This document shows positions 1 to 64,000 of a stretch of 64,000 nt of DNA, one piece after another. Location of the stretch: positions 800,001 to 864,000 of the forward strand of contig CAWFFN010000012.1 in NCBI GenBank assembly GCA_963815115.1, given 5' to 3'. A program made the translations under genes and the position numbers. The notes beneath the pieces were generated by a model, which saw only the letters and a list, made by a program, of their open reading frames with translations, ran no database searches and was not told the DNA's origin. Positions within the stretch are counted from its first letter, which is position 1. Each line of letters opens with the position of its first letter. This DNA comes from an uncultured delta proteobacterium. GTDB lineage: Bacteria; Desulfobacterota; Binatia; DP-6.

Positions 1-1181
1 AGCGGCGAGGAACCGGCCAGCGCCTCGGCGTCCGCTGCGATGGCCTCGAGGTTCGCGCGCTGCGCGTTCGCGGCAAGCCGGCGCTGGTGTCGCACCCCGC
101 ACGCCTCGCACGCCAGAGCAAAGCGCCGCGCGAGCGCGACGCCCTGCTCGCCCGCGACGGGAGGGAGGCGATCCCATGCCGCGCGCGCCGTGGCGAGGTC
201 GCGTGCCGCGTCGGCTCCATCGAGCGTCTCGACACGCTCGCAGAGGGCCTGCCGGGCGACGACACCCTCGTCGAGCACGCTCCGCACCGCGTCGGCCTCG
301 GCACGCCTCCGCGCGAGGCTTCCCGCGTCCCGCAGGATATCCTCGCACGTCTTGTCGAACGGCTCGGCCACCTCCGTTCTGGGCTCGGCGCTGCGCGCCA
401 GCTCCTGCCATTCTCGCTGGACCTGTCGCACCCGTTCGGCGGCCTCGATCACGTCCGGCATGGCGCGGAGCGTGTAGGCCAGCGTCAGCAGCTCGAGCTG
501 GCGGGCACGTGCTTCCTTGGCGTCGACCGCGGGTCGTTCGCCCGATCGCGATGCGAGCAGCGCTTGCGCGCGCTGCTTGACGCTCTTCGCGGCGCTGCGG
601 CTGCCGGCGATCGCCTGCAGCGAGGCGGTGTCGTCGATCCGCTCGAGCGCCCGGAGCGCGAGCTCGGGCGGACAATCCGCGAGCGCGATGCTGCGCAGCA
701 TCGCCGGGTCCGCGATGCGGTCCAGGGCGGCGCCGCGAATCACAGGGTCGTCTGCGCCGGTGACGACGTCGCGGAGGAGGCGATCGCCGGATACGCGCGC
801 GAGCGCGCCGGCACGTACGCTCTCGTGCGTCGCCTTCGCGGCCACCGTGGCGAGGGTGCGCGGGTCGGTGAGGCCTTCGAGCGCCGCCGTGCACTCGGCG
901 AGCGAGTCTCCCGAGGCGGCGATCTTCACCCGGACCTCCGCTGCCCGCTCGACGGCGAGATCGCGCAGGGCCGGGTCGGCTTCACCCTGCGCCACGCGTT
1001 CGAGAAGGGCGGGATCCTCCAGCTTCTTGATGGCGACCCGGCGCACGTGCGGATCCGGATCGGCTCCGGCGATGGCCCCGAGGCGATCCCGCTCCTCGCT
1101 GCCCATGTCCCTGACCGCGGCAGCGCGCACGGCGGGGTCGGGATGGCGCCACCTGGGCCGGAGTCGAGCGATCAGGTCCAT
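1..1181 (-). CDS. DUF349-family protein (N-terminal HEAT-like repeats then coiled-coil), 3' end runs off the window
   Basis: Not in the ORF track because it has no stop inside the window. Manual translation from ATG at 1181 gives MDLIARLRPRWRHPDPAVRAAAVRDM...DPHVRRVAIKKL...ARQALCERVETL...AWDRLPPV; the 'PRWRHPDPAVR' start is typical of DUF349 proteins. The + strand ORFs here are its shadows. Confidence 0.75.
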   Translation of the reverse strand, partial: MDLIARLRPRWRHPDPAVRAAAVRDMGSEERDRLGAIAGADPDPHVRRVAIKKLEDPALLERVAQGEADPALRDLAVERAAEVRVKIAASGDSLAECTAALEGLTDPRTLATVAAKATHESVRAGALARVSGDRLLRDVVTGADDPVIRGAALDRIADPAMLRSIALADCPPELALRALERIDDTASLQAIAGSRSAAKSVKQRAQALLASRSGERPAVDAKEARARQLELLTLAYTLRAMPDVIEAAERVRQVQREWQELARSAEPRTEVAEPFDKTCEDILRDAGSLARRRAEADAVRSVLDEGVVARQALCERVETLDGADAARDLATARAAWDRLPPVAGEQGVALARRFALACEACGVRHQRRLAANAQRANLEAIAADAEALAGSSP

Positions 1182-1262
1182 TGGTTCGGTTCCTGGGCCT
1201 CCCGACTTGTCTACTACGGGAGGTGGATCGGAGCCCAGCACTTCGCGTCGGGCCGCGAGGCC

Positions 1263-1718
1263 TCAGGCCCGCTCCGGGCCGGGGAGGCCGGCGTCCCCAT
1301 CCGCCCCGGGCGCTCCCGCCACCCGCACGCCCCACCAGCGTGCGCGCTCGGTCCGGTCGAGAAGGACCAGGACGAAGCGAGCGGGCCCATCGCACGCCAC
1401 CGCCCGGATCCGCATCCCGGGGGCGAACGGCGAGCCCGACGAGGACCAGAAAACGTCGCCCGTCCCGGGCATGTCGCGACCCGCCGGCAACCCGGTGAGC
1501 AGGGTCAGGAGCTCGTGGGCAGTCGGCAGCCGCTGCCCGCGGTCCGCGACGGCCGCGGCCGCCTCGGCCCACACCACCGGCAGGGTCGCAGGCGCCGGCG
1601 CCCACTCGAGTCCCGTGTCGCGATCGGCGAGACCCTGCCGGGTGGCGATGAAACGTGGTGGATTTTGCGTGCCGTCAGGCGTGCCGGCGCCTGCGCGGAC
1701 GGTCCTGGCGGGTGCCAT
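1263..1718 (-). CDS. DUF1566 (Lcl C-terminal, C-type-lectin-like) domain protein
   Basis: Motifs 'DRDTGLEW', 'W-AEA', 'RLPTAHELLTL' and 'FWSSS' match the DUF1566 pattern. Confidence 0.65.
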   Translation of the reverse strand: MAPARTVRAGAGTPDGTQNPPRFIATRQGLADRDTGLEWAPAPATLPVVWAEAAAAVADRGQRLPTAHELLTLLTGLPAGRDMPGTGDVFWSSSGSPFAPGMRIRAVACDGPARFVLVLLDRTERARWWGVRVAGAPGADGDAGLPGPERA

Positions 1719-1867
1719 CGACCCTCAGGCGTTCACTCCGCGTGAACACCGTTCATCCGAGGAGTAGCGAAGGCCGCGACGGGGGGACGCTCAGCCCGGT
1801 CCGGAACGGGAGACTCCCGGATGCGTCGGCTGGCCCTTCCTGGAGCGCCGCGGCCTCGTACCGTCGC

Positions 1868-2056
1868 TGGCCGCAGGCGCGGATGCTGCTCGAACGCGGC
1901 ATCGATCCGACTGCGCAGAGCAAGTACGGCGACACGCTCCAGACCATCCTCGAGACGGCACGGATGGACGAGCGGGATCTGGCCGCTCCCGAGTATCAGG
2001 CGATGATCGCGGATCTCGCGGCACACGGCGTGCGCGTCGCGCGGCACGCGAGCTGA
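1868..2056 (+). pseudogene. C-terminal remnant of an ankyrin-repeat protein
   Basis: 'WPQARMLLERGIDPTAQSKYGDT' resembles the ankyrin LLxxGADxxxxxxxGxT consensus. The in-frame upstream sequence does not look protein-like. Confidence 0.45.
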
Positions 2057-2108
2057 GACGGAGTCGGCCGCGTTCGCACGCCGGGCCGCTCCGTGGAAGA
2101 CTCGGGCG

Positions 2109-2423
2109 GTGCATGGTCACCGGTCGACGACCGGCATCGCGGCGGGGTGCCTGCTCGCCTCCGTCCTCGGCTCGGGGTGCGGTGGGGAGCCCGAGTCGCA
2201 CGCGCCGGCGACGGTCATTTCCACCTCGACCACGAGCACGTCCCTCCAGCTCGTCTCGACGACGGTCGCGACCTCGTCCTCGACGACCACGCTCCTGCCC
2301 GCGCCCGCCAACGCCGACGAGGCACGGCGGCTCCTCGAGCGCCAGGGTGTCGATCCGGCGGAGCTTTCGCGCGAGATCGGGGAGCACATGCGACACCGGT
2401 TCCGGCCCGCGCCCGCCGAGTGA
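2109..2423 (+). CDS. Small putative lipoprotein with Ser/Thr-rich linker
   Basis: Hydrophobic N-terminus ending 'VLGSGC' (lipobox-like), followed by a long S/T run and a short helical C-terminus. Confidence 0.5.
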   Translation: MHGHRSTTGIAAGCLLASVLGSGCGGEPESHAPATVISTSTTSTSLQLVSTTVATSSSTTTLLPAPANADEARRLLERQGVDPAELSREIGEHMRHRFRPAPAE

Positions 2424-2514
2424 ATTCGCGCCGACGGCCAGAAAGCGTGGACAACCGCTCCCGCGTCGCGGTAGCTTCTCGCCCGCTCGCCATACCTCGG
2501 GGGAGGGACAATCC

Positions 2515-4734
2515 ATGAAGACACTCGCGGTCGTCACGGCCAGCGTGCTTGCGCTGTTCGCATCGTCGTTGCCGGTACGGGCCGGGCTCACGCCGGCACA
2601 GAACTGCCAGGACACCATCGTGTCCGCGGCTCAGAAGTATTTCGACGCGGTATACAAGGCGGAAGCCAAGTGCCGCGATGGTCGGGCGGTGACCGGCGCG
2701 CCTGCCGACTGCTCGATCGACCCGGGCGTCACGGCCGCCATCGCGACCGCCGAGGGCAAGCTGTCGAGCAAGATCACCGCGAAGTGCCCGGGTGGCGTGG
2801 TCGCTCAGACCGATCTCGGCCTCGCCTGCGCGGGCGCCGCGACCGTCGGCGACGTGGTCGATTGCATCACGGACGACGTGCATGGTCCGCGCGCCAAGGA
2901 GCTCGTCGACGCGGTCTACGACGACTCCGGTCAGATCACCGATGCGCTCCTCCGCAAGTGCGAGCAGACGATCTCGAAGGCGGTCCGCAAGGGCGCCAAG
3001 CTGCGGCAGAAGGCCCGTCGCAAGTGCGCCAAGCCGATTGCGCTGGTGGAGAGCGCGCCCGGGGACTGTCCCGACCTGAAGGCGTTCAAGTCCTTCGACA
3101 AGGCCCGCGACAAGCTGACCGTGCTGGTCGAGAAGAAGTGCAGCGACACCCAGGTGCTCGACGCCGCCCTCGAGTTCGGCGGCGAGTGCGCCGACACGCG
3201 CGCGGGTGCACCGGCGGCCGCGTTTCAGTTCCTGACCTTCGACCGCAGCGGCATGACGAACACGAACACGATCCCGCCGCACACGCGGCTGGCGCGCTGC
3301 ATCGCCGCGACGACCGCGGTCCAGGCGGATACGGGCTCGGCCGCCGTCAGCGCGCTGTCCGACCTGGGCGACTTCCCCTTCGGTATCGCCGCCGGCGACG
3401 CGACCGACACGGCGTTCGTCGCCTGGACGCAGGTCGACCTCGCGGCGACGCCTCCGTTCACGCTCGAGGTGGCGACCGATCCGAGTTTCTCACCGGTCGC
3501 GCAGAGCATCACCGGTCTGATCCCCAATCTCGCCCGCGACAACACGATCAAGGCCGAGGTGACCGGTCTCACCGCGTCGACGCGCTACTACTATCGCTTC
3601 ACTGGTGCCGGCGGCCCCAGCCGTACGGGCCGCATCCTGACCGCTCCCGTGCCGAGCTCGACCGCCCCGTTCACGTTCGCCTTCACGGGGGACTCGAACG
3701 CGTTCTTCAAGCCCTACGCCGTGCTCGAGGGCATCACCCGTGACGATCCCGATCTCTTCCTCTACGTCGGCGACACGGTCTACGCCGACGACACCCGGAG
3801 TGGTACCGGCGAGGCCATGGTGCTCGGCGACTACCGCAACAAGTATCGCGAGAACCGCGACGACCGCGCGCTCCGCGATCTGATGGCCAACGTCGGCACG
3901 AACGCCATCTGGGACGACCACGAGGTCACCAACGACTTCTACGGCTCGCCGTTCGGCGCGTTCGGCCCGCAGATCATCGCCGGCAACGAGGCGTTCCGCG
4001 AATGGATGCCCATGCGCGAGAACGGCGGCGATCCGATGGCGCTCTATCGCAGCTTCAAGTGGGGCGACGTGGCGGAATTCTTCCTCACCGACAACCGCCA
4101 GTACCGCAGCGCGCAGGCGTACGTGACCGAGCCGGCGTGTCTGAGCGCCGGCGAGCCGGCAGTCGTCCCGCCCGCGGGAGCCTGCGCCAACGAGGTCAAC
4201 AACCCGGCGCGCACCTACCTGGGCGCCGCGCAGAAGGCGTGGCTCAAGGCCGGGCTCGCCGCCTCGACCGCCAAGTGGAAGTTCGTCATGAACGGCCCGG
4301 TGATCACGAACCTCCTCTTCCTGCCCTACGATCGCTGGGAGGGCTACGCCGCCGAGCGCACCGAGATGCTCGAGTTCTTCCGCAATCCGGACGGCAACGT
4401 GATGACCGACGACCACATCAAGAACGTGATCTTCCTCTCCACCGACATCCACGCCGCGATCTACGACCCGACCGTCAGCAATCCGGGGCCGTCCGCAGGA
4501 AGCATCCAGGAGATCGTCGCGGGCGCCATCGGCATGGACTCGATCTATCGCGAGCTGCCGGCCGGCATTCTCCCGTTCGTGAACGGACTGCCGGGTCTCT
4601 TCCCGAACATCCAGTTCTTCGACATCGACCGCCGGAACTACGTGTACATCACGATCGATCCCACGCAGGCGACGTTCACGTACCGGGACAACACCGGATC
4701 GGTCCTGAAGGAGATCAACCTCACCGCCGAGTGA
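2515..4734 (+). CDS. phoD: Alkaline phosphatase D (PhoD) family protein with N-terminal Cys-rich duplicated domain
   Basis: Motifs GIAAGD, 'YVGDTVYAD', 'IWDDHEVTND', 'TDNRQYRS', 'DRWEGYAAER', 'FLSTDIH'. Sec-type signal MKTLAVVTASVLALFASSLPVRA; GGAGGG upstream of the ATG at 2515. Confidence 0.9.
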   Translation: MKTLAVVTASVLALFASSLPVRAGLTPAQNCQDTIVSAAQKYFDAVYKAEAKCRDGRAVTGAPADCSIDPGVTAAIATAEGKLSSKITAKCPGGVVAQTDLGLACAGAATVGDVVDCITDDVHGPRAKELVDAVYDDSGQITDALLRKCEQTISKAVRKGAKLRQKARRKCAKPIALVESAPGDCPDLKAFKSFDKARDKLTVLVEKKCSDTQVLDAALEFGGECADTRAGAPAAAFQFLTFDRSGMTNTNTIPPHTRLARCIAATTAVQADTGSAAVSALSDLGDFPFGIAAGDATDTAFVAWTQVDLAATPPFTLEVATDPSFSPVAQSITGLIPNLARDNTIKAEVTGLTASTRYYYRFTGAGGPSRTGRILTAPVPSSTAPFTFAFTGDSNAFFKPYAVLEGITRDDPDLFLYVGDTVYADDTRSGTGEAMVLGDYRNKYRENRDDRALRDLMANVGTNAIWDDHEVTNDFYGSPFGAFGPQIIAGNEAFREWMPMRENGGDPMALYRSFKWGDVAEFFLTDNRQYRSAQAYVTEPACLSAGEPAVVPPAGACANEVNNPARTYLGAAQKAWLKAGLAASTAKWKFVMNGPVITNLLFLPYDRWEGYAAERTEMLEFFRNPDGNVMTDDHIKNVIFLSTDIHAAIYDPTVSNPGPSAGSIQEIVAGAIGMDSIYRELPAGILPFVNGLPGLFPNIQFFDIDRRNYVYITIDPTQATFTYRDNTGSVLKEINLTAE

Positions 4735-4744
4735 GCGCCGTGAG

Positions 4745-4782
4745 GTGCGGGGCCGGGCGAGGCATGTCGCCCGGCCTCGCAT
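4745..4782 (+). terminator. Strong GC stem-loop after phoD
   Basis: GGCCGGGCGA-GGCATG-TCGCCCGGCC perfect 10-bp stem, extendable with G-U pairs; no U tract. Confidence 0.45.
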
Positions 4783-4805
4783 TGCCCCCGGGATCGAGGG
4801 CCGCC

Positions 4806-5837
4806 ATGCTCGCCGCTCTGCCTCGACGTGTCCCATCCCGGAGCGACGACCGGAAGGCGTGCCGCCCGCGCACGCGTCTCGTGTTTCTTCTGCTCCTGGT
4901 CATGGCGAGCCTGCTCGCCACGCCGGCCCTGGCCGACGACCGGACGGTGGACACCCAGCGTCTCCTCGAGCTGCTGACGGGCGTGCGCCTGGCCTACCTC
5001 GAGGCGTTCGAGGACCGGGGTGCCGAGCTCGAGTCGCATACCGATCTCGAGGAGGCGCGGCTCCGCTTCGCCGAGGCGCGCCAGCTGAACGATCGCCTGC
5101 ACCTGCTGCCGGACGAGGAGGTGTCGGCGCTCGCCACCGGCCTGGACGCCGAGGTCGGCCGCTTCGACGTCCCGGACCGCATCGAAGCGCTCGTCGCGAC
5201 GGTGACGAAGGCGACCGGCGTGACCCTGATCACGCTACCTCCCGCGCCGCCATCGGCGGTACGGGGCCGGGAGCTGTTCCGCGAGAACTGCACCGGCTGC
5301 CACGGACCGCGCGGGGCGGGGGACGGCCCGGATGCGCGCCGGGGCGAGATCACGCCGGCCGATTTCACCAGCGTCGTGTTCATGCGCCGCGAGATACCCC
5401 TCGACTTCTTCCACATGATCGGTCTGGGACATCGCCGGCGCGGGATGCCGGAGTGGTCGCAGAGCCTGGGCGTGCAACAGCGCTGGGACCTGGTCGCGTG
5501 GATCTGGACCCTGCAGCACCCCGATGCCGACCGCGTCGGGGGCGCCCGGGTATGGCGCGATCGGTGCACCGGCTGCCATGGCGCGGATGGCGCCGGGGTC
5601 GCGGGGAAGGGCGCCGATCTGAGCCGTCCCGGCAGCCTGATCGAGCGCAGCGATCGCATCGTGTTCGTCCGCCTGTCGGGTCCCTCGCATGCCGAGGCCT
5701 TCGCCGGCCTGAGCGACACGGAGCGGTGGCAGGTCGTCGGTCACGTCCGGGCGATCAGCCTGGGCGGGGTCGGGACGCACTCCGAGCCGCGACAGGGCGT
5801 TCCGCTGCCAGACCGACAGCGGAAGCGGCTACGGTGA
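4806..5837 (+). CDS. Secreted di-haem cytochrome c resembling the soluble N-terminal part of cytochrome c/FTR1 (PbrT-like) iron permeases
   Basis: Two CXXCH motifs (CTGCH twice), distal 'GMPEW', signal peptide '...LLATPALA'. Start uncertain (4806, 4881 or 4902). Confidence 0.75.
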   Translation: MLAALPRRVPSRSDDRKACRPRTRLVFLLLLVMASLLATPALADDRTVDTQRLLELLTGVRLAYLEAFEDRGAELESHTDLEEARLRFAEARQLNDRLHLLPDEEVSALATGLDAEVGRFDVPDRIEALVATVTKATGVTLITLPPAPPSAVRGRELFRENCTGCHGPRGAGDGPDARRGEITPADFTSVVFMRREIPLDFFHMIGLGHRRRGMPEWSQSLGVQQRWDLVAWIWTLQHPDADRVGGARVWRDRCTGCHGADGAGVAGKGADLSRPGSLIERSDRIVFVRLSGPSHAEAFAGLSDTERWQVVGHVRAISLGGVGTHSEPRQGVPLPDRQRKRLR

Positions 5838-6332
5838 GTGGTGGGCCTCGGCCTCGAGCGCGCACTTCGCGAACAGCGGCTCCAGCGAGTCCAGATCGAC
5901 CGGCTTCACGCGGTGATGGTCGAACCCTGCCGCCTCGGCCTGGCGCTTGTCCTCTTCCTGTCCCCATCCGGTGACCGCCACGAGCTGCATGGTCCGGCCC
6001 CATGCCGCGGCGCGGATCTGACGTGCGACTTCGTAGCCGTTCGTCTCCGGCATGCCGATGTCGAGCAGCACGATCTGGGGAAGAAACTCGGCCGCGATCG
6101 CGAGCGCTTCTCGCCCCGAATAGGCGGTGCACACCTCGTGCCCCATCATTCTGAGCAGCATCGCCGAGCCGTCTGCACTGTCGCGGTTGTCGTCGGCGAC
6201 CAGCACGCGCAAGGACTTGCGGCCATTGCCCGCCGGCGCGGCGGCGTCGGCCGATGCGGCCGCGGGGTCTCCCACCGGTCTCGTCCGCACGAGGATCAGG
6301 CCACCCGAATCGGTGTACTTCGCCTGGCTCAC
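5829..6332 (-). CDS. Response-regulator receiver domain, apparently the remnant of a hybrid histidine kinase
   Basis: 'RVLVADDNRD', 'VLLDIGMP', 'VAVTGWG' and 'VKPVD', preceded by the HATPase N-box-like 'AKYTDSGGLI'. Confidence 0.8.
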   Translation of the reverse strand: MSQAKYTDSGGLILVRTRPVGDPAAASADAAAPAGNGRKSLRVLVADDNRDSADGSAMLLRMMGHEVCTAYSGREALAIAAEFLPQIVLLDIGMPETNGYEVARQIRAAAWGRTMQLVAVTGWGQEEDKRQAEAAGFDHHRVKPVDLDSLEPLFAKCALEAEAHHSP

Positions 6333-6509
6333 CGTTGATAAACGACCGTCCCGCACCGAACGCGTGGACGGCACGGTACGAGGATAGCCGCGTCGAAGCG
6401 GACCGTCGATCCCGTTTCGAGCGCGGCTGCCGAAGTTTCCGGGAAAGCGACTCCCGTCGACCTGCCCGGGTGCCAGCGGGAAGGCGCGCGGGCTCCGCCT
6501 GGCAGAGGC

Positions 6510-9500
6510 CTACAGCTCCCACTCGACGGGGAACGTCGGGTCGGGCTGGTAGGCGCAGAAGAGTCCGGTCTGCACGGAGCGGTCGAGGTGGCGGCCGAGG
6601 ACGGGGCATCCGGCCTCGATCTTGCGCACGACCTTGCGCACCGCGCGGGTGACGTTCAGGCGCGCCCGCTCCGCGTCGGATCCCGCCTTGCGGGCGCGGC
6701 CACCCAGGCCGGTCGCGCGGTTCAGCTCGTCGGCGAGCATCTCCATCTCCTCGCGCAACCGGGCGGCACGTCCGATGTCGTTGAACTCCTCGGCCTCCTG
6801 CAGCTCGCCTTGCAGCTCGCCGAGTCGCGCCTTGTAGGCGCGGCGGGCGTCGGCGTCGAGCATCTCGCCGGCATCGCCGGCGCGCAGGTCCTCGGCGCCC
6901 CCGAGGTCGAGCGCATGGAATTCGTGGCCCGGATTGCGCAGCAGCTCGAGAAGATACGCGACGCCCTTCATGTCCTTGAGCCGCGTGAGCTCGTCCTCGC
7001 AGTTGACCGTCCAGACGTCCCCCTCGTGACGCAGGCGTGCGATGCGAGATGCCGGGCTGGCATGAGCGGGCGCCGCCGGGACCGCGGCCGGCGTCCGCGA
7101 CGCCGCGTCGTCTGCCGCCAGCCGCTCGTGCAGGGCGACGAGCTCGAGACGCGCGGCCGTCGCGGCCGCTTCCGCGAGGAGCGTGGCGGCGCGCTCGCGA
7201 TCGCCACGCTTCCCGCGCGCGCGCAGGCTGCGCGCCAGCTCGTGCTGGGTGTGCGCGAGCTGGGGCAGGGCCCCGATGCGCTCGTTCTTGGCGAGCGCGC
7301 TCTCGAAGTGGGCGATCGCTGTGTCGAGCTGTCCGAGGGTGTGTGCGAGGAGGCCGGCGTAGCGAGCCGCCGAGCCGAGGCACCCGACCGTGGTCGCGAG
7401 GATGACGACGGCGTCGACGTGCGGCGCGAGGAGCGGCACCAGCGGCTCCGCGAAGCGCGGCGCGCCGGCCAGCGCACACGCCTGCGCCAGGTTGGCATAG
7501 GTGCCGAGGAGGTTGCCATCCCGGGGCAGGTCCTCGAAGCCCGCCCTCCCGAGATCGTCCAGCACCTGATGCGCGGCGTCGGTTCGACCGAGCGTCGCGT
7601 GGAGCATCGCGAGGGCGGCGCGCCAGATCGGCAGGTTCACGCCGCGCTCGGCGGCCATGACCACGAAGGGCTCGATCTCGCCGAGACGTCCCTCCTCGGC
7701 GCGGATCATGAAGGACTGCACGCCGAAGAACGCCGCCACGTTGTTGAGGTTGCTCGGCGTGAGCAGGCCGACGGCTCGGCGCGCCAGCCGCCTGGCATCG
7801 CCGAGGCGTCCCGCGAGCTGCGCGAGCGTGCCCTCGACGACCGTGACGTGCCATCGCACGGTCGGCAGCCGGCAGGCGGCGGCGAGCTCACGGTAGCGGC
7901 GGAGCGCCTCGTGCACGACCGGCATGTCGGCGAGCTCCAGGTGGTCCAGGATGCGCCACCCGAGTGCTTCCGCCATCGCCATGGGGTCGCGAGCGGCGGT
8001 CGCGAGCTCGAGGATCTGCTCGCCGATCTCGCACCGGTGTGCCGCCTCCCCGGGCTCCCACAGAGCGAGCTGCCTGGCGCGCAACGCCGCGAGCAGGGCG
8101 ACGTCGTCGTGGCGCCGGCGCGCGATCGCGACCGCCTCCTCGCTGTAGGCATGGCGTCGCGTGGCATCGGCGAAGTAGAGCGAGCGCGCCAGCTGCGCCA
8201 GCAGGATGGTGCGCGGGTGGCCGTCCCGCGACCCGACGAGCTCGACCGCCTCCTCGAGGAGGCGGACGAAGGGCCAGTCGACCGTGCCCGTCTCCTCGCG
8301 CGGAGCCACGGTGAGCGCAACGGGGAAGATGTAGGTGTAGCCGAGGTCGCGCGCGAGCTGCGCCGCCTCGATCAGCGTGGCGCGCGCTCCCTCGGCGTCG
8401 CCCGCCGCCTGCTGTGCGCTCCCGAGCGGCAGGAGGATGGCGAGGCGCGTGTCGGGTGACACGGTGGTCCCGCGGCTCGCCTGCAGCGCGCGCTCGAAGT
8501 GGCCGGCCGCTTCCTCGTAGCCCAGCTGGCCGAAGGCGTACTGCCCCGCGCGGCTGGCGAACTCGATCGCCTTCACCAGCGTGCCGAGGGGCGCCGCCTC
8601 GAAGTAGTGATGCGCGATGTCGCCGAGCACCGGATCGAGCGCCTCTCCGTGCACGGCCTCGAGCGCCTCGGCCGTGGTGCGATGCAGCTCGGCGCGCTCG
8701 GTGACGCCGAGATCACCCGTCAGCGTCTCCTGGAGGAGCGCGTGGGTGAAGCGAAAGCCACCCGGTCGCTCCTCGACGTCCTCGATCGCCCCCAGCCGCA
8801 CCGCCTCGGCGAGCTCCGAGAAGACCGCCTCGACCGGTAGTCCGACGATCCGCGCCAGCACGCCGAACTCGAACTCCCGTCCGATCACGGCCGCCGCCGC
8901 CAGGATGCGTCGCCCGGCGGAGGACATCGGCTCGATACGGCGCCGGATGACTTCCTGGACCCCGGCGGGAAGATCGAGATGTCCGGATCGGAGCGCCGAG
9001 GCATCGAGCTGTCCCCGCGTGATGAGGAGCTGGACGACCTCGGTCACGAAGAAGGCGTTGCCCTCCGTGGCGCGCAGGATGGCCTCCACCGCCTCGGGCG
9101 CCGGCGCCCGCCCGCAGGTCGCCAGCACGTACTCGCCGACGTCGGCCGCCGTCAGCCCGGTCAGCGTCAGCCGGTGGCTCGACCGGGCGAGGTCGCCGAG
9201 AACCCGCGCCGCGGCCGCCGCCTGGCGCAGCTCGGTCTCGCGATACGTGCCGAGCACGAGGAGCCGCTGCTCGCGCAGCTCGCGCGCGACGAAGGTGAGC
9301 AGCAGCAGCGACTCGTTGTCCGCCCAGTGGAGATCGTCCAGCACGATCACCAGGAGCTCCGTCCTGGCGATCGTGCGCAGGAACATCGTCACCGCGTCGA
9401 AGAGCCGGAACCGGGCGGCTTCCGGATCGAGCGTCTCGTCGGTTGCCGCGACCACGTCCGGGCAGCGCGTGCAGACGCTCGGCACCACCCGTGCCACCTG

Positions 9501-9812
9501 CGGCCCGTCGTCTCCCAGCTCGGCGCGGAGCCGCTCCGGAGGCGTCGCCGCGACGTACGCGCGCAGCGCCTGGATCCACGGCCAGTAGGCGGGCGCGCCC
9601 TCCATCTCCTGGCATCGCCCCCACAGGACGCGACCGGGCGCTACGCCGGCGGCGGCCTCCTCGACCAGCCTGGTCTTGCCGACCCCGGGCTCCCCGCGGA
9701 CGACCACCACCCGGCCGCTGCCCCCCTGCGCCGCGGTGATGTGTGCCGCAAGCGACTCTCGTTCGGCGACGCGACCGACGAAGGGGCGATCCGTCGGCCC
9801 CACGACTGCCAT
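6510..9812 (-). CDS. STAND-class AAA ATPase/TPR transcriptional regulator
   Basis: 'FVGRVAE', Walker A GEPGVGKT, Walker B 'IVLDDLHWAD', 'TEGNAFF', 'FRFTHALL', TPR helices, and C-terminal 'DAGEMLD...AYKARL...ERARLNVT' domain. Confidence 0.85.
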   Translation of the reverse strand: MAVVGPTDRPFVGRVAERESLAAHITAAQGGSGRVVVVRGEPGVGKTRLVEEAAAGVAPGRVLWGRCQEMEGAPAYWPWIQALRAYVAATPPERLRAELGDDGPQVARVVPSVCTRCPDVVAATDETLDPEAARFRLFDAVTMFLRTIARTELLVIVLDDLHWADNESLLLLTFVARELREQRLLVLGTYRETELRQAAAAARVLGDLARSSHRLTLTGLTAADVGEYVLATCGRAPAPEAVEAILRATEGNAFFVTEVVQLLITRGQLDASALRSGHLDLPAGVQEVIRRRIEPMSSAGRRILAAAAVIGREFEFGVLARIVGLPVEAVFSELAEAVRLGAIEDVEERPGGFRFTHALLQETLTGDLGVTERAELHRTTAEALEAVHGEALDPVLGDIAHHYFEAAPLGTLVKAIEFASRAGQYAFGQLGYEEAAGHFERALQASRGTTVSPDTRLAILLPLGSAQQAAGDAEGARATLIEAAQLARDLGYTYIFPVALTVAPREETGTVDWPFVRLLEEAVELVGSRDGHPRTILLAQLARSLYFADATRRHAYSEEAVAIARRRHDDVALLAALRARQLALWEPGEAAHRCEIGEQILELATAARDPMAMAEALGWRILDHLELADMPVVHEALRRYRELAAACRLPTVRWHVTVVEGTLAQLAGRLGDARRLARRAVGLLTPSNLNNVAAFFGVQSFMIRAEEGRLGEIEPFVVMAAERGVNLPIWRAALAMLHATLGRTDAAHQVLDDLGRAGFEDLPRDGNLLGTYANLAQACALAGAPRFAEPLVPLLAPHVDAVVILATTVGCLGSAARYAGLLAHTLGQLDTAIAHFESALAKNERIGALPQLAHTQHELARSLRARGKRGDRERAATLLAEAAATAARLELVALHERLAADDAASRTPAAVPAAPAHASPASRIARLRHEGDVWTVNCEDELTRLKDMKGVAYLLELLRNPGHEFHALDLGGAEDLRAGDAGEMLDADARRAYKARLGELQGELQEAEEFNDIGRAARLREEMEMLADELNRATGLGGRARKAGSDAERARLNVTRAVRKVVRKIEAGCPVLGRHLDRSVQTGLFCAYQPDPTFPVEWEL

Positions 9813-9935
9813 ACGGGAGAGAAATGTAGTGAGCGGGCTGGCATCGGGTCAAGCGCGCGCCGCGGGTCCCGATGTTCTTTCCGCTTCACGCGCGCGGGCC
9901 AATCGTGGTAGGCGGAGGCGGGGGAAGAACCGCCA

Positions 9936-12776
9936 GTGTTGCGATTCGCAGCTCTCGGCTTGCTCGTCGTCGCCCTCACCGGGTCGCCGGTTCGGGCCAC
10001 CACCGCTCGGGATCTCTGCGGCGACCCCGTTCCCGATCCCTGCCGGATCACGACGTACCGCGCGGTGGAGCCCGGATCTGTTCTCGACTTTCGCCCCGGC
10101 GCTCTCGTCCTCGCCGCGAATGGAATCCTCGACGCCGGCTCCGGTCAGATGGGGATCGTCGCCCGCGACGTGACGCTCGGGGCCGGAGCCCGGCTGCTCG
10201 CGGCAGGCGGCCGGATCGGCGTCCTCGCGGAGGATCGCATCACGGTCGACGCCACTGCCAGGATCGACGTATCGGCCACGGGCGGCGGCGGGGCCATCGT
10301 GCTGTTCGCGCTCGGCGACGTGCTGGTCGACGGCGCTCTGCGCGCGAAGGGGATCGGGATCCCGGCCTTCGGCGGATCGGTCTCGGTCGCGGCCAACGGC
10401 GCCGTTCGCCTCGACGACGTGGATGCCAGCGGCGGCGCCCAGGCCTATCCGATCGCGGATCGGGCGAGCGTGCGCGTCGTGGCCGGCGGCCGCGTGGATC
10501 TGAACGGCCTCATCGACGCCTCGCACGGCGAGTGCCTGACCTGCTCGATCGAGATCGAGGCGGGCGGCGACCTCACCGTCCAGAAGCTGGACGTGCACGC
10601 GACGGGCCCGTCGGGCAACGGAGGCTCGATCACGGTCGAGAGCGAGGGTTCGATCACGTTGAACGGCGATCTCGCTGCGCCCGGCGGCGGGGGCGACCCG
10701 GATTTCGGTGGCGGCGGTGGTGACGTCGAGGTGGCCGCGCACGACGACCTCGAGGTGAACGGCTCGATCCTGCTGGGTGGCACGGCGCCCGACGGCGACG
10801 GCGGCACGTTCGACCTGCAGGCGGGCGGCGATCTCCGCATCGCGGCCTCGTCCGTGCTCGATGCGGAAGGTGGCGGCGAAGGCTGCGGCGGCTCTCCCAG
10901 CTCGCTCGACGCGGGCCGCGATCTCACCATCGGACGGATCAAGGCCGGCGGCGACTCCTGCGGCGGAGGATCGCTGGACGCGTCGGCCGGCCGCGACGTC
11001 ACGGTGCTCGGCCGGATCACCGCGGGCGCCAGCGCGGACGGCTCCGGGGGAGACCTGGCCATCACCGCGGCGCGCTCGGCGGACGTCCGTGGCGACCTCG
11101 ACGCCAGCGGAGCGGCAGCCGGGAGCGGGGGCTCGGTCCTGGTCGAGGCCTGTACGGTGAGCGTCCCGGCCGGCGTCGTGATCCAGACAAACGGGCTCGA
11201 CGGCAGCAACACCCTGCTCGCGCATGGCCTGATGACGGTCGCGGGCCGCCTCGAAGCGGGCGGTGCGAACGTCCTCGCGTTCGGGAACCCCGCGAGCCCG
11301 CCGATCGTCACCGGAACCGTCGTCCCTCCGGCGACCCCGAGGCTCGACCCGAGCCTCACCCCATGCAGCGGGCTGGCCACATGCGGCAACGGCACGCGCG
11401 ACGCATCCGAGGAATGCGACGACGGCAACACGGAGTCCTGCGACGGGTGCTCGGCCGGCTGCCAGGTCGAGCTCTGCGGCAACGGCCGGCTCGATTGCGG
11501 AGAGGTGTGCGATCCACCGGATCTCGAGCACTGTGATGCCGCTTGCCAGGTGCTGCCGCAGGCCATCGTCACGCTGGGCGGGGCGCCCCGCCGCAACGGC
11601 TGCGAGCTCGAGTGGAAGGTGGAGCTCGCCGATCCGGCCCTGGACTCGCACGGCCTCCCGAAGACGACCCAGAGCTGCATCGACGGAGATCCCGCCTGTG
11701 ACGCCGACGCCGTCAACGACGGCCGCTGCACGATCCGGACGCGAGTCTGCCTGCGCGCCCAGGACCCGCGACTTCCCGACTGCGCGCCGGGCGCGATCGA
11801 CAGCGTCAAGATGAAGTCGCCGTTGCCGCTGGATTCCGACGATCCGACCGACGTCGCCAACGCGAACGTCCTGCGCGACGCGCTCGGCGCCCTGGGCGTG
11901 ACGGTGAAGCAGGGGACGACGGTCGTGCATCCGGGCGTTCCGGATGCCCAGCCCGATCACTGCACCCCGCCGCTCTCGCTGGTCGTTCCGCATGGCGCGA
12001 GGAAGGAGCGCCGCCGCTTCGACCTCGGCGCCCGGGACGTCGACGGCAACGTCATGACCGGCAACCCGCTCAGGCTCGACTGTGCCCCGAGCACCGCGGT
12101 GTGCGGAGACGGCGTCGTCGGCACGGGCGAGGATTGCGACGACGGCAACACGCAGGGGTGCGACGGCTGCTCGCCGACCTGCCATTCGGAGGGGTGCGGC
12201 AACGGCGTCATCGACTGCGACGAGCAGTGCGACGCCGGCACGCCGAACCCACCTCCCGCGACGGGCTGCACGGCCGCCTGCACGGAGGCGCCGCCCGCAC
12301 TGCGCATCCCGGGCGGCGGTGGACGCCCGGTCGACTGCGCCCATGAATGGGCGCTGGTCCTCGACCCGGGCGAGACCGCGGTCGACGGGCGGGGCGTCCC
12401 GAAGACCACCCAGGAGTGCGTCGATGGCGATCCCCGGTGCGACTTCGACGCGACGTCCGGTACCTGTCGCCTGCACGTCTTCTCGTGCCTCGGTGGCGCC
12501 GATGTGCGCCTGGGGTGTCCGGCTGCCGGCGTCGTCAGCGTCGACGTGGTGCAGCCGCGCGTCTCGGACGGCGGCACGGTCCGCGATGCGCTGGTCGGTG
12601 CCCTGGCCGAGCTGCGCCTTCCCGTGGGTCCCGGAGAAGCGTGCACGCGGCGGGTCGATGTCGCCGTGCCGGCGGGGAGGAAGGGCGCCGTGCTCAAGCT
12701 GCGCGCCGACCTGGCCGGCGGAAAGCCCGACCGGGACAAGCTGAAGCTGCGCTGCCTGCCGGCATCCGCGCCGTGA
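9936..12776 (+). CDS. Large secreted protein: Gly-rich beta-helix-like region, myxococcal Cys-rich (DUF4215-like) repeats and a duplicated Cys-rich C-terminal domain
   Basis: Signal peptide; repeated GG-x-I-x-I-x-A motifs; 'CGNG...EECDDGN...DGCSxxC' repeats; two 'PKTTQxCxDGDPxCD' domains. Confidence 0.8.
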   Translation: MLRFAALGLLVVALTGSPVRATTARDLCGDPVPDPCRITTYRAVEPGSVLDFRPGALVLAANGILDAGSGQMGIVARDVTLGAGARLLAAGGRIGVLAEDRITVDATARIDVSATGGGGAIVLFALGDVLVDGALRAKGIGIPAFGGSVSVAANGAVRLDDVDASGGAQAYPIADRASVRVVAGGRVDLNGLIDASHGECLTCSIEIEAGGDLTVQKLDVHATGPSGNGGSITVESEGSITLNGDLAAPGGGGDPDFGGGGGDVEVAAHDDLEVNGSILLGGTAPDGDGGTFDLQAGGDLRIAASSVLDAEGGGEGCGGSPSSLDAGRDLTIGRIKAGGDSCGGGSLDASAGRDVTVLGRITAGASADGSGGDLAITAARSADVRGDLDASGAAAGSGGSVLVEACTVSVPAGVVIQTNGLDGSNTLLAHGLMTVAGRLEAGGANVLAFGNPASPPIVTGTVVPPATPRLDPSLTPCSGLATCGNGTRDASEECDDGNTESCDGCSAGCQVELCGNGRLDCGEVCDPPDLEHCDAACQVLPQAIVTLGGAPRRNGCELEWKVELADPALDSHGLPKTTQSCIDGDPACDADAVNDGRCTIRTRVCLRAQDPRLPDCAPGAIDSVKMKSPLPLDSDDPTDVANANVLRDALGALGVTVKQGTTVVHPGVPDAQPDHCTPPLSLVVPHGARKERRRFDLGARDVDGNVMTGNPLRLDCAPSTAVCGDGVVGTGEDCDDGNTQGCDGCSPTCHSEGCGNGVIDCDEQCDAGTPNPPPATGCTAACTEAPPALRIPGGGGRPVDCAHEWALVLDPGETAVDGRGVPKTTQECVDGDPRCDFDATSGTCRLHVFSCLGGADVRLGCPAAGVVSVDVVQPRVSDGGTVRDALVGALAELRLPVGPGEACTRRVDVAVPAGRKGAVLKLRADLAGGKPDRDKLKLRCLPASAP

Positions 12777-12845
12777 CGCCGGTTCGACGAATGAGGTCGA
12801 ACTCCGGCTCGACGCGTGCCAGCGCCCGGTGAGCTGGATCGAACC

Positions 12846-13805
12846 TCAGGCCGTCGCAGCCGCCGACCCCTGCGAACACGGGCCGGCGAGACGGGACAGC
12901 GCCCCCACGTTCGTGATCGTCTCCACGGCGACGCCGAGCGTGCGGAAGAAGCCGCGCAGCGGCGCGGAGGGGCCGATCTCGAGGACTCGCGTGCCGGCGG
13001 TGAGGAGGGCGTCCATGTTGCTCCGCCAGCGCACCGTGCTGCTCACCTGGCGGACGAGACAATCGAGGATCTCGCCAGGGTCCGGGTCGTGAAAGCCACC
13101 GCTGGCGTTGGCCGTGACGGCCGCGGCGCGCGCCGCGTCGAGGACGCCGGTGGCTTCCTCGTGGAGCACCGGCGCGAACGCGGACTCGGTGCCGGCCATC
13201 AGCCGAGAGTGGAACGGGGCGCTGCCGTCGAGTGCGATCAGCCGGCTCGCCAGGTGGATCAGCCGCCGCTCCGCCACGCGCGTGTCGTCGGCAAGACCCG
13301 ACAGCACCACCTGCTCGCTCGAGTTGTCGTTGGCGATGTCCACTTGGAGGTCGGCGATGGTGCTGGCAATCGTCTCGAGGTCGAGGTTGGGGCCGATGAC
13401 GGCTACCATCCGGCTCCGGCTCACCGGCGCCGCCTCTTGCATGAGCCGGCCCCGGATCCGGACGATGCGCAGCGCGGCAGCGAGGGGCAGGGCGCCCGAC
13501 GCGACCAGCGCCGTGTACTCGCCCAGGCTGTGGCCGCCCCAGGCCGCCACCGCAAGGTCGGTCTCGGCTTCGAGCGCCCGCAGGATGGCGATCTCGGTCG
13601 CGAGGATGGCGGGTTGTGCGAATTCCGTCAGCCGGAGTCGGGGGGCGGTTCCGAAGCAAATGGCGTCCAGGTCGAGGTCAAGCGCCTCGGAGCCCTCCTC
13701 GTAGACCATCCGGGCGGCCGCGAAATTCTCATGGAAGTCGCGACCCATTGCGCTACGCTGAGAGCCCTGGCCCGGGAAGACGATGATGGTTGCGGGAGAA
13801 TCCAT
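12846..13805 (-). CDS. fabD: ACP S-malonyltransferase (malonyl-CoA:ACP transacylase)
   Basis: 'FPGQGSQ', 'TEFAQPAI', catalytic 'GHSLGEY', 'RGRLMQ', 'APFHSRLM', 'VRWRS'. Confidence 0.9.
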   Translation of the reverse strand: MDSPATIIVFPGQGSQRSAMGRDFHENFAAARMVYEEGSEALDLDLDAICFGTAPRLRLTEFAQPAILATEIAILRALEAETDLAVAAWGGHSLGEYTALVASGALPLAAALRIVRIRGRLMQEAAPVSRSRMVAVIGPNLDLETIASTIADLQVDIANDNSSEQVVLSGLADDTRVAERRLIHLASRLIALDGSAPFHSRLMAGTESAFAPVLHEEATGVLDAARAAAVTANASGGFHDPDPGEILDCLVRQVSSTVRWRSNMDALLTAGTRVLEIGPSAPLRGFFRTLGVAVETITNVGALSRLAGPCSQGSAAATA

Positions 13806-13913
13806 GACCGTGATTGCGTGGCCCGGACTAGAGGAGGATATGACCCTCGTCAAGTGATCGGACCTCAGGAGCCGGGGAAATTACGGTAAGAGCCTCATAT
13901 TCCAGTTTTTCCC

Positions 13914-14558
13914 ATGGCTGACCCGAGTAAGGTCAAGGGGCGTGCCCCGGTCGAGCCCACGCGAACGGCACGCGCCCGCCCCGCTCCCCTCTCGCGTGGC
14001 GAGGTGACGCGTGCCCGCATCCGGGAGGCCGCCAACGACCTCTTCCTGCGCCACGGGGTGGACGGGACGACGGTCGAGGCGATCGTCGCCGCCGCCCGGA
14101 TCTCGAAGCCGACCTTCTATCTCTACTTCCAGCGCAAAGAGGACCTGCTGCTGGAATACGGCCTGCAGCGCCTGCGACTCGTGCGCGAGCTGCTGCCCGA
14201 TCTGATCGCGCGCCCCACCTTCCGCGAAGCCCTGAACGCGCTCCTCGACGCCGTCGTGCGCGGAAAAGCTTGGGGGCGCGAGCTCACCGGGCGTGCCATC
14301 CTCGAGATCGGCACGAGCGCCGAGCGCCTGCCCGTCGCGGCCCCCCATACCTTGCTCAAGCCGCTGATCGAGCTCGGCCAGGCGCGTGGCGAGGTTCGCA
14401 CCGACATCCCGGCCGAAGCCCTCGCGCATTTCGTGCTGCGGTCGATCCTCGGAGCGTTGAGCGATTGGGGTCTCGGCAGCGATCGACTCGACCGCGATCA
14501 GGTCCTCGAGCGCACCGTGACGCTCGTGCTCGACGCGCTCGCTCGCCGCGACTCGTGA
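13914..14558 (+). CDS. TetR-family transcriptional regulator
   Basis: HTH 'TTVEAIVAAARISKPTFYLYFQRKEDLL'. Confidence 0.9.
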   Translation: MADPSKVKGRAPVEPTRTARARPAPLSRGEVTRARIREAANDLFLRHGVDGTTVEAIVAAARISKPTFYLYFQRKEDLLLEYGLQRLRLVRELLPDLIARPTFREALNALLDAVVRGKAWGRELTGRAILEIGTSAERLPVAAPHTLLKPLIELGQARGEVRTDIPAEALAHFVLRSILGALSDWGLGSDRLDRDQVLERTVTLVLDALARRDS

Positions 14559-14668
14559 GCAGTCGTCGGTGAAGCATGTTCCTGGGCATTGACGGTACCC
14601 GTGCTCCGCGGCACCCTCGCCACGAGATGGCTCGTCGCGGGCTCGACGGGCCCGGCGGGGGATATGAC

Positions 14669-16072
14669 ATGGCGGACGTTCTCGTCGTCGGTGGGGGAAT
14701 ATGTGGACTCGGCACCGGCGTGCTGCTCGCGCGCGACGGTCACGAGGTGACGGTCGTCGAGCGCGACGCCGACCCGGTGCCCGACACGCCGCAGGAGGCG
14801 TGGGACGCGTGGGAACGCAGGGGGGTCACGCAGTTCCGCCAGCCCCACAACTTCATGCCCGGCCTGCGCCTGATGCTGGAGGCCGAGCTGCCCGACGTCC
14901 AGGAGGCGCTCCGTCGCGCCGGCGCGAGCCGGTTCGACATGCTGAACCCGTTGCCGCCGTTCTTCGCGGACCAGTCGGCGCGCCCGATCGACGACAAGCT
15001 GTGGACGTACACGGCCCGCCGACCCGCTGGCGAGTGGGTCTTCGCCGACGTCGCGCGCAACGAGCCGAACCTGACGATGAGACGCGGCGTCGAGGCGTCG
15101 GGGCTGCTCACCGGTCCGGCGGCGACCGCCGGCGTGCCGCACGTCGTCGGAGTCCGCACCGCCGACGGCGAGGAGCTGCGGGCGGACATCGTCGTCGATG
15201 CCATGGGGCGGCGATCGAGGAGTCCGGCGTGGCTCACGGCGATCGGTGCGCGTCCGCCCTACGAGGAGCAGGCGGACTGCGGGTTCACGTACTACACGCG
15301 GTACTTCAGGGGTACCCCGCCGCAGCGCATCGGTCCGGTGTTCATGCCGGTGGGGACGATCGCGATACTCACCCTGCCGGGCGACAACGGGACCTGGTCG
15401 GTCACGCTCATGACCGCGTCCGGCGACACGCCGCTGAAGACCCTGCGCCAGCCCGACAAGTGGACGAACGTCGTCGGGGCGTGTCCGCTGCAGGCGCACT
15501 GGCTCGACGGGGAGCCGATCACCGACATCCTCGCCATGAGCGGCATCGTCGATCGCTACCGGCGCTTCGTCGTCGACGGTGTGCCGGTGGCGACGGGCCT
15601 GCTCTCCGTGGCCGACGCGTGGGCGTGCACCAACCCGTCGGCCGGCCGCGGTCTGACCGTGGGCTTCATGCACGCGGTGCGACTGCGCGACGCCGTGCGA
15701 GAGGCGATCGACGACCCCTGCGCGCTCGCCCGCCGGTTCGACGAGCTGACGGAAGCGGAGGTCACCCCATGGTACCACGCACAGATCGCGGGCGACCGCG
15801 TGCGCTTTGCGACCATCCAGGCCTTGCGCGAGGGACGCGAGCCGCCGCAGCCCGGCGATCCCCTGGCGAGGCGCATGGCGTCGCTCGCCGCGTCCATGAT
15901 CACGGACCCGGATCTGTTCAGGGCCGGGCTCGAGTACATCGGGACCATCACGCCGATCCAGGAGATCATCGAGCGCCCCGAGGTGGAGCGGCGCGTGCTC
16001 GCCGCGAGCGGCGCGGCGCCGATCGAGCTGCCGGGGCCGAGCCGGCAGGAGCTGCTCGAGCTCGTGGCCTGA
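14669..16072 (+). CDS. FAD-dependent oxidoreductase/monooxygenase-like protein
   Basis: Rossmann motif 'VLVVGGGICG', 'VVDAMGRRS', 'ADAWACTNPSAGRG'. Confidence 0.85.
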   Translation: MADVLVVGGGICGLGTGVLLARDGHEVTVVERDADPVPDTPQEAWDAWERRGVTQFRQPHNFMPGLRLMLEAELPDVQEALRRAGASRFDMLNPLPPFFADQSARPIDDKLWTYTARRPAGEWVFADVARNEPNLTMRRGVEASGLLTGPAATAGVPHVVGVRTADGEELRADIVVDAMGRRSRSPAWLTAIGARPPYEEQADCGFTYYTRYFRGTPPQRIGPVFMPVGTIAILTLPGDNGTWSVTLMTASGDTPLKTLRQPDKWTNVVGACPLQAHWLDGEPITDILAMSGIVDRYRRFVVDGVPVATGLLSVADAWACTNPSAGRGLTVGFMHAVRLRDAVREAIDDPCALARRFDELTEAEVTPWYHAQIAGDRVRFATIQALREGREPPQPGDPLARRMASLAASMITDPDLFRAGLEYIGTITPIQEIIERPEVERRVLAASGAAPIELPGPSRQELLELVA

Positions 16073-16127
16073 GGGCAGTCCCGGCGCTGGCAGAGCGACC
16101 CGAGACGGAGTCTGGGGTCGACCTCCT

Positions 16128-17339
16128 CTAGCGGCCGGGCGGGCGTCGCAGGAGATCGGCGAGCGTCCCGAACGCGGTCTTGTCGTCCGGCTTCGCCAGG
16201 TGCTCCTCGGTCTCGCGACGCTGATCGCGCTCCGCGGCGTCCTGTGCCTCCTTCGCCTGCTCGATCATGGAGAGCCCGATCCGTCGCTTCGCGGGATCGA
16301 GCTCGATGACGGTCACGTCCACCTCGTCGTCGACCGAGACCACCTGGCGCGGATGCGCGACGCGGCGATCGAGCACCATGCGCGAGACGTGCACCAGGCC
16401 GTCCAGCCCGGGGCTCAGCTCCACGAAGGCGCCGAACTGCTCGAGCCGACGGACGCGGCCGCGCACGCTCGTTCCAACCGGGAAGCGCTCGCCCGCCGTC
16501 GCCCAGGGATCGGGGGCGAGCGCTCGCAGCGACAGTCCGACGCGCCGGCTGCCCTTCGCGTCGGTCTCGAGCTTCACGACCTGCGCGTCCACCTGCTGGC
16601 CCACCTGCAGGACGTCGGCGGGATTGGTCACGCGGCCGGGGCCGATCTCGCTCACGTGGATGAGTCCCTCGACCCCGCCGAGATCGACGAACGCGCCGAA
16701 GTCGCGGAGCGACGTCACCGTGCCGGATACGACGGCGCCCTCGTGCAGCCGCTCCCAGGTCGCCGCGGCCTGCACCTCCGCCTCCTCGTCGAGCAGCTGG
16801 CGGCGGGAGACGACGACGTTGCGTCCTCCCCCTTCCAGCTTCGTGATCCGGAAGCGCAGGCGCTCGCCGACGTAGGTCCGGCCTTCCACGCGCCGCCGGT
16901 CGATCTGGGAGCCGGGACAGAAGGCCCGGGCGCTCCCGATCTGTACCTCGTAGCCGCCCTTGATCTCGCCCGTGACCACGCCCTCGACCGGGATCCGGTT
17001 CGCGAACGCCTGCTCGAGCTCGCCCGGCAGGTGGCTGCCACGGCCCGCGACGCGCTTGAGCACGATCGAGCCGGTGCGGGAGCCGTCGTCCACGACCGTC
17101 GCCTCGATCTCGTCGCCCTCCTTGAGGCTCACCTCGCCGGTCCCGGGGTCGCGAAACTCCCCGGTGTCGATCGCGGCCTCGGCCTTGCCGCCGACGGCCA
17201 CGAACGCGGTCGTCGCACCCACCGAGATCACGCGGCCGCGGACGACGTCGCCGGCGGCGAGGCGCTGCTGGCGGCGCGGGGAACCGGTCTCGCTGGCGGC
17301 GAGCAGCGCCGCGAAATCGTCGTCATCCGGCTCGGTCAT
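16128..17339 (-). CDS. rpsA: Ribosomal protein S1-like protein with four S1 domains (probable paralog)
   Basis: Four OB folds, including 'FGAFVDLGGVEGLIHVSEI' and 'FGAFVELSPGLDGLVHVS'; N-terminal 'DFAALL' and C-terminal 'GTLADLL'. Confidence 0.8.
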   Translation of the reverse strand: MTEPDDDDFAALLAASETGSPRRQQRLAAGDVVRGRVISVGATTAFVAVGGKAEAAIDTGEFRDPGTGEVSLKEGDEIEATVVDDGSRTGSIVLKRVAGRGSHLPGELEQAFANRIPVEGVVTGEIKGGYEVQIGSARAFCPGSQIDRRRVEGRTYVGERLRFRITKLEGGGRNVVVSRRQLLDEEAEVQAAATWERLHEGAVVSGTVTSLRDFGAFVDLGGVEGLIHVSEIGPGRVTNPADVLQVGQQVDAQVVKLETDAKGSRRVGLSLRALAPDPWATAGERFPVGTSVRGRVRRLEQFGAFVELSPGLDGLVHVSRMVLDRRVAHPRQVVSVDDEVDVTVIELDPAKRRIGLSMIEQAKEAQDAAERDQRRETEEHLAKPDDKTAFGTLADLLRRPPGR

Positions 17340-17414
17340 GGTTCGCGAGGGCGCCCGCGCGCCCGACGACTCCAGTCATCACGTCGGCGCGGGCGGGACA
17401 AGTGGCGGCGGTCC

Positions 17415-20400
17415 TCATGCTCCGAGGGAGGCGAGCAGCGTCCGGGCCGAGACCAGGTCGGCGGTGTCGAGTCCCTCCGTGAAGCGGGCATAGAGCGGCG
17501 CGAGCAGGTCGCGTGCCCCGGTCGGGTCGCCCGTGCTCGTCCAGAACCGCGCCAGGCTGGTCGCCGCGCGGAGCTGCAGCGCGGGTCCGCCCCGGCGGCG
17601 CGCCACCTCGACGGCGCGGCGCAGGCGGGCCTCGGCCCCGCGGGACGGCCCTTCGCAGCGACCCAGTGCCTCGCCCCCGATCCGGTGCAGCTCCGCCTCG
17701 AAGGCGCGCGCCCCCGTCTCCTCCAGGACGGCGCACTCCGTGTCGACGATCGCCAGTGCTTCCGCCGCCCGCCCCTCCTGGATGTAGGTGGCGGCGAGGC
17801 AGGCACGGGCGGCGCTGTTGAAGTTGGAGCGCGCGCCGATCGCCGCCACGCAGCCTCGCTCCATCTCCGCGATGCCCTCGCGCGCGCGTCCCTCCTCGGC
17901 CAGCGCCCATCCGTGCACGAACTCGCCCCACCCGAGCCACTCCGGGAATCCCTGCTCGGTCGCGACGGCGATCAGCGCCTCGCCCAGGTCGCGGGCGCGG
18001 CCCGGCTCCCGGCGAAGCTGGTACACCCACGCGGCGAAGAAGAGCGCGATGCTCAGGCTGAAGGGGTGTGCTCGCTGGCGGGCGAAGTCGACGAGGGCAC
18101 GCGCGCGCAGCTGCGCCTCGTCTGCCTTGCCGCAGATCCACGACACCATCGCGAGATAGCCCTGCGACACGATGGACGGATCGTGGCCGTAGCGCAGCGC
18201 GTGCGAGCCGTGGCGCCCGACGTCGTACACCCGCAGCACGTCGTCGAGATGGCGCCGCGCGCGGTAGGGCTCGCCGTGCCAGAAGCGGATCTCCCCGAGG
18301 AGCCTGCGCGCCTCCATGACCAGCGCCTCGTCGCCGGCCTGCCCTCCACGTTCGAGGAGCCGCTGGGCGAGAGCCGCCGCCCGCCCGAGCCTGCCCTGCT
18401 CGATGGAGACGCCCGCGAGGCCATGGAGTGCCGTCAAGAGCTCCGGCGCCTCGCCCACCTCCTCGCACAGCGCCTCGGCGCGCGCGTACGCGCGCTCGGC
18501 TGCGGGTGCGGCGTGTCCCCTGGTGGCGACGAGCACGGTCCCGAGGCGGGCCTGCAGCACGAGCTCCCGGCGATCGCGCGCGCGCGACACCGGCACCGTC
18601 GCCAGCAGCTGGATGGCCGTGGTGAGCTGGTGCTCCGCCTCCGCATTCGCCGAGCGCGCCGCCGCCTGCTCGGCGGCGAGGCCGAGGTGCTCGATCGCCT
18701 GCCCGGCGTCGCCGCTGCGCTCGTAGTGGTGCGCGATCGCGCCGTGGTGCGCTCGCAGATCCGCGGCGAAGACCCGCTCGATCGCCCGTGCCGCGCGCTC
18801 GTGGAGCGCGCGGCGACGATCCCCGAGGAGCGACGCATAGGCGGCCTCCTGGGTGAGCGCGTGCTTGAAGACGTACTGCGTGCCCGCCCGTGAGCGCTCC
18901 TCGTACAGGAAGTCGGCCGCCTCGAGGGTGGCGAGCTGCCGGCGCAGCTCCTCGTCGGGCTCGCCGCTGACCTCGCTGGCGAGGTCGCTGCCGACCGTCC
19001 GTCCGACGACCGCGAGCGTCTGCAGCAGCGCCTTGGTGGCGGGATCGAGCCGATCGATGCGAGCGGCGAGCACCTCGTGCACGCTCGCGGGCAGGCGGAT
19101 GTCGGTGAGCGGTCCGTGCTCGTGCACTCCCTGCTCGACGAGCGCCTGCACGATCTCTTCCATGAAGAACGGATTGCCCTCGGCCTTCGCGAGCACGAGC
19201 TCGTGCACGGCCGCGAGGGCCGCGTTCTCGCCGAGGAGCGCCGTGAGAAGCGCCTTCGCATCGTGTGGGCGGAGAGGCTCCAGCTGGAGCTGCGTGGTGC
19301 TCCATCCTTCCCGGTACTCCTGGCGGTAGTTGGTCAGGAGCAGTACGGAGGCGTGCGCTGCCGCGGCGGCAAAGTCCTCCAGGAAGAGGGCGCTCTCCGC
19401 GTCGACCCAGTGCAGGTCCTCGACGATCACGACGAGCGGCCGCTCGATGCTCTCGCGGAGCCAGAGACGCGCCAGGGCTTCGTGCGTGCGCCGCTGCCGG
19501 ATCTCCGGCGCCATCTGCTGGAGCGAAGCGCCGGCGTCCGCGATCCCGAGGAGCGAGAGCAGATGCGGCAGCGTGTCCTCGAGAGCCCGGTCGAGGGCGA
19601 GCACCTTGCCGGTCACCTTCTCGCGCCGGTGGCGCTCGTCGTCGTCCGGCCGGATGCTGCAGTAGCAGCGGACGAGCTCCATGATCGGCAGGTACGAGAA
19701 GGCCTTCCCGTGCGGCGCGCACCCGGCGTCGAGGACGAGCGCGCGCTCCCGCGCCCGGCCCTTCAGCTCGTGGAAGAGCCGCGACTTCCCCACGCCGGCT
19801 TCCCCCACGACCGCGACGCTGCGTCCCGCGCCATGGATGGCCTCCGCGAGGGCTCGCTCCAGGATCGCGAGCTCCGGCGCTCGTCCCACGAAGCGCGCCA
19901 GCCCGCCCGCGGCGCGTCGCTCGAACGGCGTCTGCAGGCGGCCGACGCCGAGGAGCTGGTAGAGGCGCACCGGCTCCGGAGCGCCCTTCACGCGCGCGGC
20001 GCCGAGGGGCTGGAAGTCGAAGAAGCCGGTCGTGAGGGCGTACGTCCGCTCGCTGACGACGACGCAGCCGGGATCGGCCAGGCTCTCCATGCGTTGCGCG
20101 AGCCCGATGGCATGGCCGACCGACACGACGTCGGCGGGTCCGTCGCCGTGGTGGGTGCTGCGCACGACGACCTCGCCGGTGTTGAGCCCGACCCGGATCG
20201 CGAGGCTGGTACCCTTCTCGAGCCGCAGCCGCTCGGCGTACCGGCGGATGTCGTCCTGCATGCGGAGCGCCGCATGGAGCGCGCGCCGCGCGTGGTCCTC
20301 GTACGCCACGGGCGCGCCGAAGAGGGCGAAGACGCCGTCTCCGGTGGACTGCACGACGTGGCCGTCATAGCGCGCGACCGCGTCGCTCATGAGCGCGAGC

Positions 20401-20519
20401 GCCGGAGCGACCACGGCCTCCGCCTCCTCGGGGTCGAGCTCCGCCATGAGGTCCATGGAGCCCTGGATGTCGGCGAAGAGGGCGGTGACGATCTTGCGCT
20501 CGCCTTCGGTCGCAATCAT
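17415..20519 (-). CDS. Class III adenylate/guanylate cyclase fused to STAND AAA ATPase and TPR region
   Basis: 'ERKIVTALFADIQGS', 'TGDGVFALFGAP', 'RVGLNTG', Walker A GEAGVGKS, 'EDLHWVD', and C-terminal 'FTEGLDTADL'. Confidence 0.9.
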   Translation of the reverse strand: MIATEGERKIVTALFADIQGSMDLMAELDPEEAEAVVAPALALMSDAVARYDGHVVQSTGDGVFALFGAPVAYEDHARRALHAALRMQDDIRRYAERLRLEKGTSLAIRVGLNTGEVVVRSTHHGDGPADVVSVGHAIGLAQRMESLADPGCVVVSERTYALTTGFFDFQPLGAARVKGAPEPVRLYQLLGVGRLQTPFERRAAGGLARFVGRAPELAILERALAEAIHGAGRSVAVVGEAGVGKSRLFHELKGRARERALVLDAGCAPHGKAFSYLPIMELVRCYCSIRPDDDERHRREKVTGKVLALDRALEDTLPHLLSLLGIADAGASLQQMAPEIRQRRTHEALARLWLRESIERPLVVIVEDLHWVDAESALFLEDFAAAAAHASVLLLTNYRQEYREGWSTTQLQLEPLRPHDAKALLTALLGENAALAAVHELVLAKAEGNPFFMEEIVQALVEQGVHEHGPLTDIRLPASVHEVLAARIDRLDPATKALLQTLAVVGRTVGSDLASEVSGEPDEELRRQLATLEAADFLYEERSRAGTQYVFKHALTQEAAYASLLGDRRRALHERAARAIERVFAADLRAHHGAIAHHYERSGDAGQAIEHLGLAAEQAAARSANAEAEHQLTTAIQLLATVPVSRARDRRELVLQARLGTVLVATRGHAAPAAERAYARAEALCEEVGEAPELLTALHGLAGVSIEQGRLGRAAALAQRLLERGGQAGDEALVMEARRLLGEIRFWHGEPYRARRHLDDVLRVYDVGRHGSHALRYGHDPSIVSQGYLAMVSWICGKADEAQLRARALVDFARQRAHPFSLSIALFFAAWVYQLRREPGRARDLGEALIAVATEQGFPEWLGWGEFVHGWALAEEGRAREGIAEMERGCVAAIGARSNFNSAARACLAATYIQEGRAAEALAIVDTECAVLEETGARAFEAELHRIGGEALGRCEGPSRGAEARLRRAVEVARRRGGPALQLRAATSLARFWTSTGDPTGARDLLAPLYARFTEGLDTADLVSARTLLASLGA

Positions 20520-20697
20520 CGAACGAGCTCCGCCCCGAGCTTCTCTCGCCAGCACGAGCGGCCCGGCATGGACCGCGTGCGCGGTTCTCGTCCGGCCCGA
20601 GAGTGGTGTCAACCGCGAAGCCGCGCTCGCCGGCGCGCCCGGCCGGGGCGCCGAGAGGACGCGAGCGCTTCGGCCACGTCCCCCCGGCGCAGCGCGC

Positions 20698-21576
20698 TCA
20701 GGCGCTCGCCGCGGTGCGGGCGCCTTCGGCCCGGTGCCAGTGCTCGCGCAGCGCCTCCGCCAGCTCCTCCGGCCGCTCCTCCGGGAAGAAGAGCTTGGCG
20801 TCGGGAAGCTCGATCACCCGGTCGGCACCCGCGATCGTGTCACGGAGCCAGTGTGCCCACTCGATACCGAAGAAGATGTCGCCGGTGCCCCAGACGACCA
20901 GCGTCGGGGCCGTCAGACGCCGGAGCTGCGGCTCGGCCGCGACGTTCGAGTGGCAGTCGATCGCCAGGATGAAGCGCTCGAGGTCCTTCGTGCGCTCGGG
21001 GGACGCGAACAGCGGCTCGACGTACCCGCGCAGCGTGTCCGCGCTCAGGCGCTCGGGGTGCTCGTAGCCGATGGCGAACTGGGCGCGGGCGTCCTCGACG
21101 TCGGCGAGCATGCGGCGGCCGATCTCGGGCAGCAGCCCCTCCCGGGCCGCCACCATCATCGGCTCGGCCGCGGGCGGCGGGAAGTTGTCGTGCACGTCGC
21201 CGTTGGTGAGGGTCAGGCTCCGGACGCGCGAGGGGTTGCGCGCCGCGAAGAGCTGCGCGATGGCCGTGCCGCTGTCGTTGGAGACGACGTCGACCCGGTC
21301 GAGCCCGAGCCGATCGCAGAGCGCCACCAGCATGGCCGCCTGCGCGTCGAACGAGAGGTCCTGATCGGGGCGCGCGCGCGTCCCGCCGTGCGCCATCAGG
21401 TCGACGGCGATGCAGCGCCGGACGTCGGCGACGCGATCGATGACCGGGCGCCACAGGTCGCCGTTCAGGAAGACGCCGTGGACGAAGAGGGCGGCCGGGC
21501 CGGCTCCGCGCTCGGTGTACGCGATGTCTCCGAAGGGCGTCGTGGCGTACATTCGGTCTTTCGGGCGATTCTCCAT
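20698..21576 (-). CDS. Alpha/beta hydrolase with Asp nucleophile (haloalkane dehalogenase/epoxide hydrolase-like)
   Basis: 'FVHGVFLNGDLW', 'AVDLMAHG', nucleophile elbow 'SNDSG', 'PTLVVWG'; GGAGG precedes the ATG at 21576. Confidence 0.85.
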   Translation of the reverse strand: MENRPKDRMYATTPFGDIAYTERGAGPAALFVHGVFLNGDLWRPVIDRVADVRRCIAVDLMAHGGTRARPDQDLSFDAQAAMLVALCDRLGLDRVDVVSNDSGTAIAQLFAARNPSRVRSLTLTNGDVHDNFPPPAAEPMMVAAREGLLPEIGRRMLADVEDARAQFAIGYEHPERLSADTLRGYVEPLFASPERTKDLERFILAIDCHSNVAAEPQLRRLTAPTLVVWGTGDIFFGIEWAHWLRDTIAGADRVIELPDAKLFFPEERPEELAEALREHWHRAEGARTAASA

Positions 21577-21622
21577 GCGATCCTCCATGCGGTGGAATCC
21601 GCCGGGCGGCGCTGCTAAGCGA

Positions 21623-21665
21623 TACCGACCGACAGTCGGTCTGGCTTTACCGACCGACTGTCGGT
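21623..21665. promoter_or_regulatory. Tandem TetR operator pair
   Basis: Two copies of TACCGACCGAC(A/T)GTCGGT 25 bp apart, each containing the palindrome ACCGAC-W-GTCGGT, between the divergent hydrolase and TetR genes. Confidence 0.85.
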
Positions 21666-21678
21666 ATGTCAAGAGCGA

Positions 21679-22272
21679 ATGAGCAAGAAGGCCGAACAGG
21701 GGCAGGAGACCCGCCGGGAGCTGATCGCCATCGCGACCCGGCTCTTCGTCGCGCACGGCTACCACGGGACGTCGATCGACGCCGTCCTGCGCGAGGCGGG
21801 CATCAGCCGCGGCGCGCTCTACCACCACTTCGACGGCAAGGACGCGCTGTTCGAGGCCGTTCTCGACCGGGTCGAGGCCGACGTCGCCGAGCGCGTCGCG
21901 AAGGCGGCCCGGGGCGTCGACGATCCCGTCGAGGCGCTGCGCGCGGGGAGTCACGCCTGGCTCCGGCTCGCCCGCGACCCGGCCGTGCGCCAGATCGCGC
22001 TGGTCGACGCCCCCTCGGTCGTGGGCTGGGAGAAGTGGCGCGAGATCGACGAGCGCTATGCGTTCGGGCTGCTCAAGGGCGCGCTCGGCGCGGTCGCCGC
22101 CAGCGGGCGGGTGCGGAAGGAGCTCGTCGACGTCCTGGCACACATGCTGCTGGCCGCGCTCGCCGAGGTGGCGCTCGTCATCGCCCGGGCGAAGGACGCC
22201 AAGGCCGCGGTGCGCACCGGCCAGGCCGCGGTCGACGAGCTGCTCGACGGCCTGTTCGGCCCCGGCGCGTGA
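21679..22272 (+). CDS. TetR-family transcriptional regulator
   Basis: HTH 'TSIDAVLREAGISRGALYHHFDGKDALF'; 'LVDAPSVVGWEKWREID'. Confidence 0.9.
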   Translation: MSKKAEQGQETRRELIAIATRLFVAHGYHGTSIDAVLREAGISRGALYHHFDGKDALFEAVLDRVEADVAERVAKAARGVDDPVEALRAGSHAWLRLARDPAVRQIALVDAPSVVGWEKWREIDERYAFGLLKGALGAVAASGRVRKELVDVLAHMLLAALAEVALVIARAKDAKAAVRTGQAAVDELLDGLFGPGA

Positions 22273-22309
22273 GGCGGCGAGGGCGCGTCGGGCGCCCCCG
22301 CCGTCTCAC
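22269..22309. terminator. Long hairpin between convergent genes
   Basis: GTGAGGCGGCGAGGGCGC-GTCGG-GCGCCCCCGCCGTCTCAC, an ~18-bp imperfect stem. Confidence 0.55.
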
Positions 22310-22320
22310 GGGCGGACACG

Positions 22321-23628
22321 TCAGAGATCAGGGCACAGCCAGGGCTTGGCCTTGCAGGTCGGAGGAATGTCGTCGATCACCTGCACCCTCGACAGGTGGA
22401 TGGTCCGGACGGCCACCGCCTGGTAGCCGTCCGCATCGGTCACGGTCAGCACGAGATTGCGCTGGACGGTCTCCCCGACGTCGACGTTCGGGAGGTTCCA
22501 GGTCATGGTCGGGTGGTTCGTGCCGGTGACGGGCGTGGCGTTCAGCGAAGTCCAGCTGTAGCTGAGCGGCGGGCGCAGGTCGGTGGCCTGCGCGGTGTAG
22601 GTGGCGGAGAAGGGGAGGTCGGGCTCCTGCTCCACCGAGTAGTCGCCGTAGAAGGTCACCCACGACTGCCGGTCCTTCAGGGTCCATGTGCCGGCGAGCG
22701 TGAGGCCGCTGCCGTCGTACGCGTTGATGCGCGTGTAGCTGAAGACCGCCTTCAGCGGCGTCTGGGGCACGAGCACGGATCGCGGAACCATCTGGGCGAT
22801 CTTGCAGCCCGGCCCGGCGTCGATGATGTCGCCGAGCGAGCCTCCCGCGCCGCCCGTGAGCGAGGCGAGGATGGTGTCGATGGTCGTCTCGGTCGGCTCC
22901 GCCCAGGTCGACGTGTCGCAGTTGATGCTGCCGTACTGGTTGACGGTCAGGAAGTCGTAGATGTGGAGCCGGAAATCGGTGTTCGAGAAGAGGCCATCGT
23001 ACCAGCCGTCGAGGCCGAGATCGACGACCGCCCGCCCGTAGTAGTCCGAGTTCGTGTAGTCGAGCACGAAGTTGCCGTTGAGATGGACGTCCCCGTCCGG
23101 GTCGGGATAGCCGTCGTCGTCCAGCGTCCGCGGCTGATCCTGCACCCGGATGCTCACCAGCCGGCGGATGCCCTGGGGGTGGAACTGGAACCCGAAGGTC
23201 TCGCTGCCCGCGATGACGCTCTGCTGGCCGAGCCCGACGTTGCGCGCGGTCGCGGTGTCGGTGCTGCCATAGCTTCCGGGCGGGTAGAGCCAGGCGCCGA
23301 AGAGCTGCTTTCCGTTGACGCAGGTCGACCGGACGTCGGGGTTGGGCGCCGGATCGTCGTGGTGGATGTCGAGGCTCCGCATGGCGCTGACGACGCTCGT
23401 GCGGAGCCCGTCCGCGAATGTCGGCGCCGCGCCGTTCAGGCAGGCCGAGAACTGCACCACGATGTCCGGCTGCGACACGTACTGGGGGGGCGGCGGCGGT
23501 GGGAGAGAGATGGTGCCGGTGGTGCAGGGTGGGTCGGGACAGGCGGCCTTCAGCGCATGCGCCGCGCCGGCCAGCCCCAGCACCACCCCCAGGATCGGCA
23601 CCGTGTATCGATTCATTGTCTTGGACAT
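22321..23628 (-). CDS. Secreted hypothetical protein with C-terminal PKD/Ig-like domain
   Basis: AAGGAG RBS, signal peptide, poly-Pro stretch, 'LSYSW...LTVTDADG' PKD-like motif, and tail 'PPTCKAKPWLC'. Confidence 0.75.
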   Translation of the reverse strand: MSKTMNRYTVPILGVVLGLAGAAHALKAACPDPPCTTGTISLPPPPPPQYVSQPDIVVQFSACLNGAAPTFADGLRTSVVSAMRSLDIHHDDPAPNPDVRSTCVNGKQLFGAWLYPPGSYGSTDTATARNVGLGQQSVIAGSETFGFQFHPQGIRRLVSIRVQDQPRTLDDDGYPDPDGDVHLNGNFVLDYTNSDYYGRAVVDLGLDGWYDGLFSNTDFRLHIYDFLTVNQYGSINCDTSTWAEPTETTIDTILASLTGGAGGSLGDIIDAGPGCKIAQMVPRSVLVPQTPLKAVFSYTRINAYDGSGLTLAGTWTLKDRQSWVTFYGDYSVEQEPDLPFSATYTAQATDLRPPLSYSWTSLNATPVTGTNHPTMTWNLPNVDVGETVQRNLVLTVTDADGYQAVAVRTIHLSRVQVIDDIPPTCKAKPWLCPDL

Positions 23629-23796
23629 TGCGACTCCTTTTCCTTGCTCGATCCGAGTCGGCTGGTTTTGCGATCGTCGATTGCCGATCGCGCCGCTCCC
23701 ATCCCCGGTGTGAGGGTGCGGTGCACGATGGTTCGGTGGGATGCGCGCGCGAGCGCACCGGTCCGTCGATGATCCGATGAGCCGAGTTGCGCGTAG

Positions 23797-26700
23797 TCAA
23801 CCAGAGGCCCGGCGCTGCCCGACGCGGTGCACGAGCTGGTAGAACGTCGGCAGCGCGAGCAGCGTGAACAGGGTCGACGTCACGAGCCCGCCGATCATGA
23901 CGACGGCGAGCGGACGCTCGATCTCCGTCCCGTGCAGGTGCAGCACGAGGAGCGGCAGGAGTCCGAGGATCGCCGTCGCGGCCGTCATCACCTTCGGGCG
24001 CACGCGTCCGATGCTCGCTTCGCGCAGCGCCACGTCGAACGAACTGCCTTCGGCCATCAGCGTCCGTGTCTGCGTCACCAGGACGAGACCGTTCTGGACC
24101 GCGATGCCGAGGAGGCCGATGAGCCCGACCAGCGACGAGACGTTCCAGGTCTCGCCGGCCAGGAGCAGCGCGAGGATCGCGCCGACGAACGCGTCGGGGA
24201 GGGTCGCGAGGATGACGAGCGCTTCGGCCAGCGAGCCGAGGGCCAGGTAGAGCAGGACGGAGACGGCGAGCAGCGCGATGGCGATGGCCATGAGCAGCGA
24301 ACGCGAGGCGCGGGCCTGGGTCTCGACGCGTCCGCCGACGTCGAGGAAGTAGCCCGTGGGGAGGCGAAGCTCCTTCGCGAGTCGCCGCCGCACCTCGCCG
24401 GCCGCCCCGAGCAGGTCCCGCCCCTCGACGCTCGCCTCGACGGCGATCCGCCGGCTGCCGGCCTCGCGCCGGATGCTGGCGGGGCCGAGCGTCTCCTCGA
24501 TGGTCGCGAGCTTGCCGAGCGGGATGCGCGTGCCGTCGTGCCCGTCGATGAGGAGGCTCCGGATTCCGGCGAGATCGGCGCGGTAGTGGTCCTGCAGGCG
24601 CACGACGAGTGCGAACCGGCGCTGTCCCACCCAGACCTCCGACATCTCCTCTCCGGCAAGTCCGATGCGGAGAGCGCGAATCACGTCGCCCGGGGTGAGG
24701 CCGGCGCGGGCGGCGGCGGCGCGATCCACCGTGATGCGGAGCTGGGGAAGATCCGTCAGGCGCTCCACGCGCAGGTCGGCCAGCCCCTCGACGCCCTCCA
24801 TCACGCGCCGCGCCTGGTCTCCGAGTCGCGCCAGCTCGTCGAGATCGCGTCCGAAGATGCGGACGGAGAGATCGGCCGACGTTCCGCCCAGGCCCTCGTC
24901 GATCCGCATTCCGAGCGGCGTCGTGAAGAGGAAGGACACGCCGGGCACCTCGGCGAGCCGGAGCCGCATCCGGTCGCGCAGCTCGTCGAGCGACGCCGTG
25001 CGCTCCGGCCGGAGAACCACCAGGGTGTCGGAGAGCGTGTGCGGCATGGGATCCTCGGTCCGCTCTGCCCGGCCGGTCCGGCGGACGACGTCCTCGACCT
25101 CCGGAAAGCCGCGCAGGATGTCCTCGACCCGGTGGTTCGAGCGGTCCACCTGCTCGATCGACGCTTCGGGGGGCAGCGTCGTCTGGATGAGCAGCGCGCC
25201 TTCGTCGAGCCGCGGCATGAAGTCCGAGCCCACGCGCGAGGCGAGGAGCAGGGCAGGGATCGTGATCGCGAGCGTACCGAGGCGGACTGCGCCCGCGTGC
25301 CGCAGGCAGACGTCCAGGAGCGGAGCGTACGCGCTCTTCAGACGCCGGATGATCCAGACGTCCTCGGGCGTGTCGGGAGGGCGCGGCCGGAGCACGAGGC
25401 CGCCCAGCGCCGGAACCAGCGTGAGGGCGAGGACGAGCGACGCGGAGACCGCCGCGACGACGGCGGCGGCAAGCGGCCGGTACATCCGGCCCTCGATGCC
25501 CGTCATGCTGAAGAGGGGCAGGAAGACCGCGACCACGATGAGCGTCGCGAACGCGATGGGCCGGCCGACCTCGACCGCTCCCTCGACGGCGCGCTGCCGT
25601 CGCGAGTCCCGATCGTGTGACGCGGACAGGCGGTGCACGATGTTTTCCGTCACGATGATCGCGGCGTCCACCAGGAGCCCGACGGCGATCGCGAGGCCGC
25701 CGAGCGTCATCGCGTTGAGGCCGATCCCCGCCGGCCGCAGGAGGAGACCCGAGAGTCCGACGGAGAGCGGGATGGTCGCCGTCACCACCAGGGCGGCGCG
25801 GAGATCGCCCAGCAGCGTGACGAGCGCGACGACGACCAGGAGCGCGCCCAGCAGGACGGCTCGGCCGACTCCGCCGAGCGCCCCCTGCACGAGCTCCGAC
25901 TGGTCATAGGCGATGCGGAGCTGCACGCCGCGCGGGAGCGTGTGGCGGATGTCCTTCACGGCCTCCCGGATGCCGGCCGCGACGGTCACCGTGTCCGCGC
26001 CGAACTGCTTGATGACCCGGCACGCGACGACCTCACCGGCCAGACGGTGGGCGATCCCGCGGCGGACGGCCGGAGCCTCCCGGACATCCGCCACGTCGCC
26101 GAGCAGGACGGGGATGGTGCCCCGGATCGCCACCACGGTCTCGCGGAGATCCTCCGGAGTGTTGATCCGCCCGACTCCTCGTACCGTCCATTCGGTCGCT
26201 CCCTGGACGACGAAGCCACCGGCCGCATTCACGTTCGCGCCCTCGACCGCGTGCAGCACCTCGTCGAGCGTGACGTCCCGCGCCGCCATCCGCTCGGGGT
26301 CGAGCTGCACCTGGTACTGGCGCAGGTAGCCTCCGAGGCGGTCGATGGCCGCGACGCCCGGCACCGCAAGCAGCCGGTTCTTCACCTCGAACTCGGCGAG
26401 GTCCCGCAACGTCATCAGGTCCGCGACTCCGGGCTCCGCCTCCAGGGTCACCTCGAAGATCTCGTTGAGGCGTCCCGTGAGGCTCGAGACGAGCGGTGTG
26501 TCGGTGCCGGGAGGCAGCTGGCCGACGACCTGGCTGACGCGCTCGCTCACCAGCTGGCGCGAGCGGAAGTAGTCTGCGTCGGGCTCGAACTCGATCGTCA
26601 CCTGCACGACGCCGAGCTGCGACGTCGAGCGCACCCGGCGGATGCCGGGGAGCCCGGCGAGCGCGACCTCGAGCGGAATCGCGATGCCGGTCTCCAGCTC

Positions 26701-26907
26701 CTCCGGTCCCATCGCCGGGTTCTGCGCGATGACGTTGAAGACCGGCGTGGCGAGGTCGGGGAAGACGTCGCGCGGCAGGTCCCTGAGCCAGATGGCCCCG
26801 AGCAGGCTTCCCGCGAGAGCGAGGACGAGGGCGAGTCCCGGACGCCCGGACGAGCGACGGATCAGGCGCTCCACGATGCCCGCCTTCGTCCGGGGTTCAG
26901 TGCTCAT
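23797..26907 (-). CDS. czcA: Heavy-metal efflux RND permease (CzcA/CusA family)
   Basis: 1036 aa; 'DVFPDL', 'TLGGLAIAVGLLVDAAIIVTENI', 'GIEGRMYRPLA', 'FMPRLDEG', 'RVRPKVMTA', 'PLAVVMIGGL'. Substrate not determinable from sequence. Confidence 0.92.
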   Translation of the reverse strand: MSTEPRTKAGIVERLIRRSSGRPGLALVLALAGSLLGAIWLRDLPRDVFPDLATPVFNVIAQNPAMGPEELETGIAIPLEVALAGLPGIRRVRSTSQLGVVQVTIEFEPDADYFRSRQLVSERVSQVVGQLPPGTDTPLVSSLTGRLNEIFEVTLEAEPGVADLMTLRDLAEFEVKNRLLAVPGVAAIDRLGGYLRQYQVQLDPERMAARDVTLDEVLHAVEGANVNAAGGFVVQGATEWTVRGVGRINTPEDLRETVVAIRGTIPVLLGDVADVREAPAVRRGIAHRLAGEVVACRVIKQFGADTVTVAAGIREAVKDIRHTLPRGVQLRIAYDQSELVQGALGGVGRAVLLGALLVVVALVTLLGDLRAALVVTATIPLSVGLSGLLLRPAGIGLNAMTLGGLAIAVGLLVDAAIIVTENIVHRLSASHDRDSRRQRAVEGAVEVGRPIAFATLIVVAVFLPLFSMTGIEGRMYRPLAAAVVAAVSASLVLALTLVPALGGLVLRPRPPDTPEDVWIIRRLKSAYAPLLDVCLRHAGAVRLGTLAITIPALLLASRVGSDFMPRLDEGALLIQTTLPPEASIEQVDRSNHRVEDILRGFPEVEDVVRRTGRAERTEDPMPHTLSDTLVVLRPERTASLDELRDRMRLRLAEVPGVSFLFTTPLGMRIDEGLGGTSADLSVRIFGRDLDELARLGDQARRVMEGVEGLADLRVERLTDLPQLRITVDRAAAARAGLTPGDVIRALRIGLAGEEMSEVWVGQRRFALVVRLQDHYRADLAGIRSLLIDGHDGTRIPLGKLATIEETLGPASIRREAGSRRIAVEASVEGRDLLGAAGEVRRRLAKELRLPTGYFLDVGGRVETQARASRSLLMAIAIALLAVSVLLYLALGSLAEALVILATLPDAFVGAILALLLAGETWNVSSLVGLIGLLGIAVQNGLVLVTQTRTLMAEGSSFDVALREASIGRVRPKVMTAATAILGLLPLLVLHLHGTEIERPLAVVMIGGLVTSTLFTLLALPTFYQLVHRVGQRRASG

Positions 26908-28102
26908 GCTGATCCCCCTCGCCGCGGGACTTCTCGGCCTGCGCCTTCAGCAGGAAGGCGCCGTCCACGACGACCTCCTCTCCCGCCCGGATGCCAGAGA
27001 GGATCTCGACGGCTCCGCCGAGGTCGCGGCCCCGTCCGACGATCCGGACCTCGAACGTCCCCGCGCCACGCGGCACGAAGACGCACCAGCCTCGGGCCAG
27101 CCGTTGCAGCGCCGGCGCCGGCACGGCGAGGACGCTGGGCGCCTGATCCTCGACGGGGAGGGTGGCCGTGGCCGACATCCCCGGCCGGAGGATGTCGTCG
27201 CGGTTCTCGATCTCGACACGCACGGTGACCGTCTTCGATTGCGCCTCGACCTGGCGTCCGACGTTGGTGACCGGACCCGCGAAGGTGCGACCGGGAAGCG
27301 CCGCGAAGACGACGCGTGCCGTGGAGCCCGGCGCGAGGCGCACGGCGTCGCGCTCGAATGCGTGAACGGTCAGCCACAGCCGGGAGAGGTCGGCGATGCG
27401 GTAGAGCGGGCGGCCGGGCTCGGCCATCTCCCCCTGCGCCCCGCTGCGCTCGATCACGGTGCCCGCCATCGGCGACCGCAGGAGGAACGTGGAACTCTCA
27501 CGGCGAGACACCTGGGCGTTTCCCGGCGCGATGCCGAGGGCGTTCAGCGCCGCTTCCGCCGCGGCGGCATCGGCCCGTGCCGTCGTGGCGGCGGCTTCGG
27601 CTTCCTCGAGCTCGCGCCCTGGCGCGATCTGCTCGGCCACGAGTGCGCGTTTGCGCGCCAGCGTCCGGAGCGCCAGCTCGAGCCGCGCCCGCGCCCCCAG
27701 CAGCTGCGCGCGTGCCTTCCCCAGCTCGGGACTCTGCAGCTCCACCAGTGGCTGGCCGGCGCTCACGCGGCTCGCCGGAGGGACGCGCATGCGGAGGATG
27801 CGGGCGGAGACGGGCGAGGAGACGATCGCGTAGGAGTCCTCGTCGGGCCCGAGATCACCGAGCACGGAGACGCCCTCGACGCCTTCCCGTTCCTCCGCCC
27901 GGGCGGTGGTGAGACGCAGATCGCGCAGCATGTCCGGCTCGATGCGCAGGAGGTCGCCGGCGGCTGGCCCGGGCTCCGAACGCTCCGGCGCCGCGTGGTC
28001 GCTCTCGACGTGCTCGTGCAGCTCGCTCGGGGCCTCGCCCTCGCGGCACGCGGAGAGGGCCGCGAGCAGACAGACGATCGGGAGAACGGCGATGGCCCTC
28101 AT
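26897..28102 (-). CDS. czcB: RND periplasmic adaptor (CzcB/CusB family), lipoprotein
   Basis: Lipobox LSAC, His-containing N-terminus, 'LRSPMAGTV', 'IADLSRLW', 'LRPGM', 'VVVDGAFLLK'. Confidence 0.9.
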   Translation of the reverse strand: MRAIAVLPIVCLLAALSACREGEAPSELHEHVESDHAAPERSEPGPAAGDLLRIEPDMLRDLRLTTARAEEREGVEGVSVLGDLGPDEDSYAIVSSPVSARILRMRVPPASRVSAGQPLVELQSPELGKARAQLLGARARLELALRTLARKRALVAEQIAPGRELEEAEAAATTARADAAAAEAALNALGIAPGNAQVSRRESSTFLLRSPMAGTVIERSGAQGEMAEPGRPLYRIADLSRLWLTVHAFERDAVRLAPGSTARVVFAALPGRTFAGPVTNVGRQVEAQSKTVTVRVEIENRDDILRPGMSATATLPVEDQAPSVLAVPAPALQRLARGWCVFVPRGAGTFEVRIVGRGRDLGGAVEILSGIRAGEEVVVDGAFLLKAQAEKSRGEGDQHEH

Positions 28103-29322
28103 CGCAGCACCCCCGCCATGGTCTCGAGGTCGAAGCGCGCGCGCGCCGCATCGAGCTGCCGGGCCGTGTAGGCGAGACGCGCGTCGAGAATCTCGCGACG
28201 CACGGCGAGGAGATCGGGGAGGTTGGTCTGTCCGAGCTCGTAGCTGCGGGTGGCCAGCCGGTCGCTCTCGTCGAGCAGCGGCAGCGCGTCCCGCTGGAGC
28301 TCCTCGACCGCGTCCACCTCCCGCTCGTACGCGTCGAGCGCGGCGCGCACGTCAGCGGCGGCGGCACGGCGGCCGGACTCGAGCGTCAGACGGAGTCGGC
28401 GCGCCCGCGCCGACGCGGTCGCCCGCTGCTCCTGGCCGGTGACGAACACCGGAAGGGTGATGCTCAGTCCGGCAAGCGGGACGTTCGCCTCTTCCTCCCG
28501 CTTGTAGCCGAGCCGCACGCCGACCTCCGGCCAGCGCGACGCTTCCCCGAGCTGTCTCTCGGCCTCGGCCTCGCGGAGCTCCGCGTCCAGCGCGCGGAAG
28601 TCCGGCCGATCCGTCACGATCTCGAGCAGGGAGCCGAGCCGGTACCTCGGCCGATCGTCGAGCGACCCGGTCACCGCCAGCGGCTCGTCCGGCTCGAGTC
28701 CCAGCAGCACCCGGAGGTCGCCGAGCGCGCGGGCCTGCTCAGCCTCGGCGTCGCGGACCTCGGCGCGTGCTCTCGAGGCAGCGATGCGGGCGGCATTGAC
28801 GTCGAGGATCGCCACCTCGCCGTTCCGGTGGCGCCGCTCGGCGATCCGCACGAGATCGGCGGCGATCTCCGACGCGCGCGTGCGCAGGCGGGTCTGCTCG
28901 CCGGTCGCGAGGCCCCGGGAGAACGCGACCGCCACCTCGCGCAGCAGCCGCCGCGTCTCGTCGTCGGCGCCGGCGCTCGCGCGGTCGACGCCGGCCTCGG
29001 CGCCGGCGATCCGGGCGCCCCGCTGGCCGGCCAGCTCGAGCCCCTGGCGCACGTCGAAGTCGACGTCGGTGCTGCGTCCCTGCCTGGAGAAGCTGGGACC
29101 GGCGGCCGCCTCGACGACCGGGTTCTGGCGCAGCAGGACCGATGCTCCCCGGAGCCGGCCACGGGCCTCCGCGACCCGCTCGCGGGCGGCGAGCACGGCG
29201 GGGGCGTGCTCCCTGGCGATGTCGAGCGCGCGCGCGAGGCTGAGCAGCTCGGCCGATCGCGCGCACGGTGCCGAGAAGCCGACGAGGACGCCGGTGAGTA
29301 CGAGCGTACGGAATGAGACCAC
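28099..29322 (-). CDS. czcC: TolC-family outer-membrane factor (CzcC-like)
   Basis: Signal peptide, 'QNPVVE', 'GLSITLPVF', 'SYELGQTNL'; overlaps the czcB start. Confidence 0.88.
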   Translation of the reverse strand: MVSFRTLVLTGVLVGFSAPCARSAELLSLARALDIAREHAPAVLAARERVAEARGRLRGASVLLRQNPVVEAAAGPSFSRQGRSTDVDFDVRQGLELAGQRGARIAGAEAGVDRASAGADDETRRLLREVAVAFSRGLATGEQTRLRTRASEIAADLVRIAERRHRNGEVAILDVNAARIAASRARAEVRDAEAEQARALGDLRVLLGLEPDEPLAVTGSLDDRPRYRLGSLLEIVTDRPDFRALDAELREAEAERQLGEASRWPEVGVRLGYKREEEANVPLAGLSITLPVFVTGQEQRATASARARRLRLTLESGRRAAAADVRAALDAYEREVDAVEELQRDALPLLDESDRLATRSYELGQTNLPDLLAVRREILDARLAYTARQLDAARARFDLETMAGVLR

Positions 29323-29462
29323 GGGTCACCTCTTTTGAACCCGGCGGGCGAAGCGCCGGGTGCGAGACCGATCACGACGGCGGCGCGGTCGAGGTCTCGA
29401 CCACGTCGCGGCGCCTGGAGGGCAGCGCGGAACGCGCTACCCGACGGCGAGACGTGAGCGGC

Positions 29463-29843
29463 TCAGCAGAGGCGAACGGCGGTGCCGAGCGCGCGCGGTG
29501 GGCTGGGCGGAGCGGGCCGCACCAGCGGCGACCGGCTCGCCTGCCACGCGGAGGCGGTGCGACCGCTCCGAGCGGCGAGCGCAAGCGGAGAGAGCGCGGG
29601 CGCGAGCGACGAGCTCCTCTCCTTGACCGCGCTCAGCCCGAGCGCAGTATCGACGCACCCGCCAGAGCATCGAGCATCCAGGCTCGGCCCGTCGGCGGGG
29701 GCCTTTGCCCCGCAGCAGGGCGCGTCGGTCACCTCGATCTCGCGGTGGCCGTCGCCGCCGAGGCAGAGGACGCGCCCGGTGAGGCCGGTCGTCGTCACCA
29801 GCAGCGCGAGCGCGACGGCGATGTGGGCGACCCTGCGGAGCAT
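29463..29843 (-). CDS. Small Cys/His-containing secreted protein upstream of czcC
   Basis: Signal peptide, then 'VLCLGGDGHREIE...CC...C...CVD'; same strand, directly upstream of the pump. Confidence 0.6.
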   Translation of the reverse strand: MLRRVAHIAVALALLVTTTGLTGRVLCLGGDGHREIEVTDAPCCGAKAPADGPSLDARCSGGCVDTALGLSAVKERSSSLAPALSPLALAARSGRTASAWQASRSPLVRPAPPSPPRALGTAVRLC

Positions 29844-29924
29844 GCCTCACGGAGTCGGTACCGGAACGCCGGCCCGGGAGCAAACCTCCTGGGCCGGCGG
29901 CGGCATGCAACCGGTTCTGGGAGA

Positions 29925-30854
29925 TCAGAGCCCGGTGCGGAAGATGAGCGAGCTCTCGTTCTGCACGACGGCCTCGTGGTTGCCGAGCGTGAAGACGTCG
30001 CCGGATTTCGTCGAGAACCCGATGAACCCGTTCGATCCGTCCTTCGTCGGTCCGCCGAGGTTGACGTAGGAGACGCCGATGTCCGCGGGGTGGTCCTCGA
30101 AGAACCGGATCGCGACGTCACTGGGCTCGGCCGTGTCGGGCGTCACCAGGTTCGTCCACCGGAGGACCATGACGCGCTGGGGCTTCTGGCCGACCACCTG
30201 GTACTTCACTTCCTTGGTCTCGCCGCACTGGGCGAGCGCGAAGACCGATGCGGCCGGTGCGCTCGCCGGGCTGAGCTGGTTGCACGGCGCGACGGGCTTG
30301 TTGAAGCTGATCCAGCCGTTGGAGGTCACCCAGACCCTGCGATAGCTCTTGCCGTCGAACTTCACGGCGAAGGGCAACGACACCGAGAACGGCTTGCCGT
30401 TCGCCAGGGTCGCGCGGTGGTTGAACGGCTGCTGCGTCCAGAAGGTCGAGAAGAACAGCGGGGTGTGGGAGAACGGCAGGCAGTCACCGACGCCGAGCAG
30501 CGAGCGGTTGACCACCGAGATGTCCTGCCGGAGACCGTCCGGAGGCACCGTGACCGGGACGTCCGTCGTGTCGAGGCAGTTTCCGGTCACCCGCAAGAGC
30601 TGCTCGCCGCTGGGCACCGAGAAGAGAAAGTAGAAGGCGCCGCCCGGGAACGACTCGGTGACATCGACGACCGGGTTGCCGAAGAAGTCGACGACGCCCA
30701 CGGCCTCGACGCGGGCGCCGGACACCGGACTGCCCGAGGGCGCGGCGCTCACGGTGCCGAACACGAAGGTGATCTCGGCCCGCGCCGGCCCTGCAATACC
30801 CATCGCCAGCAGAAGGCCGGCTGCCACCGATCCTGCTCGTGCGTGTCTGAACAT
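29925..30854 (-). CDS. Secreted protein: carboxypeptidase-regulatory-like domain plus NIDO-like domain
   Basis: Signal peptide; 'GTVS...GSPVSGARVEA...G-FYF..VPSG'; 'SLPFAVKFDGKSYRRVWVTSNGWISF'. Confidence 0.7.
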   Translation of the reverse strand: MFRHARAGSVAAGLLLAMGIAGPARAEITFVFGTVSAAPSGSPVSGARVEAVGVVDFFGNPVVDVTESFPGGAFYFLFSVPSGEQLLRVTGNCLDTTDVPVTVPPDGLRQDISVVNRSLLGVGDCLPFSHTPLFFSTFWTQQPFNHRATLANGKPFSVSLPFAVKFDGKSYRRVWVTSNGWISFNKPVAPCNQLSPASAPAASVFALAQCGETKEVKYQVVGQKPQRVMVLRWTNLVTPDTAEPSDVAIRFFEDHPADIGVSYVNLGGPTKDGSNGFIGFSTKSGDVFTLGNHEAVVQNESSLIFRTGL

Positions 30855-31023
30855 GTCAATTTCCCTCCCGTATCCTCGAAAATTTGGGCGGGCGTTGCCC
30901 AGAACGTCGCGACGTCAGGGCGCCCTTGCCGTCGGGTTGGGTGTTCAGGTCCCGGGAACGGTTGTTCTCGGCGGCAGGCGGCGCGCATGCCGAGAAAATC
31001 GGCACGAGCACGACGGGGCATGC

Positions 31024-31512
31024 TCAGCGGGCGCGAGGCGCCAGACGGCGCATGGTGTCCTTCGAGGCGCCGGGGCCGGGGACGGTCCGCAGGTCGCGTC
31101 GCGAGACCGGCCGGCCGTCGGCGTCGGTCAGGCGGAGCCGGGGGATGCGCCGTCCCGTGCGCCGGTCCTGAACGATCACGGGCTCGTGCCCCCTCCCGAA
31201 GACCCACTCGTCGGACCATTCCCGGAGCGTCGTCAGCACGGGCAGCAGTGCCTCACCCTTCTCGGTCAGGCGGTACTCGAACCGCTGGCCCTCGCTGCCC
31301 ACGTCCACGCGCTCGAAGATACCATGATCGACGAGATGCTGGAGCCTCGCGGTGAGGATGTTCTTGGCGATGCCGAGGCTGCTCTCGAAATCGCTGAAGC
31401 GGCGGGCGCCGAAGAAGGCGTCGCGCACGATGAGCAGGGTCCACCAGTCCCCCAGGACCTCGAGGGACTGCCCGATCCCGCAGTTCATGTCGGAGAAGCG
31501 CTTCCGCCCCAT
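31024..31512 (-). CDS. HxlR-family winged-helix transcriptional regulator
   Basis: 'FSDMNCGIGQSLEVLGDWWTLLIVRDAFFG', 'RFSDF', 'EYRLTEKG'. Confidence 0.9.
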   Translation of the reverse strand: MGRKRFSDMNCGIGQSLEVLGDWWTLLIVRDAFFGARRFSDFESSLGIAKNILTARLQHLVDHGIFERVDVGSEGQRFEYRLTEKGEALLPVLTTLREWSDEWVFGRGHEPVIVQDRRTGRRIPRLRLTDADGRPVSRRDLRTVPGPGASKDTMRRLAPRAR

Positions 31513-31535
31513 GGCCGGAGTATAGCCCGGGAGAA

Positions 31536-31556
31536 CTGGTTGCATCAAGCAACCAG
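31536..31556. promoter_or_regulatory. Putative HxlR operator
   Basis: Perfect inverted repeat CTGGTTGC-N5-GCAACCAG in the 64-bp divergent gap. Confidence 0.75.
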
Positions 31557-31576
31557 ATCGGCTACCGACGGCGATC

Positions 31577-33891
<2,315 letters not shown>

Positions 33892-33895
<4 letters not shown>

Positions 33896-34623
33896 GGGGC
33901 GCGGCGATCGTCGGGGCCGGCGACTACATCGGCGCCGCGATCGCGCGCAGGTTCGCCGCCGAGGGCTACACCGTCTTCCTCGGCCGCCGTCACGGCGACA
34001 AGCTGGCGCCCCTCGTCGCCGACATCGAGGGGCGGGGCGGCCGTGCGATCGGCCGCTCCCTCGACGCCCGCAAGGAAGACGACGTCACGGCCTTCCTCCG
34101 CGAGGCCGACGCGGCGGCCCCCCTCGAGGTCTGCATCTTCAACGTCGGCGCGAACGTGAGCTTCCCGCTCCTCGACACCACCGAGCGCGTGTTCCGGAAG
34201 GTGTGGGAGATGGCGTGCTACGGCGGCTTCCTGACGGGTCGCGAGGCGGCGCGGCTCATGCTGGCGCGCGGCCGCGGCAGCCTCTTCTTCACCGGTGCGA
34301 CGGCGAGCCTCCGCGGCGGGCCCGGCTACGCCGCCTTCGCGAGCGCGAAGGCCGGCCTGCGCATGGTGGCGCAGAGCGCCGCGCGGGAGCTCGGGCCGCG
34401 CAACATCCACGTCGCCCACCTCGTCATCGACGCCGGCGTCGACACCGCCTGGGTGCGCGAGCGCATCGCCGAGCGCGTGGGCGCCGACGCGGTGACGCAG
34501 CTGGCGCCGGACACGCTGATGCGGCCGGAGGCGATCGCCGACGCCTACTGGCACCTCCACCAGCAGCCGCGCGACGCGTGGACCTTCGAGCTCGAGATCC
34601 GACCCTTCGCGGAGACCTGGTGA
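33892..34623 (+). CDS. Atypical short-chain dehydrogenase/reductase
   Basis: 'IVGAGDYIGAAIA', 'FTGATASLRG', FASAK in place of YxxxK; GTGA overlap with the upstream stop. Confidence 0.85.
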
Positions 34624-34626
34624 GCG

Positions 34627-35253
34627 ATGGTGCACGCGGAGTTCCACTTCGACTTCGGCAGCCCGAACGCCTACCTCAGCCATCTCGTGCTGCCCGACCT
34701 CGAGCGGCGCACGGGCGTCCGGTTCGAGTACGTGCCGATCCTCCTGGGCGGCATCTTCAAGCTCACGAGCAACCGCTCGCCGGCCGAGAGCCTGGCCGGA
34801 ATCCGCAACAAGCCCGAGTACGAGCGCCTCGAGATGGAGCGCTTCATCCGGCGCCATCACATCACGCGGTTCCGCCAGAACCCGTTCTTCCCCGTGAACA
34901 CCCTGGGGCTCATGCGCGGCGCGATCGCGGCGGGCGAGCTCGGGGTGTTCGAGCGTTATGTCGACGAGGTCTTCCGGCACATGTGGGCGGAGCCGAAGAA
35001 GCTCGACGACCCGGAGGTCCTGCGCGCGGCACTGCTCGAATCGGGTCTGGACGCGGCACGCCTGCTCGAGCTCGCGCAGACGCCGGCGGTCAAGGAGCGG
35101 CTGCTCGCCAACACCCGGCGCTCCGTCGAGCGCGGCAGCTTCGGGTCCCCGACGTTCTTCGTCGGCGACGAGATCTTCTTCGGGAAGGACCGGCTGCGGG
35201 ACGTCGAGGAGGCGATCCAGGCGGCCGCCGGGTCCCGCCCGGACGGCGCCTGA
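34627..35253 (+). CDS. 2-hydroxychromene-2-carboxylate isomerase / kappa-class GST family protein
   Basis: 'FDFGSPNAYL', 'PILLGGIF', 'GSFGSPTFFVG...FFGKDRL'. Confidence 0.88.
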   Translation: MVHAEFHFDFGSPNAYLSHLVLPDLERRTGVRFEYVPILLGGIFKLTSNRSPAESLAGIRNKPEYERLEMERFIRRHHITRFRQNPFFPVNTLGLMRGAIAAGELGVFERYVDEVFRHMWAEPKKLDDPEVLRAALLESGLDAARLLELAQTPAVKERLLANTRRSVERGSFGSPTFFVGDEIFFGKDRLRDVEEAIQAAAGSRPDGA

Positions 35254-35265
35254 GCGGCCGGCGCC

Positions 35266-35985
35266 TCAGAGCCAGCCGCGCAGGAGCGGCTCGTCGTCGT
35301 CCTTGACGATGTGCCGCAGACGCTCGATGCACGGCGCGCGGAGCTGTGCTTTCACCTGCCGGTAGGCGGGGAACGCCGCCAGCCGGCGCGCTTCCCGTAC
35401 CGCCTCGTCGAGCAGCTCCGCCTGGTCGACGATCCGGTCGATGATGCTCGCGATCGGGGGCTCGTCGGGTGCCCCGGTGCGGGTCGTGAGCGTCAGCAGG
35501 CGCGCCGTCTCCGGTGACAGCTCGCTCTGGACGACGGCGAGCGGACCGGCGGGAAACGGGAAGCCCGCCTCCGCCTCCGTGAGCCCGAGCTTGAAGGCGC
35601 CGCGCGCCGCCAGCCGGAGGTCGCAGGCGAGCGCGAGCACCAGACCGCCGCCGAGCGCGTGACCCGAGATGGCCGCGACCACGGGCTTCGGCATCCCGTA
35701 GAGCTGGCACGTCATGCGGTTCACCGAGCGCAGCAGATCCGCATGCTGCAGCCGCGTGTAGGCCGGCACCTCGCGCATGTCGATGCCCGCCGAGAAGACG
35801 CCGGGCACGCCGGTGAGCACGACCGCGGCGCACTCCGGGTCGCCTCTCACGTCCCGCAGGGCCGCCAGGATGTCCGCGACGAGACAGCGGTCGAGCGCGT
35901 TCACCGGCGGGCGGTGCAGCGTGAGGACGTGCACGCCGTCGCGGCGCTCCACCCCGACCAGCTCTCGCTCGCTGGCTCGCGTCAT
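35266..35985 (-). CDS. Enoyl-CoA hydratase/isomerase (crotonase) family protein
   Basis: 'PPVNAL', 'FSAGID', 'PKPVVAAISGHALGGGLVLALACDLR'. Confidence 0.88.
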   Translation of the reverse strand: MTRASERELVGVERRDGVHVLTLHRPPVNALDRCLVADILAALRDVRGDPECAAVVLTGVPGVFSAGIDMREVPAYTRLQHADLLRSVNRMTCQLYGMPKPVVAAISGHALGGGLVLALACDLRLAARGAFKLGLTEAEAGFPFPAGPLAVVQSELSPETARLLTLTTRTGAPDEPPIASIIDRIVDQAELLDEAVREARRLAAFPAYRQVKAQLRAPCIERLRHIVKDDDEPLLRGWL

Positions 35986-36203
35986 GGGCACTCCGGGTCC
36001 CTCCCCATCTCTCCCACGACTCCCCGTCGGTGTCGACCGGTTCAACACGCGAGCCTTCGAGCTCGACGATTCGATCGTCCAGGCATCGTCGCATAGACGA
36101 TGCTCGGATCGCCGGGGCCGGAGCCCGTTTTCGCTTCCGCCGCCCGGGTATTCTCGCGTAGAGTCTCCCGTGCCCCGCATCAGGCGCGGCAGATTGGAAC
36201 GAG

Positions 36204-39200
36204 ATGACTGCTTCCTCCCCGCGCCAGTGGGTCGTCGGCGGGGCCCTGGCGCTCCTCCCCCCTGCTCTGTCTCGCGAGTCCCGGTTTCGCACAGCCGACC
36301 GCCGATCCGTACGTCACGGCGCAGGCGGCGACCCTGGCCCACGACCCGTCCCGGCTCTTCACGTTCGTCCGCGACGAGATCTCCTTCGAGGCCTACGCCG
36401 GCTACCTGCGGGGAGCCCGCGGGGCGCTCTGGACGCGGGGCGCGAACTCGCTCGACCGCGCGGCGCTCCTGGCAGCGCTCCTGCGCGCGTCGGGCGTGAC
36501 CAACGTTCGGTTCGCACACGCCCAGCTGACCAACGACCAGATCGTCCAGCTCGGACGCGCCATGCTGCCGGCGCCGTCACGGGCGTTCGGCTGCCCCACC
36601 GGCTTCCCCTACGACCCCGCCGGCGACGGCGTCCTCTACAACCTCCTGCGCGATCACTACTGGGTTCAGTTCGACGCCGGCGGCGGGTTCGTCGATGCGG
36701 ACACCAGCTTCGCCGGCTTCACCCTCGGGCAGACCGTCGCCACTCCGCTCGACACCTTCACCGACATTCCCGCGACCCTGCGTTCCCGCGTCACGGTGAA
36801 GCTCGACGTCGAGACCTACAGCCAGGCGGGCGCGGCCTTCGCGCTCTCGCCGTTCGGCACCAGCACCGTGCTGACGCGGGCCTTCGACGCGGCCGACCTG
36901 GTGGGCAAGCCCGTGTCGGTGAGCGCGTTCGTGCACGCTTCGGGGGCAGCCAGCATTCCCTTCAGCGCCACCACCTTCACCTACACGCCCTATCTGCTTC
37001 TCGGGCAGGGCGATGGCTCGATCGACGACGACCCGCTCGTCGTCGGCAACGACTTCCAGGACGTCTACACCAACTTCCCGCTCGGATCGCAGCTCGTGAC
37101 CGGCCTCACGCTGTCGCTCGACCTGCAACCCAACGCGTTCAGCGCCGTGCAGCACCTGGAGCGTCGCATCTACGATCGCGTCGGGTTCGTCACCCGCCAG
37201 CAGGGCGGCCCGGTGGACGTCAGCGGCACGCCGGCGCCCGTCGTGACCGACTTCGACGTCACCACGGTGAACGTGCTGCCCGGCCGCATGGCGCTCGAGG
37301 CCTTCGGCCCGCAGCAGGACCGGCTTGGAGCCGTCCAGTCCGCGCTCCAGGCGCTGCAGCCCGGGCTCGGCGGCGTCACCCCCGGCGGTCCGTACACCGC
37401 CGATCAGCTCGTGCTCCTCCGCCAGCTGTCCGAGCGCTCGCGCGCGGTGGACATCGCCAACGCGGAGACGCTCACCATGGGCTACCTGGCGACGACGGAC
37501 GCGGCCGAGGCCCAGCTCGCGCGCGGCTATCTCGTCCGTCCGGTCGTGGACTCGCCTCGCGTGGTCCTCGCCATCAGCTCGAAGCGGGGTGACGATGCCA
37601 CGCTGGAGCTCGACGTCCTGCGCAACGCGCTGCACGTGTTTCCGCTCACCGGCCAGATGCCGAGCGTCACCTCGGCCTTCGAGGTCGCGCGCGGCCTGGA
37701 GGCGTCGTTCCTCGAGGGCGCCGTGATCGGCCGCGTCACGGGGCAGTCGCCCGTCTCCATCCGCGAGGTGTTCCAGGCCGCCGCCGACTCGCCGACCAAC
37801 CAGTTCGCCGTCATCACGGCCGACGACCTGGACGTGCTCGACGGCCTGGCGCTCTCTCCGGAAGCCAAGGCGCGCATCGCCGACGCCGCCGGCGACCGCA
37901 AGGTGATCATCACGCCGACCGAGATGGTGACGGTCGGCGGGCAGACCACCGTCGGCTGGCTCGAGACCGAGGACGGGGGCCGCACGATCAGCGTCTTCGA
38001 GCACGGCGGCCACCAGGCGCTCGTCGGCTACGCCGGATCGCTCGAGTTCTCGGCGGAGTTCAACAAGCCGATCGCGAACTTCATCGGCAAGGTGGCGGCG
38101 TTCGGCCAGGTGGGCCTGGTCTACACCGCTGCGGTGCTCGATGCGGTGGCCGAGGGCGGCGGGTTCGGCGACACGATCAAGGACACCAAGACCTCGATCA
38201 AGGAGCTCGTCGAGAAGGTGAAGCAGGCGAAGGGCTTCTTCGACAAGCTGAAGAAGGCGTACGAGAAGCTGCAGCTCGACACGAAGGGCTTCGGGCTCAT
38301 CGGCGAGCTGGCCAAGGGACTGACCGACGGCTTCGACATGGCCGAGCGCTTCTTCGACTTCACGACGCCGGGTGATCCCCCGGCCTTTCCCTTCCTGGTG
38401 AGTGATCTCACCGCGGGCGATCCGCCGGTGACCCCGGGAGCGCAGCCCGGCGTGGACGTCACGCTCGAGCCCGACCCGTTCTTCACCGTCGACACGGGCG
38501 GCACCCAGGTGCCGAGCGTGTTCCGCGCGCGGGTCCGCAACACGGGTCCGACCGCCGCCAGCTTCGCGCTGACCTTCCCGACGCCGCCCGCCGGCTTCGC
38601 GCTGCGCGCCGCGCTCTCGCCGCTCCCGGTGGGGCCCGGAGAGACCGGCGAGGTGAGCGTCTGCGCCACCCCGAACGGCGGCCTGGCGGCGCCCGGCACT
38701 CCCGCGACCGTCAACCTCCAGGCCGCGGCCGGCGGCGCCCAGGACACGGACTCGTCGGGGTTCGTCGTTCCCGCGGTGGCCGGGGTCGATCTCACGCTGA
38801 GCCCGGCCGAGGTCTCGGTCACGCCGGGAGGGTCCTTCCCGGTGACGCTCGGGCTGCGCTCGCTGGGCAACGTCGCGACGAGCGTGGACCTGACGCTCTC
38901 GGCGCCGGCCGGGGTGACGGTCACGGGACTCTCGTCGCCGGTCGCGCTCGATACGGGAGCGATCGCCTCGCAGGCGCTCGTCGCCGGCGTGGGCGCGGGC
39001 GTGGCAGCCGGCAGCGACCTGGTGGTGACCGCGACGGCGTCGTTCGGGCCGCCGGCCGCGCGCCAGCAGGTGGCGCAGCTTCTCCTCGTCCACGTCGTGA
39101 CGTCCTCCACGCAGTGCGCGGGTGCCGCCGCCGCGGTTGCGAACTCGATCGGCCGCACCGGACTGGGCGACGTGCTCGCCTCCCTCGGCGTCGCGGCCAT

Positions 39201-42200
39201 CGCGCTCGGGGCCGATCCCGCGAGCGCCGGCGCGCGCGCCGGAGTGCTCGCGTATCTCGATCGAGGCCTCCAGCTCCTCGACGGCCCCGCCGCGTTCGCC
39301 CAGGGCCGGAGCGAGCTCCAGGCCGTGCGCACGGCGCTCGCGGCCGCCGACGCGGGCACCGTCCCGGGCGTGCTGGCCAGCCTGAACCTCGCCCTCTGCC
39401 ATCTCCAGGGCGTCTTCGACGGCGCCGACACGCACGCCTTCGCGCTCGTCATCAACCCGAACACCCGCGAGGTCCTGCCGAACTCGCAGACGACCTTCGC
39501 GGTGACGATCGGCAACCAGAGCAACGTGACGCGCACGTTCTCGCTCGGGCTGAGCGGCCTGCCCCCGGGCGTCACCGGGCATCTCAGCCCGACCAGCCTG
39601 ACCCTCAGCCCCTTCTCCTCCAACTTCCCGCCGGTCACGCTCACCATCGATCCGATCGCCGGCGCCCTGGCGCCGTTCGACGTCGTGGTGACCGCAACCG
39701 ACGCGCTCGCGCCGGTTGCGCAGCGTGCCGTGACGGCCTCCGTGACCGTCCGGCCGGAGCTGGTACAGGTGGTGGACGTGAGCCCGACGCCGGGGTTCGC
39801 GGAGCCCGGCAGCAGCGTCTCGGTCCGCGTCCGGCTCTACAACGCGGTGAACCGGGCGCGGAACGTCGACGTGTACGTCGGCTTGCAGAATGCGGCCGGG
39901 CAGGACGCGATCTTCCCGTTCTTCGCCGGCAGGGTGGCGCTCGACCTGTCGGCGAACATCCAGACGCTCGACGTGCCGGTGAACCTGCCGGCGCAGCTCG
40001 CGCGCGGCCCGTATCGCTTCACCGCGCTCCTGCGCGACGGCGACCCCATCCCGGGCGCGACGGGTGCGGGACCGTTCTTCGTGGGATCGCCGCTCGCCGC
40101 GACCGTCACCGTTGCACCGCAGCTGGTCGGTCCGGGCACCTCGACCGTGCAGACCACGCTGGCGATCCAGCGCGACGCGGTGCCCAACCCGACCGCCGAT
40201 CTGCTCGGCGCGGTGCAGACCGAGGGCGGGCGAGCCAAGAGCGTCGCCGTGAACGGCACGTACGCCTACGTGTGCGGCGAGACCGAGGCCAACGTCGTCG
40301 ACGTCAGCAATCCGGAGCAGCCGGTCCTCGTCCGGACGTTCGGGACGTACGATGCGCAGGTGACCGGCAGCTTCTCCGCCGCCACGTGCACGGTGTTCGA
40401 CGGCCATCTCATCATCGGCTTCGGCACCGGCTTCGAGGCGGGGGGGGCGTTCGTGCCGATCCGGGTGGCGGTGTACTCGCTCGCCGACCCCGCGAACCCG
40501 TCGTTCGTCTCGCAGACGGCCTTCGAGCGCCAGATCGGCGGCGGCCCGGCGTTCTTCACCGGCAATGTGGGCTGGATCCCCACCAGCGCATACTTCTACA
40601 ACCCGTTCTCGGGCTTCATCTTCGAGCAGTTCGGCGACCTGTTCGGCGTGGACTTCACGAACGTCGGCAGTCCGACGCTGCGCGGCCGGCTCTTCCCGCC
40701 CCTGCCGACCGAGACCGACCAGGGCCACATCTGGGGCGGTGGCGAGAACATGATCTTCGGCGCGCTGTCCATGCCCGGGAACCGCGCCTACCTCGCCACC
40801 ACCACGTCCGCCGACGGGACGCCCGAGGTGGGGCAGGGGAAGCTGCTGGTGGCCGACCTGTCCGACCCGGACGCGCCCGCGGCCGGCGCGCAGGTCATCG
40901 TGCCGGAGGCGCGCCTGCTCCAGGGGATCGCGGCCGACGGCAGCGGCGTCCTCGTCGCCGGCGACACGCTCGGCTTCTACGACGGCCGTTCCGGACTCGT
41001 CGGCACGCTGGTCCTGAGCCTGCTCGACGCCAGCAACCCGGCCAGTCCCGCGATCAGCCAGACCCTCGTGACCCAGCTCACCGACAAGGACGGGACGACG
41101 GTCGTCGCGCTCGGCGGCGGCCACTTCGCCGTCGGGGGAGCGAAGCGCGGCGATCAGCCGGTGCTCGTCCTCGTCGACGCGTCGAATCCGGCGAGCCTGC
41201 GCTACATCCCGTACGACGTCGGCGCCCCCATCCTGTCGATGCAGCGTGTCGGCAACCTGCTCTACGCGACGAGCAGCCTCGGGCTCGCGATCTACCAGCT
41301 CGACATGATCGACGGCCCGCGGCTCACGGCACGGGTGCAGGTGCCCACGGGGACCGGGGTGTCCCTCGTGCCGGGATCGTTCAGCCTGCCACCGACGGAG
41401 GTGATCCCCGGCGACGGCAGCGACACCTATGTCTGGGACCAGCCGCTCGACGACTCGATCTCCTGGTCGCAGCAGGTCGCGAACGTCGCCGCGGGCGCGA
41501 CGCGCACGGTGGTGACGGGCGGCGAGCTGGACTACACGGTGCCGACGCTCGGCGCGGGATCGCTGCAGCTTCCCGCCGCGTACGTCCAGGGCACCCGGAT
41601 CCTCGGCATCGATCCCCCGACCCGCACGTTCGTCCAGGTCGGGACCCCGGCGACCTACACGGTCAGCGTGAGGAACCCGACCGGCACGCCGGTCGCCTTC
41701 TTCCTCGGCGTCACCGGCGTCCCGCCGGAGTGGGTCTCGCTGGCGCCGTCGGTCGACGTCCCCGCGGGTCAGACGGTGCAGGTCACGCTGACGCTCACCA
41801 GCGACCTTGCCGCGCAGACGTTCCACGACGTGGGCTTCAGCGTCGTCGCGTCGGGCGGCGGCTTCTCGGACCAGGTGTTCGGGACGCTCCAGGTCTGGAA
41901 TCCCCCGGACCTCGGTCCGAACAACGGCGCGCAGGCGTTCGGGTTGTCGCTCGAGACGACCCCGTCCGTGCTCGTCACGGGACGCGGCACCGCGGCGCGC
42001 TTCGTGGCGCGCTTCATCAACGTCGGGAACGTCGCGGACAGCTACACCGCGTCTCCTCAGCTCCCCGGCGGCTGGTCGGCGAGCGCGTTCCCCGCAGGCG
42101 GACTGATCACACTGCCCGGACCGGCCAACGCGCGCGAGGCCGTGATCCAGCTCGTACCGCCGCAGAACGCCGCCCCGGGCGGCTACGACGTACCGATCGG

Positions 42201-43590
42201 CGTCTTCTCGAACGCCGGCAACCTCGGGGCGAAGGGGACGGTGCACGTGACCGTATCGGGCTCCGGAGTGTCGGTGTTCGTCCTGCCGTTCGGCGGCACG
42301 CCGGCGGACCACTACGTCCTCCGCGTCCGCAACACCGGGACCGTCGCCGATACCTTCGCCCTCGCGCTCGCCGGCGTCATGGGTCCGGTGAGCACGCTCG
42401 CGACTCCGACGGTCACCCTGAATCCGGACGAGCAGCGGGACGTTCCGATCACGTTCCTGGGCGTCCCGCCGGTCCCGCCCGGAACGGTCCAGCTCGTCGG
42501 CGGAGCCACGTCGCAGAGCGAGCCGGCGGTGACGGCGAGCGCAGCGGCGTCGGTCACGCTGCCGGCGCTGAAGGGCGTGGCTGCGGCGCTGGTTCCGGCG
42601 GAGCGCGAGCGGTCCGGGCCGGGTTCGGCTGCGTTCGCCTTGCAGGTGCAGAACACCGGCAACGTCGAGGACACCTACGTCGCCACCGTCATGGACACGA
42701 CTGGCGGCCTCGCGGCCACGCTGCGGGATCTCGCCGGGGCCCCGGCGCAGTCGGTGTCGCCGGTGCGGCTGCCCGCGTTCGCCGGCGGCGGCCTCACGCT
42801 CGACTCGACCCTGCCCGCGCTCGGCGAGGGCACGGTGACCGTGGCGATCACCTCGCTCAGCGACGCGACGAAGACCGCGATCGTGACCGCGCGCCTGCGT
42901 GCGGTCGAGGTCACGACGACCACCACGACGACGTCGCCGGCGACCTCGACGACGATCACGACCACGACGACCATCTCGCCCTCCACGAGCGTTCCCATCA
43001 CGGTCTCGACCACGACGCAGGCCGGCGCCACGACCACCACGCAGCCGAACGCCGCCCTGGAGATCTGCGGAAACTGCGAGGACGACGACGGCAATGGCCT
43101 CACCGACTTCGAGGATCCCGCGTGCTGTGGCGAGGGGTCGGCGAGCCTGGCGCTCAAGCGGATACGCATGACGCCGAAGAATGCCGCGACCAGGCTCCTC
43201 CTCGTCGATACGCTCACCGGCGCGGTCGCACCGAGCAGCCAGCATCTCTTCATCCAGCTGCGCGTCGAGGGGGGCGAGGAAGTCCTCTGCGCGCGGATCC
43301 CCGCCGGTGGCTTCACCGGCAAGAAGAAGACCTTCCGCTGGACGGACAAAGGCGGCCTCGTGGCGCGCGCGCTCGGGCTCCAGAAGGTCCAGCTCCGCAT
43401 CGCCAGGAACGGCGCGGTGCGGATGACCGCAGCAGGCAAGGCGGTCCGCATGCAGACGCCCGCGCCGGGTCGCCTGCAGGTGACGATCGGGCTCCAGAAC
43501 GCCACGCCGGTGGACGAGCCGGGGCGTTGTCTGTCGGCCGGGGCGACGTGCAAGGCGAAGGGAAAGAAGGGCGCGCTCAAGTTCCCGTGA
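36204..43590 (+). CDS. Giant secreted multidomain protein (~2460 aa): transglutaminase-like domain, Ig-like repeats, LVIVD propeller, Thr linker, basic C-terminal domain; one-base frameshift at C6 tract 36257-36262
   Basis: The main frame is open from 36208 to 43590 and includes 'FVRDEISFEAYAGYLRGARGALWTRGANSLDRAALLAALLRASG' upstream of the track's GTG at 36496. The ATG at 36204 is in another frame and encodes the first half of a signal peptide. Confidence 0.8.
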
Positions 43591-43707
43591 GCCGGGCGCC
43601 GGGGCTTTTCTCGAAGGGCGAAAGGGCGGTATCAGACGCAGGCCAGACCCTCCCGGTGGCTCCGCAGGGAGTCTGATGGGTTCGAGAATCCAGTAGGGAG
43701 GCCTGCC

Positions 43708-45279
43708 GTGTTCCATCCACTCCTCGTCGAGAAGGACGTCGCGATCGGGCTGCGCGACGGCGGAACCATCCTCGCGAACGTCTTCCGTCCCGCGGACGAT
43801 GGCGAGTTCCCGGTCATCATAACGCTCGGCCCCTATCCCAAGGACATCCACTTCAGCGACTGGAACCCGGCGGCCTGGCGCCGTCTGCCGGAGCAGAACG
43901 AGCACATGCACTGGGAGACGGTGGACCCGGAGTGGTGGGTGCCGCAGGGCTACGCCGTCGTGCGCTGCGACTCGCGCGGGACCGGCAAGTCACCAGGCCG
44001 GCCGCGGCTGCTCTCGCGCGCCGAGGCCGAGGACTTCTACGACTGCGTCGAGTGGGCGGGCACGCGACCGTGGAGCAACGGCAAGGTCGCCGTCATGGGA
44101 GTCTCGTACTTCGCCATGAACTCGTGGCGCGTCGCGGCGCTGCAGCCTCCCCATCTGGCCGCGATCGTTCCGTGGGAGGGCGCGGTTGACCTCTACCGCG
44201 ACGCGAATCGCCACGGCGGCATCTACTCGAGCGGCTTCATGCGCGCGTGGGGTGGTCACACGCGCCGCTATCAGACGGACGGCGGCGCCTCCGATCCGGC
44301 GCCGCTTCCGCCGGAGACGGTGACGGAGCTGTTCGCCCGCAACCATCCGGACCTCGCCGCCATCCAGGTACCGCTCCTCTCCGCGGGCAACTGGGGAGGG
44401 GCGGGTCTCCACCTGCGCGGGAACGTCGAGGGCTATCTCGGCGCCGGCTCGGCGCAGAAGTTCCTGCAGATTCAAGTCGGCGATCACGTGGGCCCGTTCT
44501 ACTCGCTCGAGGGCCGCCTCGTGCAGCACCGCTTCCTGGAGCACTTCCTGCGGGGCGTCGACACCGGGATCACGCGCGAGCCGCCGATCCGGCTCGCGAT
44601 CCGGCGCGATCACGACACCTATCGCTGGCGCTACGAGACCGAGTGGCCACTCGCCCGCACGCAGTGGACGGCCGAGTACCTGGACGCCGCGGGTCAGGGC
44701 CTCTCGACGATGCGGCCGGACGAGCCGCACGCGGTGCGCTACGACGCAGAGCCCGGCGCCGCGCCGTCGAGCGTCCGCTTCGCAACCCCCCCGCTCGAGC
44801 AGGAGATCGAGGTGACCGGCCCGATCAAGCTCAAGCTGTGGGTCTCGACGACGAGCGACGATGCCGATCTGTTCGCGATCGTGCGCAACCTGCGCCCGGA
44901 CGGGACGGAGGTCACGTACCCGGGTCCGCAGCCCCAGAGCGAGAGCAAGGTCGCCGTCGCCTACGGCTGGCTGCGGCTGTCACACCGCAAGCTCGACCCG
45001 GAGCGCTCGACTGCCTATCGCCCGTATCACACCCACGACGAGATCCAGAAGGTACATCCCGGCGAGATCGTGCCGGTCGAGATCGAGATCCTGCCCACCA
45101 GCGCGATCTTCGAGCGCGGCCACCGCCTCGTCATCGAGGTCGGCGCCAAGGACGACCCGATCATCTTCTTCCAGCACGACGATCCGCGCGATCGGGTCCA
45201 GCGCGGCACGGTCACCCTACATACGGGCGGAGCGTTCGACGCGCACGCTCTGCTGCCCTTCATTCCGCAGCCGTCATGA
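43708..45279 (+). CDS. CocE/NonD family serine hydrolase (peptidase S15-like)
   Basis: 'LRDG..I.ANVFRP', 'DSRGTGKSPG', 'WSNGKVAVMGVSYFA', 'PPHLAAIVPWEG', C-terminal PepX-like domain. Confidence 0.92.
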   Translation: MFHPLLVEKDVAIGLRDGGTILANVFRPADDGEFPVIITLGPYPKDIHFSDWNPAAWRRLPEQNEHMHWETVDPEWWVPQGYAVVRCDSRGTGKSPGRPRLLSRAEAEDFYDCVEWAGTRPWSNGKVAVMGVSYFAMNSWRVAALQPPHLAAIVPWEGAVDLYRDANRHGGIYSSGFMRAWGGHTRRYQTDGGASDPAPLPPETVTELFARNHPDLAAIQVPLLSAGNWGGAGLHLRGNVEGYLGAGSAQKFLQIQVGDHVGPFYSLEGRLVQHRFLEHFLRGVDTGITREPPIRLAIRRDHDTYRWRYETEWPLARTQWTAEYLDAAGQGLSTMRPDEPHAVRYDAEPGAAPSSVRFATPPLEQEIEVTGPIKLKLWVSTTSDDADLFAIVRNLRPDGTEVTYPGPQPQSESKVAVAYGWLRLSHRKLDPERSTAYRPYHTHDEIQKVHPGEIVPVEIEILPTSAIFERGHRLVIEVGAKDDPIIFFQHDDPRDRVQRGTVTLHTGGAFDAHALLPFIPQPS

Positions 45280-46459
45280 CCCGGTCCAGCCAGTCGAGCG
45301 CGCGCTGATTGAACACGGCGCGCGCTCCCGACTCGCAGTGCGCGCCGGCTCCCTCCGCAGCGGTGAACTGCATGAGCTCCTTCTCGCAGGTGAGGACGTC
45401 GAACAGCTTGCGTGCCGTGACCCCGACCTCGTCGTTCTCCGCCGAGCAGACGAGGGTGGCGCAGGTGATCTTCTCGGCGCGCCCGGCCAGCGTGTAGGCG
45501 CCGGTGAGGCGCACGAAGTCCATCGGCGTGCTCACGCCGTGGACGCGGAGACCGCGCCGGAGCACCCATCCTGCCGTCGGGTGGCGCAGCCGGCGTTGCA
45601 GGACGCGGTCGAGCAGCGCGAGGATGTGGCGATTTCCTCCGTCGAGCCGGCGCGCGACGAACGCCGGCATCCGGCTCGCCAGCTCCTCGCGCAGCGAGTA
45701 GTTCCCGGGGTCGGCGATGCAGGCAGCGATGCGCCGCTCCGCGCTCGCCGCTCGCGGCGCGAGGTAGCCGCCGAAGCTCATTCCCATGAGCGCGATCGTC
45801 CGCGGGTCGACGTCGGAGCGCTCGACGGCGAAGTCCACGAGCGGCGTGACGACCGACTCCCAATCCGGGCGGAAGACCATGTTGCGCTCGATCAGGGCCT
45901 CGCCCTGGCCGGGCCCGTCGAACACGATGCACGTGTAGCCGCGCGCGACCGCCGCGGCCCCGCTGAACAGGTACGCCTCCTCGGCGGTGCTGTCGTACCC
46001 GCCGACGATGATCAACGTCGGCCGCGGCGCCGGGTCGGCCGACGCGCGGAGTACCCAGCCGTGGAGCGCGCCGGCCTCGTACGGGATCGCGACGCGCTCC
46101 GCCGCCGGACGCATGAGCGCCGCGCCGGCGGCGAAGGCTTCACGGTGCCGCCGATAGGTCGCGAGCAGCCGTGGCTCCGGCGTCGGCCCGATGAAGAAGG
46201 TGTAGGCGGCGCGAAAGTAGTTCGATGCGCGCAGATATGCGCCGCGGGCACTCACGTGACGTCGTGCCGCAAGGCTTTCCTCGGCGCGTGCGAGCACGCG
46301 CTCGGCCATCGCCAGCCACGCCGCGTACCAGCTCTCGGTGTCCGAGCCGCGCACGGCTCCGGCCACGGCGAGGCATTCGCCGATCTCCGCGCCGCCCGCG
46401 CTCGAGTGCCCGGCCGCTCGCAGCCATTGCGCTTCGAAGAAGGGGTCGTCCAGGATCAT
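45260..46459 (-). CDS. Alpha/beta hydrolase (2,6-dihydropseudooxynicotine hydrolase/S9-like)
   Basis: 'GGYDSTAEE', 'FDGPGQGE', 'GMSFGGY', 'GAGAHCE'. Confidence 0.85.
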   Translation of the reverse strand: MILDDPFFEAQWLRAAGHSSAGGAEIGECLAVAGAVRGSDTESWYAAWLAMAERVLARAEESLAARRHVSARGAYLRASNYFRAAYTFFIGPTPEPRLLATYRRHREAFAAGAALMRPAAERVAIPYEAGALHGWVLRASADPAPRPTLIIVGGYDSTAEEAYLFSGAAAVARGYTCIVFDGPGQGEALIERNMVFRPDWESVVTPLVDFAVERSDVDPRTIALMGMSFGGYLAPRAASAERRIAACIADPGNYSLREELASRMPAFVARRLDGGNRHILALLDRVLQRRLRHPTAGWVLRRGLRVHGVSTPMDFVRLTGAYTLAGRAEKITCATLVCSAENDEVGVTARKLFDVLTCEKELMQFTAAEGAGAHCESGARAVFNQRALDWLDRVMTAAE

Positions 46460-46534
46460 CGTCTTCGAACTACCACTCGTCGGATCTCCGCGACCAACGC
46501 GGGGCGTTCCGGAGCGAGCGCTGGCGGGCCGACG

Positions 46535-47200
46535 TCAGGCGCCGTCCACGCGACGGCCGTACCCCCGGGTGCTGGCGAGCAACGCGGGCCGCCTGGGAAG
46601 GTGCCGGAGGCCCATCCACGCGAGCGCCGCCAGGTGGCTCGCCACCGCCTCGGACGGCAGGGGCTTGCGGCTCTCCGTCCACCACTGGCCGACGAAGGCG
46701 ACCATGCCGACCAGGGCGTGCGCGTAGATCGGGGCCGCCTTGCGATCGTAGCCCGCGCGCCGGAGCTGCTCCGTGAAGACGGCGCCCACCCGGCCGGCGA
46801 GGTCGTACATCAGCCCCGGCATCTCGCCTCCGCCCTTCAAGGCCGGGGTGTCCCGCAGGAGCATCGTGAAGCCTTCGGGACGCTCTTCCACGTAGTGGAG
46901 AAACGCCAGCGCCGCCCGCTCGAGCCGTTCGCGTGGCGAGCCGGTCGAGATGGCCTCGACGATGCGCTCCACGATGTGCTCCACCTCGCGGTCCACGATC
47001 ACCGCGTAGAGGCCCTCCTTGCCGCCGAAGTGCTCGTAGACGATCGGTTTCGTGATGCCGGCGCGCTCGGCGATCTCCTCGACCGACGCCGCTTCGTAGC
47101 CGCGCTGGGCGAAGACCAGCCGGCCGACGTCGACGAGCTGGGCCCGGCGCGCCGAGGCGGCGAGGCGCGGGCGACGACCCGGTGGGGTGGCGCGAGGCAC
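46535..47200 (-). CDS. TetR-family regulator (Rv1019-like)
   Basis: 'SVEEIAERAGITKPIVYEHFGGKEGLYAVIVDRE', 'APIYAHALVG', 'QWW'; GGAG precedes the GTG at 47200. Confidence 0.9.
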   Translation of the reverse strand: MPRATPPGRRPRLAASARRAQLVDVGRLVFAQRGYEAASVEEIAERAGITKPIVYEHFGGKEGLYAVIVDREVEHIVERIVEAISTGSPRERLERAALAFLHYVEERPEGFTMLLRDTPALKGGGEMPGLMYDLAGRVGAVFTEQLRRAGYDRKAAPIYAHALVGMVAFVGQWWTESRKPLPSEAVASHLAALAWMGLRHLPRRPALLASTRGYGRRVDGA

Positions 47201-47214
47201 GGTTGACTCCTTTC

Positions 47215-47264
47215 CTACGTATGCGTAAGGTACGCAACCGTAACTTACTCTTACGTGACCGTAA
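47215..47264. promoter_or_regulatory. Three (T)TACG-N4-CGTAA operator boxes
   Basis: CTACG-TATG-CGTAA (47215), GTACG-CAAC-CGTAA (47230) and TTACG-TGAC-CGTAA (47251) in the AT-richer divergent gap. Confidence 0.8.
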
Positions 47265-47298
47265 CGTAGCACGCTCGGCGTGCGACGAGGAGGATCCC

Positions 47299-48210
47299 GT
47301 GACTGCCGTCTCGATTCCCGACTCCCCTGACCTGCTCGTGGCCCTGGAGCCCGTGGTGGCCCGTCTGCTCGACCGCCATCTCGCCGCCGCCAAGGAGTGG
47401 TTCCCGCACGAGTACGTGCCCTGGGAGTGCGGGCGCAGCTACGTCGACGAGCCCTGGCAGGAGAGCGACTCGCGCCTGGGCGCCACGGCGCGCATCGCGC
47501 TGGAGCTCAACCTGCTCACCGAGGACAACCTGCCCTCGTACCACCTCGCCCTGTGGCGCCTGTTCGGCGGCGAGGGGGCCTGGGGCCAGTGGGCGCGCCG
47601 CTGGACGGCCGAGGAAGGCCGCCACTCGATCGCCATCCGCGACTACCTGGTGACGTCGCGGGCGGTGGACCCGGTCGCGCTCGAGCGCGAGCGCATGGAG
47701 CACGTGGCGCGAGGGTATGCCCCGCGCGGCATCGAAGGCCCCTGCGACGCCCTGGTCTACGTCACGCTCCAGGAGCTGGCCACCCGCATCGCCCACCGCA
47801 ACACGGGCGCGATCACCGGCGATCCGGTGGCCGAGCGGCTGCTCGTCCGCGTCGCGCTCGACGAGAACCTGCACCACGCCTTCTATCGCGATCTCGCCGC
47901 CGCCGCGATCGAGCTCGACGCCTCCGCCATGGTCCTGGCCATCCGGCGCCAGGTCCTCGGCTTCGCGATGCCCGGTCTGGAGCTGCGCGGCTTTCGCGAG
48001 CGTGCCATCAGCATCGCGGCGGCCGGCATCTACGACCTCGGCATCCACCGCGACCAGGTGCTGCGTCCGGTCCTGAAGCACTGGCGGCTGCGCGAGCTGC
48101 GCGGGCTGAGCGACGACGCGGAACGCGCGCGCGACGAGGTGCTCGGGTTCGTCGAGGCTCTGGCCAGGCCCGGCGAGGAGCCGCCCCGGAGCGAGGCGTC
48201 CGCGGCGTAG
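47299..48210 (+). CDS. desA: Soluble acyl-ACP desaturase (diiron, DesA1-like)
   Basis: 'WFPHEYVPW', 'LLTEDNLPSYH', 'WTAEEGRH', 'QELATRIAH', 'DENLH'. Confidence 0.92.
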   Translation: MTAVSIPDSPDLLVALEPVVARLLDRHLAAAKEWFPHEYVPWECGRSYVDEPWQESDSRLGATARIALELNLLTEDNLPSYHLALWRLFGGEGAWGQWARRWTAEEGRHSIAIRDYLVTSRAVDPVALERERMEHVARGYAPRGIEGPCDALVYVTLQELATRIAHRNTGAITGDPVAERLLVRVALDENLHHAFYRDLAAAAIELDASAMVLAIRRQVLGFAMPGLELRGFRERAISIAAAGIYDLGIHRDQVLRPVLKHWRLRELRGLSDDAERARDEVLGFVEALARPGEEPPRSEASAA

Positions 48211-48635
48211 CGGGGCGAAGGGGACGGCGCGAGATCCGGCTGTCGATACCGAAGCCGGGAGGCTGGTCGCGCGCCGTCTCCGCCACGAAACCCGACCCTA
48301 GTACTTGGCCGACAACCAGACGCTCAGCGCACGGCGGCAGTCGTGGTACGCGCAGCCGAACGACGACGCGTCGGTCTCCTTCTGCGACCCGTCTGCGCGG
48401 GCGCACCGGACATACGCGCAATCGCGCCGGGCGGTTGCGACGTCGGAGGCTCATTCCCGTACGGCATGTCCCGCCGGGACAGCCATGGAGACGAGGATGA
48501 CGAGGCCGCCCCCATGGACACATCGAGGGATCCACCGCGCGGACCTGCGCGTAGAGCACCTACAAAACGGACTCACGCGCGACGGATGCCTTCGACCCCG
48601 CGCCGTGTGCCCACCCTCGCAAGGAGAACGTACTC

Positions 48636-49181
48636 ATGCCCACGATCTCGCGTCTCGCGATCGGCGACGCCGTCACCGTACAATTCGTCATGGCGATGCT
48701 CTTCGGCTCGGCGAGCCTGTGGGCGCCGATTGCCCGGGCCGCGCCGGCGGCGCTGGAACCTCCCGCCGTCTGCGTCAGCGCCCAGCCTGCGGCGATCTCC
48801 GCGGCGTCCGCGCTCGCGAAGAAGGATGCCGCGACGCGCTTCGCCGGCGACGCGTTCGTCCGCACCGAGCTGTACTTCGGCAGCGAGCGTCCCGACCTTC
48901 CAGAGGTGAGCCCCGAGGAATTCAAGCAGTTCCTCGACGTCGCGGTGACGCCCTGCTTTCCCGACGGTCTCACGTTGCTCACGGGGAAAGGTCAGTTCCG
49001 CGAGTCCGACGGTCGGATCGTCCAGGAGACCAGCTTCGTCCTCGTGCTGCTCTATCCGCTGGACGGTCGAAAGGAGAGCAACGTCAAGATCGAGGCGCTC
49101 CGGACGCTCTACAAGGATCACTTCCAGCAGGAGTCCGTGCTGCGGGTGGACGATCCCCGGGCGGTGCGGGTCGGGTTCTAG
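48636..49181 (+). CDS. DUF3574 family protein
   Basis: 'RTELYFG', 'FLDVAVTPCFPDGLT', 'FQQESVLRVD'; AAGGAG RBS. Confidence 0.85.
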   Translation: MPTISRLAIGDAVTVQFVMAMLFGSASLWAPIARAAPAALEPPAVCVSAQPAAISAASALAKKDAATRFAGDAFVRTELYFGSERPDLPEVSPEEFKQFLDVAVTPCFPDGLTLLTGKGQFRESDGRIVQETSFVLVLLYPLDGRKESNVKIEALRTLYKDHFQQESVLRVDDPRAVRVGF

Positions 49182-49264
49182 CGGCAAGTGCCGGCGCGGC
49201 GCGCGCCAGCGAGCTGGCGGGAGATTGGCTTGCAGGCGCCGCGTGCTCCGCGTTAGAGCACGGC

Positions 49265-50896
49265 ATGGGGTCGATCTCGTTCGAGACCCATCCGTCGCGC
49301 TACCGGCACTGGCAGCTCGACGTGCAGGGCGACGTCGCGACCCTGGCGATGCACGTAGCCGAGGACGGAGGACTCGTTCCCGGCTACGCGTTGAAGCTCA
49401 ACTCCTACGATCTCGGCGTCGACATCGAGCTCGCCGACGCGATCCAGCGCCTGCGCTTCTCGCACCCCGAGGTCCGTGCGCTGGTCATCACCTCGCGGCG
49501 CGACCGTGTGTTCTCGGCCGGCGCGAACATCTTCATGCTCGGACGGAGCTCGCACGCGTTCAAGGTGAACTTCTGCAAGTTCACGAACGAGACACGGCTC
49601 CATCTCGAGGAGGCGAGCCGTGAGTCGGGCATCGCGACCCTCTGTGCGCTGAACGGCACCGCCTCGGGGGGTGGCTACGAGCTGGCGCTCGCCTGCGACG
49701 AGATCGTGCTGGTCGACGACGGCTCGGCCGCCGTATCGCTTCCGGAGGTCGCGCTGCTCGGCGTCCTCCCGGGCACCGGCGGGCTCACGCGCGTCGTCGA
49801 CAAGCGGAAGGTGCGCCGCGATCGCGCCGATTTCTTCTCGACGACCGCCGAGGGCGTGCGCGGGCAGCGCGCGGCCGAGTGGCAGCTCGTGGACGAGGCG
49901 GTGCCGCGGTCGCGGTTCGAGGAGCGGGTGCGCGAGCGGGCCGCGACGCTGGCACGGCGAAGCGACCGGCCTGCCGGGACCGGCATCGAGCTGCCGGCTC
50001 TTCGCCGCCGGGAGACGCCGGACGGCATCGAGTACGGTCACGTGACGCTGGCGCTCGACCGCGCCCGGCGGGTGGCGACGCTGGCGGTGCGTGCGCCCGC
50101 TGGACGGGAGCCCGCGAGCCCGGAGGACTTCCTGCGGACGGGCGCCGATGCGTGGGCGATCGCCGCCTGGCGCGAGCTCGACGACGCGATCCTCCATCTG
50201 CGGCTGAACGAGCCCGAGGCGGGGCTGGTGCTGCTGCGCACCGAGGGTGATGCGCGGGCGGTGCTCGCCGTCGACGGCGCGGTGGCCGGGCACCGCGGGC
50301 ACTGGCTGGTGCGCGAGATCCTTCTGCTCCAGCGTCGGGTGCTCAAGCGGATCGACCTGACGGCGCGTTCCTTCTACGCGCTGATCACTCCCGGCTCGGC
50401 CTTCGCGGGGTCGCTGCTCGAGCTCGCACTGGCCGCGGATCGCTCCTACATGCTCGCGGATGACGCCAGCTCGATCGCCCTGTCACCGCTGAACCGCGGC
50501 CTCCTGCCGATGAGCTCCGGCCTGTCGCGGCTCGAGGCGCGCTTCTACGGACACGACGAGCGCGTGGCGAGCCTCGTCGCGCACGAGGGCGCGTTCGGTG
50601 CCGGGGAGGCGCTCGAAGCGGGCCTCGTCACCTTCGCGCCCGACGAGCTCGACTGGGACGAGGAGGTGCGGCTCGCCGTCGAGGAGCGCGCCGCGATGAA
50701 TCCGGACGCGCTCACGGGCATGGAGGCGAGTCTCCGCTTCGTCGGGCCGGAGACGATCGAGACGAAGATCTTCGGGCGGCTCTCGGCCTGGCAGAACTGG
50801 ATCTTCACGCGTCCGAACGCCACCGGTGAGAAGGGCGCGCTCACCGTATACGGGAAGGCGGGGCAAAGGCCGGAGTTCGACTGGCGGCGCACGTGA
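49265..50896 (+). CDS. boxC: 2,3-epoxybenzoyl-CoA dihydrolase
   Basis: 'YRHW', 'LKLNSYDLGVDIELADA', 'KVNFCKFTNETR', 'ETKIFGRLSAWQNWIF', 'FDWRR'. Confidence 0.95.
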   Translation: MGSISFETHPSRYRHWQLDVQGDVATLAMHVAEDGGLVPGYALKLNSYDLGVDIELADAIQRLRFSHPEVRALVITSRRDRVFSAGANIFMLGRSSHAFKVNFCKFTNETRLHLEEASRESGIATLCALNGTASGGGYELALACDEIVLVDDGSAAVSLPEVALLGVLPGTGGLTRVVDKRKVRRDRADFFSTTAEGVRGQRAAEWQLVDEAVPRSRFEERVRERAATLARRSDRPAGTGIELPALRRRETPDGIEYGHVTLALDRARRVATLAVRAPAGREPASPEDFLRTGADAWAIAAWRELDDAILHLRLNEPEAGLVLLRTEGDARAVLAVDGAVAGHRGHWLVREILLLQRRVLKRIDLTARSFYALITPGSAFAGSLLELALAADRSYMLADDASSIALSPLNRGLLPMSSGLSRLEARFYGHDERVASLVAHEGAFGAGEALEAGLVTFAPDELDWDEEVRLAVEERAAMNPDALTGMEASLRFVGPETIETKIFGRLSAWQNWIFTRPNATGEKGALTVYGKAGQRPEFDWRRT

Positions 50897-50909
50897 GGAG
50901 ATCGGACCG

Positions 50910-52321
<1,412 letters not shown>

Positions 52322-52322
<1 letters not shown>

Positions 52323-53851
52323 TGCCGAACGCCGCGCAGGAGATCCTCCGCGCCGGCGACGACGCGTCCGTCGCGCTCCGCGTGCACGCGGACGAGCGGC
52401 GGCTCGCCATGACGCGCGGCGAGCTCCGCCGTCTCGTGCGGCGGACGGCCGCGGCGCTCGCCCGCCGGGGGGTCGCGGAGGAGCAGCGGGTGATGGTCGC
52501 CCTCCCCGATGGTGCGGAGTACGTGGAGGCGGTCCTCGGCGCGATGTGGAACGGCAGCGTCCCGGTCCTGGTGAGCCCGTTCCTTCCGAGCGACGGCTAT
52601 GCCGCCTTCCTCGACGAGAGCCGCGCGCGGGCCGTCGTCACGACGGAGCCGATCGCGGAGGCGCTGCGCGCGCGCGTGGCCGGCGGCCGCGCCGTCGCCG
52701 TCCTGACGGTGCGCGGCGACGGCGGCGGGACGTTTCGCGAGGCGCTCGAAGGCGAGGGCTCCGGGGCGGAGCCCTTTCCCGCCGACGGCGACGATCCGGC
52801 GCTCTGGCTCTACAGCTCCGGCACGACGGGTCGGCCGAAGGGTGTCGTCCACCTGCATCGAGGCGTGCTGCACGCGATAGGGAGCTACGGCGCGCGCGTG
52901 CTCGAGACGACGGGTCGCGACGTCTCCTACGCGACCTCCAAGCTGTTCTTCGCGTACGGCCTGGGCGCCGGCCTCTACTTCCCGCTCGCCGCCGGCGGCG
53001 CGGCCGTGCTGTCGCCCGAGCCCTTCACCCCCGCGCGGTCGTGGCGCATCCTCCTCGAAGAACGGCCGTCGCTCTTGTTCTCGGTTCCGGCCGCATACCG
53101 CGCGCTCCTCGAGCATGCGCCGGCGGGGGCGCCCGCGGCGCTGGCAGGCGTGCGCCGCTTCGTGTGCGCGGGCGAGGCGCTTCCGGAGGCGCTGGCGCGG
53201 GCCTGGAAGGAGCGCTTCGGCGTCGAGCTGCTGAACGGCCTGGGCTCGACCGAGTCGCTGCACATCTTCCTGTCGGCGCGGCCGGGGCGCTGCCGTCCGG
53301 GCACGGTGGGACATCCCGTTCCCGGCTACGAGGTCGAGATCGTGGACGGGGAGGGCGCCGCCGTCGCGTGCGGGACCCCGGGCGTCCTGCGGGTGCGGGG
53401 AGGCAGCATCGCCGCCGGGTACTGGCAGCGCCGCGAGGCGACCGTGCGCGGGTTCGCCGGGGGGTGGCTCACGACCGGGGATCAGGCCGTGCGGGATGCC
53501 GACGGCGCGTTCCGCATCCTCGGGCGCACCGACGACATGCTGAAGGTGTCGGGGCAGTGGGTCTCGCCGCTCGAGGTCGAAGCCGTCGTCGTGGCGGTCC
53601 CGGGCGTCAGCGAATGCGGGGTCGTCGGCGTCCCGGGCGACGGCGGTCTGACCGAGCTGGTGGCCTGCGTGGTCGGCGCGCTCGACGAGGCGGAGGAGGT
53701 CCGTGCCCGCATCGACGCCGCGTGCAGCGAGCAGCTCCCACGCTTCAAGCGGCCGAAGCGCGTCGTTCTCTTCGAGGCGCTGCCGCGCACGGCGACCGGC
53801 AAGCTGCAGCGATTCGCGCTGCGCGACGCGGTCACGCGGGCGGACCATTGA
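52322..53851 (+). CDS. Benzoate-CoA ligase family protein
   Basis: 'WLYSSGTTGRPKG', 'KLFFAYGLG', 'GLGSTESLHIF', 'GRTDDMLKVSGQWVSP', 'PRTATGKLQRF'; TGATG coupling to boxB. Confidence 0.92.
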
Positions 53852-54244
53852 TCATGAGCCGGTGAGCCGCGGCTTCGGTTTCCGCCGCCGGGTGGCCACC
53901 GCGGCCACGCCGTTCCTCCTCGCGCACCCGAAGAGCCTGCAGGACCATCCGCCCTCGCAGGGCGCGGACACGCTCAGCATGCGCGAAGCGATCGAGACGT
54001 GCCCGTCTTGAATGGGAGGAGGAATGATCGTACTGGGTCCCCAGAGCAGCCGATCGATGCCGGCTGCCGGGACACGGGATAGCTGTCCAGCGCTAGACCA
54101 TCTCTGCTCCGCTTCGAAGGCGGCCTCGTCAATGCATGTTTCGGTGCATGACGCGCTCCCCGGATCGGGACGCGCCCAGAGCGTGGTATCGTCGTTGGGC
54201 CCAACCGAAGCGCACGGTCTCGCGCGCGTTCGATGGAGGGGCAC

Positions 54245-55396
54245 ATGGCTGACCTTGCGAGCACCATCAATAGCTTCCTGACACCCGACATGATCCAGAA
54301 GGTGGCCGCGCTCGCCGGCGAGAGTCCGGCGGCCACGCAGAAGAGCGCGGGGATCGCCGTTCCGACGATCCTCTCCGGGCTCGCCGGCCTGGCCTCGTCC
54401 GACACCGGGGCGTCCCAGCTGATCAACCTGATCAGTCGCCTCGGGGGGGACGGCAGCCTGCTGAACGACCTGGGGGCGCTCCTGGGCGGCGGACCGGCCT
54501 CGCAGTCCACGATGAATGCCGGACGTGAGGGGCTGCAGACCATCTTCGGCGGCAAGCTGGGCAGCGTCGTCGAGGCCATCGCGGGGGCGAGCGGCGCCAA
54601 GTCGCAGTCGATCTCCTCGCTGCTGAGTCTGCTCTTGCCGATGGTCCTCGCCTTCCTCGGCCGCGAGCGCAAGGCGGGCGGCCTCGACGCCGGGGGCCTG
54701 GCCAGCTTGCTGCGCAACCAACGTGGCTCCTGGGCGGGGTTGCTGCCGGCGGCCGTCTCGGCCCAGCTGGGCGCCGGGCCGGCTGCGACGGCGCGGCCGG
54801 CGGTTCCGCTGCCTCCGCCGGCGCCGACCAGCTCTCCACTCCGCTGGCTCATCCCGGTCGTCCTGCTCGGGTTGCTCGGCGCATGGCTGGCGCAGCGCGG
54901 CTGCGGCGAGACTGCGCGCCAGGCAGCCACGACCACGCAGGAGCGCCTGTCGCGCCTGTCGCTACCGGGCGGCGTCGCCCTCGACGTGAGAGAAGGCGGC
55001 TTCAGCGACAGCCTGGCGCGCTTCCTGGCCAATACCGCCGACACCACCGTGCCGCGCACGTTCATCTTCGACGATCTGAACTTCGAGACCGGCAGCGCCG
55101 CGCTCAAGCCGGAGTCGAAACGCGTCGTCGATGACCTCATCGTCATCATGAAGGCCTACCCGACGTCGCGGGGTCGCCTCGAGGGGCACACCGACAACAC
55201 CGGCGACGCGGGCGCCAACAAGGCGCTCTCCGAGGCACGCGCGCGCAGTGTGCGCGATACCATGGTGTCGGGGGGGGTCGATGCCGGCCGCCTCGAGGCC
55301 GCGGGATTCGGCCAGGAGCGGCCCATCGCCCCGAACGACACCGACACGGGCCGCGCGAAGAATCGCCGCACCGAGCTGGTCATCACGGGCAAGTAG
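54245..55396 (+). CDS. DUF937 plus OmpA-like peptidoglycan-binding domain membrane protein
   Basis: Helical Gly/Leu N-terminal domain, one TM segment, 'LNFETGSA', 'GHTDNTG', 'NKALSEARA', 'GRAKNRRTEL'. Confidence 0.9.
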   Translation: MADLASTINSFLTPDMIQKVAALAGESPAATQKSAGIAVPTILSGLAGLASSDTGASQLINLISRLGGDGSLLNDLGALLGGGPASQSTMNAGREGLQTIFGGKLGSVVEAIAGASGAKSQSISSLLSLLLPMVLAFLGRERKAGGLDAGGLASLLRNQRGSWAGLLPAAVSAQLGAGPAATARPAVPLPPPAPTSSPLRWLIPVVLLGLLGAWLAQRGCGETARQAATTTQERLSRLSLPGGVALDVREGGFSDSLARFLANTADTTVPRTFIFDDLNFETGSAALKPESKRVVDDLIVIMKAYPTSRGRLEGHTDNTGDAGANKALSEARARSVRDTMVSGGVDAGRLEAAGFGQERPIAPNDTDTGRAKNRRTELVITGK

Positions 55397-55666
55397 CAGC
55401 GATCCGGACGCGACCGGCCATGCTCGCCGGCATCATGGCTGGCCGCCCCTCCGGCCACCCTTGTAACAGCAAGGTGCTTCGTCCTAGAGCCAGCTCACGC
55501 ATCCGACAGGGGGAGGGCCCGACGTTGACCGTGCCCTGGTGGACCATTCTGCAGCAGACCGTGACACCCACGCGCGCCGGCTTCGGCCGCCTCGCCGCAG
55601 AAGCGACGGTGGTCTCCATCGACCGTGCTCCGCCCGCGGCATCGCGATAGTGCGGGGTGGTGTGGG

Positions 55667-56374
55667 ATGGCTCCACTCCCCGCCCGGAGGCGATCGAGGT
55701 CCGGCCGCCTCCTGCGCTCGCACCTCGGCGGCCTGCTGCGGTGGGCGCTCCCGCGTCTGGTCGCGCTGCTGTCCTACGCGATCTTCCGGACGTGCCGCGT
55801 GCGCTTCCTGGGCAAGCACCACGAGGATCAGTTCGTGCTCGCCGGACGGCAGATCATCTTCGCCGGTTTGCACGAAGGCATGATGATGCTGCCGTATCAC
55901 TTTCGCGATCGCGCGGGCGGCGTCGTGATGGTGAGTGGGAGTCGGGACGGCGACATCATCGCCGACACGGTCGAGCGCTTTGGCATGCGGGCGGTCCGTG
56001 GCTCGAGCGGCCGCGGCGGCAAGGATGCCCTCGACGCGATGGTCGAGGCGCTCCACGACGGCGGAGTCAGCGCCGGCGTCATCGTCGACGGACCGCGCGG
56101 GCCGGCGCTCGAGGCCAAGACCGGCGCGCTCGTGCTGGCGCGGGCGACCGGGCTACCCGTCGTCGCCGGCACGTGGTGGGCGCGGCCGCTCCTGCGCGTG
56201 CGGTCGTGGGACCACACGATCGTACCGCTCCCCTTCTCGCGCATCGTCTTCGCTTTCGCGCCCGCCTTGTTCGTGGGCCCGACCGCGAGTGATGCCGCGC
56301 TGGAGGAGGCGCGAATCGATCTCACGCGCCGACTGGGGGAGGCACGGGCCGAGGCGCAGGCCGCCTGCGCGTAG
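55667..56374 (+). CDS. DUF374 / lysophospholipid acyltransferase family protein
   Basis: 'MVSGSRDGDII', 'VRGSSGRGG', 'VDGPRGP', 'SWD...VPLPFS'. Confidence 0.88.
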   Translation: MAPLPARRRSRSGRLLRSHLGGLLRWALPRLVALLSYAIFRTCRVRFLGKHHEDQFVLAGRQIIFAGLHEGMMMLPYHFRDRAGGVVMVSGSRDGDIIADTVERFGMRAVRGSSGRGGKDALDAMVEALHDGGVSAGVIVDGPRGPALEAKTGALVLARATGLPVVAGTWWARPLLRVRSWDHTIVPLPFSRIVFAFAPALFVGPTASDAALEEARIDLTRRLGEARAEAQAACA

Positions 56375-56384
56375 CTCCGGTCTC

Positions 56385-57581
56385 ATGGGGAACCAATCCG
56401 GTGCGCGCCTTCCGGACGGCACCGAGACGTTCTCCTTGGTGCGGGGCGACCGGTTCTTTCGCATCCAGCGTGCAATCGGGCTGATTCCGGCCGAGGGCGG
56501 GCTCGGCGTCGGTCGGCGGGCGGTGTTTCTGGCGCTGGTCACCTGGCTGCCGGTCGCGGTGTGGGCGTATCTCACCGGGAGAGCCCTTCCCGGGCGCGTG
56601 AACGAGCCGCTGCTGCAGCATTTCGGGGTCCACGTGCGCTGTCTCGTCGCCATCCCGCTGTTCATCGTCGGCGAAGCGACGGTGCACGCCGCCTCGACGC
56701 AGCTCGTGCCGTACTTCCTGTCATCGGGGCTGGTGCCCGACGACGAGCCAGGGCGCTTCATCGCCATCATCCGACGTACGGCGGCGCTCCGCGACGCATG
56801 GCTGCCCTGGGTCCTCATCGCCGGACTCGTGCTGGCGTGGAACATCGTCCGGCCGATCGAGACGGACGTGCACGAGCTCGACTGGGCGGTCGACGCCGAT
56901 CGTCACGCGATGGGTTTCGGAGGCTGGTGGTTCTTCTACGTTGCTCGTCCGATCTTCATGGCGCTTCTGCTCGCGTGGCTCTGGCGCATCCTGCTCCTCG
57001 GAACGCTGCTGCGGCGGATCGCGGCGTTGCCGCTGTCGATCGTTCCCTCGCACCCCGACCGCACGGGCGGCCTGGGGTTCCTCGAGCGGCTTCCCGCCGC
57101 GCTCGCCCCCGTCGTCATGGCGATCTCGGCGGTTCTCGCATCGCGCTGGGGCCATGAGGTGGTCTTTCACGAGGTGTCGCTCGACTCGCTCAAGATGCCG
57201 GCGGCGATCTTCCTCGTTGGCATCGCCGGGCTCGTGCTGGCGCCGCTCATGGCGTTCTCGGGTCCGTTGCGGCGCGCCCGCAAACGCGCGCTGCTCGACT
57301 ACGGCGCCCTCGTCGGCGAGCAGGGCCGGCGCGTGCATCGGAAATGGATTCTGCGCCAGCCGGCGGCCGACGACGAGGAGCTGCTGTCCGCTCCGGAGCT
57401 CGGTCCGGTGGCCGACACGACCTCGCTCTACCAGTCGGTCGAGCACATGCGAACGGCCCCGATCGGGAAGAAGGCGCTGCTCGGCGTGCTGATACCGGCC
57501 GTCCTGCCCATGATCGCGGTCGTCGCGATTCGCATACCGCTCAAACAGGTGCTGCTCACGATCCTGAAGACCCTGGTCTGA
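56385..57581 (+). CDS. Conserved multi-TM membrane protein of unknown function
   Basis: Multiple hydrophobic helices; 'FSLVRG', 'HVRCLVAIPL', 'HPDRTGGLGFL', 'YGALV'. Confidence 0.8.
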   Translation: MGNQSGARLPDGTETFSLVRGDRFFRIQRAIGLIPAEGGLGVGRRAVFLALVTWLPVAVWAYLTGRALPGRVNEPLLQHFGVHVRCLVAIPLFIVGEATVHAASTQLVPYFLSSGLVPDDEPGRFIAIIRRTAALRDAWLPWVLIAGLVLAWNIVRPIETDVHELDWAVDADRHAMGFGGWWFFYVARPIFMALLLAWLWRILLLGTLLRRIAALPLSIVPSHPDRTGGLGFLERLPAALAPVVMAISAVLASRWGHEVVFHEVSLDSLKMPAAIFLVGIAGLVLAPLMAFSGPLRRARKRALLDYGALVGEQGRRVHRKWILRQPAADDEELLSAPELGPVADTTSLYQSVEHMRTAPIGKKALLGVLIPAVLPMIAVVAIRIPLKQVLLTILKTLV

Positions 57582-57683
57582 ACGCAATCGTCTTGCCAGA
57601 GCGTACAACCGCGCCCGCTTGCGCTTTTGCATGGTCCCTGCGAACGTCGTGCAGATGGCTCCGGTCATCGAACGGAGGTCACG

Positions 57684-57824
57684 GTGGGCGACAAATCACC
57701 CAAGTCGAAAGAGCGCGACCAGAAGCAGAAACAGAGCGCCAAGGCAGGAAGCGCCGCTGCCCTCAAGGCGAAGCAGGAAACGCATAGCCATGTCCCGCAG
57801 AATCCCCTGAAGGGCAGGAGATAG
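57684..57824 (+). CDS. Small basic protein (46 aa, MGDKSPKSK...)
   Basis: GGAGG 5 nt before the GTG; Lys/Gln-rich sequence in an A-rich stretch of a GC-rich genome. Confidence 0.65.
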   Translation: MGDKSPKSKERDQKQKQSAKAGSAAALKAKQETHSHVPQNPLKGRR

Positions 57825-58031
57825 CGCCGCCGGCCGATGGGATCGACCTAGCGACGTACTGGCGACGTACCGGATTCGTTTGACGGGAGAGCTTAGCGAG
57901 CATAAGGTGCGAGGTCGGCCCGACGAGATCGACGCGTCACCGGCGCCGCGATTCGAAACGCGGCCATATCGCCTCGCAGACATGGCCTCTGCGCGGGCGA
58001 GGGCGACCCAGGCCGCGACCGGAGGGACGAC

Positions 58032-58277
58032 GTGACTGAGGGACAAGCGCGCGAGTGGGTGCACAGGCAGTTGATCGTCGACGAGCTCGACTGCGCGCAA
58101 CTCGAAGCAGTTTTCACGGTGCTCACGGAGCGCCCGCCGAACGCGCTCGATCGGCAGAACGGGCTCTTCCGATCTTGTTGTGAGATCGTGCTCGTGTCGG
58201 TGCCGGCTGCGCCGCCGACGCACGTGGTCCCACCGCCTCCGAAGCCGCCCCGGTCTCCCAGGTCGATCGAATCCTGA
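58032..58277 (+). CDS. Small hypothetical protein
   Basis: GGAGGG before the GTG; fills an intergenic gap and has protein-like composition. Confidence 0.4.
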   Translation: MTEGQAREWVHRQLIVDELDCAQLEAVFTVLTERPPNALDRQNGLFRSCCEIVLVSVPAAPPTHVVPPPPKPPRSPRSIES

Positions 58278-58367
58278 ACCGGGACCGCGGCAGCTGCTGG
58301 CAGGTCGCCGCCGGTGGATTGCCCGCCGTCCGCTGCATCAGCTTCGGCTGACGCGAGGCCCGGCGGG

Positions 58368-59765
58368 TCAGAGCTGTAGCATGAAGGCGACGAGGTCGTT
58401 CTTCTCGTCAGCCGTCAGCTTGACGCCGGCCACGAGATTGAAGAACTCGACCGTGTCGCCGAGCGTGAGGAGCCTGTCGTCGTGGAGGTAGGGCGGTGAG
58501 TCCTTGATGCCACGCAAGGGGAAGGTCTTGATCGGCCCGTCGGCGCTGGCCATGATCCCGTTCACCATGCGCGGTTCGTAGAAGCGCTCGAGCTTCAGAT
58601 TGTGCATGGAGTTGTCGGTGTAGTACGGCGCGGGATGGCAGCTCGCGCAATTCGCCTTGCCGAAGAAGAGCTCCTGGCCGCGTAGCTCGGACTCGGTCGC
58701 CAGCGCCGGATCGAGCTTGCCGTCGATGCCGAGCTTCGGCGCGGGCGGGAAGTCGAGGATCTCCTGGAACTCGGCCATGAAGTGGACCTGGCTGCCGCGC
58801 TCGAGGATGTTCACGCCCTTCTTGGTCGCGATCACGGGATCGCCGTCGAAATAGGCGGCGCGCTGCTCGAACTCCGTGAAGTCCTCGACCGTCTTGAGCG
58901 CGCGCTGCGACCCGAAGAGCCGCTGGATGTTCACGCCGCGCAACGAGACGGTATCGATGCGGTGACGGAACTCTTGCGGGCGGATGTCGCCGACCAGGTG
59001 AAACGCCGCGTTGGTGTGACCGTTCGCGTGGCAATCGAAGCACGCGACGCCGCGGCTCGGACGCTCCGAGCGGCGATCCTCGGTCTGGTTGAACTGCTGC
59101 TGCGGAAACGGCGTGAGAAGCAGCCGGAGACCTTCGATCTGCTTCGGATTCAGGAGGCCGTTGAAGAGCGCGTAGTAGTTGTCGATCGTGACGAGCCGGC
59201 CCTTCGACACGTCGCCGAGATCCGGCCGCGTGGTGAGGTAGATCGGCGGCGGGAACTCGGGCAGGAACTGATCCGGAAGGTCGAAGTCGATGTCGAAGCG
59301 CGTGAGGTCGCGTCCCTCCTGCTTGTTGATCTCGTCGATCTCGAATTTCGGGAACACCATGCCCCCCTCCTGCTGCTTGACGTGCGGAAGAGGAAGGAAG
59401 CCCGCCGGGAAGAGGTCCTTCTGCCGGATGTCGGCAGGGCTCATCGTCGCGAGGGTGTCCCAGGTGACGCCGCTCGGGAGCTTGACGCGGACGCCGCCCT
59501 GCACCGGCTTGCCGCGTGACATCGCGACGCCCTTCGCGGGCTTGTCGGCGAGGTCGTAGCGCGTGTTCAGGAGGTCAGCCTGCCGCTTCTCGACCTCCTG
59601 CTTGGCCGCCCTGAGGGGTGCGCTCAGGCTCTGGAAGTCCTGGGTGATGTCGACGGGCGCGTAGCTCGAGGTGACCTTGCCCGTCTGCTCCGCGGCGGAG
59701 ACGAGCGGGATCACGAGCGTGGCGCACCCGAGCGCTGCAACCCACCGGCGAATGGCTGTCTTCAC
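58368..59765 (-). CDS. Secreted di-haem cytochrome c peroxidase/MauG-like protein
   Basis: Signal peptide; CFDCH and CASCH; 'KTFPLRGIKDSPPYLHDDRLLTL'; C-terminal 'DLVAF'. Confidence 0.88.
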   Translation of the reverse strand: MKTAIRRWVAALGCATLVIPLVSAAEQTGKVTSSYAPVDITQDFQSLSAPLRAAKQEVEKRQADLLNTRYDLADKPAKGVAMSRGKPVQGGVRVKLPSGVTWDTLATMSPADIRQKDLFPAGFLPLPHVKQQEGGMVFPKFEIDEINKQEGRDLTRFDIDFDLPDQFLPEFPPPIYLTTRPDLGDVSKGRLVTIDNYYALFNGLLNPKQIEGLRLLLTPFPQQQFNQTEDRRSERPSRGVACFDCHANGHTNAAFHLVGDIRPQEFRHRIDTVSLRGVNIQRLFGSQRALKTVEDFTEFEQRAAYFDGDPVIATKKGVNILERGSQVHFMAEFQEILDFPPAPKLGIDGKLDPALATESELRGQELFFGKANCASCHPAPYYTDNSMHNLKLERFYEPRMVNGIMASADGPIKTFPLRGIKDSPPYLHDDRLLTLGDTVEFFNLVAGVKLTADEKNDLVAFMLQL

Positions 59766-60058
59766 TGTTCCTCCTCACGCCCCCGGCCGATCGCCACCGA
59801 GACGTCGACCGTCGAGCACTTGCACAGAGTGCCGCCCCTTGCCGTCGGTACGGATATCCCTGACCTCGGTCATGTCAGAAAAAGTGGTGTGGCACGAGCC
59901 ACCAGCAATGTCATGCGAGTCCTCTGCGACGGTCGGGCCGCCAGGCGGTGGGTCGCCTCCGGTTCGAGCCGCGGCCCGCGATGATGCGGACGCCGACGAC
60001 GACCGTCGCGCCTCCGGGGCTCGGTTGTCCGGAGCCCGGGCATTGGTCATATGGTCAT

Positions 60059-60372
60059 ATGCGCAAGACGTCGCTGGCGGACGCCAAGGCTCGGCTCTCG
60101 GCCCTGGTGGACGACGCCGAGCACCGGCACGCGTCGGCGTGATGCTGCCGGGAATACGTGCCTACGTGGACGCGTTGCTCGCCGGAGCCGCCGTCGTTCC
60201 CCTCGGCCGTCGAGCCAGCGGTCAGGCGCGAGAGAGGGCGATGCGATGGCATCTCCGTGCCGCAGATGCGGTCTATGTCTGGGTGGCTACGCGCGAAGCC
60301 ATCCCGCTCTGTACCCTCGATCGTGAGCTCGAGCGCCGCGCGAGCGGTGCGTGCCAGGTCATCGGGCCCTGA
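60059..60372 (+). pseudogene. Internally deleted Phd/YefM antitoxin-PIN (VapC) toxin operon
   Basis: 'MRKTSLADAKARLSALVDDAE' (Phd N-terminus) stops after 27 aa. It is followed by only the PIN C-terminal half, 'LRAADAVYVWVA...LCTLDREL'. Confidence 0.75.
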
Positions 60373-60474
60373 GAAGGCTGGCCGCCGCTAGCGAGCCGCG
60401 GCCGTACCGGCAATGGACCCGCGGGCCGGGACCGGAGCAGCCCGGGTCGGCTGCTCCGGCCGCCGTTCTCTCTT

Positions 60475-60852
60475 TTACTGCAGCTCGACGGATCGCAGCG
60501 CGACCGCGTTGCCGTCGGACAGGGTGAAGGTGCCGCGCAGCTTGTCGATGCTGCCGGACGCCGTCGCGGAGCACGCCACGGCCGCTCCGCTGGGGATCGA
60601 GTTGGCGAAGACGGAGCAGTTGAAGCCCGCGGGAATGGGCTCGTTGCACGTGCTGGCCACCTGCAACGGGTTGCCGCTCTCGTCGACGATGCTGACCTGG
60701 ACTGCAATCGTTCGCGTGCTCGGATTGCCGATCACGCATTGAGCCGCGCGCTGGGTTGTTGCGCCGAAGATCACGGAGGTGGCGATGGTCTGGGCCGCGT
60801 GGGACAGGCCGGACAGGCCGGCAATGACGCTGAGTGCGAGGGCGATTCTCAT
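60475..60852 (-). CDS. Small secreted 4-Cys beta-sandwich protein (paralog 1)
   Basis: Signal peptide ending SHA-AQTI; RBS GAAGGAG; similar to the adjacent gene. Confidence 0.8.
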   Translation of the reverse strand: MRIALALSVIAGLSGLSHAAQTIATSVIFGATTQRAAQCVIGNPSTRTIAVQVSIVDESGNPLQVASTCNEPIPAGFNCSVFANSIPSGAAVACSATASGSIDKLRGTFTLSDGNAVALRSVELQ

Positions 60853-60909
60853 TGCGATCTCCTTCCTCTGGGGACCGGTGCGGTTGGCGAGAGAGCTCGG
60901 GACGCGCCG

Positions 60910-61308
60910 CTAGCGCATCCGCTCCGCCGCGACCACCCTCGGGAAGGGAGCGATCTGGCGAATCTCGACGTTTCCGCGCACGTTCTTCGCGCTCCCGCCG
61001 ATCACGGCCGAGCAGGCGAACGTCACGTCGTCGTCGAGCTCGCCGACCAGCAGGACGCAGCTGTGCCCTGCAGCCAGCGGCGCCTGGCTGCAGTTCTCGA
61101 AGGTCGGCTGGACCGGGGCGGTGTAGTTCACCGAGGCGGTCAAGCCCACCGCGACGGGCCGGGTGCCGATGTTGCGAACGTAGCAGGCGGCCGACGTGTT
61201 CGTGCTGGTCGGCAGGCCTGCGCTGACGATGGTCTGTGCCGCGTGGGCGTACCCGGCGATTCCGAACATCAGGAACGCGACGGCGGTGAGGGGAGTGCGA
61301 ATCGTCAT
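60910..61308 (-). CDS. Small secreted 4-Cys beta-sandwich protein (paralog 2)
   Basis: Signal peptide ending AHA-AQTI; RBS AAGGAGG; same Cys pattern as paralog 1. Confidence 0.8.
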   Translation of the reverse strand: MTIRTPLTAVAFLMFGIAGYAHAAQTIVSAGLPTSTNTSAACYVRNIGTRPVAVGLTASVNYTAPVQPTFENCSQAPLAAGHSCVLLVGELDDDVTFACSAVIGGSAKNVRGNVEIRQIAPFPRVVAAERMR

Positions 61309-61399
61309 CGAACCTCCTTGGCGAAGAATGCGGGGGGCTGCGCGCCGCTCCGGAGGACGACTGTCCGGCGCGCCTTGCCCCCTCAGGCTACGTCAGAGA

Positions 61400-61610
61400 G
61401 GCGCTACCTCGGGGGTAGCGCGCCGCTACCCGCGCCTACGGCGTGTGCAGGAAGGCGACCAGGTCGGCGTGGTCCTGGTCCGCCAGATGCAGATCGAATA
61501 TCTCTCCGATCTCATCGGTACGCCCGCCTTCGTGGCCGACTCCTCCACCGCATCGGTGACGGGTCGGCGTACCCTGGAGGGCGCTACCGTCCGGGTAGCG
61601 AGCCGCTACG
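61400..61610. repeat. Two copies of GCGCTACC-N5-GGTAGCG-N-GCCGCTAC (61401-61429 and 61581-61609)
   Basis: Direct repeat exactly 180 bp apart, each copy made of overlapping palindromes. Confidence 0.75.
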
Positions 61611-61786
61611 ACCCGGCGTGGAGCGCTTCCGGCGTGGTGCCGGCTCGGAGGCAGTGGCCGATCGAGAGCCCGGCCCAGGCGCCAACCGCGCGAGAGAGAC
61701 GAACCGCCCATCCTGCGCCGCGTCGTTACGGAGGGGCGCTCAGCTGGTAGAGCGATCGGGCCCGGCTCACTCGGGGGAAAACGGGG

Positions 61787-63439
61787 ATGATTCGCGAAGT
61801 CACCGCCGCGCTGCTGCTCTCGTCGCTGCTCGCACCGCCGATGGCGCTCGCGCAGGTCGCATCGCCGCCGCACATCATCGGCCGGTGGGTGGGACCGAAC
61901 GTCCCGAAGGTGCAGCCCGACCTGGCGTTCTGGGGCACCGATCTGGGCTGGACCGTCGAGCACAAGGGCGAGCTACAGATCCTGTTCGGCGACACCGACG
62001 AGACGTTCGATTCCGTCTGCTACGGACAGCTCCACAACGACGACTCGCAGGGCGTGATCCCGCTCCAGCCACCCGCGACGGGCGTTCCACCGCTGACCTT
62101 CCTGACCGACCCGAACGATCCGAACGTGCTGCAACACCTCTTCGTCTTCCGCAACGGCGAGTCCCTGCAGATGGGGTACGGGCAGGTGCCGGTCGGCGCG
62201 TACAGCGACGGGCAGAACCTCGTCGCCATCATGGGACGCGGCGGAACGATCCCGTGCAATGCGGGAGTCGCCTCGCCCGTGGCCGCGTGCCGGGGGCCGC
62301 TCGAGGATCACCCCGCCAGGACGAACTGGAAGAGCGCCGACGGCCTGCGCTGCTCGCAGAGCGTGGGCGAGTGCATTCCCGCACCGAACGGCATTCCCAC
62401 CCCGTGCGAGCTCGCGACCGGCGCCGGGTGCAACCCGGTCCTGCGCGGAGTGTGTACGCCGACGGCGACCGGACTCTGCGTCGACCCCTCGAGCTCGCAG
62501 AACGACGGGACCCCGGCCTCCGAGGTCTACACCACCGGAAACGAGATGGAGTTTGCGATCCAGGACCCCGACCAGCGCGGCAACTACGAATCCGTCGCGA
62601 CCCTGCGCACGAACAAGTTCATCAACCCGACCGCGCGCACGGTGAAGCGCTTCACCGGCCGCCCCTCCGGGAGCGACTACGAACCGGGGAGCGGTACGGT
62701 GCTCGTCTGGGGCCGCCCGGGATTCAGCGGCCAGCAGGGCCGGCAGGCGCAGATCTACCTGCTGGCGCACCGACTTCCGATCAAGCGCGCCGGCAACGGG
62801 CGCTGGCGCTTCCGGCCCAGGTACTTCGCGGGGGTGCACAAGCGCACGAACCTCCCCATCTGGTCGCGCGAGCAGCGCAAGGCGAAGCCGCTCGCGCTCG
62901 ACGGCGTCGTCGGTGGAAGCTCGTTCGAGGAGCAGCCGCTCGTGAACCAGTTCACGATCAGCTGGGTCGGCGGCTCGATTCGCAAATGGGTGATGCTCTA
63001 CGGCGGAAACATCGGCGACTACCTGCTGCTCGATCCCGCTCACTCCCGCCCCGGCGAGGGGCCGGGCTCGGTGCGCATCCGCTTCGCGGATCACCCGTGG
63101 GGGCCGTGGTCGCCCGCCAAGCCGCACCTGCTCGAAGGGTCCCCCGCCGAGGCCGGCACTCCGCTGGGGCCCGGCGGCGTGCTGTTCCATCCGCTGTGCG
63201 TCGACCGGCCCGGCGCGCCCTGCGCCCCGAGTGACCCGATTCGCCCGGTCGACTCGTTCCTGCCTCTCTGCTTCCCGTCCGGGAAGACGTTCGACAACGG
63301 GTTCTTCTACGGCGCCAACATCATCGACGCGTACACCACGTCCGACGGCGCGGGCGGCATGGACGTCTACTGGAACGTGTCGACGTGGAACCCGTACGGC
63401 GTGCTGTTCCTGAAGACGAACCTGCGACCCGGCTCCTGA
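61787..63439 (+). CDS. Secreted DUF4185-like beta-propeller (GH183-related) with Cys-rich insertion
   Basis: Signal peptide; 'GTDLGWTVEHKGELQILFGDT'; 'HPWGPWS'; 'YGANII...YWNVSTWNPYGV'. Confidence 0.7.
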   Translation: MIREVTAALLLSSLLAPPMALAQVASPPHIIGRWVGPNVPKVQPDLAFWGTDLGWTVEHKGELQILFGDTDETFDSVCYGQLHNDDSQGVIPLQPPATGVPPLTFLTDPNDPNVLQHLFVFRNGESLQMGYGQVPVGAYSDGQNLVAIMGRGGTIPCNAGVASPVAACRGPLEDHPARTNWKSADGLRCSQSVGECIPAPNGIPTPCELATGAGCNPVLRGVCTPTATGLCVDPSSSQNDGTPASEVYTTGNEMEFAIQDPDQRGNYESVATLRTNKFINPTARTVKRFTGRPSGSDYEPGSGTVLVWGRPGFSGQQGRQAQIYLLAHRLPIKRAGNGRWRFRPRYFAGVHKRTNLPIWSREQRKAKPLALDGVVGGSSFEEQPLVNQFTISWVGGSIRKWVMLYGGNIGDYLLLDPAHSRPGEGPGSVRIRFADHPWGPWSPAKPHLLEGSPAEAGTPLGPGGVLFHPLCVDRPGAPCAPSDPIRPVDSFLPLCFPSGKTFDNGFFYGANIIDAYTTSDGAGGMDVYWNVSTWNPYGVLFLKTNLRPGS

Positions 63440-63502
63440 GCTCGACGTGCCGCGGACGACCTCCGAGGGGACAGACGGCGTCGAAACGGATATCCGTCCC
63501 CG

Positions 63503-64000
63503 ATGGTCAAGCGGAGCCTCGAATCGATCGCCGCGACATGCTTCGCCGGACTCCTGGTCTTCCTGCCGGTGGCCCTCACGTTGGGCGTGCTGGCCTGGGT
63601 GTTCAGCCTGGTGAACCGGCTCATCGGCCCGGGCACCGTCGTCGGCAGGCTGTTCGCGACGCTTGGATATCCCGTGACCAGCAATCCGGCTCTGGCGTAC
63701 GTGTTCGGGGGTCTGGTCCTCCTGGCCGGCATCTACGTCCTCGGATTGAGCGTGCAGGCCGGCCTCAAGGGGCACCTGCGCACGCTGGCCGATCGCACGG
63801 TGCGCCGCATCCCGCTCGTCGGCAACGTGTATGGCGTCGCCGATCGCTTCGTCGGCCTGCTCGACCACCAGCAGGAAGCGGACATCGGGGCCATGAGTCC
63901 GGTGTGGTTGTTCTTCGGCGGTGACGGCGCAGCGGTGCTGGGGCTCGTGCCGAGTCCGAAGCCCATCGACATCGAGGGACGCAGCTACGTGAGCGTGCTC
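63503..64000 (+). CDS. DUF502 membrane protein, runs off the window
   Basis: Manual translation: MVKRSLESIAATCFAGLLVFLPVALT...RIPLVGNVY...MSPVWLFFGG. Confidence 0.8.
   Translation, partial: MVKRSLESIAATCFAGLLVFLPVALTLGVLAWVFSLVNRLIGPGTVVGRLFATLGYPVTSNPALAYVFGGLVLLAGIYVLGLSVQAGLKGHLRTLADRTVRRIPLVGNVYGVADRFVGLLDHQQEADIGAMSPVWLFFGGDGAAVLGLVPSPKPIDIEGRSYVSVL

Follow-up and report, generated by a model that had tools for sequence, protein, structure and literature searches.

A predicted transglutaminase-like domain without its catalytic cysteine heads a family of giant bacterial proteins

Inactive transglutaminase domains are known from RHS polymorphic toxins. In the consulted part of Zhang et al. 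(2012, Biol Direct 7:18; PMC3482391), these domains are placed past the signal peptides of the toxins, a role as peptide-binding anchors is proposed for them, and bacterial Ig domains are named as their occasional neighbours. LapG, PeiW and PeiP are active Cys-His-Asp enzymes, which are stand-alone proteins of ~150–300 residues. The eukaryotic protein 4.2, Rad4/XPC, Cyk3p and DRC7/CEP76 use an inactive transglutaminase-like fold for binding or scaffolding without catalysis. We analyzed a giant protein that begins with a domain of this kind.

The window is the whole 64,000-nucleotide stretch of DNA that was analyzed. Residues were numbered from the first codon past the upstream stop (36208). 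The gene and its head contain the following features.

36208..43590, + strand: giant-protein frame, stop to stop, 2,460 codons plus stop, third-position GC 0.93
36204..36262, + strand: ATG start and opening stretch of the signal peptide (MTASSPRQWVVGGALALLPP), in the reading frame that precedes the main frame by one base
36257..36262, + strand: six-C run where the start frame meets the main frame, an apparent +1 frameshift within the signal peptide's hydrophobic segment
36286..36786, + strand: predicted transglutaminase/papain-like domain without nucleophile (residues 27–193), from AF2, VIA-align and Pfam
36409..36423, + strand: R-G-A-R-G loop (residues 68–72), nearly invariant in the giant family
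36448..36450, + strand: Ser81 (codon TCG) at the catalytic Cys position, N-terminal end of the predicted helix (model residues 56–69)
36655..36657, + strand: His150 (codon CAC) in the H-x-W-V strand, aligned with the HAWVEY motif of TgpA 6g49
36700..36702, + strand: Asp165 (codon GAC) in the D-P-[ST] motif, invariant in 52/52 and Asp in 187/198 rows
36787..38037, + strand: associated region (residues 194–610), predicted beta-sandwiches, long helical hairpin and alpha/beta sub-domain ending in E-x-G-G-H
38005..38016, + strand: G-G-H-Q motif (residues 600–603) at the close of the folded head, G600 in 52/52 and H602 in 45/52

Both YAGYLRGARGALWTRGANSLDRAALLAALLRASG (residues 63–96) and DHYWVQFDAGGGFVDAD (residues 149–165) lie in a common + strand frame (36208..43590). 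Residue 604, the end of the string '...GWLETEDGGRTISVFEHGGHQA', lies in the same frame. The ORF list placed the gene start at GTG 36496, downstream of the G-N-S-L-D helix. The earlier note was right that this list missed the first motif, because there is no in-frame ATG, GTG or TTG between 36208 and 36496. The giant-protein gene is single-copy in the window's own genome, and a related-locus search with the single giant protein as query returned one locus. In the G003 and G001 orthologues, which are from the same genus, the start (ATG or GTG) is in frame, and the signal peptide that it opens leads straight into the head. Identity to the G003 orthologue over the full length was 65–92% by 100-residue blocks. 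The frameshift in the six-C run reflects a mistake in the assembly or else a mutation that arose very recently. Contigs from three public runs of one study cover parts of 36000–36600, all of them outside 36105–36377.

The AF2 model of the head (pLDDT 83.3, pTM 0.85) was compared with solved structures. VIA-align matched it to PeiW (Z 11.0, rmsd 3.2, 127 aligned residues), LapG (Z 10.8–11.0), TglA (Z 10.8) and 3isr (Z 10.3–10.9), and the matches to these four and to PeiP spanned model residues 2–168. Axonemal proteins, band 3–protein 4.2 and XPC were also among the structural matches, with Z of 6.0–8.6. A likeness of the helical part to TcaA/TcdA (Z 6.0–6.3) was rejected, as it lay beneath the tool's noise level for helical bundles. 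Foldseek listed 3isr and CPR-C4 at a probability of 0.99–1.00, but with E values of 0.16–0.3, and its search of the PDB gave no match to the head model at E ≤ 1e-3. When residues 1–631 were used as a single query sequence against the PDB, the one match was at chance level (E 1.4). Pfam Transglut_core (PF01841) matched residues 36–162 with an E value of 0.032 and 15 bits, below its cut-off of 23. A precomputed PF01841 match was present in 37 of the 55 proteins of the homologue search. When six homologues were rescanned, five scored 30.9–38.3 bits, and P0013 had no match at E ≤ 1e-5. In the Protein Atlas, the head fell only into 'transglutaminase domain-containing' or hypothetical clusters. The window's protein thus shares the predicted fold of the PF01841 superfamily, but its score is under the gathering threshold and it has no Cys-His-Asp triad. 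The modeling confirmed a transglutaminase/papain-like fold for residues 27–193.

Profile alignment to 3isr put 'aGNalD' opposite 'AGVCRD', so that Ser81 falls on the Cys. The AF2 model gave secondary-structure placement only, with Ser81 at a helix N-terminus and His150 and Asp165 on neighbouring strands. Residues were counted across an alignment of 198 stretches, drawn from 195 relatives. The Cys-equivalent column contained Ala (87), Ser (83), Thr (10), Pro (6), Asp (4), Met (2), Gly (1), Asn (1) and gaps (4), and no Cys was found in any of the 198 stretches (195 proteins). Position 81 differed even among close relatives: Ser in G000, G003 and G019, Ala in G007 and G005, and Pro in P0005 (52% identity). 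Ala was the residue in two genomes from the same taxonomic family. Position 150 was His in 174 and Tyr in 21 of the 195 aligned residues. Ser81 and His150 occurred together in 76/198 stretches. A conserved nucleophilic Ser, as in a serine hydrolase with a Ser-His-Asp triad, was not found in the family. These alignments indicated that several small residues, Ser among them, can replace one another at the Cys position, and that Ser there is no marker of a new catalytic triad. The earlier note had described a transglutaminase-like domain at the head of a giant protein, with Ser in place of the catalytic Cys, and had left a Ser-His-Asp variant and an inactive scaffold as alternatives. The domain (VIA-align Z 10–11) and the position of the Ser were both upheld. 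Since Ser is not a family feature and His150 can also be Tyr, the inactive scaffold was supported and the Ser-His-Asp enzyme was not.

The surrounding residues were highly conserved. W152 was present in 193/198 stretches, and the RGARG residues were kept in 187 (R68), 194 (G69), 168 (A70), 183 (R71) and 191 (G72) of the 198 rows. The motif GSLRGARGTLWS.AGN.LD.ASLL.ALLRASG had the top conservation within the ~2,200-residue core, and the head was the best-conserved part of the giant protein between orthologues. The strong conservation of N80, D83, W152, D165 and RGARG would also fit Cys-free chemistry. Cys129 is the one other Cys with partial conservation, and a relocated nucleophile there was considered and rejected: this position was Cys in 33/52 sequences and otherwise Tyr, Phe, Leu or Val, which fits a buried hydrophobic position.

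The 415-residue region following the domain was found in 51/51 full-module homologues, and it was kept in the best 150 representatives, evident fragments excepted. AF2 modeled it with confidence (417-residue model, pLDDT 92.1, pTM 0.88). The best VIA-align matches to this model were generic helical ones (Z 6.4), and none of 48,161 chains reached Z ≥ 8. The beta-sandwich part (model residues 1–164) was barely probed by VIA-align, and therefore we do not claim a new fold. Foldseek gave no PDB match to the model at E ≤ 1e-3, the region had no Pfam or NCBIfam match, and the Protein Atlas had no cluster for it at ≥ 0.9. Its invariant residues were E202, P261, D323, E503, P570, W584 and G600, with D469 in 50/52. 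AF2 confidence fell below 50 right past GGHQ (model residues 584–596). The region seems to be undescribed.

Past the head, the giant protein continues with the following features.

38092..38148, + strand: Gly/Ala-rich hydrophobic helix (residues 629–647) in the linker past the head, Kyte-Doolittle 19-residue mean 1.61
40225..40344, + strand: LVIVD repeat (residues 1340–1379) in a beta-propeller-like region, Pfam PF08309, E 1.6e-10
41653..41847, + strand: Ig-like domain of FixG_C type (residues 1816–1880), Pfam PF11614, E 2e-14
42913..43047, + strand: Thr/Ser/Pro-rich linker (residues 2236–2280), from the translation
43048..43587, + strand: C-terminal tail, an acidic Cys-rich motif and then a ~150-residue domain without family

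A linker segment with a Kyte-Doolittle value ≥ 1.6 was present in 30/51 sequences. The FixG_C-type domain is one among several Ig-like repeats. The tail had no match in the Pfam search, and the NCBIfam model acid_disulf_rpt matched it weakly, at 17.3 bits vs a cut-off of 41. The C-terminal ends of relatives carry PKD, discoidin, dockerin, DUF11, RTX, VWA and TSP3 domains.

Residues 26–611 were searched against 1.84 billion representatives, giving 4,185 proteins at E ≤ 1e-3, 1,545 at ≤ 1e-10 and 388 at ≤ 1e-30, well above what chance would give. The short proteins in this search are likely fragments at contig ends. The collected family proteins had a median length of ~2,770 residues, and in 186/195 of them the transglutaminase-like domain started within the first 300 residues. 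Named members come from records of Methylomonas, Betaproteobacteria, Pirellulales, Gemmataceae and Anaerolineae. The giant protein was collinear with 50 homologues across ~2,230 residues. A literature search, with subscription journals outside its coverage, returned no paper on the giant family or the 415-residue region; its one relevant result was the 2012 account of inactive transglutaminase heads. The collinear core of ~2,200 residues, common to several hundred giant proteins, also seems to be undescribed.

The neighbouring genes of the window and of five relatives' loci differed, and no conserved neighbours were seen (for G001, the upstream side plus one distant downstream ORF were covered). 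They include genes for DsbA-like proteins, an enoyl-CoA hydratase (ECH_1), an S15 peptidase, cytochrome c, TetR, AurF-like proteins, a TonB-dependent receptor and AMP-binding enzymes. No evident route across the outer membrane was found among them. An Rfam search of 34500–37000 gave nothing of note. The earlier note had paired the head with an associated region of ~450 residues, which agrees with the co-occurrence in homologues described above. Its further suggestion of an export or processing module found no backing in the gene neighbourhood: no conserved secretion or processing gene adjoined the giant gene in the window and four of the five relatives' loci, or on the upstream side in G001. 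No sign of cleavage at GGHQ was found.

We propose that the head is a catalytically dead transglutaminase-like module with a non-enzymatic function, which would bind a peptide or another envelope ligand and so retain the giant protein on the cell surface (probability roughly 0.6). What was observed is the predicted fold, the Cys loss, the conservation pattern, the position behind the signal peptide and the architecture. We infer ligand binding, anchoring and orientation from this architecture together with the anchor proposal in the consulted part of PMC3482391. The domain would keep its cleft architecture without a nucleophile, with G-N-x-x-D at the helix start, the H/Y-x-W strand and the D-P strand. 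Domain and 415-residue region would form one compact head of ~580 residues, the mature N-terminus of a putatively Sec-exported protein of 2,460 residues. Past the head would come the hydrophobic-helix linker, the Ig-like domains, the LVIVD propeller, a Thr-rich stalk and the variable tail. Ligand binding by the head would keep the giant protein in place on the cell surface or serve to assemble it there, and the variable C-terminal end may present outward-facing binding domains. If the anchoring role is true, the head would be an annotation marker for the cell-proximal end of giant proteins.

Several other explanations were weighed. An active Ser-His-Asp enzyme, here and in the Ser-bearing relatives, would use Ser81 as the nucleophile for self-cleavage, hydrolysis or cross-linking. 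Ser81, His150 and Asp165 are predicted at the canonical triad positions of the fold, and the 76 stretches with both Ser and His are consistent with such an enzyme. However, an essential nucleophile is expected to be invariant, like N80, D83 and W152, whereas position 81 is Ala in 87 stretches, is Pro, Thr, Asp, Met, Gly or Asn elsewhere and shifts among close relatives, and 21 stretches carry Tyr instead of His150. The transglutaminase-like fold is not known to have an active Ser variant, and we regard this enzyme as very unlikely. A new Cys-independent centre, made of the remodeled site (RGARG, G-N-x-x-D, H/Y-x-W and D) and the 415-residue region, is unlikely. In its favour, the site tops the conservation of the whole protein, which is unusual in a relic active site, and the invariant E202, D323 and E503, with D469, could join a composite site. 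Such a centre might covalently lock the giant protein to an envelope component, or it might cut at the E-x-G-G-H boundary, where G600 is invariant, H602 is largely kept and disorder begins right past both. It has no precedent, and neither a conserved nucleophile nor cleavage products were found. In RHS-linked heads, G-N-x-x-D and H-x-W are retained, whereas R71 and the partner region are missing; a composite catalytic site therefore cannot be the function common to both architectures. If true, this centre would be a new attachment or processing module in several hundred giant surface proteins of many phyla.

The remaining two explanations concern the gene and its tail. As assembled, the frameshift may mean that the giant protein is not exported or not made in the window's genome, and a pseudogene with a real +1 frameshift in the signal peptide would account for ATG 36204 being out of frame and for the first in-frame start, GTG 36496, lying past the G-N-S-L-D helix. 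The G001 orthologue is likewise split into two overlapping frames. Yet the 2,460 codons are otherwise unbroken with a third-position GC of 0.93, the head region is 88% identical to that of the intact G003 orthologue, and the break lies within a six-C run, where assembly errors would typically arise. We consider the pseudogene improbable. Least probable of all is a polymorphic toxin with an unrecognised C-terminal toxin domain, like the RHS proteins with the same head. The head is indeed common to the giant protein and RHS-repeat proteins, and the tail varies among relatives, being a different one in G019. Against a toxin, Pfam and NCBIfam identified no RHS_repeat, DUF6531 or known toxin family in the giant protein. 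Its tail is retained in G000, G003 and G007 with no sharp fall in identity, relatives end in adhesion or carbohydrate-binding domains, and the downstream gene in the window encodes the S15 peptidase and is no small immunity-like gene. The catalytically dead, ligand-binding head remains our preferred reading.

Few genes of environmental bacteria are as poorly understood as those for giant exported proteins, and the limits of one large family are now set. Of its ~580-residue head, the first third would fall into the class of inactive transglutaminase domains already described. The other 415 residues have a confidently predicted fold that nothing solved or catalogued matches, which makes them a good structural target. 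The analysis also corrects a tempting misreading, in which Ser at the Cys position is taken for a new triad.

Compared with known systems, the eukaryotic inactive domains resemble the head in fold only, and their architecture and cellular context are unrelated to those of the giant protein. LapG, PeiW and PeiP are its best structural matches (Z 10.4–11.0, 120–129 aligned residues, 14–19% identity). Here too the resemblance is in fold only: the head has no Cys and is part of a 2,460-residue protein, in contrast to a stand-alone periplasmic Cys-His-Asp protease of the LapG type. With PF01841 it shares the predicted fold, the motifs ..A.LL.ALLRA.GIPARY.., H.W.E and D.P and the retained His and Asp, but the defining Cys is missing from every giant-family member examined.

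The closest comparison is with the inactive domains of Zhang et al. (2012). RHS proteins P0055–P0058, which may or may not be the proteins of Figure 5D in PMC3482391, carry the sequence tie and match residues 23–154 at E values from 4.3e-7 to 9.5e-4. They contain RHS_repeat, DUF6531 and Transglut_core (P0055 and P0057 were rescanned), and they share G-N-x-x-D (as G-N-D-x-D) and H-x-W with the giant protein, after the N-terminus, with R71 not kept. Their match ends at about residue 154, so they do not have the 415-residue region to which the giant-protein head is fused. Unlike the RHS proteins in the part of Zhang et al. consulted, the giant protein has no RHS repeats or recognised toxin domain, and it has a core of ~2,200 residues that is collinear family-wide. 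D33, the first invariant head residue, follows the signal-peptide end ..ASPGFA/QP; this placement is frameshifted in the window's gene and the same in the G003 and G001 orthologues. Like the domains described in that part of the paper, the head has a predicted transglutaminase fold, has lost a triad residue, lies directly past a signal peptide and is followed by a long filamentous array.

The earlier note had placed a transglutaminase-like domain, with Ser at the catalytic Cys position, at the head of a giant secreted protein. All the strings it quoted were found in one + strand frame, which spans 2,460 uninterrupted codons between 36208 and its stop at 43588-43590 (residues are counted from the first codon). 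YAGYLRGARGALWTRGANSLDRAALLAALLRASG is residues 63-96, DHYWVQFDAGGGFVDAD is residues 149-165, and '...FEHGGHQA' terminates at residue 604. The third-position GC of the frame was 0.93 in a window of 72% GC, indicating that it is coding. The features discussed here are as follows.

35269-35985, - strand: enoyl-CoA hydratase gene (ECH_1, E 8e-42), flanking the giant gene
36257-36262, + strand: six consecutive C within the signal peptide, junction of start frame and main frame
38092-38148 (residues 629-647), + strand: Gly/Ala-rich hydrophobic helix directly after the head
residues 1340-1379, + strand: LVIVD, clear Pfam match
residues 1816-1880, + strand: FixG_C, clear Pfam match
42913-43047 (residues 2236-2280), + strand: Thr/Ser/Pro linker, 45 residues with almost no other residue
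43048-43587 (residues 2281-2460), + strand: C-terminal tail with a Cys-rich acidic motif and a ~150-residue domain
43708-45276, + strand: S15 X-Pro dipeptidyl-peptidase gene, 117 bases downstream of the giant gene

Pfam Transglut_core matched residues 36-162 at E 0.032 (15 bits; cut-off, 23). Residues 26-700 were modeled using AlphaFold2 with 27 homologues as input (pLDDT 83.3, pTM 0.85). VIA-align against 48,161 PDB representatives matched model residues 2-168 to transglutaminase-like cysteine peptidases: PeiW 8jx4 (Z 11.0, rmsd 3.2 Å over 127 aligned residues), LapG 4fgo and TglA 9crn (both Z 10.8), PeiP 8z4f (Z 10.4), 3isr (Z 10.3), and 3kd4 (Z 9.8). A second look, restricted to Foldseek's own candidates, gave LapG 4fgq Z 11.0 and 3isr Z 10.9. 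Foldseek alone returned no match to this model at E <= 1e-3, despite probabilities of 0.99-1.00 for 3isr and CPR-C4. The papain/transglutaminase fold on which the earlier proposal depended is thus present in the prediction.

In the model, a helix (model residues 56-69) begins with Ser81, His150 lies in a strand (model residues 124-130), and Asp165 comes just after the adjacent strand. A profile of 20 family members was also aligned with PDB sequences. Its stretch 'aGNalD.asLliALLrAsgiparY' aligned to 3isr (E 0.083, weak) and 'hyWVef...alDp' to 'HAWVEY...VDP' of TgpA 6g49 (E 0.48, weak). Weak as these E-values are, the alignment would place residue 81 at the Cys position, in a register that agrees with the model.

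This position was A 24, S 17, P 5, T 4, M 1, and N 1 in a 52-sequence alignment. Among 198 aligned stretches, drawn from 195 of 196 proteins, it was A 87, S 83, T 10, P 6, D 4, M 2, G 1, and N 1, with 4 gaps, and none had Cys. Close relatives varied in the same way: Ser in genomes G003 and G019, Ala in G007 and G005, and Pro in the homologue P0005 (52% identity). Ser81 is thus one of several small residues that this position tolerates. Cys was frequent at one other position only, C129, where 33 of 52 sequences had it and the rest had Y, F, L, or V. With both positions variable, the family is without a conserved nucleophile. The surrounding positions were conserved in the same 198 stretches: N80 (191), D83 and W152 (193 each), D165 (187), and R68, G69, R71, and G72 (183-194); position 150 was His in 174 and Tyr in 21.

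The earlier note had offered either a Ser-His-Asp enzyme or an inactive scaffold. The lack of a conserved nucleophile, the missing Cys, and a residue 81 that is mostly Ala or Ser favor the scaffold. The enzyme gained no support, as Ser was set against a slightly commoner Ala and His150 was Tyr in some members. The best explanation, with a probability of about 0.6, is that the head is a non-catalytic binding or anchoring head forming the mature N-terminus of a giant exported adhesin-type protein. Strong conservation of the cleft speaks for a rival, Cys-independent chemistry at this site, which we consider improbable.

The region after the domain was confirmed as a conserved partner, residues 194-610 being present in 51 of 51 full-module homologues; its invariant residues include E202, P261, D323, E503, P570, W584, and G600. 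A model of this region alone (pLDDT 92.1, pTM 0.88) showed beta-sandwiches along with a long helical hairpin and an alpha/beta sub-domain. The region had no match in Pfam or NCBIfam. VIA-align gave a best Z of 6.4 (no chain out of 48,161 reached Z >= 8), Foldseek nothing at E <= 1e-3, and Atlas nothing at or above 0.9; in these three lists the hairpin dominated and the beta parts were poorly covered. The G-G-H-Q motif (G600 in 52/52, H602 in 45/52) ends the folded head, and model confidence falls below 50 straight after it. A linker with the hydrophobic helix, a Pro-rich stretch, and the first Ig-like domain follow in that order. In this linker, a 19-residue segment averaging >= 1.6 on the Kyte-Doolittle scale occurred in 30 of 51 members, and some members reached 2.4-3.0, the range of transmembrane helices.

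Of 8,000 candidates scored in a word-indexed search with residues 25-620, 55 proteins reached E <= 1e-3. Fifty-one (2,235-4,172 residues) span nearly the whole ~580-residue module; the other four are RHS-repeat proteins matching its first part only. When 1.84 billion representatives were searched exhaustively, 4,185 proteins matched at E <= 1e-3, 388 of them at <= 1e-30. Among 195 domain-bearing proteins collected, 156 had at least 2,000 residues (median 2,769), and the domain started inside the first 300 residues in 186. The full query aligned with 50 homologues over a ~2,230-residue collinear core, in which the transglutaminase-like motif was the best-conserved stretch, followed by variable tails.

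The composition of the 45-residue linker is typical of an extended, possibly glycosylated stalk. Relatives have tails with PKD, REJ, discoidin, NPCBM-associated, DUF11, MBG, RTX, dockerin, VWA, and TSP3 domains; P0010 and P0053, two homologues, have a precomputed PF13243 match in the variable part. In the window's tail the Cys-rich motif weakly matched NCBIfam acid_disulf_rpt, and the ~150-residue domain matched no Pfam or NCBIfam family. This tail is common to the G003 and G007 orthologues, whereas G019 has a different, Cys-rich helical one. No abrupt identity drop was seen among near orthologues. The endings are similar in the window (..GALKFP) and G007 (..GGLRFP).

No ATG, GTG, or TTG occurs in the frame upstream of GTG 36496, which is why the ORF list starts the gene there. 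A signal-peptide-like start, MTASSPRQWVVGGALALLPP, begins at ATG 36204, where it is read in the neighbouring frame, one base off; past it, the main frame continues as PLLCLASPGFAQP. In two relatives of the same genus, the conserved D-P-Y-V module start is directly preceded by a normal signal peptide that has an in-frame ATG or GTG, indicating a net +1 frameshift in the window's signal peptide. The simplest reading would be a homopolymer assembly error at the six C. Coverage by contigs of three public runs excludes 36105-36377, and intactness of the gene in this genome depends on that one homopolymer. The orthologue of same-genus G001 (L003 / L008; G001:C6, ~218297-221758) is also frameshifted, within the head region, its match being split over two overlapping open frames (674 + 883 residues).

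The window's genome has one copy of the gene, and matches occurred in 7 of 41 related genomes, this one included. A DsbA-like gene lies upstream. Neighbours were unrelated at five relatives' loci (for G001, the upstream neighbours and one distant downstream ORF only); across these and the window, none was conserved, including the hydratase and S15 peptidase genes. No secretion or processing partner was evident beside the gene at the same loci, leaving the suggested export or processing module unsupported. Genes for an RND transporter of the AcrB type (E 1.3e-248) and for an outer-membrane efflux protein (OEP) lie further upstream (23800-29325, - strand) and indicate a two-membrane bacterium.

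We found no literature on the giant family or the 415-residue partner region, in a search lying outside most subscription journals. Inactive transglutaminase domains of polymorphic (RHS) toxins are described in passages of Zhang et al. (2012, Biol Direct 7:18, PMC3482391): the triad has lost at least one residue, the domain always stands directly behind a signal peptide or a TM helix, and RHS repeats come next, with bacterial Ig domains as occasional neighbours. For these domains an anchoring role through peptide binding was proposed. The four RHS-repeat homologues (P0055-P0058) show the architecture described there, as seen by domain scan on two of them. G-N-D-x-D and H-x-W are common to these four and the window protein, but the four are without R71 in the RGARG loop and show no match to the 415-residue partner region. 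These patterns suggest that the cleft motifs serve a function common to both architectures and that the RGARG loop may contact the partner region. The window protein falls outside the RHS and toxin part of the description in those passages, and we therefore treat it as a new architectural variant bearing a known kind of head.
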